Shown here: positions 1 to 64,000 of the stretch, piece after piece
How the letters are laid out: every line of letters begins with the position of its first letter
Numbering within the stretch: the first letter of the stretch is position 1
Source of the DNA: Candidatus Cloacimonadota bacterium
GTDB lineage: Bacteria; Cloacimonadota; Cloacimonadia; G963667145
Assembly: GCA_963667255.1 (NCBI GenBank)
Contig: OY762940.1
Coordinates: 1,472,001 to 1,536,000 of the forward strand
DNA: 64,000 bases
Direction of reading: 5' to 3'
Position numbers and translations under genes: made by a program
Notes under the pieces: generated by a model
The model's input: the letters and a program-made list of their open reading frames with translations, nothing else
The model's database searches: none
Told to the model about the DNA's origin: nothing

Positions 1-331
1 CTTTAAGAACTTGATTAAGAGCATTTTAAATGCTGAAACTTTACAAGAAGCTGAAAATAATTTAAGTTCGCTTAATCACTATGAAAAATTTTTTCGCCTA
101 AAAATTCATAAGCGTTTTATTAAATCAATTAATCGAAACTTTGGTTTATTAACTGCTCATTTTCATTACGATTTTTTGGATAAAACAACAAATAAAATTG
201 AAAATATTAATCGACAATTGAATAGGAAATTAAAAAATTTAGACGGATTTAAATCTGAAAAAAATATGAATCATTTTTTGAAAATTTGGTTCAATAATTA
301 TTCAAAAGGAGTGGAAATTAGACCCAATTAA
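1..331 (+). mobile_element. IS256/mutator-family transposase, C-terminal part (truncated by window start)
   Basis: The ORF is open from the window edge. TTNKIENINRQLNRKLK..GFKS matches the TTN.IE..N..(K/R)R motif around the last catalytic Glu of IS256-type DDE transposases. Very AT-rich. Followed by a putative right end ...AATGCACGCTCCC (to 343). Confidence 0.7.
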
Positions 332-411
332 ATGCACGCTCCCTTAAAAAAATTCGATAGAAAAGGATTTGTTGTCATTGAATGGGGTGGCACAGAGATT
401 GAATAACTAAC

Positions 412-1269
412 CTAAACCAACTCTCCTGTCATACTCAATCTCTTAACTCCTTGCAATCCCAACACTTCGATGTCATCGTTTGTTAGAGCATCTTCTGGGA
501 TTAAGCCTATCACTTCCGATTGCGGAACAATGTCCGTTCCTGAAATCATCTCACAAATCTTGTCGTAAACCACACGCATAGAAGTCTGCCGATAATCGGT
601 CAAATTCATAGAAACCTGCACGATATCCTGTCGAGGCAGGTAAATCCCCAACGCCTTAACCCCTGCCAATCCCCCACTGCTCTCACGCAACCTTTTGGCA
701 ATCTTCTTGGCAAAAGCCAAATCTCCACCAAGCAAATTGACATTCCAAGCTATCAAAAATCCCCGTGCGGAAATCGCCGTCGCTCCTGCTGTGGAGTGCT
801 TTTTATCTCCAAAATCGTAAATACCGTCTCTCAAACCGCTGAAACCATTTTTGCGAAAATTCGCCAAGCGGTTTCTATGCTCGGCATAATCGTAAACCAC
901 TGACGGCACAGCGAACTCTCGCCACAGCATCTCGCCAAGCTCCCTGCTCAACTGCATCGCATCCGACAGCTTGGCATCTCCCAGAGGCACTATCGGCAAT
1001 ACATCCAAAGCCCCCACACAAGGATGCACTCCCTCGTGGGTTCGCATATCCACCAAATCTATCGCCAAAGCCATCATCTTGCGGACAGCATTTTTTATGG
1101 TTTGCTCCGTGCCTGTCATCGTGAAAACGGAGCGATTGTGGTCAATGTCCGCCGAATAGTCCAAAAAATTGACACCTGTCTCCACCAAACCATTGGCAAT
1201 CACCTCAACTACAGACAAATTTCGCCCCTCAGAAACATTGGGAACGCACTCGAACAGTTTATCAGCCAT
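412..1269 (-). CDS. ftcD: Glutamate formiminotransferase
   Basis: N-terminal ECVPNVSEGR, D.DHNRSVFT, HEGVHPCVGALDVLP and QVSMNLTDY motifs. Confidence 0.92.
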   Translation of the reverse strand: MADKLFECVPNVSEGRNLSVVEVIANGLVETGVNFLDYSADIDHNRSVFTMTGTEQTIKNAVRKMMALAIDLVDMRTHEGVHPCVGALDVLPIVPLGDAKLSDAMQLSRELGEMLWREFAVPSVVYDYAEHRNRLANFRKNGFSGLRDGIYDFGDKKHSTAGATAISARGFLIAWNVNLLGGDLAFAKKIAKRLRESSGGLAGVKALGIYLPRQDIVQVSMNLTDYRQTSMRVVYDKICEMISGTDIVPQSEVIGLIPEDALTNDDIEVLGLQGVKRLSMTGELV

Positions 1270-2482
1270 TCATCAAACTCGATAATCTCGTGGCTATCTC
1301 TTCCAAAAACTCTTTGCCATTCACGACTTTGAGGTTGTCGGACTCCGCAAAAGGTGCTAATTCGCCTGTCATCACACCGGCTTCGATAGTTGACACCACG
1401 GCTTGCTCCAACTTGCCTGCAAAACCAACCAACTCGTCGTTGCCGTCCAGCTGACCTCGCTTGCTCAACGCTCCGCTCCAAGCATAGATAAGTGCCGTAG
1501 AATTTATGGAGACCTCCGCACCTTTCAGATACAGATAATACAAATCTTGCACCGTGCCATGAGCAGCGTCATAGAGATAATATCCGTGAGGCGACACCAA
1601 AACCGAACTCATCATCGCCAAGGAACCGTAAGCAGAAGCCAACATATCGCTCATAACATCGCCGTCATAGTTTTTGCAAGCCCAAAGCACTCCACCTTCG
1701 GACTGCATCACTTTGGCAACTGCTCCGTCTATCAAGGAATAACGATATTCTATGCCCACGGCGGAAAACTTCTCGCGGTAATTTTCGTCATAGAGTTGTT
1801 GGAAAATATCCATAAAATGATGGTCGTAAGTCTTGGAAATCGTGTCTTTTGCGGAAAACCACAAATCAACTTTTTGGTCTAACGCATACTCAAAACAGCT
1901 GATGGCAAAAGAGGTTATCGACGAAGTCAGATTGTGCATTCCTTGCAAAACTCCGGTGGACTTGCCGTCAAACTCAGCGATAAGCTCGCGGGTCTCCACC
2001 CCTTTGTCATCAGTGAAAACAAGCTCCGCTTTCCCGGGCTTATTCACGAAAATCTCAGCGTTCTTATAAACATCGCCATAAGCGTGCCGACCGATGATTA
2101 TCGGCTTCTTCCAGCTGCGGACAGACGAACGAACATTGCTCACGATTATCGGCTTGCGAAACACAGTTCCGTCCAAAATCGCCCGAATAGTTCCGTTGGG
2201 GCTCTTCCACATTTTTTTCAAATCATACTCTTCCACTCTGGCTTTATTCGGCGTAATCGTCGCATTTTTCACGCCAACCTTGTGCTTTTTCACAGCCTCC
2301 GCAGCCGCAAAAGTTACCTCATCATTCGTGTTATCCCTATTTTTGATATGCAAATCGTAATACTCCGTGTTCAACTCCACAAACGGCTTAATCAGAATAT
2401 CCTTTATCATCGGCCAAACCACACGGGTCATCTCGTCGCCATCCATCTCCACTATCGGATTTGCCATTACTATTTTGTTCAT
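1262..2482 (-). CDS. icd: Isocitrate dehydrogenase, type II (IDH1-like); cofactor residues suggest NAD specificity
   Basis: MDGDEMTR, KNATITP, SPNGTIRAILDGTVFR, GRHAYGDVY, WACKNYDGDVMSD and AAHGTV motifs. Confidence 0.95.
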   Translation of the reverse strand: MNKIVMANPIVEMDGDEMTRVVWPMIKDILIKPFVELNTEYYDLHIKNRDNTNDEVTFAAAEAVKKHKVGVKNATITPNKARVEEYDLKKMWKSPNGTIRAILDGTVFRKPIIVSNVRSSVRSWKKPIIIGRHAYGDVYKNAEIFVNKPGKAELVFTDDKGVETRELIAEFDGKSTGVLQGMHNLTSSITSFAISCFEYALDQKVDLWFSAKDTISKTYDHHFMDIFQQLYDENYREKFSAVGIEYRYSLIDGAVAKVMQSEGGVLWACKNYDGDVMSDMLASAYGSLAMMSSVLVSPHGYYLYDAAHGTVQDLYYLYLKGAEVSINSTALIYAWSGALSKRGQLDGNDELVGFAGKLEQAVVSTIEAGVMTGELAPFAESDNLKVVNGKEFLEEIATRLSSLMNG

Positions 2483-2670
2483 CTATCTTCGCTCCTTAAA
2501 AATCAATTTATTAAAATCGCTGAGAAATATTGCCACTGTCAATCAAATTCCTATGGAAAACTTCAGTCCAAGCGTTCCGCCAAAATCCTATATTTTCTAT
2601 TTCTTTTTTTATTTGTATTAATTCATATTCAAATTTATTTTTACTAAATTGCAAATTTTATCCTTCACTC

Positions 2671-3948
2671 CTAATTCGCCTGCATAACTTCTATCATCGC
2701 TCTGTCCGCAGCGAACAACCCTCGATTGCTGACTTTCCCGAGATTATGAATAGTGGCACGGAGAGACTCAGCGATGATTCCATCTCCGGCTGCGATGATA
2801 GTCCCCTTGGAGGCAAACAACGCACTGGCAACCGAGAAATACGCTGCCGTGGAGAGTTTAAGTGCACAGCCGTTCTTCGCTCCGTCACAGAGCATGCCGG
2901 CTACATTGCCAAACACATTTTTGACTGCTCCCTCTATCTGTTGCCTGTTGCCACCCATCAACCACACCAATCCAGCAGAACTGGACGCTCCGGCAGACAC
3001 TCCGCAAGAACATATCGGCGACAACCTGCCGATGCTGTTTTTGATATACGAATTGACCACATGCGAAATCGCTACGGCTTTCGCCAGCTTCTCATCATCG
3101 GGATTGTAAATTTTGGCATAAGCCACCAGAGGCAAAATCGCCGTAAGTCCATTGTTGCCACTGCCATTAGAACTCATCACAGGAATATCCGCACCCGACA
3201 TCCGCACATCAGCAGCAGCCGCAGTAAGCTCCGAAGCCATCATCGGCAAGTGATTACCAATCCTGCCCTCTTCCACCAACTCCTTAATCGTGTATCCCAC
3301 ACCCAAACCCATGCGTTGCGACAGCCCAATTTTCGCCACAGCCTCGTTCATCTTCGCACCATCCAACATAAACAGAATCTCCGAAGCAGGAATCTTTTCA
3401 ATCTCTTGAATCAAATCATAAACATCAGCCTCAAAAATCTTGGCAAACTCATCAGCGTCGCCATCGCTGTTTGTGCTCTCTTTTTGTAATACCGTCAAAT
3501 CCCGAACATCGCCATAATCGATAAACTTATCGTGCAAATCGGCTATCGTCGCTTGAAAAGTCCCGTTACCATTTTTGACACGAACTCTGACGAACACCTT
3601 TTTGTCCGTGTCGGCAATAGCAACCTTCACTTTCGGCAAGTGACCGTCTATCTTCGCCATTTTGCTCTCGTCAACGCTGTGCAACACCTCCAAGCCGGCT
3701 TTGGCATCTCCCTGCCAAAATCCAACCAAAGCCGCTACTTCCAACCCTCGTAACGAAGTTCCAGGGATTCCCACAGCCAAACCGTTTTTGAAGATATTCG
3801 CACTCAAAATCAGCTCCATCTGCTCAAAATCGGCAGAGTTACAAAATTGCCTAACTTTAGCCGCAGCCAAAGCAATAGCCACCGGCTCGGTGCAACCCAT
3901 AGCCGGCTTGACCTCTTGCTTCAAAAGTCTCAAAATCAAATCTTTCAT
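2671..3948 (-). CDS. L-cysteine desulfidase / serine dehydratase alpha-like protein (UPF0597, YhaM-like)
   Basis: VKPAMGCTEP, VMSSNGSGNNG, GRLSPICSC and GMLCDGAKNGCALK motifs. ATG 3948 chosen as start. Confidence 0.85.
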   Translation of the reverse strand: MKDLILRLLKQEVKPAMGCTEPVAIALAAAKVRQFCNSADFEQMELILSANIFKNGLAVGIPGTSLRGLEVAALVGFWQGDAKAGLEVLHSVDESKMAKIDGHLPKVKVAIADTDKKVFVRVRVKNGNGTFQATIADLHDKFIDYGDVRDLTVLQKESTNSDGDADEFAKIFEADVYDLIQEIEKIPASEILFMLDGAKMNEAVAKIGLSQRMGLGVGYTIKELVEEGRIGNHLPMMASELTAAAADVRMSGADIPVMSSNGSGNNGLTAILPLVAYAKIYNPDDEKLAKAVAISHVVNSYIKNSIGRLSPICSCGVSAGASSSAGLVWLMGGNRQQIEGAVKNVFGNVAGMLCDGAKNGCALKLSTAAYFSVASALFASKGTIIAAGDGIIAESLRATIHNLGKVSNRGLFAADRAMIEVMQAN

Positions 3949-3968
3949 CTTTATACCAACTTTACTAC

Positions 3969-5882
3969 TTACTGTTTCTTCGATTTCACCCACGCCAATT
4001 TTCCTCCGGCTTTCAATATCTCAGCATCCAAATCCGACAATGTGTGGCAAAGCTCAATTTTTCTCTCTCCGGCAATCATATAGATACTCTCATCTCGCAA
4101 ATCGCCAATCAGCACAAAAATCTCTTGCCCCAAAGCGACATCATCATAATCTTTCGGATTAGCAAAAGTGAGCGGGACAATACCAAAATTTATCAGATTG
4201 GCAAGATGAATCCGAGCAAAACTCTTGGCAATAACAGCCTTAATTCCCAAATACTTGGGAGCAAGAGCCGCATGCTCACGACTGGAGCCTTGACCATAGT
4301 TTTCCCCGGCGAGAACAAATCCACCGTTTTCCGCCAACGCCCGAGAAGAAAACGACTCGTCCACCACTTCAAACACATGCTTGGAAATCTCGGGAATATT
4401 AGAACGCAAAGGCAAAATCTTGGCTCCGGCAGGCATAATGTGGTCAGTAGTAATATTGTCATCCAACTTGAGTAGCACCTTCCCTGTCAGTTCAGACGGT
4501 AACGGACTGAACTCGGGCAACTTCACGATGTTCGGACCTCGCAGAATTTCCACCTCTTCCCCCGATTGAGGCGGAATTATCATATTATCGTTTATGTTAA
4601 ATCTCTCGGGTAACGCAAATTTCGGATAAGCCATGCCAAGAGTTCGCGGGTCAGTAAATTCGCCTTTGATAGCCGTGGCTACAGCAGTCTCGGGAGATAC
4701 AAGATAAACGGCAGCATCTTTAGTCCCACTGCGACCGAAGAAATTGCGATTGTATGTTCGCACACTCACCGCACCACTGCACGGAGCAGCACCCATACCG
4801 ATGCACGCACCGCAAGCGTTCTCCATAATCCTCGCACCACTACGCACCAACGAAGAAAATTTCCCATCATCAATCAAATGGTCTAACACCTGACGACTAC
4901 CGGGATTCACTATCAAATGCAACTTGTCGCTAATAGTTTTCCCATTCAGCACATCAGCCACAACCGACATATCTCGGAGCGACGAGTTGGTGCACGAGCC
5001 GATGCCAACCTGTTGCACTTTCATCCCTGCCAATTCCGCTACAGGCTTCACAGCTCCCGGGCTATGCGGACACGCAGCCAACGGCTCCAACTCGCTCAAA
5101 TCTATCTTGATAATTTTGTCGTAACTAACATCAGCATCCGGCAACAGCTCTACCCATTGATTGCCTCTGCCCTGAGCGATTAAAAACTTTTTGGTTGTTT
5201 CATCAGACGGAAAAATCGAAGTCGTGCAACCCGTTTCCGTTCCCATATTGGTAATAGTCGCTCTGTCCGGCACGCTGAGAGTTTTCACGCCATCGCCAAA
5301 ATATTCGATGATATAGCCGACACCGCCCTTCACATCGATTTGTCGCAAAACCTCCAAAATTACATCTTTGGCACTTACCCAATCGGACAATTTCCCCGTA
5401 AGCTCAATTCCCAAAATTTTCGGATATTTGATGTTGAAACCCTCTCCAGCCATAGCCATGGCGACATCCAGTCCTCCAGCTCCCATAGCCAAAGAACCAA
5501 CTCCCCCCGCTGTAGGCGTGTGCGAATCCGAGCCGATAAGAGTTTTCCCCGGAGCAGCAAATCTCTCCAAATGCACCTGATGACAAATTCCGTTGCCGGG
5601 ACGAGAAAAATACAAGCCGTATTTTGCAGCGACAGATTGCAAATAGCGATGGTCATCGGCGTTGCGAAAATCGGACTGAATCGTATTGTGGTCAACATAG
5701 CTGACGGACAATTCCGTCTTGACTCTCGGCACACCCATAGCCTCAAACTGCAAATACGCAACCGTGCCAGTGGCATCCTGCGTAAGCGTTTGGTCGATTT
5801 TCAAACTCACTTCGTTTCCGATTTTCTCTTCTCCATGCAAGATGTGATTTTTGATGATTTTTTGTGCGATACTAAGCCCCAT
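3969..5882 (-). CDS. Aconitate hydratase (compact single-chain type)
   Basis: DQTLTQDATGT, GNGICHQVH, GSDSHT, IGSCTNSS, ACGACIGMG, DNITTDHI and NYGQGSSREHAA motifs. ATG 5882 with GAGGAG SD. Confidence 0.9.
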   Translation of the reverse strand: MGLSIAQKIIKNHILHGEEKIGNEVSLKIDQTLTQDATGTVAYLQFEAMGVPRVKTELSVSYVDHNTIQSDFRNADDHRYLQSVAAKYGLYFSRPGNGICHQVHLERFAAPGKTLIGSDSHTPTAGGVGSLAMGAGGLDVAMAMAGEGFNIKYPKILGIELTGKLSDWVSAKDVILEVLRQIDVKGGVGYIIEYFGDGVKTLSVPDRATITNMGTETGCTTSIFPSDETTKKFLIAQGRGNQWVELLPDADVSYDKIIKIDLSELEPLAACPHSPGAVKPVAELAGMKVQQVGIGSCTNSSLRDMSVVADVLNGKTISDKLHLIVNPGSRQVLDHLIDDGKFSSLVRSGARIMENACGACIGMGAAPCSGAVSVRTYNRNFFGRSGTKDAAVYLVSPETAVATAIKGEFTDPRTLGMAYPKFALPERFNINDNMIIPPQSGEEVEILRGPNIVKLPEFSPLPSELTGKVLLKLDDNITTDHIMPAGAKILPLRSNIPEISKHVFEVVDESFSSRALAENGGFVLAGENYGQGSSREHAALAPKYLGIKAVIAKSFARIHLANLINFGIVPLTFANPKDYDDVALGQEIFVLIGDLRDESIYMIAGERKIELCHTLSDLDAEILKAGGKLAWVKSKKQ

Positions 5883-5988
5883 GTCTCTCTCCTCTATACA
5901 ATAAACTTTATTTTGATGACATAAATTTAATACCGTCAAAATCACAGTTCTTTAAAATTTGGCAAGAAAATTTGATTTGCCTTTTTTT

Positions 5989-6085
5989 CCTCGCTCCCAA
6001 GCTCCAGCTTGGGAGTGTATGCTTATCAATAACCTGCTATAAATTAAGTAGATATGCATTCCCAAGCTGGAGCTTGGGAACGAGG
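5989..6085. repeat. REPIN-like element: two inverted 32-bp palindromic REP units
   Basis: CCTCGCTCCCAAGCTCCAGCTTGGGAGTGTAT (5989-6020) and its inverted copy (6054-6085, 3 mismatches), 33-bp spacer. Confidence 0.8.
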
Positions 6086-6164
6086 GGGTAAGGCGTGGTG
6101 GTATGAGAATGAGGGTAGTGATGCGAGAATGTAGGCGGTGGGAGGTGCAGGAAGTGGGTGGAAC

Positions 6165-6196
6165 AAAAAACACTGTCGAGTTCCCAACTCGACAGT
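6165..6196 (-). terminator. Terminator-like hairpin interrupted by the IS3 insertion
   Basis: A6-CACTGTCGAGTT-CCC-AACTCGACAGT; the final G of the stem lies after the IS, at 7510. Confidence 0.55.
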
Positions 6197-6236
6197 TACC
6201 TCGTCCTGAAAAAAGTGGACTCTATTAGGAGGAAAC

Positions 6237-6623
6237 TTGGACAAAAGAGAGAAAACTTTTAGATATTCAAAAGCTTTCAGAAATGAGGTTCTAAAGAATG
6301 TCAAAAACAAAAAATTGACGGTTTTGGAAGCGGGTAAATATTATGGAGTGGGATTTCCAACTATTTATCGATGGTTGAAAAAAGCTAATTATGACACGCC
6401 CTGTAAGGAGGTAATTTTTGTGAAACTATCAGATCAGCACTCTGCTTTGCAAGAGATTGAGGAGTTAAAAAAAGAGAATCGTGCTTTAAAAGAGGCTGTG
6501 AGCAAGTTAACGCTCGATAAATTGTGCCTTGAAAAGTGTGTAGAAATTGGTGAGCGGGACTTTGGTATGGAATTAAAAAAAAAGCCCGAAGTACAGGAAT
6601 TGAGGAAATCAGGCAGAAAATAG
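6237..6623 (+). CDS. IS3-family transposase OrfA (HTH + leucine zipper)
   Basis: RYSKAFR...YGVGFPTIYRW HTH and EELKKENRALKEA coiled coil. GGAGG SD before TTG. Confidence 0.88.
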   Translation: MDKREKTFRYSKAFRNEVLKNVKNKKLTVLEAGKYYGVGFPTIYRWLKKANYDTPCKEVIFVKLSDQHSALQEIEELKKENRALKEAVSKLTLDKLCLEKCVEIGERDFGMELKKKPEVQELRKSGRK

Positions 6624-7468
6624 TGGAGAAAAAGTTCCCTTTTAAAATGAATTCTGTTTGTAAATGGTTTGGGATTAGCAAGTCCGGTTTTTATAAAAAG
6701 AAGAAGCACATCGAAAAAACAAAGAAAATTGAAGATGAGATTTGCTTGCATATAAATGCGTTACGCAAATTTGGACTTATGTGTGGAGCAAGAAAAACCA
6801 AGATTCATTTAAAGGAAGATTTTGACATTATTGTGGGCAGAGATAAATTGTTTGATATTATGAGAGAAAACGATTTGCAAAGTAAATTTATTAGGAAAAA
6901 AGTTCAACATTCCAGTGGAGTTAAGCAAATCTTTGAGAATATGTTAACCGATGAATTTAAGAAATCTGTTACAAAATTTGGGCAAGTAATTGTGACAGAT
7001 ATTACCTATATCAAATTGCCCAATAATAAGTTCTGTTACATTAGTTTAGTTACGGATTTGGCTACCAGAAAAATTTTGGGGTATAATGTGGCTCAAACTC
7101 TTTTGGCTGAAGAGTCGGTTAAGGTTATGCGGAAGACATTGAAAAAATATAAGTTGCCTAAAGATTGCATACATCATAGTGATAAAGGAGTGCAATATAC
7201 GAGCAAATTATACACTGATTTTTTGAAGAAAAATAATTTTAGAATGAGCATGACAGGTGCGGGCAAATGTTATGATAATGCTTGTGCAGAGCGAGTTTTT
7301 AATACTTTGAAGAACGAATTTGGTTTTAATGCTGTTTTTTCAAGTTTGAAGGAAGTGCGAAGAGAGTTGAAGAATTTTGTTGATATTTATAACAATAGAC
7401 GATATCATATGAGTTTGGACTATAGAACACCGCAAAGTGTGTTTTTGGAGATGCAGAAAGCTGCATAA
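6623..7468 (+). CDS. IS3-family transposase OrfB (DDE integrase core)
   Basis: TDITYI, HHSDKGVQYTS, CYDNACAERVFNTLKNE and YNNRRYH.SL motifs. Lies in the -1 frame relative to orfA. Confidence 0.93.
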   Translation: MEKKFPFKMNSVCKWFGISKSGFYKKKKHIEKTKKIEDEICLHINALRKFGLMCGARKTKIHLKEDFDIIVGRDKLFDIMRENDLQSKFIRKKVQHSSGVKQIFENMLTDEFKKSVTKFGQVIVTDITYIKLPNNKFCYISLVTDLATRKILGYNVAQTLLAEESVKVMRKTLKKYKLPKDCIHHSDKGVQYTSKLYTDFLKKNNFRMSMTGAGKCYDNACAERVFNTLKNEFGFNAVFSSLKEVRRELKNFVDIYNNRRYHMSLDYRTPQSVFLEMQKAA

Positions 7469-7686
7469 TTAATAAAAAACTGAGTCCACTATTTTAGGAC
7501 TGGACAAGTGCTCCGCAATTATTCATTATTCATTCTTATCTTTTATTTGCTTTTGCTCCCTGTTCTTCTTAGTCCTCTTGCTACTATAATCCTCATACTC
7601 ACTGTCTCTCAAGCACAAGGCTACTCTATTGCTTGGTGTTTTTGTGCTTGGCAAGTGGATATCCTTTCTTACCTATCCTCTTAAAT

Positions 7687-7712
7687 AAAAAAAGCCTCCT
7701 AATCGGAGGCTT
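7687..7712 (-). terminator. Intrinsic terminator after the lipoprotein gene
   Basis: AAGCCTCC-GATTA-GGAGGC followed by T7 on the minus strand. Confidence 0.75.
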
Positions 7713-7728
7713 AGTTTCTATTTTTATT

Positions 7729-8178
7729 CTATTGCTTCGTATAGATATCAGCACCTGTCCAACTAGAAGAATTGGTGGCATTATAGAATTTTGAATTTTC
7801 AATCTTATAATATGAAGTCCGAGTTTCTGAGCCACTGCTTGTTTCTGAATTAGAATTATCAATTTGTCCATTTATGTATACTTTTTTTGTATAGTTGTAA
7901 GCAGCAACTAAAGTTTTAGGATTTGTTGAAGTATTCGTAGAAAAAGTCCCTTCCATAGATGTAATTGAATAATAGTTTTCATTAGTAACTTTTTTGCGAT
8001 ATCTAGTAAAACTACCTGAACTACTAACGACTATTCTTTCATAACCATTATTATCTAATGACATATACCATGTACCCACCAAATCAGGGTCAATAGAACT
8101 GTCATTACTCGTAGAGCTACCACATCCAACCACTCCACACAGCATTACTAATACTGTTAATATCATCAATTTTTTCAT
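7729..8178 (-). CDS. Orphan lipoprotein, possibly lipocalin-like beta-barrel
   Basis: Signal peptide MKKLMILTVLVMLCGVVG-C (lipobox), Ser-rich linker, LVGTW motif. GAGGA SD before ATG 8178. AT-rich. Confidence 0.75.
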   Translation of the reverse strand: MKKLMILTVLVMLCGVVGCGSSTSNDSSIDPDLVGTWYMSLDNNGYERIVVSSSGSFTRYRKKVTNENYYSITSMEGTFSTNTSTNPKTLVAAYNYTKKVYINGQIDNSNSETSSGSETRTSYYKIENSKFYNATNSSSWTGADIYTKQ

Positions 8179-8209
8179 TCTTTCCTCGCTTTTTTTATTT
8201 TTTAAACAC

Positions 8210-8247
8210 AAAAAAAGAGACAGCCCGAAAAATCCGAACTATCTCTT
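8210..8247 (-). terminator. Intrinsic terminator in the 5' leader of the lipoprotein gene (attenuator)
   Basis: AAGAGAUAGUUCGGA-UUU-UUCGGGCUGUCUCUU followed by a U-run. The 15-bp stem has 4 G-U pairs that form only on the minus strand. Confidence 0.8.
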
Positions 8248-8274
8248 AACTTATATAAAATTCTATTGACTACA

Positions 8275-8373
8275 TCATAACCACACAGCCTCGACTGACC
8301 GACTGACCGACTGACCGACTGACCGACTGACCGACTGACCGACTGACCGACTGACCGATTTATTTATTTTCAT
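8275..8373 (-). CDS. Putative repeat-containing leader peptide (32 aa, MKINK-SVSRSVGQ-SVSRSVGQ-SVSRSV-EAVWL)
   Basis: ATG at 8373, 6 nt after a candidate -10 box, with no SD. The ORF spans the microsatellite and stops at TGA 8277-8275. Confidence 0.55.
   Translation of the reverse strand: MKINKSVSRSVGQSVSRSVGQSVSRSVEAVWL
8293..8358. repeat. Perfect octanucleotide microsatellite (GACTGACC)8 + GA
   Basis: Directly visible tandem repeat; unit length not a multiple of 3. Confidence 0.98.
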
Positions 8374-8379
8374 ACAGCA

Positions 8380-8407
8380 ACAATTTGATTATTTTTACAT
8401 CTGTCAA
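8380..8407 (-). promoter_or_regulatory. Putative sigma70 promoter of the leader/lipoprotein unit
   Basis: Perfect TTGACA (8407-8402), 16-bp spacer, weak -10 AATTGT (8385-8380). Confidence 0.55.
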
Positions 8408-8487
8408 CACGAAATTACGAAAAATTACTATATTGTATCAGCATTATGCTTGGGCTTACTGCTACTCCCTTCCCTCTTACCTGCTCG

Positions 8488-8604
8488 CTCCCCTCATGCC
8501 CGTGAAAACGGGTATCCATTCTTGGCTCGTCTCTTAAAAAAAGCAAGTGCCAATGTCCCAACCCTATCCCCGACTGGATTCCCGCCTACGCGGGAATGAG
8601 GGAG
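8488..8604. repeat. Second REP-like inverted pair (TCATTCCCGCG...GCGGGAATCCA type)
   Basis: CTCATGCCCGTGAAAACGGGTATCCA and inverted TGGATTCCCGCCTACGCGGGAATGAG; partial copy TCATGCCCGT at 8631. Confidence 0.7.
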
Positions 8605-8651
8605 GTTTGGGATTCCTACCATTCTATTTCTCATGCCCGTTGTCTATCTTG

Positions 8652-8685
8652 CTCTCGCTCCCAAGCTTCAGCCTGGGAGCGAGAG
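8652..8685. repeat. Single REP palindrome of the same family as 5989-6085
   Basis: CTCTCGCTCCCAAGCTTCAGCCTGGGAGCGAGAG. Confidence 0.75.
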
Positions 8686-8776
8686 AGAAAAGGCAAACAA
8701 CAAAGATAGTCATACATCGTAAACAACACACAGGTTTCGCAAAACCATTTATAAAGAGAGCAATCCTACCCCAAAT

Positions 8777-8804
8777 AAAAAAGTGAGCCTTTTCAGGCTC
8801 ACTT
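8777..8804 (-). terminator. Intrinsic terminator of ppdK
   Basis: AAGTGAGCCT-GAAA-AGGCTCAC followed by T6 on the minus strand. Confidence 0.8.
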
Positions 8805-8825
8805 CCATTATTATATCTAACTAAA

Positions 8826-11534
8826 TTAATCTTCAAGCGAAGCTTGTGCAGCCGCCAAACGAGCAATCGGCACTCTGAATGGAGAACAGCTCACATAGTT
8901 CATTCCCACTTTGTAGCAGAACTTCACAGAATCAGGGTCTCCGCCATGCTCTCCGCAAATTCCCACAGACAAATCTGGTCTAACAGAACGACCTCTCTCC
9001 ACACCAATTTTCACAAGTTGTCCAACACCTTCTTGGTCAATGCTTTGGAACGGATCAACCTTCAAGATTTTCTTGTCCAAATAATCAGGCAAGAAAGTTC
9101 CGATGTCGTCTCTGGAATATCCGAAACACATTTGAGTCAAATCGTTAGTTCCAAAGGAGAAGAACTCAGCATCTTTGGCAATCAAATCGGCAGTAAGAGC
9201 GGCTCTTGGGATTTCTATCATCGTCCCAATTTCGTATTTTGGAGATTGACCGGTCTCTTGCAAAACCTTGTTCACCACTTCCATAGCAACTTGCTTTTGG
9301 TCAATGAACTCCTCGCTCTTGCCAATCAGCGGAATCATAATCTCAGGATGCACGACTACACCTTCTTTGGTCAACTGACAAGCCGCTTCCATAATGGCTC
9401 TAACCTGCATTCTGGTGATTTCTGGATAAGTGATACCCAAACGGCAACCGCGGTGACCAAGCATCGGATTTACCTCGTGCAAAGCATTCACTTTCATTTT
9501 GATTTGCTCCAAAGTAATCCCCAGCTCTTTCGCCAATTCGCCTTGATTTTCATCGTCCATCGGCAAAAACTCGTGCAAAGGCGGATCCAAAAGTCTGATA
9601 GTCACAGGCAACCCGTGCATCGCTTTCAAAATTCCGTAAAAATCGTCTCTTTGATAAGGCAAAAGCTCCGCCAAAGCAACTTCTCTCTCAGCGGTATTAT
9701 TCGCCAAAATCATCTTTCGCATAGACTTAATCCTTTGCGGATCAAAGAACATATGCTCCGTTCTGCACAAGCCAATTCCCACAGCTCCAAACTCCCTGGC
9801 TTTTTGAGCATCGGCAGGAGTATCAGCATTGGTGCGAACTTTCATCTTACTCACCTTGCTTGCCCATTCCATCAGTTTATAGAAATCGCCTTCCAGTTTC
9901 GGCTCAACGAGAGGCAATTGACCAACAAAAATCTCTCCAGTAGAGCCGTCCAAAGAAAGCCATTCGCCCTCTTTCACTTGCACATCGCCCACACTAAAAA
10001 GTTTCTTCTTATAATCGATGGAAATCTCTCCGCAACCTGCCACACAGCATTTTCCCATACCTCTGGCAACCACGGCAGCATGAGAAGTCTTGCCTCCGCG
10101 AGAAGTCAAAATCCCTTTAGCAACAGCCATTCCGTTGATATCTTCAGGCGAAGTCTCCACTCTGATGAGAATCACTTGCTTGCCATCATTTGCCCATTTT
10201 TCGGCTTCATCGGCACTGAACACAGCCATACCCACAGCAGCACCTGGAGATGCCGCCAAGCCTTTGGCAATAGCAGTTTTCTTGGCAGTCACATCAAAAT
10301 TAGGATGCAATAATTGGTCGAGTGAGCCAGCCTCTACTCGCAAAAGTGCGGTCTTTTCATCAATCAAACCTTCGGCAACCATATCCACGGCAATCTTGAG
10401 AGCCGCAGGAGCAGTCCTCTTTCCATTGCGAGTTTGCAACATAAAGAGCTTATTTTGTTGAATAGTAAACTCAATGTCCTGCATATCTTTGTAGTGGTGT
10501 TCCAAAGTCTTATAAACATTCACCAAATCGGCATAAGCCTTAGGCATTTTCTCTTCCAAAGACTGAAACTTTGCCAATCTTTCCTCTTCGCTAACTCCTC
10601 GCTCTTTTGCCCAGTTTTGCGAATCTTTTTTGGTCACTTGACCTGGAGTTCTCACTCCTGCAACCACATCTTCGCCTTGAGCATTTATCAAAAACTCGCC
10701 GAAGAAATGTTTTTCGCCAGTGGCAGGATCTCTGGTAAAGGCAACACCAGTCGCACAATCTTCGCCCATATTTCCGTAAACCATCGCCATAACATTTACA
10801 GCAGTTCCCCAATCGTCAGGGATTTTGTTCAATCTACGATAAGTGATAGCTCTTTGATTGTTCCACGAACCGAAAACCGCATCAATTGCTCCCCAAAGTT
10901 GTTTGTAAGGATCTTGCGGAAAATCTCTTCCCGCTTTGTCTTTCACCACTTTTTTAAATTTCTCTACCAATTTTTGCAAAGCAGCAGCAGACAAATCCAC
11001 ATCGTCTTTCACTCCGTTTTCAGCTTTTATCTTATCGATTTCCACTTCAAAAGGGTCGTGCTCGTCCCAACTGGCAGCACCCACTCCCATTACCACACCG
11101 GCATACATTTGTATGAAACGACGGTAAGTGTCCCAAGCAAATTTTTCGTTTCCAGATTTGGCTATCAAACCTTTAACTATTTCATCATTGAGACCAAGAT
11201 TAAGCACCGTATCCATCATCCCTGGCATAGAAACTCTAGCTCCAGACCGCACGGAAACAAGCAAAGGATTGGCAACATCACCAAAAGTCAAATTCATCTC
11301 TTTTTCCATTTTGGCAACCGCATCCTTGACTTGCTTATTCAAATCGGACGGATATTGATTGGCATTGCTTGTATAATAATTGCACACCTGAGTAGTGATA
11401 GTAAATCCTGGTGGCACTGGTATCCCAAGTTTGCACATTTGTGCGACATTGGCTCCTTTGCCTCCCAAAAGATTTCTCATTTCGGCATCACCGTCAGCAT
11501 GCGACCCGCCGAATGAATAGACTAATTTATCCAT
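8826..11534 (-). CDS. ppdK: Pyruvate, phosphate dikinase
   Basis: LLGGKGAN, PLLVSVRSGARVSMPGMMDT, RGGKTSHAAVVARG, GIGLCRTEHMF, FSFGTNDLTQ and GICGEHGGDP motifs. GGAGG SD before ATG 11534. Confidence 0.98.
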   Translation of the reverse strand: MDKLVYSFGGSHADGDAEMRNLLGGKGANVAQMCKLGIPVPPGFTITTQVCNYYTSNANQYPSDLNKQVKDAVAKMEKEMNLTFGDVANPLLVSVRSGARVSMPGMMDTVLNLGLNDEIVKGLIAKSGNEKFAWDTYRRFIQMYAGVVMGVGAASWDEHDPFEVEIDKIKAENGVKDDVDLSAAALQKLVEKFKKVVKDKAGRDFPQDPYKQLWGAIDAVFGSWNNQRAITYRRLNKIPDDWGTAVNVMAMVYGNMGEDCATGVAFTRDPATGEKHFFGEFLINAQGEDVVAGVRTPGQVTKKDSQNWAKERGVSEEERLAKFQSLEEKMPKAYADLVNVYKTLEHHYKDMQDIEFTIQQNKLFMLQTRNGKRTAPAALKIAVDMVAEGLIDEKTALLRVEAGSLDQLLHPNFDVTAKKTAIAKGLAASPGAAVGMAVFSADEAEKWANDGKQVILIRVETSPEDINGMAVAKGILTSRGGKTSHAAVVARGMGKCCVAGCGEISIDYKKKLFSVGDVQVKEGEWLSLDGSTGEIFVGQLPLVEPKLEGDFYKLMEWASKVSKMKVRTNADTPADAQKAREFGAVGIGLCRTEHMFFDPQRIKSMRKMILANNTAEREVALAELLPYQRDDFYGILKAMHGLPVTIRLLDPPLHEFLPMDDENQGELAKELGITLEQIKMKVNALHEVNPMLGHRGCRLGITYPEITRMQVRAIMEAACQLTKEGVVVHPEIMIPLIGKSEEFIDQKQVAMEVVNKVLQETGQSPKYEIGTMIEIPRAALTADLIAKDAEFFSFGTNDLTQMCFGYSRDDIGTFLPDYLDKKILKVDPFQSIDQEGVGQLVKIGVERGRSVRPDLSVGICGEHGGDPDSVKFCYKVGMNYVSCSPFRVPIARLAAAQASLED

Positions 11535-11804
11535 TTTTTTACCTCCTAAAATATGGAAAGAAATCTCTCTTGCCACTTTTTATAACAAGATATGACCTCA
11601 TTTGTTTATTTTTGTATTAAAACCCACAGGACACTGTGTTTGCCATTCTTGGAAGCAAGGCAAAAGTTGACAAGAAATAATTCTGATAAATGTAGAAAAT
11701 ACTCTGATAAAAGTATCTACCTTAAATTGAAAATTTGCAACGGGAGAAAAATACTAAATGGGAAAAAAGATTATAAGCGGCTAAAAAAACACTCCAAAAT
11801 TTGA

Positions 11805-13049
11805 CTACAAAATCTCCCCGACTAAATCATACTCGAAACTATCGGTAATCTTCACTTTTTGAATAGAGCCAACTTCCCGCTTGTCGTCAAGATACACCAC
11901 GCCGTCTATCTCGGGAGCGTCATATCGAGTGCGAGCGATATTTCCCTCATCCAACATCACTTCCAACTCTTGCCCCACAAATCGTTGCAAATTCACTTTG
12001 GAAATATCTATCTGAGCACTCATCAAAGTATCTGCTCGTTTTTGTGCGACTTTCTCGGGAACTTCCGGTTGCAAATCGTAAGCCTTTGTCCCCTCTTCCT
12101 TGGAATAGGCAAAAACACCCATTTTATCAAATTTGTTCTTTTTTACAAACTCTTGCAACACAACAAAATCTTCCTTATCTTCCGTAGGGAAACCGGTGAT
12201 AAATGTCGTTCTGATTACCTTCTCCTGCTCAAAACTGCGAATGTAATCGATAAATTCTTGAAGCTCATTTCTCGTCCGTTTCCTGTTCATCGCTCGCAAA
12301 ATCTTGTCGCTGGCATGTTGAAAAGGTATCTCGAAATATTTACAAATCTTGGGCATCGCAAAAACAAAATCGATAAGCTCTTTGCTCAGGTGGTCGGGAT
12401 GCAAATATAATAGCCTAATCCACTCAATTCCCTGTATGTTGTGGATTTTTGTCAGAAGAGCAAGCAAGCGATTTTCTCCATAAATATCCGTGCCATACAG
12501 ACAAATATCCTGAGCTGTAACGATTAGCTCCTTGACACCAATTTTGGCAAGGAACTCAGCTTCATCCACCAACTCTTCTATCGCCCTGCTGGTAAATCTG
12601 CCCCGAATATAGGGAATGGCACAATAGCTACAATAGTTGTCACAGCCATCACTTATGCGTAAATAAGCATAATGATTTGGCGTCAAAAGAGAACGAGAAT
12701 TAGAAAATTCCGCTTTGAATATTTTGGCAAACTCGGTAAAATCTTTGAGGTCAACAAGGTAATCAATTTCGGGAATTTCCTGTGCCAACTGTTCCTTGTA
12801 TCTTTTCACAAAACACCCGCTGACAATAAGTTTGGCTCTCTCATTTTTCTCTTCTGCCACCTGCAAAATGGTGTCGATGGTCTCTTCCTTGGCAGATTGA
12901 ATAAAAGCACAAGTGTTAATTATCACGAAATCGGCAGAAGCTAAATCGGCAGTTTCGGAGAGACCAGCACCGTCCAAAATTGCTTTAAATCGCTCGCTAT
13001 CCACCAAATTTTTGGGACAACCGAGGCTGATAATCAGATATTGCTTCAT
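11805..13049 (-). CDS. rimO: Ribosomal protein S12 methylthiotransferase
   Basis: SLGCPKNLVDSE, radical SAM CDNYCSYC, RLLYLHP and DAPEIDG motifs. Confidence 0.95.
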   Translation of the reverse strand: MKQYLIISLGCPKNLVDSERFKAILDGAGLSETADLASADFVIINTCAFIQSAKEETIDTILQVAEEKNERAKLIVSGCFVKRYKEQLAQEIPEIDYLVDLKDFTEFAKIFKAEFSNSRSLLTPNHYAYLRISDGCDNYCSYCAIPYIRGRFTSRAIEELVDEAEFLAKIGVKELIVTAQDICLYGTDIYGENRLLALLTKIHNIQGIEWIRLLYLHPDHLSKELIDFVFAMPKICKYFEIPFQHASDKILRAMNRKRTRNELQEFIDYIRSFEQEKVIRTTFITGFPTEDKEDFVVLQEFVKKNKFDKMGVFAYSKEEGTKAYDLQPEVPEKVAQKRADTLMSAQIDISKVNLQRFVGQELEVMLDEGNIARTRYDAPEIDGVVYLDDKREVGSIQKVKITDSFEYDLVGEIL

Positions 13050-14746
13050 CTATCGATTTTCTTCAGCAACGACTTCAGACTTTTGTAATCTTCCTTGATG
13101 TTTACCATCGCCCCGGGCATAAATCTCGCCTGTTCAAATTTATTAATCAAACCCTTAATCTGCGAAATCAAATCGGCATCTATGCCTTTTGCAGACAAAG
13201 CATCACAAATTTCCAAAGCCGTAGTGCCTCTATCCAAGGAAACAAAATCACATAAATAGTGCAAAAATCCGCTATGAGCAGCATTATAAAACTCAATATT
13301 ACCAGAACTCGCCAAAGCCGAAGCCTCTTTCATATACTTCTTGAAAAGCAAATCAGATTTCTTCTTATTTAGATAATCTTGGTCAAAATTCTTGTTTTTC
13401 TTAGAACTCAAAATCTTGGACAAAATCAAAGAAAGTAAAATCAACAAACCGCATAAAGCCCAATAACGATAGTCCTTTATCCAAAACTTCCCCTCTACTA
13501 AACTGGGCTCAGTGATGATAAAATCTATATCTTCAGACTTTTTTTTTACTGCCGTAGCACCTGGTCCCGCTGACTGAAAATCGTTATAATTTCCTTCCGT
13601 TTTTTTTACCTTAATCGTAGTAGGTTTGGTAGAAAGTTTCTCATACTTTTTGGTCAGCGGATTGAACACTCTAAAGGAAACTGCAGGAATAGTAAAACTC
13701 CCCGATTTCTTGGCAATAACCATATATTTAGCTTGATTCAGACCCTCTTGGGAAGTTATCTCCGGAGTCGCAAATCGATAATCATCATTTTGAGAAAATT
13801 TAGGGAAATCGTCCACAAAGTTGCCGTTACCCTCAACTTTTATGGTATATGTAATCGCATCTCCCTGATCAACTTGGTCGGAACTAACAAAAGAGTTAAT
13901 CGAAAATTTTCCTATCGAACCGTTGAAATCGGACGGCGAAGGTGGTAAATCTTTGATAACGATTTTTTGAGGCAAACTAACCAAGCGATAATCTTTGGTT
14001 CTGCCAAAGCTGAAAAAATCGTCCTCCAAATTCACTGAAGCCACTATCACCAAAGGCGATAGCTCAAAAGTGCCAGCTTTCTGAGGTATAAGTTGATAAG
14101 ACGCTAATTGCATCTTACCGTAAATCACTCCATTTACAATGTTTTGAGCAAAACTAACCTGATTGGCAGCAAAAGTTTGTTTACTCCAAAACCCATCAAA
14201 AGTAGGGTCGGTAACTTTCCTAATTCCCGAAACATTATATCTGGTGTAAACAAAATAGCTTACCAAAATTTTTTCTCCGACATAAGCGGTCGTTTTACTG
14301 ATAGTGGTTTTGATATATAGCGGAGAGTCGTTCGATTTGGTAGGATTATCAGGATTTTTGGTAACCTTGATTTCTATCGGCTTGGTCTCGTAAATCTTCG
14401 CTCCAGCTACAATCTTTTGCGCAGGAATCACAAAAGTCCCGATTTTCGTCGGCATCAAAGTGTATTTGTAACTGAAAGTTTTACTACTGGAACTTTCCCC
14501 GTTCACCAACCTATAACTGGTGGAAGTAAAATTGGACTTGCCAATTATCTTGAAATTCGGAACTTGAGATAGCGATGGTTGCGGCATACCATCATCTGTC
14601 TCCACAACCTGCAGAGTAAAAATCAACTGCTCGTGTATAGACAAACTGGTTCTGTCCACACTCGCTGTAAAACTATTGGCAAACAACAAACCGAAACTAA
14701 AAAGACAAAGAGCAAAAGCCGATATTTTTTTACCAATACTTCCCAT
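13046..14746 (-). CDS. batD: BatD-family protein
   Basis: Signal peptide, repeated Ig-like BatD segments (FTASVDR, YVGE.I, FNGSIGKF, G.GNF), C-terminal TM and ARFMP. Located in the Bat cluster. Confidence 0.8.
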   Translation of the reverse strand: MGSIGKKISAFALCLFSFGLLFANSFTASVDRTSLSIHEQLIFTLQVVETDDGMPQPSLSQVPNFKIIGKSNFTSTSYRLVNGESSSSKTFSYKYTLMPTKIGTFVIPAQKIVAGAKIYETKPIEIKVTKNPDNPTKSNDSPLYIKTTISKTTAYVGEKILVSYFVYTRYNVSGIRKVTDPTFDGFWSKQTFAANQVSFAQNIVNGVIYGKMQLASYQLIPQKAGTFELSPLVIVASVNLEDDFFSFGRTKDYRLVSLPQKIVIKDLPPSPSDFNGSIGKFSINSFVSSDQVDQGDAITYTIKVEGNGNFVDDFPKFSQNDDYRFATPEITSQEGLNQAKYMVIAKKSGSFTIPAVSFRVFNPLTKKYEKLSTKPTTIKVKKTEGNYNDFQSAGPGATAVKKKSEDIDFIITEPSLVEGKFWIKDYRYWALCGLLILLSLILSKILSSKKNKNFDQDYLNKKKSDLLFKKYMKEASALASSGNIEFYNAAHSGFLHYLCDFVSLDRGTTALEICDALSAKGIDADLISQIKGLINKFEQARFMPGAMVNIKEDYKSLKSLLKKIDR

Positions 14747-15521
14747 TTACCGGCACCTCCCCTTTCTGCTTGGATTGTTGCAAGCGAAGCATTTTTTCTT
14801 GGTTCAATATTTTATCAATTTTTTTGTCTGCCATATTCTTTTTAATAGCTTCTTTCTTTTGTTTCTTTTCATCTTCTTTGCTTGGCTTTTTCTTGTCTAC
14901 AGATTTTTGTTGTTCATTTTTTTCGTTCTTTTTCTCGTCAGAACTGTTTTGCTGTTTCTGCTCTTGCTTTTTTTGCTCATCGCTCTTCTTCGATTGTTCC
15001 TGCTTATTCTCTTTCTTCTTATCCTGCTCGCTTTTCTTTTTATCCTCTTTTTGCTGATCGCCCTGCTGATTTTGCTTGTTTTGTTGCTTTTGCTGTTCCT
15101 GCAAAAGTTTATCAGCTATCTCCAAATTTGTCCGTGCCTGATAATTACTCGGGTCTTCTTTAATCGCCTCAATGTAAGCATTTTTAGCTTTATCAAGCTC
15201 GCCTTTTTTGAAATAAGCGTTCCCAATATTTTGGTAAGCAAAAGATTTTTTCGGAAAATCTTTGTCCAATAGTGCCAAATTATATTGGCTGAGAGCCTCG
15301 TCAAACTTACCTTGTTTGTAAAAACTATCGCCCAAATTGAAATGAGAAATCCCGCTATTGTTGCCCTTCTCGACAGACGACTTACCAAAACTTTTTTCCG
15401 ACGAAGAAAAGTCCTGCTTCTCGTAAGCCCGTTTGCCCACAAAATTGTGATAAACCTGCCCAAAATTCAGAGCAAACGCACATGAAAAACTGAATATAAA
15501 AATAAAAATTATCCGTTTCAT
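14730..15521 (-). CDS. batC: BatC-like TPR protein with Q/K/E low-complexity tail
   Basis: TPR motifs (HFNLGDSFYKQG, YQNIGNAYFK, ARTNLE); ends in KYW. Confidence 0.78.
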   Translation of the reverse strand: MKRIIFIFIFSFSCAFALNFGQVYHNFVGKRAYEKQDFSSSEKSFGKSSVEKGNNSGISHFNLGDSFYKQGKFDEALSQYNLALLDKDFPKKSFAYQNIGNAYFKKGELDKAKNAYIEAIKEDPSNYQARTNLEIADKLLQEQQKQQNKQNQQGDQQKEDKKKSEQDKKKENKQEQSKKSDEQKKQEQKQQNSSDEKKNEKNEQQKSVDKKKPSKEDEKKQKKEAIKKNMADKKIDKILNQEKMLRLQQSKQKGEVPVNGKYW

Positions 15522-15523
15522 AA

Positions 15524-16528
15524 CTAATTCAAAAATCTATCTGTTTTTATAATCGATTTGCGGAAAATGAAAAATTCCAACACCAACAATATCAAAGATA
15601 AAAGAGCAAAATGAAAATACTGATGCTTGTAGGTAGTCCGCAATTTATCATCAAATTTGTTCTTTTCCAAAGTGCTTATATCGTTCAAAATCGTATAAAT
15701 TTCCGACTGATTGGGAGTGATGGAATAGGCTCTACCCCCTGTGGTATGAGCGATTGACGACAAAGTAACCATATCAAGTTTGGACTGCACGATATTGCCA
15801 TCACTGTCCTTGATGTATTTGCCACCATCATTATTGTCGAGGACAGCACTACCGAGCGGGGTCCCCACACCAACGCAATAAACTCTTACGCCGTCATTCT
15901 TCAGCTTGCTCGCCATCATCAAAGCATCTCCAGTAAGATTTTCCCCATCGGAGATAAGAAGAACTATCTTTTGATTCCCCTTCAAAACAGCGTTCGCCTG
16001 CAACAAAGCATCTTCCAAATTTGTCCCGTATTTCTTTATTAAATTGGTATTCAAAAGCTCAACGAAGAGGCGGAAAGTGGAATAGTCGTTGGTGAGCGGG
16101 CACTGAACTTTGGCGACTCCGGCAAACGGCACCAAGGCAACTCTGTCGCCCGACAATTGCTCAATAAACAGATTTATCAAATCTTTGGCTCTCGCCAATC
16201 TCGACGGCGAAATATCGGACGCATCCATACTTTTGCTGACATCTATGCAAATAGCGACATCCAAACCTTCCTGTTTGATTTTTTCCGTTTGTCTGTCCCA
16301 TTTCGGACCGGCAAGAGCGATTATCAAGAAGACAAATGACACCAAAAATAACAAATTCTTTACTTTCCAGAGAAACCCAAATCTATCCTTAAAATAGTAA
16401 GGATAAAATTTCTCTTCTGCAAATTTGGTAAAAGCACGCAAAAAAAACCTCTTACTGAACAAAATCAGCAAAAAGAAAACAGGCACTAATAACAGCAAAA
16501 ACAAAAAATAATTGTATTCAAATTCCAT
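15524..16528 (-). CDS. batB: BatB-like VWA membrane protein
   Basis: ALAGPKW, MIDAS DVSKSM, PSRLARAK, CPLTND and LISDGE motifs. Confidence 0.82.
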   Translation of the reverse strand: MEFEYNYFLFLLLLVPVFFLLILFSKRFFLRAFTKFAEEKFYPYYFKDRFGFLWKVKNLLFLVSFVFLIIALAGPKWDRQTEKIKQEGLDVAICIDVSKSMDASDISPSRLARAKDLINLFIEQLSGDRVALVPFAGVAKVQCPLTNDYSTFRLFVELLNTNLIKKYGTNLEDALLQANAVLKGNQKIVLLISDGENLTGDALMMASKLKNDGVRVYCVGVGTPLGSAVLDNNDGGKYIKDSDGNIVQSKLDMVTLSSIAHTTGGRAYSITPNQSEIYTILNDISTLEKNKFDDKLRTTYKHQYFHFALLSLILLVLEFFIFRKSIIKTDRFLN

Positions 16529-16543
16529 AATTTACTTCAAATC

Positions 16544-17530
16544 TTACGGTAAAAATATTTTTAACGGCACTCTCAAAACAAATTCCAAGAGCATACTCAA
16601 AAAAGCCAAACTCAAAAATATCCAAAATTTTTCTTTGTATTCGTAATAATTTCTAATCTTGTATTCGGTTTTCTCCAACTTGTCTATTCTGGAAAAAATC
16701 TGCTCCAACTCCTCGGTGCTTTGAGCCCGCCTTGCCATCGTAGTTCCAGTAGTTTTGGCTATGTCGTTCAGCACATTCATATCGATAGGAATATTAACTT
16801 TTTGGTGAGCTATTTTGCCAAAAAAATTGGTGTAAGGGAAATCGACAGGACCTTCCTTACCAATTCCTATCGGATACACCTTGATGCCATAAGTTGCCGC
16901 CAATTCGGCAGCCTCCCCCGGACTCACATCTCCGGCATTATTCCTGCCATCCGTGAGCAAAATCACCACCTTGGATTTGGCTTTGCTGTCTCGCAGTCTG
17001 CCGACAGCTGTTGCCAATCCCAAGCCGATAGCAGTTCCGTTGGCAGATTGGTCGATTTGCAAATCCTGCACAATTTGCGTCAACAAATTGTAGTCGAGAG
17101 TCAAGGGACATGCCGTAAAAGCGTAATCCGAAAAAGTAACAACACCAATTTTATCGTTCTTTCGCTTACTAACAAAATTGAGAGCAACTTTCTTCGCCGC
17201 CTGTAGTCTGTTGGTCGGTTGCAAATCAACCGCTTGCATAGAGCCGGAAAGGTCAACCGCCAAAATAATATCTATTCCTTTACCGGAAACTTCGGTTTTT
17301 TTGCGAGCAGAGCGGGGTCTCGCCAAAGCAACAATAAGAAACACAATCGCCAAAATCCTAAAAATAAGCGGTAAAAAACGAAACACCGAAGACCTTTTAT
17401 AAACTTTCTTCAAAATATCAAAGCGGGTATATGGCAACCGAGCCTTATGCTTGTTTCTATAAAAAAATTCAAAAAGCAAAATGGGAATTAGAATTAAAAG
17501 AAGCCAAAGATATTGAGGGTCTCTAAACAT
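16544..17530 (-). CDS. batA: BatA-like VWA membrane protein
   Basis: ALARP, DLSGSM, GTAIGLGL, LLTDGRNNAG and IDKLEKT motifs. Confidence 0.85.
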   Translation of the reverse strand: MFRDPQYLWLLLILIPILLFEFFYRNKHKARLPYTRFDILKKVYKRSSVFRFLPLIFRILAIVFLIVALARPRSARKKTEVSGKGIDIILAVDLSGSMQAVDLQPTNRLQAAKKVALNFVSKRKNDKIGVVTFSDYAFTACPLTLDYNLLTQIVQDLQIDQSANGTAIGLGLATAVGRLRDSKAKSKVVILLTDGRNNAGDVSPGEAAELAATYGIKVYPIGIGKEGPVDFPYTNFFGKIAHQKVNIPIDMNVLNDIAKTTGTTMARRAQSTEELEQIFSRIDKLEKTEYKIRNYYEYKEKFWIFLSLAFLSMLLEFVLRVPLKIFLP

Positions 17531-18482
17531 CTTCGCCCTCCTGTTTCTCAGCGATTAAATCGCTCTCCACCTCATTTTGCACCTTCTCAGCCTCTTCCTT
17601 ATCCTTTAAAAATAAATTTCTCGCCCAATCACAATAATCTCTCGACAACGAAATATCGCCTGCGTATTTAGCAAATTTGACCAAATCAGCATAAGAAAAA
17701 ATCTCAAAAAGTTTGTTATGCTCACTCATAATGGGCAATCTCAAAACAACTCTAAGTTCGTCCGTAGTCATCTGTGTAGCAGGCAAATCGTATTTCCTCT
17801 CCAAGAAAAATCGCAAAGAAAAAGATAGCTCAAAAAAGAAATTCAGAAGCTCCCCTTGTTGCAAAAACTCTTCAGCTTTTTGCAACGATTCCAATCCAAC
17901 TTGCCAAGCTGGACGATTATCAACTATCTTTTTTTCTGATTCACTACCGCTCTTTTTTCGCAAAATTTTAGGGAAAAACCTAATCAACAGCACAATAATC
18001 AATAATGCCAAAATCACAACTGCATACTCAACTGCTCCCAAATAAAGCGACTGCGGAGACCTAATATCAACTATATCTTTAACTGTCGTGTCCAAAAGCG
18101 TGTGCACCAAAAAAGGGTAAGATTCCGTTTGTATCTTCTTCTCATCGCCTTTGACATCGATATAAGAAAACTCCAACTCCGGTAAACTCACCAAGCCACT
18201 ACCGGTAAAAATGAACTGATTTTTTAATCTGACACCGGACTCTCCCTGTTCGACCTTCACATCCAGCAAAGATACTCCGGGCAAAGTATCAAACATCGGC
18301 AAAACAATTTGTGGAGATTTCTCGAGATTGCTGGCAGGGTCAGCATCCGGCAAAAGAAGCTCAGCAGAAAAAACAGTCCCAACATTCAGAGAATCGGGAG
18401 CTTTAATCTCCCATTGCTCACTCCCAAAAACTCTTCCCAACAAAAGAATAAAAAACAAAATTCCGAAAATTCTCTTTCTCAT
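17523..18482 (-). CDS. Bat-cluster accessory membrane protein
   Basis: Signal peptide, single TM, and LRFFLE...QMTTDEL...ADLVKFAK typical of the gene between DUF58 and batA. Confidence 0.7.
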   Translation of the reverse strand: MRKRIFGILFFILLLGRVFGSEQWEIKAPDSLNVGTVFSAELLLPDADPASNLEKSPQIVLPMFDTLPGVSLLDVKVEQGESGVRLKNQFIFTGSGLVSLPELEFSYIDVKGDEKKIQTESYPFLVHTLLDTTVKDIVDIRSPQSLYLGAVEYAVVILALLIIVLLIRFFPKILRKKSGSESEKKIVDNRPAWQVGLESLQKAEEFLQQGELLNFFFELSFSLRFFLERKYDLPATQMTTDELRVVLRLPIMSEHNKLFEIFSYADLVKFAKYAGDISLSRDYCDWARNLFLKDKEEAEKVQNEVESDLIAEKQEGEDV

Positions 18483-19354
18483 CTTCTTTTTATCCTTTTC
18501 TTAAAAAACTTCATAAGCTCTTTGATATAAGACTCATGCGTGTACATGGTCAACAAATCAACCTTCATCTTCTTGAAATTTTTCTCCAGTTCCTGTTCCT
18601 GTTGCTCCACCAACTGAGCAAAAAGTTTCCGCTTCTTTTTATCAAAACTATTTATAGTAAACAACTCGCCCGTCTCAGGATTGACAACATCCAAAAATCC
18701 TGCACTCGGCAACTCGGTTTCCGCTTTATCCAAAACTCGCAAAGCAACTACATCGTGCTTTTGAGACAAAATAGACAACGGCTTAATATAGTCGTCATCC
18801 AAAAAATCGGAGATAATGAAAACAACACTGCGTTTTTTGAGAACCTGTGTCAGCCGCTGGATTGCAACGCCAAGATTGGTGGTTTTCTCTTGCGGAACAA
18901 ACTGCAAAATCTCGCTCAACAACCGCAAAACAGATTTCTTGCCTTTCTTGGCAGGAATATATTTTTCCACACCTTCACAAAAAAGCATCAAACCCACTTT
19001 ATCGTTGTTGGACAAGGCAGAAAAAGCCAACACCGCTGTCAGCTCTGTGATATATTCGGATTTCAGATTTGAGTGCGTCCCGAAGAGAGTAGATGCGGAC
19101 CCATCAACCAAAAAAAGAATATTTAGCTCCCGAGTCTCCTCAAATTTTTTGATATATGGGTAATCCATTTTGGCGGACACATTCCAATCTATCTGGCGAA
19201 AACTGTCGCCGTCCTGATATTGTCGCACCTCGCTAAACTCAAGACCCTGACCTTTGAAGATGCTATGATACTCTCCAGCAAAAATATCGGAAACAATATC
19301 TTTGGTCGCAATCTCAATCTTGCGGATTTTTTTCAGAATATCTTTGGTTTCCAT
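18479..19354 (-). CDS. DUF58 family protein
   Basis: GEYHSIFKGQGLEFSEVRQY.GD..RQIDWNV, EETREL and ISDF motifs. Confidence 0.92.
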   Translation of the reverse strand: METKDILKKIRKIEIATKDIVSDIFAGEYHSIFKGQGLEFSEVRQYQDGDSFRQIDWNVSAKMDYPYIKKFEETRELNILFLVDGSASTLFGTHSNLKSEYITELTAVLAFSALSNNDKVGLMLFCEGVEKYIPAKKGKKSVLRLLSEILQFVPQEKTTNLGVAIQRLTQVLKKRSVVFIISDFLDDDYIKPLSILSQKHDVVALRVLDKAETELPSAGFLDVVNPETGELFTINSFDKKKRKLFAQLVEQQEQELEKNFKKMKVDLLTMYTHESYIKELMKFFKKRIKRR

Positions 19355-19393
19355 AATTCCAAAAACTATAAAATTTCTTAATGAAACCGAAAA

Positions 19394-20380
19394 TTACGGG
19401 ACTTGAATTTCGCCAAAAACTCTGGCAATAATATCCTCGACAGTTACCTGCTCAGCCTCAGCCTCATACGACAAAATCAATCGATGCCGTAAAACATCTT
19501 TACCAATGGCTTTGACATCATCCGGCGTAACAAATCCGCGACCACACAAGAAAGCGTGGGCTCTAGCGGCTACAGCCAAATTGATGGTAGCTCTCGGAGA
19601 CGCTCCGCATTCGATTAAATCTTGCAAATCGTCCAAATTCGCATAAGATTTCGGCTCTCTCGTGGCAAAAACCAAATCTATAATATAATCCTTAACTTTT
19701 TGCTCAATATAAACTTGCTTAATCAAAGATTTCATTTGAAGAAGTTCAGCAGGAGTAATGACAGGAGAAATCTCAGAAATATCCTCGCTTACCATCCTAT
19801 TCAAAACCAACTTTTCTTCCTCTTTGGTGGGATAATCAACTTTGAGCTTGAGCATAAATCTATCCATCTGTGCCTCAGGCAAAGGATAAGTTCCTTCCTG
19901 ATCAAGTGGGTTTTGCGTTGCCATTACCAAAAATGGGTCGTCCAATTTGTAAGTTTTATCGCCAATCGTCACTTGTTTCTCTTGCATCGCTTCCAAAAGG
20001 GCGGCTTGCACCTTGGCAGGAGCTCTGTTTATCTCGTCAGCCAACACAAAATTGGCAAAAACAGGACCCAATTTTGGATTAAACTCTCCTGTTTTTTGGT
20101 TATAAATCATAGTTCCCATGATATCAGCCGGCAACAAATCTGGTGTAAATTGGATTCTGGAAAAAGACGCTTCCACAGCTTTGGCAGTAGTGCTAATCGA
20201 CAAAGTTTTGGCAAGACCAGGAACGCCTTCCAATAGAATATGTCCGCCGGTAAGAAGTCCAATCAAAATCCTTTTAATCATATAGTCCTGACCGACTATT
20301 ACTTTTTTGATTTCTTGATTTAAACTGTTAATTTTTATGGAACTCTCAGCAACAACTCTATTTAACTCTTCTATAGTCAT
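19394..20380 (-). CDS. moxR: MoxR-family AAA+ ATPase
   Basis: LEGVPGLAKT, RIQFTPDLLPAD, DEINRAPAKVQAALLEAM and GTYPLPEAQMDRF motifs. GGAGG SD before ATG 20380. Confidence 0.95.
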   Translation of the reverse strand: MTIEELNRVVAESSIKINSLNQEIKKVIVGQDYMIKRILIGLLTGGHILLEGVPGLAKTLSISTTAKAVEASFSRIQFTPDLLPADIMGTMIYNQKTGEFNPKLGPVFANFVLADEINRAPAKVQAALLEAMQEKQVTIGDKTYKLDDPFLVMATQNPLDQEGTYPLPEAQMDRFMLKLKVDYPTKEEEKLVLNRMVSEDISEISPVITPAELLQMKSLIKQVYIEQKVKDYIIDLVFATREPKSYANLDDLQDLIECGASPRATINLAVAARAHAFLCGRGFVTPDDVKAIGKDVLRHRLILSYEAEAEQVTVEDIIARVFGEIQVP

Positions 20381-20523
20381 AATTCCTCCTAAAAATCTTG
20401 GCAATCTCACAAAAGGACTGCTAAAATGTCAAGCAAAAATTCTTTCTTTTGCCTCATAAATTACAAATTATTGTTCTTAATTCAGAGTCTATAAAAAATA
20501 ATTTCACTCAAAATTTTGATAAT

Positions 20524-20571
20524 AAAAAAACACTCAATTGCCAGTCCCAAAAAACCAACAACTGAGTGTTT
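20524..20571 (-). terminator. Probable terminator after the tRNA pair
   Basis: AAACACTCAGTTG...CAATTGAGTG followed by T7 on the minus strand. Confidence 0.6.
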
Positions 20572-20574
20572 AAA

Positions 20575-20650
20575 TGGCATCCCGTAGGGGAATTGAACCC
20601 CTGTTGCCAGGATGAAAACCTGGAGTCCTAGGCCACTAGACGAACGGGAC
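20575..20650 (-). tRNA. tRNA-Glu (anticodon TTC)
   Basis: GTCCCGTTCGTCTAGTGG...CCAGG-TT-TTC-AT-CCTGG...GGTTCAATTCC...GGGATGCCA cloverleaf with encoded CCA. Confidence 0.97.
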
Positions 20651-20664
20651 ACTCTACAAAGAAA

Positions 20665-20739
20665 TGGTGAGCGTAGATGGATTTGAACCATCGACTCTCT
20701 GCTTAAAAGGCAGATACTCTACCACTGAGTTATACGCCC
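20665..20739 (-). tRNA. tRNA-Lys (anticodon TTT)
   Basis: GGGCGTATAACTCAGTGGTAGAGT...TCTGC-CT-TTT-AA-GCAGA...GGTTCAAATCC...CTCACCA. Confidence 0.97.
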
Positions 20740-20793
20740 ACTTACATTATATCTCTCAATTATGGTGTTTTTTTAAAAGTTGCCGTTTATGTG

Positions 20794-23304
20794 TCAACCC
20801 ATAACTTGAACTTTTTGTGAAGTTTTACTCCTTCGCAAATACCACCGAACTATCGCAAATACTAAGAGTAAAGCCCATAAAATTTTAAAGCTTTGAGAAA
20901 CCATTCCCGTCCATTTTATGCTGTAGGGAGCAAAATGGAAAAACAGTTCATGCTCACCTTTCGGCACAAAAACCGACGAAAGGACATGGTTTGTTTTATA
21001 AATATGCACTTCCTCACCATCCAAATAAGCATGCCAACCATCCGGATAATAGACACTACTTACAACAAACAGCCCATCGTTGTCATTACATATTTTGAAC
21101 TTGATTTTTTCAGGCTCAAATAGCTCCAATTCGGCTCGTGCATTTTGCGGAAGGCTTATCTGATTTAGCAAATCCTCCTCAAGCAAAGCTGTCTGTTTTA
21201 CAGAAAAATCATCACTCTTCAGATAAGCAAACCGTTCATTTCGCGACTTTACAACTTTGTAATCTCCAACAAACCAACCTTTGGGCAACGACTCTTCGTT
21301 GAGATAAACATTGTATTGTTGGTCGGAATACTCAAGTTTCAAATTTTCGAAAGGTGGTTGATTTGGCAAAACAGCGGGAGTAATAAAATATTTAGCCGAA
21401 AGCATATTGGTGATGTTCCGCGAAAGTCCGCCGTTAACAATCCCATAATCAACCAAATCCTGATAAATCCTGAGCTTAGCCGGTGAATAACCGCCAATTG
21501 ACTGAAAATAGGTAGAATATTTTCCTGTAGCCCAAAAATCACTAGTTACCGGATAAATACGATACGGGCTGAAAATTTCCCCTTCAGGCTTTTTATTTAA
21601 AAGAAATCTCTCCGCTGAAGTTGCTTTTAAAATTTCTTTACCCTTTTCATTGTTTTTTTGTAGCCCTGCATAATCGCTACCATTTTTTTTGAAAAGAAAT
21701 CTATCTTGAATTTGAGTAAAATCTCCAACCAATAACACTGTAATCAATACCAAAAAAATGACACTTTTTTTAAGAAGATTTTTCAAATATACAGCTATCA
21801 CTGCGAAGGTTATTATCAGCAAAATGAAATATCTATACAAATCGGAAAATAAAAACTCTTTGCGAATATTTTTGATTATCATCATTGATTGAGCATCATA
21901 GCGGTCATTTGGTCCCACGAAAGAAAACTGACCTGAAATCGCCAGAACAAAAAGACCTAAACCCAAGAAAATAGCAAAATTAATCAAAGCCACTTTCCAA
22001 AGATTTTTCTTTTCTCTTTTCAAAATATCGTTAATCCCAAATCCCGCAAAAATTGCCAAAACAATCTCAACCAAAACCAAAATCATAGATGGAGCTCGGA
22101 ACTTGTTGAACCCCGGAGCAAAATTAAAAAAGAGGTCATAAACCAAAGAAAAATGCCGACCGAACGATAAAAAAACTGCCAAAATTGCCAAAAAAGCAAA
22201 TCCCTTAACTATTCTCTTCTTCCAATTTAACACAACGCCAATAAACGCTAAAAATACTAAAACCACTCCCATATAATCCGAGCCTTGAGTAAAAGGCATA
22301 TTACCCCAATATCCAGGAATATCTCTTCCCGATAAATGAGGATATTTAGGGTTGCTAATGTCATATTGCTCGCCACTAGCTCCACCAAACGCCCTAGGAA
22401 TAACCAATGTAAGCAACTCTTTAGGACTAAAACTCCAAGAAGTAGCATAAGACTTAGAAAGACCTACTCTCCCATCTTCTGTTTTGGCTCCTCGAATAGT
22501 GTGTTTGCTATATTCATTCATTAAAAACAATGGTTGAAAAGTAACTCCCGCTGTAATTATTAAAGCAAGAGCAATTAAAATTCCACTTCTTACTAAATGG
22601 TTTATCTCTTTCCTATATTCAATTATCTTAACAATGGTAACCACACCCATAAGCATAATAGTATAATAAATAATTTGATAATGACAAGACTGTATTTGCC
22701 AAACTTGGAAAAAAGCATAGCAAGCTAAATTGAGAAAAGAAGGCTTGTCAAACAACCTAAGAAAGAAATACAAGCAAAATGGTATTAACAAAATTGTATA
22801 AAATTTCCACCCATGACCAATTAAGAATAATATACACCAACTAGGAATTAAGATAAAACCCAAAGAAGAAATAAAAGATACAATTCTACTTACGCCTATA
22901 TAACTTAATAAATAAAAAAATCCCAAAGTTCCTAAACACAAATATAAACTAACACCTTGAAAGAAAAAATTTACTTTTAATATACCCATTATCATTGGAA
23001 TAGTTAATAAAGAAAAAAAAGAATAATTGGGGGTGCCAGAGAATAAACCTAAATCGTAAAAAGTTGGTCTACCAACAAGTTTACCCCATTGACGACTTAA
23101 GCAATCAGCAACAAATATGGCATCATTACCTGCAGCAGAATAACCACCATATGTAATCGGCCAAAAATATATCACTACCAATAATACCAACAAAACAGGA
23201 TAAATCCAATCTTGATTTTTTTGGAAAAATTTACTATTTATAGAAATATTTTCTTGAGAATTTGCACTATTTATTCTCTTTTTTGATTTTTTGTTTTTCC
23301 CCAC
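20794..23304 (-). CDS. YfhO-family multi-pass membrane protein (GT-C-like)
   Basis: Many TM segments; YATSWSF, YWGNMPFT, PGFNKFRAP, SIGGYSPAKL and YYPDGWHAYLDG motifs. Confidence 0.85.
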   Translation of the reverse strand: MGKNKKSKKRINSANSQENISINSKFFQKNQDWIYPVLLVLLVVIYFWPITYGGYSAAGNDAIFVADCLSRQWGKLVGRPTFYDLGLFSGTPNYSFFSLLTIPMIMGILKVNFFFQGVSLYLCLGTLGFFYLLSYIGVSRIVSFISSLGFILIPSWCILFLIGHGWKFYTILLIPFCLYFFLRLFDKPSFLNLACYAFFQVWQIQSCHYQIIYYTIMLMGVVTIVKIIEYRKEINHLVRSGILIALALIITAGVTFQPLFLMNEYSKHTIRGAKTEDGRVGLSKSYATSWSFSPKELLTLVIPRAFGGASGEQYDISNPKYPHLSGRDIPGYWGNMPFTQGSDYMGVVLVFLAFIGVVLNWKKRIVKGFAFLAILAVFLSFGRHFSLVYDLFFNFAPGFNKFRAPSMILVLVEIVLAIFAGFGINDILKREKKNLWKVALINFAIFLGLGLFVLAISGQFSFVGPNDRYDAQSMMIIKNIRKEFLFSDLYRYFILLIITFAVIAVYLKNLLKKSVIFLVLITVLLVGDFTQIQDRFLFKKNGSDYAGLQKNNEKGKEILKATSAERFLLNKKPEGEIFSPYRIYPVTSDFWATGKYSTYFQSIGGYSPAKLRIYQDLVDYGIVNGGLSRNITNMLSAKYFITPAVLPNQPPFENLKLEYSDQQYNVYLNEESLPKGWFVGDYKVVKSRNERFAYLKSDDFSVKQTALLEEDLLNQISLPQNARAELELFEPEKIKFKICNDNDGLFVVSSVYYPDGWHAYLDGEEVHIYKTNHVLSSVFVPKGEHELFFHFAPYSIKWTGMVSQSFKILWALLLVFAIVRWYLRRSKTSQKVQVMG

Positions 23305-23322
23305 AATAACCTCTTTTAGTAA

Positions 23323-24012
23323 TCAATTATAATTTCTTTGCCCAAAAATAGAGCTACCCACTCGTAGCATATTCGCTCCACACTCCAAAGCAAGCTGATA
23401 ATCTCCACTCATACCCATAGAGAGCCATTGCATTTTGGCAGTCGGTATCTCTTTACATTGCTCAAATAATTGCTTTAAAAATTCAAAGCATCTTCTCGTG
23501 CTTTCAATATTCGGATCAAGTGCCCCGATAGTCATCAAACCTACAACCCGTAAATTGGAGAGTTCTGAGATAGATTTGACCAAATTATGAGCATTTTCTT
23601 TAGAACTCCCAAATTTTGTTTCTTCCTCAGAAGTGTTAATCTGCACCAAAACCTGCTGAATTTTCCCCATTCGTTTTACAGCCTCATTGAGTTTATCAGC
23701 CGTAGATAGTTTGTCTAATGAATGAATAAGTGTAGGATTAAGCATCAAAAGTTTATTTATCTTGTTGCTTTGCAAATGTCCGATGAAATGGAACTCTTTG
23801 TAAGGGTGTAATAACTTCGGAAGTTTTAACTCCGCTTCCTGAACCTTGTTTTCGCCAATAAATTCCGCTCCAGAGGCGAGTGCTTCATCTATAACTTCGG
23901 GAGAATGCGTTTTGGTTACCACGATTAGTTTGACAACTCTGTCGGAGTCTCCGATTTTCATTAAAGTTGAGTTGATGTTTTCTCTTACTCTTTGCAAATT
24001 AGCAAATATCAT
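23323..24012 (-). CDS. yggS: PLP homeostasis protein (YggS/PLPBP)
   Basis: VVTKTH, GENKVQE, HFIGHLQSNK, GLMTIG, LSMGMSGDY and RVGSSIFG motifs. Confidence 0.95.
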   Translation of the reverse strand: MIFANLQRVRENINSTLMKIGDSDRVVKLIVVTKTHSPEVIDEALASGAEFIGENKVQEAELKLPKLLHPYKEFHFIGHLQSNKINKLLMLNPTLIHSLDKLSTADKLNEAVKRMGKIQQVLVQINTSEEETKFGSSKENAHNLVKSISELSNLRVVGLMTIGALDPNIESTRRCFEFLKQLFEQCKEIPTAKMQWLSMGMSGDYQLALECGANMLRVGSSIFGQRNYN

Positions 24013-24314
24013 AAATCGTCTAAATCGTCAAACAAATCGTCATCGTCAAAATCGTCGTCAAAATCATCATCAATCTCTTTGTCGGTTACCCAATCGGGAC
24101 AAAAGAAAATGGGGTCTCTATAATCGTGACCGGAAATGTTATCAATCCCCAGCCTCTCCAAAATTTCCTCTTCCCAAATAGTATAATAAACGGCATCATC
24201 GTCCGTTCTGTAGCTCAAAATAGGCTTATTATAACGATTAAGATCAAGTTTTCTTCCTAAAAGTTCGAGAAACTCCTCAATCTTTTTCTTATCAAATTCA
24301 ATTTTAAACTCATT
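24009..24314 (-). CDS. Hypothetical protein with strongly acidic C-terminal tail
   Basis: Fits tightly between the fumarase beta gene and yggS, with overlapping start/stop codons. Tail DDDFDDDFDDDDLFDDLDDL. Confidence 0.65.
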   Translation of the reverse strand, partial: NEFKIEFDKKKIEEFLELLGRKLDLNRYNKPILSYRTDDDAVYYTIWEEEILERLGIDNISGHDYRDPIFFCPDWVTDKEIDDDFDDDFDDDDLFDDLDDL

Positions 24315-24805
24315 CATAATATGCTCTCTCCCTTAGCATCAATACCGACCCACAAAGGCATTTTGTCAACCAATAGTTTGCGGATTGCTTCCGTGCCCAA
24401 TTCCTGATAAGCTACGATTTCATTGGAAACAATGGACTTGGCATACAACGCTCCGCAACCTCCCAAAGCCAAAGCGTAAACCGCTCTATTCTCCTTTATA
24501 GATTTCTGAACTTCTCTACTTCTTGGACCTTTCCCTATCAAAAGTTTAGCACCTTTCTCCAAAATCGTGCCGGTAAATTTGTCCATTCTAGCAGAAGTCG
24601 TCGGTCCACACGAGATTATTTTATCGCCATTCATTACCGGTCCTGCATAAAAAACAACGCTGTCTTGCAACTCAAAAGGCAAAGATTTCCCCTGCTCTAT
24701 CAACTTACAAATTCGTGAATGAGCAACATCTCTCGCCAAATAAATTTCCCCACTATAGTAAAAAAAATCTCCAGCTCTCAACTTCGATAATTCGTCGCGT
24801 GTCAT
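24314..24805 (-). CDS. Fe-S fumarate/tartrate hydro-lyase beta subunit
   Basis: LRAGD, ARDVAH, GPTTSARMD, IGKG and LGTEAIR motifs; ATGA overlap with the alpha subunit gene. Confidence 0.88.
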   Translation of the reverse strand: MTRDELSKLRAGDFFYYSGEIYLARDVAHSRICKLIEQGKSLPFELQDSVVFYAGPVMNGDKIISCGPTTSARMDKFTGTILEKGAKLLIGKGPRSREVQKSIKENRAVYALALGGCGALYAKSIVSNEIVAYQELGTEAIRKLLVDKMPLWVGIDAKGESIL

Positions 24806-25620
24806 AAGACCACTTCGCAATGGCGATGAACATAGCAACCAAGATTGATAGCAACCGGCAGACTGGCAATATGGCAAGGAGCGTGCAATATCTTGACACC
24901 CAAAGCTGTCGGATATTTTCCCAAACCTTGTGGTCCGATTTTCAATTTCTGGATTTTGTCCAAAATAGATTTTTCCATCTCGTCATAAACACCTAACGGA
25001 TTCACTCCACGCAAGGGAACAACCAAAGCTCTCTTTGCCAAAATTGCAGACTGCTCAAAATTCCCGCCTATTCCCAAGCCAATAATATACGGAGGGCAAG
25101 CAGCCGCTCCTACACTTGCAATCCAATCAACAACAAAATCCTCAATCTCGCTATGAGTAGCCGTAGGTGCAAAAATCTTAATCGTGCTCTTATTTTCAGA
25201 GCCACCACCTTTCGCCATAATGAGCAACCTCAAGCTATCTCCATCAACGATTTTGGTGTGAATAATCGCTGGAGTGTTGTCGTTAGTGTTCACTCGGTCA
25301 AACAAAGGTTCGGCAACAATAGACTTGCGAAAATTCTGATATCCGTCTCGCACACCGCAATGTATCGCCTCTTCAAAATTCCCGCCTTCGATATGCACTT
25401 GCTGACCAACTTCGGCAAAGACAACAACCGTTCCCGTATCTTGGCAAATCGGCAAATTTTCCTCTTCCGCCAACTCAATATTCTTGAGCATCATTTCCAA
25501 TACTTTGCTATTTTCGTAACTCCTCAAAATAGCCACAATCTCTCTATCCAAAATAGTTACAATCTTCTTACAGGCGGAAGAAACAGCCTCAATTATCTGT
25601 TTATAATAAATTGTTTTCAT
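24802..25620 (-). CDS. Fe-S fumarate/tartrate hydro-lyase alpha subunit
   Basis: PICQDTG, NTNDNTPA, KGGGSEN, ACPPY and CHIASLPVAINLGC motifs. Confidence 0.9.
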   Translation of the reverse strand: MKTIYYKQIIEAVSSACKKIVTILDREIVAILRSYENSKVLEMMLKNIELAEEENLPICQDTGTVVVFAEVGQQVHIEGGNFEEAIHCGVRDGYQNFRKSIVAEPLFDRVNTNDNTPAIIHTKIVDGDSLRLLIMAKGGGSENKSTIKIFAPTATHSEIEDFVVDWIASVGAAACPPYIIGLGIGGNFEQSAILAKRALVVPLRGVNPLGVYDEMEKSILDKIQKLKIGPQGLGKYPTALGVKILHAPCHIASLPVAINLGCYVHRHCEVVL

Positions 25621-25682
25621 CAAAACTGAATTATAAAAACCAAATTTGTGTGTCAACTTTTTCTCACTTCTTAAATTTCTAC

Positions 25683-25710
25683 AAAAAACCCGCCAACAAT
25701 GTAGCGGGTT
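25683..25710 (-). terminator. Intrinsic terminator of the NSS transporter gene
   Basis: AACCCGC-...-GCGGG followed by T6 on the minus strand. Confidence 0.65.
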
Positions 25711-25730
25711 AAAATTATCAAAAGATTAAA

Positions 25731-27089
25731 TTAATTTCCAAAAACACCCAAACCGTTTAAGAACACGATGAAAATAATAATAGGAGCAACAAATCTGCAG
25801 ATAAAGACGAACAAAGACATATATTTTATAGAGAATTTGCCGTCACTACTAAGTTCGTCAGCAAGGCGTTTTCTATCCAATTTCCAACCAACAAAATAAG
25901 TGATAAACATTCCACCGAGAGGCAACAGCCAGTTAGAAGACAAGTAATCCAAAGTATCAAAGAAATTTTTCCCGGGTAAAAGATGGAAATTACTCATCGG
26001 ACCCATAGCCAAAGAGCAAGGAATTCCAATTACAAAACAGGCAACTGCCATATAAATAGTCGCCTTATTACGAGAAATATTTTTTTCCTCAATAAGATAA
26101 GAAACCAAACATTCCAAAATAGAAATAGCACTACTCAACGCAGCCAACGCCAAAAGAACAAAGAAAAGGAAGCAGAAGAATTGTCCACCTACCATTTGGT
26201 TAAACACATTCGGTAATGTAACAAAAACAAGACCAGGACCTGCTCCGGGCTCGATACCAAAAGCAAAAACTGCAGGGAAAATAGCCACACCTGCCAAAAC
26301 AGCTATTATAGTATCAGCAGCACTTACTTGGATGGCTATAGAACTCAAATTTTCTTGTCTTTGGACATACGAGCCGTAAATCAACATCGTTCCCATTCCC
26401 AGAGACAAAGAGAAGAAAGCGTGTCCCAAAGCTACTAAAACAGCATTACCTGTTAAGCTAGACCAATTGGGAGTAAACAAAAAAGCTAAACCTTTTGATG
26501 CACCCGGCAGAGTAACCGCTCTGATACAAAGCACCAAAAGAATAGCGAGCAATAAAGGCATCAAAATTTTTGAACTCTTTTCAATTCCTTTTTGCACACC
26601 CATCACGATAATACCAGCAGTAAGAACCATAAAAATAAAATGCCAAAGCACCGGCTTCCAAGGATTAGAAATAAATCCCCCGAAAATACCACCAATATCA
26701 GCAGCAGACTTACCAGTAAAAGTGCCGAAAGCAGCTTTAAAAATATAATCAACTGTCCATCCGGCAACTACGGAATAAAAAGACAAAATGCAAAAGCCTG
26801 CCAAAATTCCGAGAAAACCAACCAAATACCATTTGGTTCCGGGAGCCAATTGAGTAAAAGCTCCAACACCATTTCTTTGAGTCGTCCGACCCAAAACAAA
26901 CTCAGCAAGCATCACTGTTACTCCTACTACAGCTATACAAACAAGATAAACAATCAAAAAAGCCGCTCCACCATAAACACCTGTAATATAAGGGAATTTC
27001 CAAATATTACCGAGTCCGATGGCAGAACCTGCAGCAGCAGCAATGATACCTAACTTACTTCCAAAAGATCCTCTGTTTTTCAAATCCAT
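25731..27089 (-). CDS. Sodium-dependent (NSS/SNF family) amino-acid transporter
   Basis: GSAIGLGNIWKFPY, GGAAFL, AFFSLSLGMG and GPGLVF motifs. Confidence 0.95.
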   Translation of the reverse strand: MDLKNRGSFGSKLGIIAAAAGSAIGLGNIWKFPYITGVYGGAAFLIVYLVCIAVVGVTVMLAEFVLGRTTQRNGVGAFTQLAPGTKWYLVGFLGILAGFCILSFYSVVAGWTVDYIFKAAFGTFTGKSAADIGGIFGGFISNPWKPVLWHFIFMVLTAGIIVMGVQKGIEKSSKILMPLLLAILLVLCIRAVTLPGASKGLAFLFTPNWSSLTGNAVLVALGHAFFSLSLGMGTMLIYGSYVQRQENLSSIAIQVSAADTIIAVLAGVAIFPAVFAFGIEPGAGPGLVFVTLPNVFNQMVGGQFFCFLFFVLLALAALSSAISILECLVSYLIEEKNISRNKATIYMAVACFVIGIPCSLAMGPMSNFHLLPGKNFFDTLDYLSSNWLLPLGGMFITYFVGWKLDRKRLADELSSDGKFSIKYMSLFVFICRFVAPIIIFIVFLNGLGVFGN

Positions 27090-27196
27090 ACACTAACTCC
27101 TTCTATACTTAATAATAACGATTGAGCCAAACTATGAAAGCCAAAAATAAGTGACAAGAAAAAAAATAAATAAATCTTATTAGTTATTGAAAAACA

Positions 27197-29401
27197 TCAA
27201 AATGTCATCCCAATTTGGAATTGCGGTTTCCATTCGTTGTCGTCCAAATTATACCCGTAATCGAGTCCGATTATTCCTATTGGGCTGTTAAATCTGACTC
27301 CGAGACCTGCTCCATTCTTCAGCTTATTAAAATTGATTTGGCTGTAACTATCCACAGCATCTCCGGCATCATAAAATATCAAACCGATAAAAGTCTCTCC
27401 CACGATAGGATAAGCGAGTTCGCTGGAGAAAATCAGCATTCTTCTGGCTCCATCACTATCATCACTGGGGATACTACTACTACCATAACCTCTCAAGCCG
27501 TTGTATCCCATGCCACCGATGTAAAATTTTTCAGCTGGAGGCACTTCCTCTCCATCACGAAGAGATTCTACATATCCAGTTCTCCACTTTGTGCGAAATG
27601 CAAAACTTCCAGGCAAATCCAAATACCAACTAACTTGGTAAATTTGCTTGAAAAAATGCTCATCTCCACCGAGCACAGTTCCCGCAAACTCACTATAAAT
27701 GCTGAAATCTGAACCCAAGCTGGGGAAAAATACATTGTCCTTGTTACTTCTGGAAAAACTGATTCCCAAACTGCTGGTGTTTTGCCAACCCTTAGCAGCC
27801 TCTTCTTTGAGGTCGTCACTGGCATCACTGCTAAGGTCGGAATACTTGGTCTGATAATAGCTGTATGTAAACTTGATATTGGCAAGGTCAAGCCAGTAGA
27901 GATACTTACCCAAAGTGACCGAGCCACCTATCTTGTTCCAATCGTAATCATCATACTCTCTTTGCGTATTATACAACGAGAATCCACCCAAAATATCCGT
28001 GTCATATAGATAAGAGTTCGTGAAAGCCAATTCGTAATTCAAAAGCGTCTCCGACCACGAAACAGAAGCCGAAGTTTCCCACGCATTGCCATAAAGATTA
28101 CGCAAATTAATGCTCGCCTCCAACACCATTCCATCCAAACTGTTGTAGCCTATCGAACCGTTAAGAGTGTTGGAACTTCTATCTTTCAAATCGAAAATCA
28201 CATCCATATCGCCACTGCTGTTGATGACTTTGGTATCGATGCCCATATCAGACTCAAAAAATCCGGTATTATAAATTCTCCGCTGTGTGTTAACAATATC
28301 CGACCGCTTGTAATAAGCACCGGGGCTAACAGCCAATTTTCGCCTGACAATCTTCTCCTTCGTCCGCTTATTCCCTTTTATGATAACCTTGTGCACCTTC
28401 GCTCTGGGATTTTCCTGAATGGTGATGATGATATTTACTTTGCCACCCTCTTTTTCCAGTTCGTAATCGACCTTGCTATAGACAAACCCCTCTTCGTGAT
28501 ACATGGTGTAAACATCAAAAAGCTGTTTTTCAAATTCCTGTTTATCAAAAACCTGATCTGACTCAAACTTGAACTTCTCTAAAATCTGGGATTGCTTAAA
28601 ATAAATATTACCCGTAACAAACACATCTCCAAGATAAAACTTCGCACCCGGCTTGATGTAAAAACCTATTTCCAATCTATTGGAGTCTTCCAACGCCTTT
28701 ATTTCCGGCTCAGCGACAGTCACATCAATATACCCTTTCTCATTGTAAAAAGCAATTATGCGTTCCCTATCCAGCTCCAAGGTTTCTCGATTGAATTTGC
28801 CCGAACGAAACCAGCCTGAAGTTTTGGTCTTAATCACATCGTTCAAATCGTCATCAGTAAAATTCTTGTTTCCGTAAAAATTAATCGTCTGAACCTTAAC
28901 CCTCTCGCCTTTTTCAGTGTTAAGGATAATGTTGATATAATTGTTATCCAACTTCTCGATAGCAAAATCTATGTTGGCGTTATAATAGCCGTCCTCTTCG
29001 TAATAGGCTTTAATCCTATTTACAAAAGTGTCCTTGGCGGTTTCAAACCAAAAAGAGCCTTTCTGCAAATCTACCATCTTCTCCAGCTCTGCTCTACTAA
29101 CACCGTTAAATTCGCCAACCTCAAATTTATTTACGATTTGATTTTCCACTACCTTAACTCCGACTACACCAACCAAATCCGCAATCTCAACCGAAGCAAA
29201 CATCCCACTTTTCAAAAGGTTGCGTTTGCACTCATCCAAAATAGCTTGATTGTAATAATCGCCCTCTTTCAGACCCATCAGAGAATACACAGCTCCAACC
29301 TGAACATTTTGCAAACCCTTGACAGATATGCTTTTCACTTCACTCGCAAACAAAAAAGCAAATACAAAAACAAACCCAAAAATTGCCACCAATTTACGCA
29401 T
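27197..29401 (-). CDS. bamA: Outer membrane protein assembly factor BamA
   Basis: Signal peptide, POTRA repeats (GNKRTKEKIVRR), GLRGY motif, SPIG.IGLDYGY and terminal Phe. Confidence 0.92.
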   Translation of the reverse strand: MRKLVAIFGFVFVFAFLFASEVKSISVKGLQNVQVGAVYSLMGLKEGDYYNQAILDECKRNLLKSGMFASVEIADLVGVVGVKVVENQIVNKFEVGEFNGVSRAELEKMVDLQKGSFWFETAKDTFVNRIKAYYEEDGYYNANIDFAIEKLDNNYINIILNTEKGERVKVQTINFYGNKNFTDDDLNDVIKTKTSGWFRSGKFNRETLELDRERIIAFYNEKGYIDVTVAEPEIKALEDSNRLEIGFYIKPGAKFYLGDVFVTGNIYFKQSQILEKFKFESDQVFDKQEFEKQLFDVYTMYHEEGFVYSKVDYELEKEGGKVNIIITIQENPRAKVHKVIIKGNKRTKEKIVRRKLAVSPGAYYKRSDIVNTQRRIYNTGFFESDMGIDTKVINSSGDMDVIFDLKDRSSNTLNGSIGYNSLDGMVLEASINLRNLYGNAWETSASVSWSETLLNYELAFTNSYLYDTDILGGFSLYNTQREYDDYDWNKIGGSVTLGKYLYWLDLANIKFTYSYYQTKYSDLSSDASDDLKEEAAKGWQNTSSLGISFSRSNKDNVFFPSLGSDFSIYSEFAGTVLGGDEHFFKQIYQVSWYLDLPGSFAFRTKWRTGYVESLRDGEEVPPAEKFYIGGMGYNGLRGYGSSSIPSDDSDGARRMLIFSSELAYPIVGETFIGLIFYDAGDAVDSYSQINFNKLKNGAGLGVRFNSPIGIIGLDYGYNLDDNEWKPQFQIGMTF

Positions 29402-30130
29402 CTAAAACACCCCTTTAACCACAATTCTTTTCATTTTTCGCACAGCCTCAGCCAATCCGTAAAAAACGCTTTCGGCTATGATGCTATGTCCAATATTGAA
29501 CTCGCTGATAGGCAACTCAAGAAGCGGATAAATATTGTGATAATCCAATCCATGTCCAGCCACTACTCGCATATTCAAATCCGCAATTTGCTGACAAGCC
29601 GCTTTTATCTTTAGAAATTCTGCCTCTCCGATTTCAGTTCCAAAATTGTTCGCATAAACTCCGGTATGCATCTCCACGGCGTCAGCTCCCAGTTTTGCCG
29701 CCAAAGAAATTGCCTCGGAATCTGGCTCAATAAACAAGCTAACTTCAATCCCTGCTTTTTTTAGCCTCTCGATGTCAGATTTCATCGACTCTCTCAACAG
29801 CAAACCACCCTCAGTCGTCAGCTCTTCTCTCTTCTCGGGAACCAAAGTAACAGTATCCGGCTTGGTTTTGATAGCAATCTCCACAATCTCGGGATTAAGT
29901 GCCATTTCCAAATTGAGCTTAGTGGTTATCACATTTTTGATTAAAGCCAAATCCGTATCTTTGATATGTCGTCTGTCTTCCCGCAAGTGAATGGTAATCT
30001 GGTCTGCTCCCGCTTGTTCCGCTACGATAGCAGCTTGCACAGGTTGCGGATTGATGCCACCCCTCGCATTACGGACGGTAGCAACATGGTCAATATTAAC
30101 ACCCAAAAATCTTTGAAAATTATTTTTCAT
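29402..30130 (-). CDS. pdxJ: Pyridoxine 5'-phosphate synthase
   Basis: LGVNIDHVATVRNAR, HLREDRRHI, VPEKREELTTEGG, AGHGL and NIGHSII motifs. Confidence 0.97.
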   Translation of the reverse strand: MKNNFQRFLGVNIDHVATVRNARGGINPQPVQAAIVAEQAGADQITIHLREDRRHIKDTDLALIKNVITTKLNLEMALNPEIVEIAIKTKPDTVTLVPEKREELTTEGGLLLRESMKSDIERLKKAGIEVSLFIEPDSEAISLAAKLGADAVEMHTGVYANNFGTEIGEAEFLKIKAACQQIADLNMRVVAGHGLDYHNIYPLLELPISEFNIGHSIIAESVFYGLAEAVRKMKRIVVKGVF

Positions 30131-30154
30131 ATAAACCCTTAACTCTCTCTTAAA

Positions 30155-32557
30155 TCAATAAATTAAATAATTGGCAATTTTGATAATATCCGCAAAAACT
30201 CCGGCAGCGGTAACAGCAGCTCCGGCTCCGGGACCTCGCACTACCAAAGGCATCTGTGCAGTGTATCTCTTGGTAACAAACACCACCATATTATCACTGC
30301 CCGACAAAGAATAAAATGGGCTTGAACTGTCAACATCCTCTAATCCGATTTTTACCTCGTCCTTGGTGATGCTCGCCAAAAAACGCAATCTATTGCCCTT
30401 TTCTTCGGCTTGTTTTACCATATCGGCAAAATAATCGTTGTTATCCTCCAGACTCTGCAAGAAGGAAGCCAAATCGTCTTTGTTCATACACTCTTCCGGT
30501 AAAATCGGCTTGGCAACTATATCTTGCAAATTAATCTTCTTGCCCAATTCTCTGGACAAAATCAACGCCTTGCGTGCTACATCACAACCAGCCAAATCTT
30601 CTTTCGGATTTGGCTCTGTATAACCCAGCTCTTTTGCCTTCTTCACCACATCTACAAATTTGGTTTTAGAGTTGAACGAATTAAAAATATAGCTGAGAGT
30701 TCCCGACAAAACAGCTTTGATTTCCTCTATCTCGTCGCCTGAACGAAGCAAATCTTTCAAAGTGCTGATAATCGGTAATCCCGCACCAACATTGGTCTCA
30801 TAGTAAAATTTAGCATTATGCTCAAAAGCCGTGTCGTGAATATCCCTATAAACAGAATACTCATCTGAATTGGCTTTTTTATTGGGCGTAGCCACAGAAA
30901 TAGACTCTTGCAAAAGCTCTTTATACAAAGGAGTCATCCTCGCCGTGGCGGTGCAATCTATAAAAATGGAGTTCGCACAATTCATCTCTTTGATTTTCTT
31001 CACAAAGCCTTCCAAATCGCTATCTTGCCCTTTTTGCAAACTCTCCCGCCAATTATTAAACCCGAGATTTTCATCAAAGGTCATCTTGTCTATATCCGCT
31101 ATACCTTTGAGAGTCATAGTAATCCCATAATTTGACTTGAGGAAATTGCGTTGCTTATCAATTTGCTCCAACAAAGTTGACCCGATTAAGCCAGTGCCAA
31201 CTAAAAATAGATTTATATTTTTGCGGTCAAAAAATTCACTGTATAGAGAGGTAACCGCTTTGGTAACATCCTCTTTGGCAATTATCACACTGACATTGAG
31301 TTCGGAAGACCCTTGAGCAATCGCCCTGACATTTACCCCATTTTTGCCCAATGCACCAAACATTTTACCGGAAAGACCAACCCGATTAACCATATTTTGC
31401 CCGACGATAGAGACCGAAGCCAAATCGGTGTGGTAGTCGATATTATCAATAATCCCCTGTTCAAATTCGTAATAAAACTCTTTGCGAATAGCTTTGGTGG
31501 CAGCCAAGATGTTCTCCTTGTCAGACTTGATGGCAAAGCAAATTGATTGCTCACTGGAGGCTTGCGAAATCAAAATCAGACTGATATTCGCCTTTGCCAA
31601 AGAACCGAACAACCGTTGTGCCGTGCCGACTCTGCCTATCATTCCAGTCCCAAACACTCTGAACAAAGCAATATCCCCAATATAAGAAATCCCCGTTATA
31701 AGATTTTGGCTTTGGCAACCACCCTTGAAAATTTTCGTCCCCACAAAATCCAAATCGGACAAAGATTTTATTTCAATCTCGGCATCCTGCTTTTTCGCAA
31801 TCTCAATGGCTCTATAATCGATGAAATCTGAACCGAAGTGCGAAAGTTCCATAGCCTCCTGATAACTCATGGCACTTATGTGTTTACTGCCATGCACCAA
31901 GGAAGTGTTGCAAACAGGAACGCCCTGACCCGTGAGCCAAAACTCGATTTTATCGGATGCACTGAGTTTAGCCAAATAGCAAGTCAAGAAATCGGCTTCC
32001 CCAATAGAAAAATTCAGCTCTCCCGCTTCGTTCATCACTACACCCGACGGATACAGAAAGATATCATCATCTGCGGTAAAACCACCATTGCCAACCAATT
32101 TGTCGCCCATCTGCAGAAGCAAAGAGTTTTCATCCAAACAACTATTTACCCGAAATCCCTCTTTCTCCAAAATCAATGCGTAAATTTTCGTGTAAACAAA
32201 AGCCACTTGAGCCAAAATCTTGTCCAAAGACCCGGGGAAATCACAGGAGGTAAGCTCCAATCCGGCATAAATTTCTTCTAACCTTTTCAAGTAAGGCAAC
32301 ACACCATCGATATTTTCTTGAGAGATATACTCGCTTCTAAAAGCATAAATTTCTTGGCGGAAAGCAGCAAATTCATCTCTCCAATTTTGGTTTTTAGCAA
32401 GAACGCTCTTTTTCAAAGAAGCCAAATAATCACAAATTCTACGAGGAATATCCACCACAATTATTTTTTTCTCGTCCCCTTGCTTGGCGACCCAAATAGA
32501 GTTGATAAATAGCTCTTTTGATTCAAAAATATCTCCGCAAAATTTCAAAACTTTCAT
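30155..32557 (-). CDS. thrA: ThrA-like protein: degenerate aspartokinase domain + 2 ACT domains + intact homoserine dehydrogenase
   Basis: ACT motifs ISQASSEQSICF and IAQGSSELN. HSD motifs GTGLIG, TPNKKA, YETNVGAGLP, GYTEPNP.EDL.G.DVARK and GPGAG. AK motifs are eroded. Confidence 0.88.
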   Translation of the reverse strand: MKVLKFCGDIFESKELFINSIWVAKQGDEKKIIVVDIPRRICDYLASLKKSVLAKNQNWRDEFAAFRQEIYAFRSEYISQENIDGVLPYLKRLEEIYAGLELTSCDFPGSLDKILAQVAFVYTKIYALILEKEGFRVNSCLDENSLLLQMGDKLVGNGGFTADDDIFLYPSGVVMNEAGELNFSIGEADFLTCYLAKLSASDKIEFWLTGQGVPVCNTSLVHGSKHISAMSYQEAMELSHFGSDFIDYRAIEIAKKQDAEIEIKSLSDLDFVGTKIFKGGCQSQNLITGISYIGDIALFRVFGTGMIGRVGTAQRLFGSLAKANISLILISQASSEQSICFAIKSDKENILAATKAIRKEFYYEFEQGIIDNIDYHTDLASVSIVGQNMVNRVGLSGKMFGALGKNGVNVRAIAQGSSELNVSVIIAKEDVTKAVTSLYSEFFDRKNINLFLVGTGLIGSTLLEQIDKQRNFLKSNYGITMTLKGIADIDKMTFDENLGFNNWRESLQKGQDSDLEGFVKKIKEMNCANSIFIDCTATARMTPLYKELLQESISVATPNKKANSDEYSVYRDIHDTAFEHNAKFYYETNVGAGLPIISTLKDLLRSGDEIEEIKAVLSGTLSYIFNSFNSKTKFVDVVKKAKELGYTEPNPKEDLAGCDVARKALILSRELGKKINLQDIVAKPILPEECMNKDDLASFLQSLEDNNDYFADMVKQAEEKGNRLRFLASITKDEVKIGLEDVDSSSPFYSLSGSDNMVVFVTKRYTAQMPLVVRGPGAGAAVTAAGVFADIIKIANYLIY

Positions 32558-32576
32558 TATAAGTTACCTCAAAATC

Positions 32577-32987
32577 TTAATTATTAAATAGCAAATATTT
32601 GCGAGCCGTAAAATTCCAAAAAAACACTATTGTTGCCGAAAAAACCTTGGAATACATGTAGAAGAAGCATAGTTTCTCGGTAAATAAATACATACAAACA
32701 TTTGTCAAAAGCAAACCTACCACGCTGATGAAAAAGAAAAGCAAAATTTCGTGCCGCTTTTTATCATACTTCCGCTCATGAAAAACCCAATAGATATTGA
32801 AAAAGTAGGAGACAATAACACTGCTGATGAACGAAATCGTGGAAGAGGTCATGTAATGAATCAGCAAAAAATCCGTCAAAAGAATAAGCACCAAAAAATC
32901 CACCAAAGTGGAAATCTGACCGCCGACCGCATATCTGAAAATCTGATGACGGAAGGTCTCCGCATTGCCTGACAAATACCTTCTCAT
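32577..32987 (-). CDS. GtrA-family flippase-like protein
   Basis: QIFRYAVGG, 4 TM segments, FFWNFTARK. Confidence 0.88.
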   Translation of the reverse strand: MRRYLSGNAETFRHQIFRYAVGGQISTLVDFLVLILLTDFLLIHYMTSSTISFISSVIVSYFFNIYWVFHERKYDKKRHEILLFFFISVVGLLLTNVCMYLFTEKLCFFYMYSKVFSATIVFFWNFTARKYLLFNN

Positions 32988-34106
32988 CTACTGACAATTC
33001 CCCTTTACAAGTAAAGCGTGCTGATTATAAAACTCTTGGTAATTTCCTGCCAAAATTGCCTTTCGAGCCTTGGTAACCAAATCCAAATAAAAATGCAAAG
33101 AGTGTATGGAAGCCAAAATTCCGCCGAGAACCTCGCCGACAGAAAGCAAATGGCGGATATACGCTCTGGAAAAATTGCGACAGGCGTAGCAATTGCAATT
33201 CTCATCAATGGGTCTGTTGTCCTCTTTGTAGCGTGCGGACTTGAGTATCATCTTCCCTTGCCAAGTGAACACAGTTCCCTTGCGGGCATTGCGGGTCGGC
33301 ATCACACAGTCGAACATATCCACTCCGGTCAAAATCCCGTCCAACAAATCTCCGGGAGTTCCAACACCCATCAAATATCGGGGCTTGTCTTTCGGCAAAA
33401 CTCCGTCCAAAAGTTCCGTGATTCTGAACATATCTTCCTTGGGTTCGCCGACCGCCAATCCGCCGATAGAGTATCCGGGGAAATCTATCTCCGTCAATCT
33501 TCGTGCCGATTCCAATCGCAAATCGTCAAAAACGCCACCTTGCACTATTCCAAACAAAGCCTGTTCATCAATTCTCTTGTGAGTCTCTTTGCAGATTTTT
33601 GCCCAACGGATAGTTGTTGCCAAAGATTTTTTTACATAATCGTAAGATTGCCCGTAAGCAGGGCATTCATCAAACGACATAATGATATCAGCACCCAAAT
33701 TGTTCTCTATCTCCATAACTCGCTGTGGCGAAAAGAAATGATAAGAGCCGTCAATGTGCGAGCGAAATTTAACGCCTTCGGGAGTAATCTTACGAAAATC
33801 GGATAAACTCATCACCTGAAATCCACCACTGTCCGTCAAAATCGGTCTGTCCCAACCGATAAACTTATGCAAACCGCCCATTCTCGCTATCAATTCACTA
33901 CTCGGACGCAGATGAAGATGATAAGTGTTGCCGAGAATAATCTGTGCTTTTACCTCGTCCTGCAAATCCCGTGGCAACAAGCCTTTCACACTCCCACGAG
34001 TGCCTACAGGCATAAAAATCGGAGTTGTTATCTCACCGTGCTTAGTGGTTAATCGACCTGCACGAGCCAATCCCGATATCGCTTCTACTTTAAAAAAATC
34101 TTTCAC
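32988..34106 (-). CDS. tgt: Queuine tRNA-ribosyltransferase
   Basis: FMPVGT, NTYHL, LTDSGGFQV, FGIVQGG, DMFDCV.PTRNAR and Zn-binding CNC..C...H motifs. Confidence 0.97.
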   Translation of the reverse strand: MKDFFKVEAISGLARAGRLTTKHGEITTPIFMPVGTRGSVKGLLPRDLQDEVKAQIILGNTYHLHLRPSSELIARMGGLHKFIGWDRPILTDSGGFQVMSLSDFRKITPEGVKFRSHIDGSYHFFSPQRVMEIENNLGADIIMSFDECPAYGQSYDYVKKSLATTIRWAKICKETHKRIDEQALFGIVQGGVFDDLRLESARRLTEIDFPGYSIGGLAVGEPKEDMFRITELLDGVLPKDKPRYLMGVGTPGDLLDGILTGVDMFDCVMPTRNARKGTVFTWQGKMILKSARYKEDNRPIDENCNCYACRNFSRAYIRHLLSVGEVLGGILASIHSLHFYLDLVTKARKAILAGNYQEFYNQHALLVKGNCQ

Positions 34107-34120
34107 AATTTAGAACAAAC

Positions 34121-34327
34121 CTACTTTTTCAAATTCATAAACAAGCCGAGCAAAAACACAAGGCAAGCACCACCCAAACTAAGATAGTATTGAGTCAAAT
34201 TGGCAAACTTATATCGATTATAACTCATCAAAGCATCAGCTACGGTTGTCGGCGGTTTCATCCCATAAAAATAGTAAGCAGCAACCGCACCTGCAACCAA
34301 AAAAATCAACCCTACTAACCTTTTCAT
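34121..34327 (-). CDS. Small two-TM hypothetical membrane protein
   Basis: AAGGAG SD, fits between operon genes, two hydrophobic segments. Confidence 0.65.
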   Translation of the reverse strand: MKRLVGLIFLVAGAVAAYYFYGMKPPTTVADALMSYNRYKFANLTQYYLSLGGACLVFLLGLFMNLKK

Positions 34328-34339
34328 AATCTCTCCTTG

Positions 34340-36196
34340 CTATTTGGAAAATTCGCTAAAACCCTTGATAGACTTTAACAAATCTTTGCGTTTCTCAGAA
34401 ATGAGTCCTTTCCCATCTTTGAGCAAAATGTAATTTTTATCCCGCACTTCAAATAGTCCCGCTTTATATGTTTCAATGGAGAACACAAAATAATAATCGG
34501 GGTAAATCAAAGCCGCATCGTCCCAACCACTGGATTGCACAAAGTTATGCCCATCTCCTACCCACAAATTCATTCCTTGCGAATAATCGGAAGTCGGATT
34601 GCTCACTCCCAACTCCTCTAACACAGACGGAACAAAATCCAAATGAGATGTCATTTTTTCAATCTTCTCCGAATCTTTCCCCGGCCAATGCACGATGAAA
34701 GGCACTTTTGTTTGATATTTGTCGAAAGCACTGCAATGTCCAAAAAACCCATTTTCATAAAACTCTTGCCCATGGTCAGCACTAAAAATAACAATCGTAT
34801 TCTCTAAATATCCTCCATCTTTCAAGGTCTTGATAAGTTTTCCGGCAAGAGCATCATCAAAATATATGGTATTTCTGTATGCATTTCGCATCATATCAAT
34901 ATTCTCTTTTTCATCATCAATCTTCACATAATTCACAGATTTCTGAGTAGGAATAAATTTCTCGTATATATCGGGGTAATCAGTGCCATGAGGGGCATCA
35001 AAAAACAAAAACGAAAAGAAAGGCTTGTCCGTTTTTTCTTGCTCCCTTTTCCCCAGATAGTTAATGAACCCTTGTGCTAAGAGTGGGTCCTTTTCAGACG
35101 CATTTTTGCCAGGGATAGTATCATAAATACACTCGGGGATATTGATAAAGCAAGTTTTGCGAAACTCGGGATAAGTCAGTTTGGTGCTAGCAGAAATATA
35201 AAAATCGTAATCCAATTTTTGCAATTCATCTATCAAAACACAGGAGCGTCTCTCACCCAAAATCTTGTGCCAATAGTAACCACTCATCCCATAGAAAAAA
35301 GAGAAAACGCCAAATCTAGAAGCGTTGCCTCCGCTATAGTGATTGACAAAAACCGTAGAATTCTTGCTAAATTCCCAAACATTGGGAGTGGTTTCCGGAG
35401 TAAACATATCATAACGCCAAGCATCAAAAAAGATAACCAAAATGTTGGGCCTATGCTGAACGCTTTCATCATAAACAATTGGATTTTTCGGATAGTTTAA
35501 CATTTTGTTTTTTGTCGAAATCTTAATCTCATCCTCTCTATCTATCTCAAAACCAAACACCTTGTGCATAAAGCTTTTAATCGTAAGAGGTTGATAAAGC
35601 GGAAACAACTTCACGAAGCGAATTACGGAAGTTTGGTTATACAAATCAGCTACCGCATATGTTGCCTTGTCAGCTACCAAAAAAAGAAATCCCAACAAAA
35701 ATAAGCGAGAAATCTTAAAACTTTTTTTATAACACTTTGTTTGCGAGGATTTGACAAAAATCTTGAAAAAAATAATCTCCACAATAATCGCCACAATCAC
35801 AAACACAACAGCCAAAATCGTGGTCAAACTACCCAACTCTACACTATCTCCAAACCCACCACTGGTAAAAATGCTAATCACTGCCCCATTTATATGGAAA
35901 TTGTAAATCGCATAAACAACCGTATCGATAAACAAAATCAACTGAAACAAAAGAATCAAGACCACATTAAAAATGAGATTTATCTTTCTGAAAGGCAAAA
36001 AAATCACTAAGATAGTGCTGAGCAAAAATACAGGCAAATACAGCATAAACGAATTACCAATCAAAGAAATCCAAATGAAAACTGTGGAAACAATCCCCGT
36101 GGTATCCGGCAAATATCTGCAACCGATAGCCACGCTGAATATCAAATTTATGAACAGAAATTTAAAAATTCCAGATAACAAATTCTTTCTTTTCAT
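34340..36196 (-). CDS. YejM/PbgA-like membrane-anchored sulfatase-fold protein (DUF3413 + sulfatase)
   Basis: Five N-terminal TM segments; PLYQPLT, LNYPKNP, HYSGGNASRFGVFSFFYG and ADHGQEF motifs. Confidence 0.82.
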   Translation of the reverse strand: MKRKNLLSGIFKFLFINLIFSVAIGCRYLPDTTGIVSTVFIWISLIGNSFMLYLPVFLLSTILVIFLPFRKINLIFNVVLILLFQLILFIDTVVYAIYNFHINGAVISIFTSGGFGDSVELGSLTTILAVVFVIVAIIVEIIFFKIFVKSSQTKCYKKSFKISRLFLLGFLFLVADKATYAVADLYNQTSVIRFVKLFPLYQPLTIKSFMHKVFGFEIDREDEIKISTKNKMLNYPKNPIVYDESVQHRPNILVIFFDAWRYDMFTPETTPNVWEFSKNSTVFVNHYSGGNASRFGVFSFFYGMSGYYWHKILGERRSCVLIDELQKLDYDFYISASTKLTYPEFRKTCFINIPECIYDTIPGKNASEKDPLLAQGFINYLGKREQEKTDKPFFSFLFFDAPHGTDYPDIYEKFIPTQKSVNYVKIDDEKENIDMMRNAYRNTIYFDDALAGKLIKTLKDGGYLENTIVIFSADHGQEFYENGFFGHCSAFDKYQTKVPFIVHWPGKDSEKIEKMTSHLDFVPSVLEELGVSNPTSDYSQGMNLWVGDGHNFVQSSGWDDAALIYPDYYFVFSIETYKAGLFEVRDKNYILLKDGKGLISEKRKDLLKSIKGFSEFSK

Positions 36197-36202
36197 CGTC
36201 CT

Positions 36203-37552
36203 CTACTCTCCCTCAGTCCGATATGTGGTAATAAACTCTATTCCCGCTTGTGGCAACGAGTTACCCTCAACATCAGTCGCATTTAGAATTAGCATATAAC
36301 TGGTAAAATTAGCAAGTTTCTTTTTGGGTATGTAACTAAATTCAAAGCCATTACCACCATCTGATGTCAAAGCAGTTTTTTCGCCTGTCTCTATTTCCAC
36401 CAGTTCAACTGTAATATTTTCAGCAAATAGCAACCTATCAAATTTGAACGAAAATCTCGGCGACAAGGTCAAAACTCCAGAGTTAGCAACCGGCTCAGAA
36501 TTAACCAATTTTATTTCTCCCCGCAAAGTGTCTGCTTTCCCTTGGAAATACGCTGTATCCGCTTTTGTGAGATTCCCTTTCCAGTCAATCAAGTCGGTCG
36601 CAACCAACCGATATTTCATATTCTTCATCGGCGAAGTAAGCAAGTGAAGTTTACCGTCCACCAGCAGAGATTTTTGCACGGCAATTTTCTCGGGTTTGCG
36701 AACAGTGTAAACCGTATCGCCCTCGGTAGTTACTTCCATCAGTGTATCGGTAAGAGAAGTGATTTTGTAATCTCTAAGTTTTATCAAATCTTCATCAAAA
36801 TCTACGGTTAATCTCCTGTCGGAGAGCGAAGCAACAGCTTTAATCAGCGGAGGAACAGAATCAACATACCCCAAAACTATCGGCTCAACCAAATACTTAT
36901 TGTTCACATCCAATCGTTTTTCCCAAAAAGGCTCGCTCGCTTCATCCAAACTGCCATTATTATCCTTATCAATGAACGCTTTAACTGTGTATTGACCTTG
37001 ACTCAAATACTTCAGCTGATAACCGGCTGAGGAAGCATTTTGCTCAAAAATAAACACAGTGTCTTGGTCATAAACCTGCAAAAACACAGTATCTTGAGCA
37101 TCATCCTTTTTCTCAAAAACAAATTCACCGGAAATTTCGTTAGTCGAGAGATAATCGTTGCAAAAAACCAAAACCCTGCTCTCTTCCATGGCAATCTTGT
37201 GATAGCATTTGAGCCCCTTTTGCAGAGTCAGATAGTAATTTTTGCCCAAATGCAAATCGGACTTTATGGAAATGTTGAGCGTTTTGTCCGTTGTGTAAGA
37301 ACTAAACGCCACTCGAGGATAAAATCTGATATAATCATCAACACTGCTTTCATCTATCGGCTTATTAAAGATTATTTTGATACTCTTCCCTTTGATAGAG
37401 CGAAACTCCGATGGGTCAGAGCTAACAACACAGGGTATCAAATCGTCTTCCGGTCCACCGGTAATCTCCCCTCTACTACCGCATGAAGCCGAGAACAAAA
37501 CGATTAACAGCCCAAAAAAAACTTGACTTAAATTTCTACTAAAAAATATCAT
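36203..37552 (-). CDS. Lipoprotein with Ig-like (Big_5) domains
   Basis: Lipobox SAS-C followed by TGGPED..P; FIDKDNNG motif. Confidence 0.75.
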   Translation of the reverse strand: MIFFSRNLSQVFFGLLIVLFSASCGSRGEITGGPEDDLIPCVVSSDPSEFRSIKGKSIKIIFNKPIDESSVDDYIRFYPRVAFSSYTTDKTLNISIKSDLHLGKNYYLTLQKGLKCYHKIAMEESRVLVFCNDYLSTNEISGEFVFEKKDDAQDTVFLQVYDQDTVFIFEQNASSAGYQLKYLSQGQYTVKAFIDKDNNGSLDEASEPFWEKRLDVNNKYLVEPIVLGYVDSVPPLIKAVASLSDRRLTVDFDEDLIKLRDYKITSLTDTLMEVTTEGDTVYTVRKPEKIAVQKSLLVDGKLHLLTSPMKNMKYRLVATDLIDWKGNLTKADTAYFQGKADTLRGEIKLVNSEPVANSGVLTLSPRFSFKFDRLLFAENITVELVEIETGEKTALTSDGGNGFEFSYIPKKKLANFTSYMLILNATDVEGNSLPQAGIEFITTYRTEGE

Positions 37553-37671
37553 ATGTTAAACCAAACTTTAGAGAAAGAACTGTTTGTCAAACAAGAAAGA
37601 GAAATTTACAAAATGAAAATACCGTTATCACAATCGGTCGTCCTCACCCTTTTAAAAATTAGAGAAAATTT

Positions 37672-38847
37672 ATGGAAATTCTTTCGCCAGCCGGCAATTT
37701 GGAAAAATTAAAATACGCACTGCAATATGGAGCAGATGCCGTCTATTGTGCGGGTAAAAAATTCGGGCTCAGAGCAAAAGCGGGTAATTTGTCCAATCAG
37801 GAACTTTTGGCAGCACGCGAGATTTGCACAAAAATGAGCAAAAAACTGTATATCACACTGAATATTTTTGCTCACAACAGCGATTTGCAGGAGTTGCCAG
37901 AATATCTCATTTTTTTGAAAGAGCTGAAGCCCGATGGACTCATAGTCTCCGATGCGGGAATTTTTTCCCTCTGCCAAAAAATTGCTCCGAAACTACCTCT
38001 ACATATCTCCACTCAAGCCAACATAACCAACTGCGAGAGTGCAAGATTTTGGCACAATCAAGGAGCAAAGAGGGTTGTTTTGGCACGAGAGTTAAACTTG
38101 GACGAAATCAAAAAAATCAAGCAAGAAGTCCCCGACTTGGAGCTGGAAATCTTCGTGCACGGAGCTATGTGTATCGCCTATTCCGGCAGATGCCTGCTCT
38201 CAGCCTTCATCAACGAAAGAGGTGCTAACCAAGGAGTCTGCACGCAAGTATGCAGATGGGGTTTCGCCATTAGTGAAAAAAAACACAGTGGTCAATGGTT
38301 TGAACTCCAAGAAGACGATTACGGCTCTTATGTCTTGAATTCAAAAGACTTATGTCTATTAGATTATTTGCAAGAACTGGAAAACATCGGAATAGACAGC
38401 GTGAAAATCGAAGGAAGAATGAAGAGTCTATATTATGTCGCCAATACGGCAAGAGCCTACCATCACGCATTAGACGGCAAAAACGATTTGAAATTCTTCC
38501 ACGAGGAGTTGGACAAAATCAGTCATCGAGAATACAGCACGGGGTTCATTACTTCGCACGGAGAGCAATATTACAAATCTTCCGCTTACATCCGCAACTA
38601 CCAATTCATCGGCACAATCTTGTCTCAAGAGAGCGATTTGCTAAAAATTGACATAAAAGCTAAATTTGAAATCGGCGAAACTATCGAGCTTATTTTCCCC
38701 AATTTTGAAGACGATTTACGATACAAAGTGCAGGAAATTTTTGATGAATCTATGCGACCAATCTCCAAAACAGACCCGAACAGCACGGTGTTTCTCAAGA
38801 TTGATAAAAAACTACCTCCGTTCGGTATAATAAGGAAGAAAATATGA
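37672..38847 (+). CDS. U32-family peptidase (TrhP-like tRNA hydroxylation protein)
   Basis: EILSPAG, GADAVY, HISTQAN, FVHGAMCIAYSGRCLLS and KIEGRMKS motifs. Confidence 0.9.
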   Translation: MEILSPAGNLEKLKYALQYGADAVYCAGKKFGLRAKAGNLSNQELLAAREICTKMSKKLYITLNIFAHNSDLQELPEYLIFLKELKPDGLIVSDAGIFSLCQKIAPKLPLHISTQANITNCESARFWHNQGAKRVVLARELNLDEIKKIKQEVPDLELEIFVHGAMCIAYSGRCLLSAFINERGANQGVCTQVCRWGFAISEKKHSGQWFELQEDDYGSYVLNSKDLCLLDYLQELENIGIDSVKIEGRMKSLYYVANTARAYHHALDGKNDLKFFHEELDKISHREYSTGFITSHGEQYYKSSAYIRNYQFIGTILSQESDLLKIDIKAKFEIGETIELIFPNFEDDLRYKVQEIFDESMRPISKTDPNSTVFLKIDKKLPPFGIIRKKI

Positions 38848-39245
38848 ATTTACAAGATTTGTTCGAAGAAGCGAAAAAAATCAGCAAAAACGCTTACGCT
38901 AAATATTCCGGTTTCCCTTTGGGAGCAGCTTTACTGGGGAAATCGGGCAGAATTTACACGGGTGTCAATGTGGAAAACGCTTCGTTCGGTCTGACCATTT
39001 GTGCCGAACGCTCGGCTGTTTTTTCCGCTGTTAGCCAAGGAGAAAAAGAGTTTTCCGCCCTTGCTGTTTATGTGGACAGTGACTTATCCTTCCCTCCATG
39101 CGGTGCTTGTCGCCAAGTGCTCAGCGAATTTTGTTCTCCAGATATGCCGATTTTATACGGGAATAATCATAAAATAGTGTCAACTACCTTGGGAGAACTT
39201 CTACCCCAAAGTTTTAGCTTGGAAACTGAAAAAAGTATTGACTAA
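38844..39245 (+). CDS. cdd: Cytidine deaminase (homotetrameric)
   Basis: NVENASFGLTICAERSA and PCGACRQ motifs. Confidence 0.96.
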   Translation: MNLQDLFEEAKKISKNAYAKYSGFPLGAALLGKSGRIYTGVNVENASFGLTICAERSAVFSAVSQGEKEFSALAVYVDSDLSFPPCGACRQVLSEFCSPDMPILYGNNHKIVSTTLGELLPQSFSLETEKSID

Positions 39246-39271
39246 AAGAGAAACGAAGAAAAAGTAAAACG

Positions 39272-39880
39272 ATGTTAAAGATTAAAAAATTTGAACTTAA
39301 AAAGCAAAAAGAAACCATTTTGAGCATTCCGGAAATTGTCCTTGAGGACAAGTATAAAAATCTGATTCTCGGTCCAAACGACAAAGGCAAAAGTGCTTTG
39401 CTCAACAGCATTCACTCGGGAGAATGTTTGGACTCCTTTAAGAATAAGGAGAAAAGAATCTGCTCTGTTCTCGTTGATTATCAAAACGGCTTGTTTAACG
39501 AACTCTCTATGTGGAAAAATCTTTGCTTCGGAGTTCCCAAACTAACGGAAACCAAAAAAAATCTCATCAAAACTTTGGCAGAAAAAGTGGAATTGGACAG
39601 ATTTATGTCCAAGAAAGTGGCTTTCTTGAGTTTTTCCAACAAAAAATTGGTGGAATTAATCAGAGCCACAGCCATTATGCCCCTTTTGATTTTGATTGAC
39701 GATTTGGACAAATATTTCGACGAAATTAATTTGATAAAGGCGATAAGCATTTTGTCTTTTGCTTCCAACAACGGCTCGATTATTTTGGCGAGTTCGGGAC
39801 GCAAAATCTTCGGATTTGACAAAAGTTTCATCATAAAAAACGGCACTCTGTGTCCGGAGGGAGAAAACAGTGAGGCATAA
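39272..39880 (+). CDS. Degenerate ABC ATPase (possibly FtsE-like)
   Basis: Walker A-like GPNDKGKS, degenerate signature LSFSNKK, Walker B-like LILIDD. Confidence 0.6.
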   Translation: MLKIKKFELKKQKETILSIPEIVLEDKYKNLILGPNDKGKSALLNSIHSGECLDSFKNKEKRICSVLVDYQNGLFNELSMWKNLCFGVPKLTETKKNLIKTLAEKVELDRFMSKKVAFLSFSNKKLVELIRATAIMPLLILIDDLDKYFDEINLIKAISILSFASNNGSIILASSGRKIFGFDKSFIIKNGTLCPEGENSEA

Positions 39881-40772
39881 CAATTTTACTCATTCTCTGA
39901 TTGTGCTGTTCTATCTGCTCTTTTGGACGGGCTTCAACTTCCTCTTTTGCACGATGATGGAGCAAAATTTCAATCAAGTCTCCGAAATGAAGATAAAAGT
40001 TCTCTCGTCCAATCTCAACACCCTCAAATCTTTGAAATCCGATTTGTTGTCGATAAAAAGCAAGCAAAATAAGATACCACCATCTTTGCAAAAATTCGCC
40101 TATCGCTCTAAGGAACTGACATGGATTGCCAACCAAAAATCGGTTTCTTTGTTCGGGCAACTCAGCATCTCTTCCAATCGAAATCTCACCGAGCAACTTC
40201 TGAATAAATACAATATCAAAGAAAACTATCCATTGGAAGAGAGCCTCGGCAAAATCCCAAACATCTTGACAATCCAAAATAACGGGCAATTGCTCACGAC
40301 CAAAGCATTTACCGAGCAACTTCAACTATTCCAAAAATATCAAGCCAACACTCTGCTCAAAGGACCTGTGCACGAAATGGGCGAAAAACTGAAAGAGAAA
40401 AATCTGATGAATAAAATCTATTGGCTCTCCAATATTTCCCTCGTGTTTTTCCTCATCATCCTCTTGCACTCGATGCGAAAATCTACCATTTGGTTTAATC
40501 ATCACAGATGGGAAGTTTACAAAAAGCTTGGCGTTAAAGTTTCCAGCCGAAGAAAAAGCATGTTTGCAAGCTCATTTCTTTATCTGTTTTTGCCTATTCT
40601 GTTCAATGTCATCTTGCTCCTATTTACCAGCAAATACAATCTGTTTTTCAAATTCAAAATCAGCTACCCTTCCATTTTGAGACTTTTTGTCTTTCTACCG
40701 TTGATGGAGGAAGGAAGTGTTTTGCTCTCTTGCATTTTCACACAAATTCGTTTCAAGGGTCTGACTAAATGA
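39870..40772 (+). CDS. Hypothetical 4-TM membrane protein with FtsX-like topology
   Basis: One TM, a large extracytoplasmic loop, then 3 TMs; EVYKKLG resembles the FtsX EI..LVG segment. Overlaps the ATPase gene. Confidence 0.5.
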   Translation: MRHNNFTHSLIVLFYLLFWTGFNFLFCTMMEQNFNQVSEMKIKVLSSNLNTLKSLKSDLLSIKSKQNKIPPSLQKFAYRSKELTWIANQKSVSLFGQLSISSNRNLTEQLLNKYNIKENYPLEESLGKIPNILTIQNNGQLLTTKAFTEQLQLFQKYQANTLLKGPVHEMGEKLKEKNLMNKIYWLSNISLVFFLIILLHSMRKSTIWFNHHRWEVYKKLGVKVSSRRKSMFASSFLYLFLPILFNVILLLFTSKYNLFFKFKISYPSILRLFVFLPLMEEGSVLLSCIFTQIRFKGLTK

Positions 40773-41332
40773 AAAAATTTCTACCCAATATTTTAACAAT
40801 CTCCAGAGTTCTCTTAATCCCCGTTTTTTGGTGGTGTCTGGTAGAGATGAAAGAGCCGTGGAACATTTTTTACTCCATGATTATCTTCATAGTTGCCTCT
40901 ATCACGGACTATTATGATGGAAAATTCGCCCGCAAATATAATGTAACAAATTTCGGTAAAATTATGGACCCGATTGCGGACAAAGGCTTGATTGGTGTTG
41001 CTTTTTACTTGCTTACCATACCGCCTTTTTCTCTCGTGAGCCTTTGGCCTTTGTTTGTGGTGCTATTTAGAGAATTTTTGGTTACGGCTCTCAGAAGCTA
41101 TTACATCAAGAAAAACATTTTCATACCTGCCAATTTTTGGGGCAAACTGAAGACGGGAACTCAAATAGGTGTCGTTATCGCAGCTTTTGTCTTCCAACTT
41201 GCCAAAGTTTGCTTGAACTTGCCACCTGTTGTTGCTGATATTTTGGATACAGTCATAATCGTTGCCATTTGGATAACCGTGCTAATAACAATCGCATCTG
41301 GAGTTACATATTTCTTTGGAGATAAAAAATGA
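40769..41332 (+). CDS. pgsA: CDP-diacylglycerol--glycerol-3-phosphate 3-phosphatidyltransferase
   Basis: PNILTISR, TDYYDGKFARK..VTNFGKIMDPIADK and GKLKT motifs. Confidence 0.93.
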   Translation: MKKFLPNILTISRVLLIPVFWWCLVEMKEPWNIFYSMIIFIVASITDYYDGKFARKYNVTNFGKIMDPIADKGLIGVAFYLLTIPPFSLVSLWPLFVVLFREFLVTALRSYYIKKNIFIPANFWGKLKTGTQIGVVIAAFVFQLAKVCLNLPPVVADILDTVIIVAIWITVLITIASGVTYFFGDKK

Positions 41333-42507
41333 AACGAGTTATTTTGATAGTATTGGACGGTGTAGGAGTCGGATATTTGCCTGATGCCGGGAAGTTTGGC
41401 GACAAAGGGGCTGCCACTATCCCGAATATTGCCACCAAACTGGGCGGATTAGATTTACCCAATTTGCAAAGTTTGGGACTGGGAAACATTGTCCCCATTT
41501 TAGGCGTTGATACTTGCGACAATCCACTGGCTGCAACTGGCAAATTGGCGGAAATTTCCAATTCAAAAGATTCCATTTCTGGACATTGGGAGATTGCAGG
41601 GATTATCCCGACATTGAATTTCGACTATTTCCCCGATGGATTTTCAGATGCCATTATCGATAAGTTTGTGGAACTCACAGGCGTTCCGGGAGTTTTGCTA
41701 AACAAACCATATTCTGGCACTGACGCTATCGCCGAGTATGGAGAGGAGCACATCAAAAGCAAAAAGCCCATAGTTTACACCTCCGCCGACAGTGTTTTCC
41801 AAATAGCTTGTCACGAAGAGATTTATCCCATAGACAAGCTTTACGAAATGTGTGAAATCGCAAGGCACAAAGTTTTCGATGCCGAAACTTGCATCGGCAG
41901 AGTCATCGCACGACCTTTCCTCGGAGAAAATTCCCAAAATTTCTACCGAACTGGAAACCGAAAAGATTATGCCATCTCTCCCACAGGCAAAACTGTTCTC
42001 GATTTTTTGAAAGATAACGGCAAAGAAGTATTGGGCATCGGCAAAATCGAAGACCTTTTCAATAGACAAGGTTTGACCAAAATCGACCATACCAAAACTA
42101 ACCAAGAAGGAATCGCTTCCACCATTAAGAATATTAAAGAATTTAAACACGAAGGTCTTATCTTTACCAATCTTGTGGATTTTGACAGCAAATGGGGGCA
42201 CAGAAATTTGCCTCAAGATTTTGCCGACGGACTAAAATATTTTGACAACGAACTGCCCAAAATACTGAATGTTATGCAAGAGGAAGATATATTGATTATC
42301 ACTGCCGACCACGGATGTGACCCAACATTCCCGGGAACAGACCACACACGAGAATACACTCCACTACTTGTTGTCGGAGCAAAGGTGCAACCGCAAGACC
42401 TTGGAATTAGAGAAAGTTTTGCCGATATAGGCTCAACAATCGCCGAATATTTTAACATCAATACCAACTTGGTTGGTAAATCTTTTTTGAGAGAAATTTG
42501 TAAATGA
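41329..42507 (+). CDS. deoB: Phosphopentomutase
   Basis: VLDGVGVG, GHWEIAG, YTSADSVFQIA, NLVDFD..WGHR and TADHGCDPT..GTDHTRE motifs. Confidence 0.96.
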   Translation: MKRVILIVLDGVGVGYLPDAGKFGDKGAATIPNIATKLGGLDLPNLQSLGLGNIVPILGVDTCDNPLAATGKLAEISNSKDSISGHWEIAGIIPTLNFDYFPDGFSDAIIDKFVELTGVPGVLLNKPYSGTDAIAEYGEEHIKSKKPIVYTSADSVFQIACHEEIYPIDKLYEMCEIARHKVFDAETCIGRVIARPFLGENSQNFYRTGNRKDYAISPTGKTVLDFLKDNGKEVLGIGKIEDLFNRQGLTKIDHTKTNQEGIASTIKNIKEFKHEGLIFTNLVDFDSKWGHRNLPQDFADGLKYFDNELPKILNVMQEEDILIITADHGCDPTFPGTDHTREYTPLLVVGAKVQPQDLGIRESFADIGSTIAEYFNINTNLVGKSFLREICK

Positions 42508-43586
42508 CAACTCCTACTGAAAACCACGACACGACTTATAAAATTATAAGCTTTTCTTTACTTTTGATTTCTATCACTATCAGCATCATCGCCATGAAAA
42601 ATTTGCAATCGCTCTTCATTCCCCTGATGTTCGCCATCTTCTTCACCTTTCTTTTCGACCCGTTTCATAGATTTTTGACAAGTAAGAAAGTGCCAAACTC
42701 TTTGGCGGTTATCATTGTTTTGGTTATCGTGTTTAGCGTAATGTATTTAATCGGCTACCTAATTTTTATCGGGGCTCAATCTTTTGTGAAAGAGTTCCCA
42801 AAATATGAAGACATTCTTTCGGCGAGATTTAGCTCTACCGTCGAAACACTAAAAATATATTTGCCCGACTTAAATTTAGACCTCAAAGACTATTTACTCA
42901 AAATCGACTGGGCAAGTATGTGGGACAGATTGTCAGTTTCCAAAATATTGAAAACCACAATGGGAACTTTCGTAGATTTCTTGGTGAAACTTTTACTTTC
43001 CCTTATCTTTATGCTCTTCCTCATGACTAGCAAAGACAAGTTGATAAAATCTTTGGAGATTTCTCAAAAAGAGAAATTCGGTCGCTCCAACTTAAATCGT
43101 TCCATCCGCAAAATTGAAAACTCAATCGGTAAATATTTTGCCGTAAAATCACTAATCTCTTTTGGCACTGCATTAGTCGGGATGTTTTTTATGAGTATTT
43201 TCGGAATAGATTTTGTTTTATTCAGCGGACTGCTTTTATTCTTCTTCAACTTCATCCCAAACTTCGGCTCAATTACCGCTTCTGCTTTCCCTGTTCTTGT
43301 CGGATTTTTGGAATATGGACTAAGCTGGGAACCTTTCGCCATTGCCATTTCATTAACCGTTACACAATTTACCTTTGGCAATCTGTTAGAACCAAAATAT
43401 ATCGGGAATACTCTCAATATTTCTCCCCTATTTATCCTTCTTTCATTAATTTTTTGGGGATGGGTTTGGGGTGCAGTAGGTATGGTTTTAGCCATTCCTC
43501 TGACTTCTTGCATCAATCTAATAATAAAGGAAATCCCCTCTATGCGAACCATCTCTATTCTGCTCAGCGGAGAAATAGATGAGTAG
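42504..43586 (+). CDS. AI-2E family transporter
   Basis: Multi-TM; NFIPNFGS, GNLLEPK and FWGWVWGAVGMVLAIPL motifs. Confidence 0.9.
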   Translation: MTTPTENHDTTYKIISFSLLLISITISIIAMKNLQSLFIPLMFAIFFTFLFDPFHRFLTSKKVPNSLAVIIVLVIVFSVMYLIGYLIFIGAQSFVKEFPKYEDILSARFSSTVETLKIYLPDLNLDLKDYLLKIDWASMWDRLSVSKILKTTMGTFVDFLVKLLLSLIFMLFLMTSKDKLIKSLEISQKEKFGRSNLNRSIRKIENSIGKYFAVKSLISFGTALVGMFFMSIFGIDFVLFSGLLLFFFNFIPNFGSITASAFPVLVGFLEYGLSWEPFAIAISLTVTQFTFGNLLEPKYIGNTLNISPLFILLSLIFWGWVWGAVGMVLAIPLTSCINLIIKEIPSMRTISILLSGEIDE

Positions 43587-44247
43587 AGGGTGGACAAATC
43601 TACTGAAACGACCAGACATCATAGCGAAATTAGAAAAATTTATCTATGAATTGCCTGATGATTATAAAAAATCGGAAGACGAAATATCTTTAAATTTAAA
43701 CGATTTTTTCGAAAATTCTGCTCTCCCCCTCGAACTTGAAATCGGTTGTGGTAAAGGAGAGTTCATTGCTCATAAGTCAAACTCTGAGAAGGAAATAAAT
43801 TTTGTCGGAATAGAAGTGAAACCAAAAAGAATCGTTTCGATTGTGCAAAAACTCGACCTTGAAACAAACAAAAATATAAAGATACTAAATTTTTTTTTGG
43901 ATAAAGAGTCCGTTAAGCTTCTTTCCGGTAGCACTTTTGAGAAAATATACATAAACTATCCGGACCCGTGGCCGAAAAAGAGACATCACAAAAAAAGATT
44001 GATTGATGCTGAATTTGTGAATTTGCTTTTGTTATTGTTGGAAGAAAAAGGCATATTGCAAATCATCACAGACAACAAAAACTATGCGGAACAAATAAAA
44101 GCCGTGCTTGAAGAAAACAAAAACTTGTGTGAAGTTGATGATTGTGCGAGAAAAAAACTTTTGACTGACAGAAAAACAACCTATTTCGAAGAGATAAAAA
44201 GGGAAGAAGGCTTTGAACCCAACATTTTTCTTTTTCAAAAAATATAA
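43579..44247 (+). CDS. trmB: tRNA (guanine-N7)-methyltransferase
   Basis: LEIGCGKG, YPDPWPKKRHHKKR, TD.KNY and TYFE motifs. Confidence 0.93.
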   Translation: MSRGWTNLLKRPDIIAKLEKFIYELPDDYKKSEDEISLNLNDFFENSALPLELEIGCGKGEFIAHKSNSEKEINFVGIEVKPKRIVSIVQKLDLETNKNIKILNFFLDKESVKLLSGSTFEKIYINYPDPWPKKRHHKKRLIDAEFVNLLLLLLEEKGILQIITDNKNYAEQIKAVLEENKNLCEVDDCARKKLLTDRKTTYFEEIKREEGFEPNIFLFQKI

Positions 44248-44272
44248 TAATTAAATCATTAGAGGAGATATC

Positions 44273-44941
44273 ATGGCAGAAAATTTTATAACTTTCAAAA
44301 AATGCGTAGCATATCTACGAATTAATGAAACAATTTTGGACGAATTAATCAAAGTAAACAATTTCAAAACCGTAAAATCAGGGAAAACCGTTAAATTGGA
44401 CAAAGATGAGATTGACGAATGGATTTCCAATTTGGAAGAAAGAGAGCAAAATCAACTCGCTATTCAAAGAATTACCTGTAGATTTTCGGACTACATAAAA
44501 CTGGAATATATTAAGCTGAATTTTGAGGCTTCCAATAAATTTGACGCTATTGCCAAAATTTCCCGTTTCGCCAAAGATTGCGAGGTTATTCAAAACGAAA
44601 GATGGCTAAACGAAACCATCGTAGCCAGAGAAAACATGGCGACCACTGCCGTCGGCGAGGGTATCGCCTTTCTCCATACTAGAGCTCCTCACCCCACTAA
44701 AATTAACACTGCCAGTGTTCTTTTGGTAAAATCAGAAAAAGGGATCAATTTTGGAGCCCTTGACAACAAACCAGTGCACCTGCTGTTTCTCCTATTACTC
44801 AAAAACGAAAAGGAACACCTTTTTTCTCTATCTTATCTAAACAAAGTAATGTTGAACAAAAAAAATATGGATATATTGAAAAACAGCAAAAATTCACAAG
44901 AAATATTTAATACATTGCTTAACCCCAACTTCGAATTTTAA
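44273..44941 (+). CDS. PTS IIA (Ntr/Fru-type) domain protein with N-terminal excisionase-like HTH
   Basis: N-terminal AYLRI...EIDEW; RENMATTAVGEGIAFLH phospho-His motif; INFGALDNKPVHL. Confidence 0.85.
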   Translation: MAENFITFKKCVAYLRINETILDELIKVNNFKTVKSGKTVKLDKDEIDEWISNLEEREQNQLAIQRITCRFSDYIKLEYIKLNFEASNKFDAIAKISRFAKDCEVIQNERWLNETIVARENMATTAVGEGIAFLHTRAPHPTKINTASVLLVKSEKGINFGALDNKPVHLLFLLLLKNEKEHLFSLSYLNKVMLNKKNMDILKNSKNSQEIFNTLLNPNFEF

Positions 44942-45090
44942 CATAACGGCAAAACATATTTTAGGATAAATTATTTTTTTAAACTTTTTCTGTTTTTCTG
45001 TTTGACAGAAAAACCGTTTTTATCATGTATCGTTCCAATAAAAATTAGTTCTCGTCGTGGAACTAAAAAAATCTGCAAAAGGTATAGGCA

Positions 45091-45171
45091 ATGAATAGTA
45101 AAAATATTTTTTCTTCTTTCACTGTAGAAGTCCTATACCTAATTTCTGTCATTATTATTGTCCTCGTTTAG
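45091..45171 (+). CDS. Ile/Leu/Val-rich leader peptide (MNSKNIFSSFTVEVLYLISVIIIVLV)
   Basis: 26-codon ORF directly upstream of the ilv-leu operon; 12 of the last 15 codons are I/L/V. Confidence 0.8.
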   Translation: MNSKNIFSSFTVEVLYLISVIIIVLV

Positions 45172-45205
45172 CTGTCTCTGTATTTCCAAATTTTATAGAG
45201 GCAGC
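45171..45205 (+). promoter_or_regulatory. Attenuator-like hairpin after the leader peptide
   Basis: 12-bp stem GCTGTCTCTGTA/TATAGAGGCAGC (2 G-U pairs), no downstream U-tract. Confidence 0.55.
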
Positions 45206-45242
45206 GAAAATCACAAAAATCCCATTATTTTAGGAGAGCTAT

Positions 45243-45722
45243 ATGAAAAAAAAAGTTTTATCATTATTAGTAAAAAATCATTCAGGTGTTTTAAGCAAAA
45301 TTGCACTGCTTTTCACAAGGAGAGGATATAATATCCATTCCCTATCTGTCGGAACTACGGAAAATCCGAAACGCTCAAGAATGACCATAGAAGTGATAGA
45401 AGATAGTAAGATGATGGACCAAATCATCAAACAACTAAAAAAACTTTTGGATGTGATAGAGGTAAATTGTCACACCAAAGAAGATTCGGTTATCCAAGAT
45501 TTGTGCCTAATAAAAATAAAAATTACCGGTGCGGAAGAAACAAACAAAATAATCGTTCTTGCCCGAGAGTTTAATGTGCCTATTGTAAATTTCAGCGAAA
45601 ACTCAATGATAGTGGAATTTGTGGGCAGAGAAAGAAAAATGGAAGATTTTTTGGCGTGTCTAAAAGATTTTGAAATATTAGAATACATACAAACAGGCGT
45701 AACAGCCATGAAAAAAAATTAA
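45243..45722 (+). CDS. ilvN: Acetolactate synthase small subunit
   Basis: N.SGVLSKI..LFTRRGYNI.SL ACT domain. Confidence 0.93.
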   Translation: MKKKVLSLLVKNHSGVLSKIALLFTRRGYNIHSLSVGTTENPKRSRMTIEVIEDSKMMDQIIKQLKKLLDVIEVNCHTKEDSVIQDLCLIKIKITGAEETNKIIVLAREFNVPIVNFSENSMIVEFVGRERKMEDFLACLKDFEILEYIQTGVTAMKKN

Positions 45723-46733
<1,011 letters not shown>

Positions 46734-46752
46734 TAAAATTTTAGGAGTTATA

Positions 46753-48276
46753 ATGGCTGGAACCATCAAAATTTTCGACACCACATTGAGAGACGGAGAA
46801 CAATCTCCGGGATGCTCAATGACCTTAAAAGAGAAGATACAGATTGCTCAACAATTGGAAAAACTCGGTGTCGATGTTATTGAAGCTGGATTTGCCATAT
46901 CTTCGAACGAAGATTTCGAATCAATTTCAGAAATAGCAAAAATCGTAAAAAATGCGAGTGTTGCCTCTTTGGCAAGAGCTGCCAAACCCGATGTTGACAG
47001 GGCTTGGCAAGCTGTTAAGCATGCTAAAAAGCCGAGAATACATATTTTCATCGCTACCTCGGACATTCATTTGGAATACAAATTGAAAATGTCCAGAGAA
47101 GAGGCTCTAAAGCAAGCAAGAGAGATGGTAGCCTACGGGAAATCTTTGTGCGATGACATCGAATTTTCCGCCGAAGATGCAACAAGAAGCGACAAAGACT
47201 ACTTGGTAGAGGTTTTTACTTCCGTTATCGATGCTGGTGCAACCGTTATCAATGTTCCTGACACTGTTGGGTTTACCACTCCTACCGAATATTACGACCT
47301 CATTTCCTACCTCAAGAAAAATGTAAAAAACATCGATAAAGCGACTATCTCTGTTCATTGTCACAACGATTTGGGCTTGAGCGTAGCCAACTCTTTGGCA
47401 GCGATAAAAGCGGGAGCAGGACAAGTGGAATGCACTATCAACGGCATCGGCGAGAGAGCAGGCAACGCAGCTTTGGAAGAGGTCGTTATGAGCCTTGAGG
47501 TTCGCAAAGACATTTTTGGCACAACAACCAACATTAACACAAAAGAGATTTATCGCAGTTCAAACTTGGTAAGCTCAATAACGGGTAGTCTGGTGCAAGC
47601 CAACAAAGCGATTGTCGGTAAAAACGCTTTTGCTCACGAAGCCGGTATCCACCAGCACGGAGTCATGACTAACAAAAAAACTTACGAGATTATGACTCCT
47701 CAATCTGTCGGTGTCCCTCAGAACTCTTTTGTTTTGGGCAAGCATTCTGGGAAGCACGCTTTTAGCAATAAATTGGAAGAACTTGGATACTCGTTCGAAT
47801 CTGAACAAATCGAAGAGCTTTTTGTTGCTTTCAAAAATTTGGCAGACAAGAAAAAAGATATCTCCGATTTGGATTTGGAAGCCTTGGCTCAAAACAAGAT
47901 TACCAGAAACAGCAAACCGAAATACACAATCCAAAACTTTACATTTAACTCTGGGAGTGCTATCACTCCGACAGTTAGCCTCTCTTTGTTTGTTGATAAA
48001 AAAGAGAATATTCAAACTGTTTGCCACGGAGACGGACTAGTGGATGCCGCTTTCAAAGCGATTGAAGAGTTAGTCGAGAGAGAATACACTTTGTGCAAAT
48101 ATGTTGTGAAAGGTATCGGAGACGGTGAGGACGCTCAAGGTCAAGTGAGCATTACACTCAAAGACAAGTTGACCCAAAAATCCGCTAACGGATACGGACT
48201 TGCCACAGATGTAGTGGAAGCGAGCATAAAGGCATATTTGCATGCAGTTAATAAATTGGAAATATTATGCAATTAG
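46753..48276 (+). CDS. leuA: 2-isopropylmalate synthase
   Basis: [36 protein letters not shown] and GKHSG motifs. Confidence 0.95.
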
Positions 48277-49832
48277 ACATACTGGACACCACACTCCGCG
48301 ATGGCTCTCAAGCCGAAGGGATTTCCTTTTCCGTAGAAGATAAATTGTCTATTACGCAAGCCCTGTCTGACCTCGGCATCGCTTACATCGAAGCGGGCAA
48401 CCCTGGTTCCAACCCAAAAGATTTGGAGTTTTTTGCCAGATTGGACAAAACAAAAATTACCAATTCCAAAATTGTGGCTTTTGGGGCAACGAGAAGGAAG
48501 TGCATCAAACCGGAAGATGACGAGAATTTGAATTCTCTGTTGAAAGCAGACACAAAAGCTGTCTCCATTTTCGGTAAAAGTTGGGATTTCCATGTAAAAA
48601 AAATCATAGATTGTAGCATGGAAGAAAATTTGGCAATGATATGCGAAACTATTGAGTTCCTGACAAGTAGAGGAAAAGAGGTTATCTTCGATGCTGAGCA
48701 TTTCTTTGACGGATACAAGAACAACCCCGAATACGCAATATCTTCTCTGCAAGCAGCTGTTGATGGAGGTGCTGAAACTCTTTGTCTGTGCGACACCAAC
48801 GGTGGCTGTTTCCCTCACGAAATCGAAAAAATTACCAAAGAAGTTGTGGCTCTTTTCGGGGAAAAAGCAAAAATTGGAATACATGCTCACAACGACTCCG
48901 ATATGGCTGTTGCCAACTCCATTGCCGCAATCTTATCCGGAGCAAAACATGTGCAGGGAACTCTTTTGGGTTTCGGAGAACGATGTGGCAATGCCAACTT
49001 AATCTCGATAATCGTGAACTTGCAACTGAAGCTAAAAATCGATTGCATCCCCGAGGAAAACCTAAAATCCATAACTGAAATTGCCAACAAAGTAGCGGAA
49101 ATTGCCAACATCAGTGTTGAGAATAAAACACCATTTATCGGGAAAAGTGCTTTTGCTCACAAAGGTGGAATGCATGTGGACGGTGTGAGGAAATACTCGG
49201 AGAGTTTTGAGCATCTTTCTCCGGAAACTATCGGTGCCAAAAGAAGATTTCTGGTAAGCGAAGTCGGCGGGAAAAGTTTAATTTTGGAAAAAGCTCTGAA
49301 AATCGTGCCGGATTTGGAATTAAAATCGGACAAAGCCAAAGAGCTGATGCACTACCTAAAAGAAAAAGAGTTCGAAGGTTATGTGTTCGAAGGAGCAGAA
49401 GCAAGTTTTGCCCTTTTTATAAAAAGACATATGGGAATCTTCACTCCTTCTTTCGATTTGAAGCACTACAAAATAATTGCCGGAGACCAAGAATCAGCCG
49501 ACGAAACCTCCTCAGCTATCATCAAAATCGTGGTTGATGGCAAAGTCGGATTTACCGCTGCCGAAGGAAACGGACCGGTAAATGCCTTGGACAAAGCTCT
49601 GCGAAAAGTTTTGGAAGATTTTTTTCCCTGTCTGAAAGAGGTGAACTTGATAGATTACAAAGTAAGAGTTTTGAACCAAAAAGATGCGAGTGAAGCGAAA
49701 GTGCGGGTGCTAATCACCTCGACTGACGGACAATCCTCATGGACAACCGTGGGAGTCTCGACAAACATCATAGAGGCAAGCTGGATAGCTCTGGTGGACT
49801 CTTTGGAATACAAATTAATGAATAAGGAGTAA
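48267..49832 (+). CDS. cimA: (R)-citramalate synthase
   Basis: DTTLRDGSQAEG, PGSNPKD, FDAEHFFDG, HKGGMH and WTTVGVS..IIEASW motifs. Confidence 0.92.
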   Translation: MQLDILDTTLRDGSQAEGISFSVEDKLSITQALSDLGIAYIEAGNPGSNPKDLEFFARLDKTKITNSKIVAFGATRRKCIKPEDDENLNSLLKADTKAVSIFGKSWDFHVKKIIDCSMEENLAMICETIEFLTSRGKEVIFDAEHFFDGYKNNPEYAISSLQAAVDGGAETLCLCDTNGGCFPHEIEKITKEVVALFGEKAKIGIHAHNDSDMAVANSIAAILSGAKHVQGTLLGFGERCGNANLISIIVNLQLKLKIDCIPEENLKSITEIANKVAEIANISVENKTPFIGKSAFAHKGGMHVDGVRKYSESFEHLSPETIGAKRRFLVSEVGGKSLILEKALKIVPDLELKSDKAKELMHYLKEKEFEGYVFEGAEASFALFIKRHMGIFTPSFDLKHYKIIAGDQESADETSSAIIKIVVDGKVGFTAAEGNGPVNALDKALRKVLEDFFPCLKEVNLIDYKVRVLNQKDASEAKVRVLITSTDGQSSWTTVGVSTNIIEASWIALVDSLEYKLMNKE

Positions 49833-49838
49833 TTAACT

Positions 49839-51098
49839 ATGGGAATGACTATGACCCAAAAAATTTTAGCCCAAGCAGCCGGAGTGCAAAATCTGAAAGC
49901 TGGAGATTTAATAGAAGCGAATTTGACTTTGGTTTTGGGCAACGATATTACCACACCTGTGGCTATAGACGAGTTTGAAAAGGCAGGACTCAAAAAGGTT
50001 TTTAACAAAAGTAAAATCGCCATCGTGCCTGACCACTTTGCACCTAATAAGGACATAAAAGCCGCCGAGCAATGCAAAAAAGTGAGAGATTTCGCTCATA
50101 AAATGGAAATTGAAAACTATTTTGAGGTCGGACAAATGGGAATTGAGCATTGCCTTTTGCCTGAAAAAGGGCTGGTGGTAGCTGGAGATGTGGTAATAGG
50201 TGCTGACTCTCACACCTGCACATACGGTGCTTTGGGAGCATTTTCCACTGGGATAGGCTCTACGGATATGGCATACGGAATGGCTACTGGCAAAGCATGG
50301 TTCAAAGTGCCATCTGCTATCAAATTTAATCTGACTGGGAAGCTACAACCGATGGTCAGCGGAAAAGATTTAATCTTGCATATTATCGGCGAAATCGGAG
50401 TGGACGGAGCTTTGTATCAATCGATGGAATTTTGTGGAGATGGAGTGTCCGCTCTGAGCATAGACGACAGATTTACCATCGCCAATATGGCTATCGAAGC
50501 TGGTGCCAAAAACGGGATATTCCCAGTGGACGAGCAAACCAGAGAGTATCTGAAAGAGCATGCAACTCGCGAATACAAAGAGTTTACAGCTGACGATGAT
50601 GCCGAATATTCTCAAGTAATGAATATCGATTTGTCAAAATTGGAACCGACAGTTTCTTTCCCATTCTTGCCTGACAACACCAGAACTATTAGCGAAGCAG
50701 CGGGATTGGAAATTGACCAAGTGGTAATCGGTTCTTGCACGAACGGACGGATGCAAGACCTTCGCCAAGCTGCCGCTATCCTCAAAGGCAAAAAAGTTGC
50801 CGATGGAATAAGAGTCATCATCTTGCCGGGAACACAAAAAATCTATCTGCAAGCTATTGAAGAGGGTTTGGTGCAACAATTCGTGGAGGCTGGAGCTGTG
50901 GTTTCCACACCAACATGCGGACCTTGTCTTGGCGGACACATGGGAATTTTGGCTGCCAAAGAAAGATGTGTTTCCACAACAAATCGCAACTTCGTGGGCA
51001 GAATGGGTCATGTGGAATCGGAAGTGTATTTGGCTTCACCGACTGTCGCAGCCGCTTCCGCTTTGACAGGCAAAATCACCGACCCGAGAAAAATATAA
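49839..51098 (+). CDS. leuC: 3-isopropylmalate dehydratase large subunit
   Basis: [25 protein letters not shown] and [10 protein letters not shown] motifs. Confidence 0.94.
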
Positions 51099-51120
51099 AA
51101 TTTTAAGGAGACAATCCATT

Positions 51121-51603
51121 ATGAATAAAGTTTATAAATATGGCGACAACATTGACACTGATGTGATTATTCCCGCTAGATTTTTAAATACATCTTCTCA
51201 CAGCGAGCTGGCTCAACATTGCATGGAAGACATCGATGCAGATTTTGCCAAGACTGTGAAGAGCGGAGACATCATAGTTGCAGGTGCTAACTTCGGTTGC
51301 GGGTCATCACGAGAACATGCCCCTATCGCTATAAAAGAGTCCGGCATCCTTTGCATTATCGCCAAAAGTTTCGCCAGAATTTTCTACAGAAACTCTATCA
51401 ATATAGGTTTACCTATTTTGGAGTGCGAACAAGCTGCCAAGGAAATCAACCCCGGAGAGAATTTGGATATAGATTTCGAAAAGGGCATCATCAAAAATCT
51501 AACTACAAGCAAGACCTATCAAGCCGCACCATTTCCCCCATTTATGCAGGAAATAATCAGTGCTGGCGGTTTAATGAACAGAATAAACGGAGATACAAAA
51601 TGA
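51121..51603 (+). CDS. leuD: 3-isopropylmalate dehydratase small subunit
   Basis: [21 protein letters not shown] and SFARIFYRN motifs. Confidence 0.94.
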
Positions 51604-52652
51604 AAATTGCAGTTTTAAAAGGCGACGGTGTAGGACCGGATATAGTTGCTGAGGCTATCAAAGTTTTGAATAAAATCGGCGAAAAATACAACAAAATTTT
51701 TGAGTTGGAATACGGACTTATCGGCGGAGAAGCTATCGACAAAACCGACAATCCTTTGCCACAAGAGACCATCGATATCTGCAAAAACTCCGATGCTGTC
51801 CTCTTGGGAGCTGTTGGTGGACCAAAATGGGACAACCTGAAAGGGAACAAAAGACCAGAAGCAGGACTTTTGAAAATCAGAAAAGAGCTCGGACTTTTTG
51901 CCAATTTGCGACCATCAAAGATGCACAAAGCTTTGTATAAGGCATGTGTGCTAAAAGAAGAGATTGCTCAACAAGGCTTGGACATTATGATTTTACGCGA
52001 ACTCACAGGCGGTATCTACTTCGGCAAACGCGAAGACAAAGGTGATGTCGCTTACGACACTATGCTCTATCGCACCGAAGAGGTGGAGAGAATCGTTCGC
52101 TTGGCTTTCCAAATGGCAAAAAATCGTAGTAAAAAAGTGACCAGTGTGGATAAAGCTAATGTTCTCGATAGCTCTCGCTTGTGGAGAAGAACGGTGGAAA
52201 AAGTGCATGAGGATTTTCCTGATATCGAACTTATTCATATGTATGTAGATAACGCAGCTATGCAGTTAGTTCGCAATCCATCTCAATTCGATGTGCTGGT
52301 TACCGGAAATATGTTCGGCGATATCCTATCCGACCAAGCATCTATGATTACTGGCAGTATCGGTATGTTGCCCTCGGCATCTATGGGCACAGGCAAATTC
52401 GGTTTGTATGAGCCAATTCACGGCTCTGCTCCTGACATAGCTGGTCAAAATAAGGCGAACCCTTTGGCTACTATCTTGTCGATTGCAATGATGCTCAGAC
52501 ATTCTTTTGATATGCAGGAAGAAGCTCAAGCCATAGAAGATGCTGTAAACAAAGTGTTAGACCAAGGTTACCGCACACAAGACATCGCCAGAGATTCTGA
52601 GAAAATCGTCAGCACCACCGAGATGGGAGATTTGGTAACGAGCAATATTTAA
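51600..52652 (+). CDS. leuB: 3-isopropylmalate dehydrogenase
   Basis: [31 protein letters not shown] and [12 protein letters not shown] motifs; ATGA overlap with leuD. Confidence 0.96.
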
Positions 52653-52670
52653 GGAAATAAAGGTAAAAAA

Positions 52671-54329
52671 ATGAAAAGCAATGTAGTAAAAAAAGGAACC
52701 GACAAGACTCCGCACAGAAGCCTATTCAAAGCCTGTGGATATACCGATAGAGAGATTGACAGACCGCTTATTGGGATAGTCAACTCCAAAAACGAAATCG
52801 TCCCAGGACACACGGAATTGGACAAAATCGCCTCTGCCGTAAAGGCGGGAGTGCTATCTGCGGGCGGAACGCCAATAGAGTTCAATACCATCGGTGTCTG
52901 CGACGGCATTGCCATGGGACACGAAGGAATGCACTACTCACTGATTTCCCGAGAGATTATCGCCGACTCCGTGGAAATCATGGCGAAAGCTCACGGTTTC
53001 GATGCTTTGGTTTTCATTCCCAATTGTGACAAAATCGTGCCAGGAATGCTGATGGCAGCCATTAGACTAAACCTGCCTGCAATCTTCATCTCTGGAGGTC
53101 CAATGCTCGCTGGAAGAATTGACAACCGTGCCATCAGCTTGTCATCAACTTTCGAGGCAATCGGCTTATACAATTCCCAAAAAATCGACGAAGCAAAACT
53201 CAAAGAATATGAAGAGGAAAGCTGTCCGACCTGCGGTTCTTGCTCGGGAATGTTCACTGCCAACTCTATGAATTGCCTAACCGAAGCCATCGGAATGTCT
53301 TTGCCAGGAGCTGCCACCGTGCCTGCCGTTTACAGCAAGAGAATCAGACTTGCCAAAGAAAGCGGATACAGGGTTATGCACTTACTGGAGAACAATATTT
53401 GCCCCAAAGATATCATGAGCGAAAAAGCTTTTGAAAACGCTTTGGCTGTGGATATGGCTTTGGGTTGTAGCACCAACTCCGTTTTGCACTTGCCCGCCAT
53501 CGCCAACGAAGCGAACATCAGCATCTCTTTGGACAAAATCAACCAAATCAGTGCCGGCACTCCTAATCTCTGCAAGCTGTCCCCCGCAGGCGACAAACAC
53601 ATCGAAGACTTGGACAGAGCAGGCGGGATTCCCGCTGTGATGATGGAGTTACACAAAAAAAATCTGCTTCATACCGAACTTCCTACCGTTTTCGGAACAG
53701 TGCTATCCAGAATCGAAAACACTGTCAATTGCGATACCACAACGATTAAACCCATCGAAAACCCGCATTCCGAGCAAGGAGGACTTCTGATTTTGAAAGG
53801 AACTCTGGCTCCCAATGGTGCTGTCATCAAAAAATCTGCGGTTGATAAATCGATTTACGAATTTGTCGGCAAAGCCAAAGTTTTTTACAGCGAGCAAGAG
53901 TGCGTAAATGCTATCACTTCAGGGAAAATCAAGGAAGGCGATGTTATCGTTATCGCTTACGAAGGACCGAAAGGAGGTCCGGGAATGAGAGAGATGCTCT
54001 CGCCCACTTCGCTCTTAGCAGGAATGGGATTGGACAAAAGTGTTGCTTTGCTCACGGACGGGAGATTTTCCGGAGCCACCAGAGGTTTAGCCATAGGTCA
54101 TGTTTCGCCAGAGGCAGCATCAGGTGGACCAATAGCTTACATCCAAACTGGCGACACTATCAAGATAAATCTCAATGCGGGCACACTCGATGTGGAGATT
54201 GACCCTGCAAAGATGGAGAAAAGAAAGAAGAACACAACATTGAAAGAACCTAAAATCAAAACCGGATATTTGGCAAGATACGCCACGATGGTGCAGTCTG
54301 CCGACACCGGAGCGATTTTAAAAGTTTAA
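52671..54329 (+). CDS. ilvD: Dihydroxy-acid dehydratase
   Basis: [36 protein letters not shown] and TDGRFSG motifs. Confidence 0.97.
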
Positions 54330-54346
54330 TTTATAAGGGGAGAGTT

Positions 54347-56008
54347 ATGAAATTAACAGGAGCACAGATTGTTATTAAGGCATTGATTGAGCAAGGAGTT
54401 GACACCGTTTTCGGTTACCCTGGCGGCACAGCCCTGCCTATCTACGATGAACTTTACAAAAATAGAGATAAGATAAGCAATATTCTGCCCTCTCACGAAC
54501 AAAATGCCGCTCATGCAGCGGACTCTTATGCCAGAACTACGGGCAAAGTCGGAGTTTGTTTGGCTACCTCAGGTCCTGGTTCCACCAACTTGGTAACCGG
54601 CATAGCCACAGCCCATATGGACTCCAGCCCTATTATCGCCATTACCAGCAATGTCCCTCTCTCGATGATAGGCAGAGATAGCTTTCAAGAGATTGATATA
54701 GTTGGGATTACCATTGGGATTACCAAATACAATTACTTCGTGAAAGATGCAAATGACTTGGCAAAAATCGTCAAGGAAGCTTTTGTTATCGCAAGCTCAG
54801 GCAGAAAAGGTGCAGTGTTAATCGACATCCCCAAAGATGTTGCTTTGCAAGAAGTTGAGTATGAAGAACCTGCCTCCTACACTTTGGAAACTCCTCATCC
54901 CGAAAAAAGCAAAATAGAAGAGGTTGCCAAATACATCAACGAAAGCGAACGACCTTATGTATATTTCGGCGGAGGTGTAAACTCGCCCGAGAACTCCAAA
55001 GCTCTTAACGAATTTGTGAAGAAAATCAATTGTCCTGCGACTTCCAGCCTGATGGGCTTGGGTGCAATCGACCCAAATTATCCGCTCTACACGGGATTAA
55101 TCGGAATGCACGGCACAAAATTTACCAATATCGCCATCCAAAAAAGCGATATGGTTATCGCCATCGGAGCCAGATTTAGCGACAGAGTAACCGGAAAAGC
55201 CAACGCTTTTCTAAAAAAAGCTCATGTCGTCCACATAGACATCGACGAATCGGAAATTAGCAAAAACATAAACTCAACTATCGACCTCGTGGGAGATGCC
55301 GGCAAAATCTTGAGCGAACTGACCAAATTGATAAAGCCCAAGAATAATCCTGAATGGACGAAGACTATTTTAGAACTCAAAGACAAGCACGATATGGATT
55401 ACAGCAAGCCGGAAGGAAAATTGACCCCATACTCCATAATCAGAGAGTTGGACAAATCTACACCCGAGGAGACTATCGTCGCCACAGATGTGGGTCAACA
55501 TCAACTTTGGACAGCCCAATATTACAACTTCACCGCTCCGAGAAAGTTCATCACTTCTGGTGGACTGGGAACTATGGGCTTTGGGCTTGGTGCCGCCATC
55601 GGTGCACAATTCGCTTGCCCCAAAACTCCTGTTTTCCTGATAACAGGCGACGGCTCATTCCGCATGAACCTGCACGAACTCTCCACTGTTACAGCCTACA
55701 ATCTGCCTATCAAAATTGTTTTGCTGAACAACGGAACTCTGGGAATGGTGCGACAATGGCAAACTCTATTTTACGACAAGCGCTACTCTGCCACCACTTT
55801 GGACAGAGGACCACATTGGGACAAATTGGCAGAAGCTTACGACTTTACCTATTTCAATTTGGATACCAAAGAGAACTTGGAAGCAACCATGAAAGATTTC
55901 GTATCTTGCTCGGGACCTGCTATCCTGCACTGCAAAATTGACATAGACGAATGTGTGTTCCCCATAGTGCCTCCAGGAAAAGCCATAGAAAATGCAATAA
56001 CTAAATAA
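54347..56008 (+). CDS. ilvB: Acetolactate synthase large subunit
   Basis: FGYPGG, TSGPG.TN, DVGQHQ, SGGLGTMGFG, GDGSF..N and LGMVRQWQ motifs. Confidence 0.96.
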   Translation: MKLTGAQIVIKALIEQGVDTVFGYPGGTALPIYDELYKNRDKISNILPSHEQNAAHAADSYARTTGKVGVCLATSGPGSTNLVTGIATAHMDSSPIIAITSNVPLSMIGRDSFQEIDIVGITIGITKYNYFVKDANDLAKIVKEAFVIASSGRKGAVLIDIPKDVALQEVEYEEPASYTLETPHPEKSKIEEVAKYINESERPYVYFGGGVNSPENSKALNEFVKKINCPATSSLMGLGAIDPNYPLYTGLIGMHGTKFTNIAIQKSDMVIAIGARFSDRVTGKANAFLKKAHVVHIDIDESEISKNINSTIDLVGDAGKILSELTKLIKPKNNPEWTKTILELKDKHDMDYSKPEGKLTPYSIIRELDKSTPEETIVATDVGQHQLWTAQYYNFTAPRKFITSGGLGTMGFGLGAAIGAQFACPKTPVFLITGDGSFRMNLHELSTVTAYNLPIKIVLLNNGTLGMVRQWQTLFYDKRYSATTLDRGPHWDKLAEAYDFTYFNLDTKENLEATMKDFVSCSGPAILHCKIDIDECVFPIVPPGKAIENAITK

Positions 56009-56043
56009 ACTATCTGCCTTCCTCAAAACTCGGGGAAGGCTTT
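55999..56043 (+). repeat. Direct repeat copy 1 (ilvB stop codon + terminator hairpin, only T3)
   Basis: AACTAAATAAACTATCTGCCTTCCTCAAAACTCGGGGAAGGCTTT. Confidence 0.85.
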
Positions 56044-56060
56044 ATAAATCAAAATAAAAA

Positions 56061-56714
56061 ATGAATAATTTAGAATCTTTTTTGAAAATAGACAATTTAT
56101 ATAAATTTATATCTATTTTAGGAATTATACTATTTATAGCTCCATCTATTCTTGGCAATAGACTTGAAAAATTGCAAATAGAAGCCCTAAAACTTCAATC
56201 AGAAAGTAAAATTGTTAAGGAAAGCGCCAAAAGTCTTAATAACAAAGTGAAAAAATTTGAGAAAGACTTCATCAAAATTGAAAATAAAATAAAAATATCA
56301 CATATTAATTTATATAAATTATGTGAAGAAAAATATAAGTTACTTAGTAAACAAAAAGAAAACATTTCATTATTAGAAAAAAAACTTATAGATAAAAAAC
56401 TAAAAGATTTGAATAAAAGAATTAATTCAATAATACAAAAAAATAGAAAAAACTTTGATATTATGAATTATTATAATTCCCAAAATAATGAAAATTATAA
56501 ATCTGCCATTGAAAAACAAAAACTTGCAGAAAATCTTCTTATTAAAGCTAAAACCACAGAAATTGAACTTAACAATTATATGAAAGACTTATACAAAGAA
56601 GAAATATCAAAAATAATAGGTATTGCTTTAATAATATTAGGCGTTATTCTTTGGTATTTTAAAATACAAATTTATATTGACAAAGAAATTAAAAGTCAAA
56701 GTAAAACTCAATAA
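56061..56714 (+). CDS. AT-rich orphan membrane protein (TM - coiled coil - TM)
   Basis: 217-aa ORF; hydrophobic N- and C-terminal segments around a K/E-rich coiled coil; much lower GC than neighbours. Confidence 0.75.
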   Translation: MNNLESFLKIDNLYKFISILGIILFIAPSILGNRLEKLQIEALKLQSESKIVKESAKSLNNKVKKFEKDFIKIENKIKISHINLYKLCEEKYKLLSKQKENISLLEKKLIDKKLKDLNKRINSIIQKNRKNFDIMNYYNSQNNENYKSAIEKQKLAENLLIKAKTTEIELNNYMKDLYKEEISKIIGIALIILGVILWYFKIQIYIDKEIKSQSKTQ

Positions 56715-56754
56715 AATATCCGCCTTCCTCAAAAATTTGGGGAAGGCTTTTTTT
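56705..56754 (+). terminator. Direct repeat copy 2 / intrinsic terminator (T7)
   Basis: AACTCAATAAAATATCCGCCTTCCTCAAAAATTTGGGGAAGGCTTTTTTT. Confidence 0.85.
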
Positions 56755-56756
56755 AT

Positions 56757-57836
56757 CTAATACTTTTTAGCCTCTTCTTCACCGTTGAGAACACGGAAGC
56801 ACGCCAAAGCTAAAGCCTCCATCTCCATCTCCCCCGGAATCTCGATTTGTCTGCCCAAAAATTCCAAATGCTCTTTAATAAACGGCATCAAATATTTTTG
56901 TGAGTACACCAATCCGCCGGTATAAATAACACCATCCACTTTGCCCTTTAGCACTGCCGCATAAGCTCCGGCATCTTTGGCAACTTGGTAACCCATAGCT
57001 TTATAAATAAGTTCTGCCTTCTTGTCGCCTTTGTCAATTCTCTCTTCGATTTCCCTACCGTCATCAGTGCCGAGATAGGCAATCAACCCACTTTGTTTGG
57101 CAAACTTTACCTCCAACTCTTTTTGAGTATATTTACCGGAACAAGCCAACCTGATAACTTCCCCAAGAGGCAAAGTTCCGGCTCGTTGTGGAGAAAAAGG
57201 TCCTGTGCCCAACAAAGCATTATTGAGATCTATGCATTTACCCTTTTCCACAGCCACCACAGAGATACCACCCCCCATATGAATGGCAACAAAATTGCAC
57301 TCATCCATAGGTTTGCCCACCATCTCGGCAGCTTTCCGCACACAAGCTCTAATATTGAGAGCATGCAACAAAGACCTTCTGCTTATTTCGGGAACTCCGG
57401 AAACTTTCGCAATCTCACTCATCTCGTCCACCGCAACAGGATCGGCGATATAACTACCAACTCCGATACTATCTGCCAAAGATTTAGCCAAAAAAGCTCC
57501 CAAATTAGAAGCATGAGTTCTTCCCCAAATCTTATCGGAAGTCAAATCATCAAGCATCGACTGACTAACTCTGTATGTCCCTCCCGCTACGGGTTTCATC
57601 ATGCCACCGCGACCAATTATCGCCGACATATCAGTCAATTTCATCCCCGATTGCTCGACAGTATCCAAAATAATCTTCTTTCTAAATTCCGCTTGCTCTT
57701 CCATAGTATCCAATTTTGCCAACTCTTCGTTGGGATGCCTTATCGTATTTTCAAAAAGCTCACCACTTTCATCATAAATCGCAATTTTTGTCGAGGTAGA
57801 CCCCGGATTAATAATAAGTATTTTTTTACTCATCAT
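56757..57836 (-). CDS. buk: Butyrate (branched-chain carboxylate) kinase
   Basis: INPGSTSTK, GRGG, HASNLGA, DPVAVDE, HMGGGISV and PGEMEMEAL motifs. Confidence 0.94.
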   Translation of the reverse strand: MMSKKILIINPGSTSTKIAIYDESGELFENTIRHPNEELAKLDTMEEQAEFRKKIILDTVEQSGMKLTDMSAIIGRGGMMKPVAGGTYRVSQSMLDDLTSDKIWGRTHASNLGAFLAKSLADSIGVGSYIADPVAVDEMSEIAKVSGVPEISRRSLLHALNIRACVRKAAEMVGKPMDECNFVAIHMGGGISVVAVEKGKCIDLNNALLGTGPFSPQRAGTLPLGEVIRLACSGKYTQKELEVKFAKQSGLIAYLGTDDGREIEERIDKGDKKAELIYKAMGYQVAKDAGAYAAVLKGKVDGVIYTGGLVYSQKYLMPFIKEHLEFLGRQIEIPGEMEMEALALACFRVLNGEEEAKKY

Positions 57837-58035
57837 GACTCCTTAGATAATAATCACATTTAGTTTTATTGAAATTTGATATTTGTCAACTATTTTGTTT
57901 CCCCATTTACAAAGAAACTAAAATAATTCATATGCCATTGCTAATCAGCTAAGATAAAAAGTTTACAATTATGGAAAATTCCAAAAATTCTCTTTCACTA
58001 AAATATTTGACAAATTTTCCCAATCCTAAATCTTG

Positions 58036-58051
58036 TTCGTAAAAATACGAA
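58036..58051. promoter_or_regulatory. Putative ArsR operator 1
   Basis: Palindrome TTCGTA-AAAA-TACGAA just downstream of a TTGACA promoter and upstream of arsR. Confidence 0.6.
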
Positions 58052-58066
58052 ATGAGAGGTTCATAA

Positions 58067-58351
58067 GTGCTAACAAGCAAACAAGAAAAAATCGCCAGAT
58101 TCGCCAAAGCCATGGGTCATCCTGTGCGGATATTCGTTTTGCAACTGCTTTCCAAACAAAGCTGTTGCTATAGCGGCGACCTCTCGGAAGTGCTTCCTAT
58201 CGCCAAGTCAACTCTCTCCCAACATTTGAAAGAGTTAAAATCCGCAGGACTAATCCAAGGCGAAATCGAAGCTCCAAAAATCAAATATTGTATCAACAAA
58301 GAAAATTGGCAAGAAGCTCAAGAGTTGTTTAAAGAGTTTCTAAATATTTAA
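58067..58351 (+). CDS. arsR: ArsR/SmtB-family repressor
   Basis: KAMGHPVRI, CC pair, STLSQHLKELK.AGLI and KYC motifs. Confidence 0.88.
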   Translation: MLTSKQEKIARFAKAMGHPVRIFVLQLLSKQSCCYSGDLSEVLPIAKSTLSQHLKELKSAGLIQGEIEAPKIKYCINKENWQEAQELFKEFLNI

Positions 58352-58371
58352 TTTTGAAAGGAGAACAAATT

Positions 58372-58701
58372 ATGCGTTTACTTCAAGAACTATTTCCGAA
58401 ATTTGCAGAAGAGTTTGATAAAATTGATGAGCTCTATAAAGAAAAACGAACAATTGATGAGAAGACCTATCAATTTATCTGCTTTGCACTCTCTATAAAA
58501 AATCGCTCTAAACCTTGCCTTATAAAACACTTTTTAGGAGCACTTGAGGCAGGAGCAAGTGTTAAAGAGCTGTCTTACATAATGGCTTTAACATTTAGAG
58601 AAAGTGCAGGAGGAGATGACTGCTGGACTCACGATGCTTTAGGGGACTATAAAAAGATGATTGAAGATGGGCTAAAATCATCTGATTGTTGTTCAAAATA
58701 A
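58372..58701 (+). CDS. Carboxymuconolactone decarboxylase (CMD/AhpD)-like protein
   Basis: IDEKT..FI.FAL......C...H..GALEAGAS..EL pattern; AAGGAG SD; terminal CC. Confidence 0.72.
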   Translation: MRLLQELFPKFAEEFDKIDELYKEKRTIDEKTYQFICFALSIKNRSKPCLIKHFLGALEAGASVKELSYIMALTFRESAGGDDCWTHDALGDYKKMIEDGLKSSDCCSK

Positions 58702-58719
58702 TTTTTTTTGCCCAAATAT

Positions 58720-58735
58720 TTCGTAGTTTTGCGAA
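58720..58735. promoter_or_regulatory. Putative ArsR operator 2
   Basis: TTCGTA-GTTT-TGCGAA, similar to operator 1. Confidence 0.5.
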
Positions 58736-58762
58736 GAACGAATTATAAAAAAGGAGAAAAAA

Positions 58763-58999
58763 ATGGAAATCAAAATCTTGGGGACAGGTTGTTCCAAGTG
58801 CAAAAAATTAGAAGAAATCACACGGGAAGTTGCAAACGAGCTAAAACTAAATGCAAACATCGAGAAGGTGGAGGACATCCAAAAAATCATGGAATACGGA
58901 GTGATGAGCACTCCTGCTTTGGTTATCGACGGCAAAGTTGCTCTGTCGGGTAAATTACCAAAAGCCAAAGAGTTAGAAGAAATCTTAAAGGGAAATTAA
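58763..58999 (+). CDS. Small redox-active disulfide protein (MTH895/ArsE-like thioredoxin)
   Basis: IKILGTGCSKC and YGVMSTPALVIDG motifs. Confidence 0.9.
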   Translation: MEIKILGTGCSKCKKLEEITREVANELKLNANIEKVEDIQKIMEYGVMSTPALVIDGKVALSGKLPKAKELEEILKGN

Positions 59000-59006
59000 G
59001 CAAAAT

Positions 59007-59420
59007 ATGAAAAAAATATTACTGCCTATTTTGCTTATCTTCAGCTTGTTGCTTGTCTCTTGCACCAAAAAAACCGAAAAAGCAGCAGACCCAAAACCGA
59101 TAGTAAATAACAATCAAGTGCAAGTTTACTATTTTCATGCCAGTCGCAGATGTGCTACCTGCAAAGCTGTAGAAACTGTCAGCGAAAAAGCCGTCCGAGA
59201 AAATTACGGAGACAAAGTTGCTTTCCAATCCATAAATATTGAAGATGAGAAAAATAATGCTTTAGTGCAAAAATACCAAATTTCAGGGCAAAGATTGCTT
59301 ATACTCAAAGGCGAAAACGGCTTTGATTTGACCTATTTTGCCTTTATGAATGCGATGAACAATCCTGATAGACTCAAAGAGCAAATCAAAATTTTTGTGG
59401 ATTCGTGCAAGGGAATGTAA
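59007..59420 (+). CDS. ArsF-like thioredoxin-fold lipoprotein
   Basis: Lipobox LVS-C; YYFHASRRCATC motif. Confidence 0.75.
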   Translation: MKKILLPILLIFSLLLVSCTKKTEKAADPKPIVNNNQVQVYYFHASRRCATCKAVETVSEKAVRENYGDKVAFQSINIEDEKNNALVQKYQISGQRLLILKGENGFDLTYFAFMNAMNNPDRLKEQIKIFVDSCKGM

Positions 59421-59425
59421 TTTGT

Positions 59426-60124
59426 ATGGAAATTTTACAAAATTTACTGGAACACTCTCAATTTCCGATAGTTACAGCTTTCATTTTGGGGTTGATGACC
59501 GCCATCAGTCCTTGTCCTTTGGCGACAAATATCACCGCTATCGGCTTTATCAGTAAGGAAATCTCCAGTCGCAAAAAAGTTTTCCTCTGTGGTCTTGTTT
59601 ACACTCTCGGCAGAGCGATAACTTACACTGGCATCGGCTTGATTTTCTTTTTTGGAGCAAATCAATTTGAGTTTGCAAGTTTCCTACAAAAATGGGGCGA
59701 AAAAATTTTAGGTCCATTGCTGATAATCATCGGCTTATTTATGCTCGGAGTTATCAAAATCAACTTTTTGGGAACAAACTCCTTGGCGGAAAAAATAAGC
59801 AAAAATACGGGAAATAGCTTTTGGAAAGCACTTTTGTTGGGATTTTTTTTCGCTTTGGCTTTTTGTCCATATAGCGGAGTTTTGTATTTCGGAATGCTCA
59901 TTCCTATGAGTGTTGCCAGTCCCAGCGGACTTTTTTTGCCTGCAATTTTTGCCCTTGCCACAGGTTTGCCAGTCATCTTTTTCGCTTGGCTGATTGCTTT
60001 CGGACTTTGGTCAATCGGCAAAATATACGATAAAATAAAAAAATTTGAATTGTGGTTTCGCCGTGTAATCGCCTGTCTCTTCATTGCCGTTGGGATTTAC
60101 TACATCATCACAATTTACCTTTAA
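59426..60124 (+). CDS. ArsG-like / DsbD-like membrane protein
   Basis: AISPCPLATNI, YTLGR and LAFCPYSG motifs; multi-TM. Confidence 0.8.
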   Translation: MEILQNLLEHSQFPIVTAFILGLMTAISPCPLATNITAIGFISKEISSRKKVFLCGLVYTLGRAITYTGIGLIFFFGANQFEFASFLQKWGEKILGPLLIIIGLFMLGVIKINFLGTNSLAEKISKNTGNSFWKALLLGFFFALAFCPYSGVLYFGMLIPMSVASPSGLFLPAIFALATGLPVIFFAWLIAFGLWSIGKIYDKIKKFELWFRRVIACLFIAVGIYYIITIYL

Positions 60125-60140
60125 TCAATAGGATACGATA

Positions 60141-61184
60141 ATGAAACACAAAATTTGCGAATTTAACCAAAAAATGAACGGCTGTCTTTTCCCCATAATT
60201 TTATTGCCGATTTGGATTTTTCTCTATCATCATCTACAAACTTTCGCCGACTTCATCATCAACGACATTTTCCAAATGAGCACAGGCAAGCACCTGACCG
60301 AAACTTTGCGGTTTTTCATCTTTGAAGTGCCGAAAGTCCTGATGCTCCTCGTGTTAATAATCTGGGGAGTTGGCATCATCAGAACCTATTTTACCCCCGA
60401 ACGAACAAGAAAAATCTTGCAAGGGAAATCGCTATTTACAGGCAATATTCTCTCCGCCTTGCTCGGCATCGTTACCCCGTTTTGCTCCTGCTCTGCCATC
60501 CCTCTGTTCCTCGGATTTGTGGAAGCCGGAGTCCCCTTGGGAGTCACTTTCTCATTTCTGGTCGCCGCTCCAATGATTAACGAGGTCGCTTTGGTAATGC
60601 TAATCGGACTTTTCGGCTGGAAAGTCGCTCTAATCTATGTCGGCACAGGGCTATCAATCGCCATCACTTCGGGCTGGATAATCGGCAAATTGGGCTTGGA
60701 AAAATTCGTTGCCGAATGGGCTTACACCATCAAAGCCAACCTCGAGGGCGAAGTTGAAGAGAAAATAAGTTTCGCCCAAAGAATAAACTCTGGCTACCAA
60801 GCAGTCAGCGAAATCGTGGGCAAAATCTGGATTTACATCGTTATCGGTATCGCTGTGGGAGCGGGAGCTCACGGCTATGTTCCCGAAGATTTTTTGGGAC
60901 AAGTTCTCGGGAAAAACAACTGGTTCGGAGTTCCTTTGGCTATCGTTTTGGGAGTTCCCATGTATTCCAATGCGGCAGGCATCATTCCCATCGTGAGTGT
61001 CCTCATCGAAAAAGGTGTCTCGCTCGGCACGGCTCTGGCATTCATGATGTCGGTCATCGCTTTGTCTTTGCCGGAAATCATCATCTTGAAAAAAGTGCTA
61101 AAATGGCAATTGATAAGCATCTTCGTGGGAATTGTATCCGCGGGAATTGTAGCAGTTGGGTTTATTTTTAATTATGTGATGTGA
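60141..61184 (+). CDS. arsP: ArsP-family (DUF318) permease
   Basis: TPFCSCSAIP, APMINE, GVPMYSN and ALSLPE motifs. Confidence 0.85.
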   Translation: MKHKICEFNQKMNGCLFPIILLPIWIFLYHHLQTFADFIINDIFQMSTGKHLTETLRFFIFEVPKVLMLLVLIIWGVGIIRTYFTPERTRKILQGKSLFTGNILSALLGIVTPFCSCSAIPLFLGFVEAGVPLGVTFSFLVAAPMINEVALVMLIGLFGWKVALIYVGTGLSIAITSGWIIGKLGLEKFVAEWAYTIKANLEGEVEEKISFAQRINSGYQAVSEIVGKIWIYIVIGIAVGAGAHGYVPEDFLGQVLGKNNWFGVPLAIVLGVPMYSNAAGIIPIVSVLIEKGVSLGTALAFMMSVIALSLPEIIILKKVLKWQLISIFVGIVSAGIVAVGFIFNYVM

Positions 61185-61306
61185 TTCAGCAGAAAAACTA
61201 CTTGTCAAAAAAAATAGCTTCAATATTATGCTTGTAAAATAAGAGAATATTAAAAAAATTCTTAATTAATCTAGTAGTTTAAAATTTCAATTTAAGATCT
61301 AAATTT

Positions 61307-61780
61307 ATGGTAAAAAATATGAATAAAAAGAATCAAACTGATTTATTAGAAGGTTATAAATTTTTATCACGAAATCATAGAACATTACACAATCAAAGAC
61401 GAAAATATGAATGGAAAGTTGTATTTACAATTTTAACATTATTTGTTTTGACTGTTTCCGCCTTTTATACAAATAATTTTAAAATTTCAAATGACCATAA
61501 ATATTTTGTATTTGTATTGGTACTTCTTAGTTTTGTAAGTCTAATAATTATTTCATATAAATTTTTAAAACTATTACATAAAGCAAATGCAAAAAACAAG
61601 CAAATAGCCGAATATTCAGAGGATAATCTTAACAAACTAATTAATAAAAAAGAATTAATATTTGAAAATTTTCAAAACATGCACCCAAATTTTGATTCTT
61701 GGGCATTTCGTTGGCAAATTTTAACAATTATTCTTTTCGCATTAATTGCTATAGGTTTAATATTTTTAAAAGTATGGTAA
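61307..61780 (+). CDS. AT-rich orphan 3-TM membrane protein
   Basis: 157-aa ORF with three hydrophobic segments and low GC; preceded by TTGTCA-N16-TATTAT. Confidence 0.7.
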   Translation: MVKNMNKKNQTDLLEGYKFLSRNHRTLHNQRRKYEWKVVFTILTLFVLTVSAFYTNNFKISNDHKYFVFVLVLLSFVSLIIISYKFLKLLHKANAKNKQIAEYSEDNLNKLINKKELIFENFQNMHPNFDSWAFRWQILTIILFALIAIGLIFLKVW

Positions 61781-62077
61781 TTAAAATTTAAGTACTTATA
61801 TTTTAAAACAATTTGATAAATAACTACTCCCCATCTCATAATGTTCATATTCTCATCATTATAGCCAATAATCAGTCTAAAGAAAAAATCAAACTCCATT
61901 GAAATTATCGCCTTTAAATTCCTTTTCAACCACACAATGTAAATCACTTTCTAAAAAACTACTTGCCAAGATTTTCTATAAGAACAACATTGGATTATCG
62001 GGGGGTCTGTATATTTTATCTGTAAAAAATTTGCTTGTCGCTTTACTATGTAAATAACTCAATAACAAGGAGATGTT

Positions 62078-62497
62078 ATGAAAATAAGTGCAAGAAATTT
62101 GTTGAAAGGCAAAATCGCCTCAATCGAAAAAGGTGCCGTTAACTCCGAAGTTGTTTTGGAATTAGACGGCGGAACCCCCATCACAACTATCATCACCAAT
62201 AAATCCGTGGACAATTTGGCGATTTCCGTTGGCTCTCCAGCTATGGCTATCATCAAGGCCACTCATGTCATCATCGGCACAGGCGATGCCAAACTAAGTG
62301 CTAGAAATATTTTAGCTGGAAAGGTTGCCGGCATAGAAGTTGGAGCTGTTAATACGGAAGTGAGTGTTGAAATTGGCGGAGGAAATGTGATTACCGCTAT
62401 GATTACCAAAAAATCTGCCGAAAATTTGGGATTGGCAAAAGGAAGCCCGGCCAAAGCTATTGTGAAAGCTTCCTCAATTATTTTGGCAGTTGACTAA
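62078..62497 (+). CDS. Di-TOBE molybdate/tungstate-binding protein (ModG/Mop-like)
   Basis: Two SARN.L.G.....GAVN.EV...IT..S...L......A.IKA repeats. Confidence 0.92.
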   Translation: MKISARNLLKGKIASIEKGAVNSEVVLELDGGTPITTIITNKSVDNLAISVGSPAMAIIKATHVIIGTGDAKLSARNILAGKVAGIEVGAVNTEVSVEIGGGNVITAMITKKSAENLGLAKGSPAKAIVKASSIILAVD

Positions 62498-62515
62498 TTT
62501 ACAAGAAAAGTTACT

Positions 62516-62549
62516 CAAAAGACAGGCTGAAAAAGTCTGTCTTTTGTTT
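62516..62549 (+). terminator. Intrinsic terminator after the TOBE gene
   Basis: CAAAAGACAGGCT-GAAAA-AGTCTGTCTTTTG-TTT. Confidence 0.75.
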
Positions 62550-62560
62550 ATGTATTCAAA

Positions 62561-63427
62561 ATGAACTCTAAAATAAAAGCTCTCGTCAATACCCTTTTAT
62601 GTGTTATATTGTGGGCACTTCTTCCTGTTGTTTCCAAATTGGGACAAACAAATCTCGATAACCATCAATTCCTTTTTTGGTCGAGCTTGGTTTCGTTCTT
62701 GATTTTTTTCGGAATAATATTGCCTCAGAAAAAAATAGAAACAATCGCAAAATTTTCCGTAAAAGACTGGGCTAATTCCATATTTTTAGGTTTCCTCGGT
62801 TCTTATTTGTATTACATATTACTCTATTTCGGATATGCAAACGCTCAAGGAATTGAAGTTTTGATAATTCAATTTTGTTGGCCTATTTTCGTGATTTTCC
62901 TTTCAATTTTCATTTTAAGAGAAAAAATAAATTCAAGAAAAGTGATGTCGGTTATTATAGGATTTTTTGGTGTCTTTTTGGTTTTGAGCAAAGGCAACTT
63001 TGGAAATGTCCATCTTGAAAATTTATTCGTTGATGGCATAGTTTTATTTGCTGCATTTGTCTTCGGACTTTTTTCCGTTTTGAGCAAAAGAGTTAAAACC
63101 GATTCTCTGTCGCTTGTGACAATCTATTTTTTGTCGGCAACGATATTTTCTTTTTTTCCAATGATTCTGTTTTCAGACTTTAAGTTGCCAACCAGAGAGA
63201 CAATTATGTCCATTCTACTCAACGGTGCTTTAGTAAACGGAATTTCGTATATTTTTTGGATAGAAGCATTGAAAAACGGGAAAGCATCTTTTATTGCCCC
63301 TTTTTTCTTTCTGACTCCTGTAATTTCCACAATACTACTAATCTTGCTTTTCAAAGAACCTTTCCATTTAATTTACCTGTTTGGAATGAGTTCAGTGATT
63401 TTAGGGGGTCTATTAAACAAAGAATGA
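62561..63427 (+). CDS. DMT/EamA-family transporter
   Basis: About 10 TM segments in two EamA repeats (WPIF..FL....LREK; ALK......IA...LTP). Confidence 0.88.
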   Translation: MNSKIKALVNTLLCVILWALLPVVSKLGQTNLDNHQFLFWSSLVSFLIFFGIILPQKKIETIAKFSVKDWANSIFLGFLGSYLYYILLYFGYANAQGIEVLIIQFCWPIFVIFLSIFILREKINSRKVMSVIIGFFGVFLVLSKGNFGNVHLENLFVDGIVLFAAFVFGLFSVLSKRVKTDSLSLVTIYFLSATIFSFFPMILFSDFKLPTRETIMSILLNGALVNGISYIFWIEALKNGKASFIAPFFFLTPVISTILLILLFKEPFHLIYLFGMSSVILGGLLNKE

Positions 63428-63516
63428 ACTTCATATTGTAAAATAAACCAAATAAATAAAAAGGACAATAAAATGCAATAACAACATTGCATACTGGTAA
63501 AAACAACATTAATACT

Positions 63517-64000
63517 ATGAAAAATCCCCAAACCTACATTCTCACCGGAAATTTCAACTCTGGCAAAACGAGTTTCCTAATAAAATTAATCGAAGTTTTA
63601 AAAGAGAAGAAAATAAAAATCAATGGAATTTATTGCCCAAAAGTTTTTGAGAACAAAAATTTTCTCGGCTTTGATGTTGTTGATATTCAGACAAATAAGA
63701 GCGAGCCCTTCCTCCGCACTTACACCAACGGAACAACAGACAAAATCGGAAATTTCTATATTTACCAGCAAGGACTAAAATTTGGACTTGAATGCCTAAA
63801 GATTGCCAACGAAACAAAAAATCAAATTGTCGTTATCGATGAAATCGGCAGACTTGAGAATTGGGGAAAAGGCTGGGCAAGTGAATTGCAAAATATGCTA
63901 AACCCCCAAAACAAACATCTTATTTTGGTAATCAACGAAGAGTATCTTGAAGAAGTAATTGACAAATGGAAATTTAAAAATACAAAAATTATCAAAATTT
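63517..64000 (+). CDS. Nucleoside-triphosphatase (NTPase_1/THEP1-like), truncated at window end
   Basis: Translated by hand: YILTGNFNSGKTS Walker A, GFDVVD, VIDEIGRLE..GKGW. Confidence 0.82.
   Translation, partial: MKNPQTYILTGNFNSGKTSFLIKLIEVLKEKKIKINGIYCPKVFENKNFLGFDVVDIQTNKSEPFLRTYTNGTTDKIGNFYIYQQGLKFGLECLKIANETKNQIVVIDEIGRLENWGKGWASELQNMLNPQNKHLILVINEEYLEEVIDKWKFKNTKIIKI

Follow-up and report, generated by a model that had tools for sequence, protein, structure and literature searches.

The closest described counterpart of the locus analyzed here is the pilus switch of Streptococcus gallolyticus. According to the accessible part of Danne et al. 2014 (PMC3894217), the pil1 leader open reading frame (ORF), which has a ribosome-binding site (RBS), holds GCAGA repeats. 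Expression is low when the leader stop lies at least 28 nt before the terminator and high when the stop is 4 nt short of the terminator, inside it, or beyond it (PMC3894217). Deletion of the terminator locks the locus ON, and mutation of the ATG or RBS locks it at low expression; the layout was proven with terminator, ATG, and triple-stop mutants, and pil3 behaves like pil1 (same part of PMC3894217). Mycobacterial leaderless short-ORF attenuators are described, in the accessible part of bioRxiv 10.1101/834739, as sensing cysteine by ribosome stalling and acting on RBS sequestration. Our literature search, which covered mainly sources outside subscription journals, found no further described case of the architecture beyond the S. 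gallolyticus and mycobacterial systems.

The window (i.e., the whole stretch of 64,000 nt that was analyzed) belongs to a Cloacimonadota genome (G000) that consists of a single contig of 1,587,896 bases with 39% G+C. An earlier, sequence-only reading of the window had proposed that a microsatellite in a leader peptide decides whether a ribosome crosses a terminator ahead of a lipoprotein gene, and had named no described case of this exact architecture. The claim of novelty has to be withdrawn, as the architecture was shown genetically for pil1 and pil3 in 2014 (accessible part of PMC3894217). The feature is real, and on comparative sequence evidence we judge with good confidence that it is most likely a pil1-like phase-variable transcription attenuator.

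Anatomy of the cassette in the window

The following features were identified, listed in the direction of transcription by window position. Counts out of 12 refer to a comparison set of six cassettes in G000 and six in the relatives G001, G002, G004, and G005.

8779..8806, minus strand: ppdK terminator (terminator prediction), expected to shield the cassette from transcripts arriving from upstream
8402..8407, minus strand: -35 hexamer TTGACA, predicted promoter (sequence; a TTGAC-like hexamer lies 27 to 29 nt before the leader ATG in 12/12 cassettes)
8380..8385, minus strand: weak -10-like hexamer AATTGT (its final T is at -7 relative to the ATG, a position occupied by T in 9/12 cassettes)
8275..8373, minus strand: leader ORF as sequenced (8 units), 32 codons, MKINKS...VEAVWL, predicted to be leaderless (ATG 8373 is the predicted +1)
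8292..8358, minus strand: perfect 8-nt microsatellite, 67 nt, 8.4 units, stop-free in all sense-strand frames
8266..8290, minus strand: weak hairpin downstream of the repeat, with GTCAA (8270-8266) at its end (folding; z = -1.1 in the window copy)
8270..8277, minus strand: early stops TGA 8277-8275 and TAG 8272-8270, ending the two predicted OFF frames (sequence)
8210..8247, minus strand: predicted intrinsic terminator, 15-pair stem (8247-8215) plus U-run (terminator prediction, folding, covariation)
8202..8204, minus strand: TAA ending the predicted ON (read-through) frame, n = 6, 9, 12 (sequence)
8183..8187, minus strand: Shine-Dalgarno (SD) sequence GAGGA of the lipoprotein gene (sequence; the 16S 3' end of the genome has CCTCC)
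7729..8178, minus strand: lipoprotein, 149 aa, lipobox, Cys19, ATG 8178 (sequence; predicted lipocalin-like eight-stranded barrel)
7692..7712, minus strand: terminator closing the one-gene lipoprotein unit (terminator prediction)

The sequence was reread, and the coordinates given previously for TTGACA, the leader ATG, the repeat, the stops, the hairpin, the SD, and the lipoprotein ATG were all confirmed. The whole units, (GGTCAGTC)8, occupy positions 8356-8293 (minus strand), and this microsatellite is the top-scoring of 55 tandem-repeat rows in the window. When the repeat number was simulated in silico from 0 to 15 units, the three-phase stop pattern was reproduced: the frame ended at TGA 8277-8275 for n = 2, 5, 8, and 11, at TAG 8272-8270 for n = 1, 4, 7, and 10, and at TAA 8204-8202 for n = 0, 3, 6, and 9. 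Only multiples of three crossed the hairpin, as had been proposed, and no repeat number fused the leader to the lipoprotein (in-frame TAG at 8241-8239). The early stops indeed lie more than 20 nt before the hairpin (TGA ends 27 nt and TAG 22 nt ahead of the stem). The sequenced allele (8 units) is predicted to be OFF. A switchable stop pattern also arose in 73% of 4,000 spacer shuffles of the window copy and is not beyond chance alone.

The leader ATG at 8373 lacks an SD, which agrees with the earlier description and applies to 12/12 cassettes. Regarding the TTGACA promoter, the hexamer is present and is backed by a genome-wide profile, but the promoter was unlisted by a sigma-70 scan because its -10 is poor. 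In that profile, a T is found at offset 28 after TTGAC[AG] in 59% of 181 intergenic sites versus 27% of 1,307 coding sites, and an A is found at offsets 35-36 in 51 to 52% of the intergenic sites versus about 30% at coding sites. We infer that the -35 is strong, that the -10 is weak, and that transcription starts at offset 35-36; overall, TTGACA seems to dominate the promoters of this genome, whose -10 region shows hardly any consensus other than the last T. Given that the A of the leader ATG falls at the start offset of this profile (offset 35 in the window cassette and 34 to 36 in the others), the leader is predicted to be leaderless, and cassette transcripts would start at its ATG. An ATG at a spacing of 27 to 29 nt is present in 12/12 cassettes versus 14 of the 181 intergenic TTGAC[AG] sites (cassettes included). 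Among long genes of G000, leaderless starts showed no clear enrichment (4, 2, and 3 genes at spacings of 28, 29, and 30). No TTGAC-like -35 with fewer than two mismatches was found between the repeat and the lipoprotein start.

The window hairpin has a folding energy of -18.2 kcal/mol (z = -7.1), and none of 200 shuffles was equally stable. It had been described as folding solely on the minus strand, which was not correct; the opposite strand folds too, although weakly (-7.6 versus -18.2 kcal/mol) and without a trailing U-run. Across the 12 cassettes, 92.8% of cells are paired, and 7 of 14 consensus pairs changed on both sides. The covariation score exceeded those of all 500 shuffles and of all slid controls, the latter being a comparison that favors the hairpin because its structure was derived from these very sequences. 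The U-run follows the hairpin in 11/12 cassettes and is lost in G000:983710. Upstream, GTCAA is invariant in 12/12 cassettes, and the weak hairpin ending in it has a negative z in 11/12 (-1.2 or lower in 9/12). Our guess is that the polymerase might pause at this element, giving a slow-loading ribosome time to catch up. Rfam returned eight matches at E values up to 1 in positions 7400-8900, none at its gathering score.

The lipoprotein structure model is an eight-stranded barrel (pLDDT 83), closest to lipocalin-like BT_0869 (3hty; Z, 10.2; rmsd, 2.4 over 89 residues); a lipocalin-like fold of this kind, as modeled, would not indicate a function. The protein is 42% identical to a paralogue lying behind another cassette. 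There was no match in Pfam, no homologue but itself among 21 candidates of similar length, and no Foldseek match at an E value of 0.001. The Atlas matches were all below 0.9 and are taken as leads only.

The ppdK gene of G000 is 92% identical to that of another Cloacimonadota genome record (L065), in which an aconitase-like gene directly follows ppdK and the cassette and lipoprotein are absent, which indicates that the cassette and lipoprotein were gained or lost as a block. An IS3-type element (rve integrase core) lies directly downstream of the lipoprotein gene (window 6237-7468) and is absent at the L065 junction. Short palindromic intergenic repeats are present on both sides of the unit (window 8490-8700 and 5990-6110); the pattern ATTCCC-N8-GGGAAT has 13 genomic occurrences and is, we presume, reminiscent of the Neisseria dRS3 repeats. 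Such repeats might help cassettes move by recombination. Elsewhere in the window, an ORF at 11-331 reads as the tail of a Mutator-family IS transposase (the 1,111-nt IS discussed below), and 13046-20410 holds what we take, by eye, to be an operon of MoxR AAA+, DUF58, vWA, and TPR genes (BatI-like).

Repeat number in the population was approached through public contigs, in which the junction k-mers of the window feature were found without differences. Contig depth over the window repeat was 5.4, 5.1, and 4.9 times that of the flanks in X1, X2, and X3, respectively; with k = 31 assumed and the contigs of four runs from one study breaking inside the repeat, 7, 8, and 9 units predict ratios of 4, 5, and 6. 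The ratio of about 5 therefore indicates a dominant allele of about 8 units, where one of the depth runs may be the source of the assembly itself. For the copy at 898159, the X2 and X3 contigs have the same spacing as G000. No repeat-number variation was seen in the contigs examined.

Related cassettes in the genome and genus

We scanned G000 for perfect non-triplet tracts of at least 5 copies and at least 20 nt. Six such tracts were detected, all of which belong to one cassette family. The sixth is the window tract, (GGTCAGTC)8; the other five are as follows (G000 positions).

63445: (AGTC)30, cassette with homologous flanks
131256: (CAGTT)18, type-B cassette with homologous flanks
898159: (AGTC)5, cassette with homologous flanks
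983710: (CAGTT)22, type-B cassette with homologous flanks
1390818: (TCAGTTGG)9, cassette with homologous flanks

The flank order common to the six is TTGAC, ATG, repeat, a spacer starting with AGG and containing GTCAA, and hairpin. A seventh cassette was not found in G000. A homology-free scan of G000 required TTGAC, an ATG 27 to 29 nt downstream, a short ORF, and a terminator no more than 300 nt away. Of the 10 sites that it returned, 4 contained a repeat, and these were the 4 intact lipoprotein-type cassettes, carrying the 4 strongest hairpins. The sole long triplet-multiple tract of the genome is a perfect 9-nt repeat of 7.6 copies (G000:C1:1329830-1329897).

Four of the G000 cassettes lie ahead of lipoprotein genes, whose products have FGE-sulfatase, F5/8, fn3, or PPC domains or no recognized domain. 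The idea of a diversity-generating retroelement behind the FGE-domain cargo was rejected, as G000 gave no RVT_1 match. Three of the six G000 copies are damaged, two by IS insertions and one by loss of the U-run. In the 898159 cassette, a Mutator-family IS separates the terminator from the SD. This 1,111-nt element (G000:C1:131358-132468 and 898270-899390) struck two of the six cassettes and has many copies in G000 (about 19 of one end). A MutS gene is present in G000, so loss of MutS does not explain the tracts.

The two type-B cassettes (131256 and 983710) precede non-exported genes, namely, EcsC/PDC-S29, TerB, and GIY-YIG genes at 131256 and LeoBC, LeoA, and GIY-YIG genes at 983710. PADLOC profiles matched a predicted Eleos/Dynamins system at G000:983961-987428 (LeoBC, E = 2e-114; LeoA, E = 5e-126), and the type-B cargo is predicted to include anti-phage genes. 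Downstream, the two loci have 1.84 kb in common (98.6%), with a 16S gene a few kilobases further on in each case. Both rRNA operons are thus preceded by a common frame of type-B cassette, variable cargo, and GIY-YIG gene (G000:C1:127877-132540 and 983642-989300), which looks like a variable defense slot with its cargo swapped between EcsC/PDC-S29 plus TerB and LeoBC plus LeoA. Both type-B cassettes are damaged; at 131256, the leader is split by the 1,111-nt IS with an 8-nt duplication. An ATG in frame with LeoBC lies 21 codons ahead of its start (G000:C1:983897-983960), with a TGA after it. Because this upstream ATG meets a TGA and the PADLOC profile match begins at position 17, the LeoBC N terminus may be broken.

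Six more cassettes were found in four of five same-genus relatives (two each in G001 and G002 and one each in G004 and G005), and none was found in G003. A covariance model (R1) trained on the 12 copies recovers them by construction. Its other matches, comprising 15 in G001 to G005 and 3 in G000 (34.6 bits or less), showed no repeat-bearing leader on reading, nor did its 4 matches outside the genus among 151 genomes (36 to 44 bits). No cassette outside the genus was found among the 151 genomes searched with the model or the 232 phylum genomes searched with two repeat patterns. In the latter search, which misses other units and in which many genomes are fragmented, (AGTC)4 was present in 3 of 232 genomes and (CAGTT)3CAGT in 1 of 232, all in this genus. 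One metagenome match to the terminator pattern (L039) had neither a repeat nor a leader and was rejected as chance, and viral contigs gave no match to the leader-start pattern. On inspection by eye, a weak R1 match, L152 (G148:C83:5243-5329), looks like a TPP riboswitch whose terminator resembles that of the cassette.

The repeat units of the 12 cassettes (AGTC, CAGTT, CAGCAGT, TCAGTTGG, TCGGTCAG, and CGTG) are all non-triplet (4, 5, 7, or 8 nt) and stop-free on the sense strand, whereas the antisense strand has a stop in 11/12 tracts. The leader ATG frame is open to the repeat end in 12/12 copies, with a stop in another frame of the prerepeat stretch in 11/12; the shuffle probabilities are 0.30 to 0.76 per copy. 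In all 12, at least one frame stops at least 20 nt before the stem and another comes within 10 nt of it (thresholds, 20 and 10 nt), a switchable pattern that 73 to 78% of spacer shuffles per copy also give. As the 12 copies are homologous and not independent, products of such probabilities overstate the case. The proposal that exactly one frame spans the terminator, with ON at multiples of three, holds for the window copy but does not generalize: 9 of the 12 copies have two frames near the stem (i.e., within 10 nt of it or crossing it) and one early stop.

Repeat number differs between close copies. The two G001 copies have prerepeat leaders that are letter-for-letter alike, with (AGTC)21 in one and 9 units in the other, and near-identical paralogues in G000 have (CAGTT)22 and (CAGTT)18. 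The predicted states of the 12 sequenced copies are 6 OFF, 4 ON, and 1 borderline, the remaining copy being split by an IS. In 12/12 cassettes, the hairpin is followed, directly or behind an IS, by a gene on the same strand, and nine of these genes encode lipoproteins (six assigned by lipobox pattern and three by eye, i.e., the 898159 gene behind the IS and both G001 genes). The cargo of one G001 copy carries C-type lectin repeats (Pfam was applied to three of the six cargo proteins of the relatives). The G005 leader (L003) contains three short tracts in a row, (AATC)3, (TCAGC)2, and (CGTG)5, which may represent repeat-unit turnover caught in progress.

Proposed switch and alternative explanations

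The sequence-only reading attributed switching to translation-coupled antitermination. In the version of this scheme that we consider likely, a leaderless transcript would begin at ATG 8373, and the number of 8-nt repeats would set which stop codon the leader frame meets. With 7, 8, or 10 units, the frame would stop 27 or 22 nt ahead of the hairpin, leaving the terminator to fold and the lipoprotein gene mostly OFF. At 6 or 9 units, the frame would pass through the hairpin to TAA 8204-8202, and a ribosome trailing the polymerase, provided that the two are coupled in this phylum, would block hairpin folding and turn the gene ON. Slipped-strand mispairing would then flip cells of a population between the ON and OFF phenotypes. 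The same anatomy recurs in 12 homologous cassettes, and because ATG position, open frame, and hairpin are kept while repeat unit and copy number change, the mechanism is well supported comparatively; the start site, leaderless translation, termination, ribosome-polymerase coupling, slippage within a population, and the phenotype are all inferred.

The repeat could instead tune read-through by its length or by RNA or DNA structure, without translation (e.g., through pausing, stability, or a factor binding GTCAA or the repeat). Such a model can draw on the absence of an SD before the leader and on the weak hairpin ending on GTCAA, an invariant element that the leader model leaves unexplained. 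What it does not explain is the fixed ATG, the open frame, and the non-triplet, stop-free units; moreover, a binding site would be incompatible with a unit that varies in length and sequence (to CGTG in G005). Only one NusG-family gene is present in the genome, hence no second antiterminator of that family was found. GTCAA as the -35 of an antisense promoter was likewise unsupported, since the T at offset 28 typical of this genome is absent in the window copy. We consider regulation without translation unlikely. Somewhat less probable still is that the cassette is an independent gene for a small RNA or peptide, or a by-product in decay, with the lipoprotein expressed by leak or from an unseen promoter. 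The damage to half of the G000 copies, the commonness of the frame pattern by chance, and the lack of variation seen in contigs would fit this idea. However, all 12 hairpins are followed by a same-strand gene (9 lipoproteins), long perfect tracts are confined to the cassette context, the leader peptide is not conserved since unit and frame change, and no Rfam family reached its gathering score.

Translational coupling is the explanation to which we assign the lowest probability of all. A ribosome ending at TAA 8204-8202 would reinitiate at the lipoprotein gene, with the hairpin as a leaky terminator or structural element, and the long frame of the window copy does end 14 nt before the lipoprotein SD. 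This stop is not conserved, however, its position varying between 10 nt ahead of the stem and 52 nt beyond the stem start, and the hairpin leaves the SD uncovered and carries a U-run in 11/12 copies.

Comparison with described systems

By its anatomy, the cassette would work like pil1, a likeness known from layout and not from homology. As far as the accessible part of PMC3894217 describes them, pil1 and pil3 share with the cassettes the order of promoter, short leader ORF with a non-triplet repeat, intrinsic terminator, and surface-protein gene(s), and in pil1, too, repeat number shifts the leader stop between positions far from and near or past the hairpin. There are also differences. In pil1, an RBS precedes the leader ATG and the start site lies further upstream, whereas the cassettes have an SD in 0/12 copies and an ATG at the predicted +1. 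The unit is GCAGA in pil1 versus the six units listed above, and the targets are sortase pili in a Firmicute versus lipoproteins and predicted defense genes in Cloacimonadota. Of the three frames, one is low and two are high in pil1, whereas two are predicted to be OFF and one ON in the window copy, where both OFF distances (22 and 27 nt) fall below the minimum OFF distance reported for pil1 (28 nt).

Like the mycobacterial attenuators, as presented in the accessible part of bioRxiv 10.1101/834739, the cassettes would have a leaderless short ORF at the 5' end and a ribosome whose position controls downstream genes. Unlike in those attenuators, the input would be a heritable change in repeat length, and the output would be termination; the cassettes are without a sensory stalling codon tract, and the leader peptide differs between copies and frames. 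With classical repeat-mediated phase variation, as summarized in PMC3894217, they would share slipped-strand mispairing of a perfect tract that switches a surface gene. In contrast to those systems, in which the repeat lies in the coding sequence or promoter spacer, the cassette leaves coding sequence and promoter spacing unchanged, and the leader is not fused to the lipoprotein.

What is new here is the predicted leaderless form, a genus-wide cassette with exchangeable units, and placement before predicted anti-phage genes (both G000 copies damaged). A broader and distinctly tentative proposal is that a portable leaderless ON/OFF cassette arose in this genus without any link to Streptococcus. 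Its unit would be freely exchanged (4, 5, 7, or 8 nt), setting switching rate and ON fraction, and the cassette would phase-vary surface lipoproteins as well as anti-phage operons (an Eleos/dynamin pair and a PDC-S29 gene) before both rRNA operons. Such switches would escape surveys that consider only repeats within coding sequences or promoter spacers. The six G000 paralogues, with their different units, form a natural series relating unit length to switching rate, and a leaderless version would test whether 5'-loading ribosomes stay near enough to the polymerase to keep a terminator from acting. In our literature search, the only proven case was the S. gallolyticus pilus switch; its counterpart as a genus-wide family in an uncultured phylum far removed from streptococci would mark the switch as a general, convergent route to phase variation.
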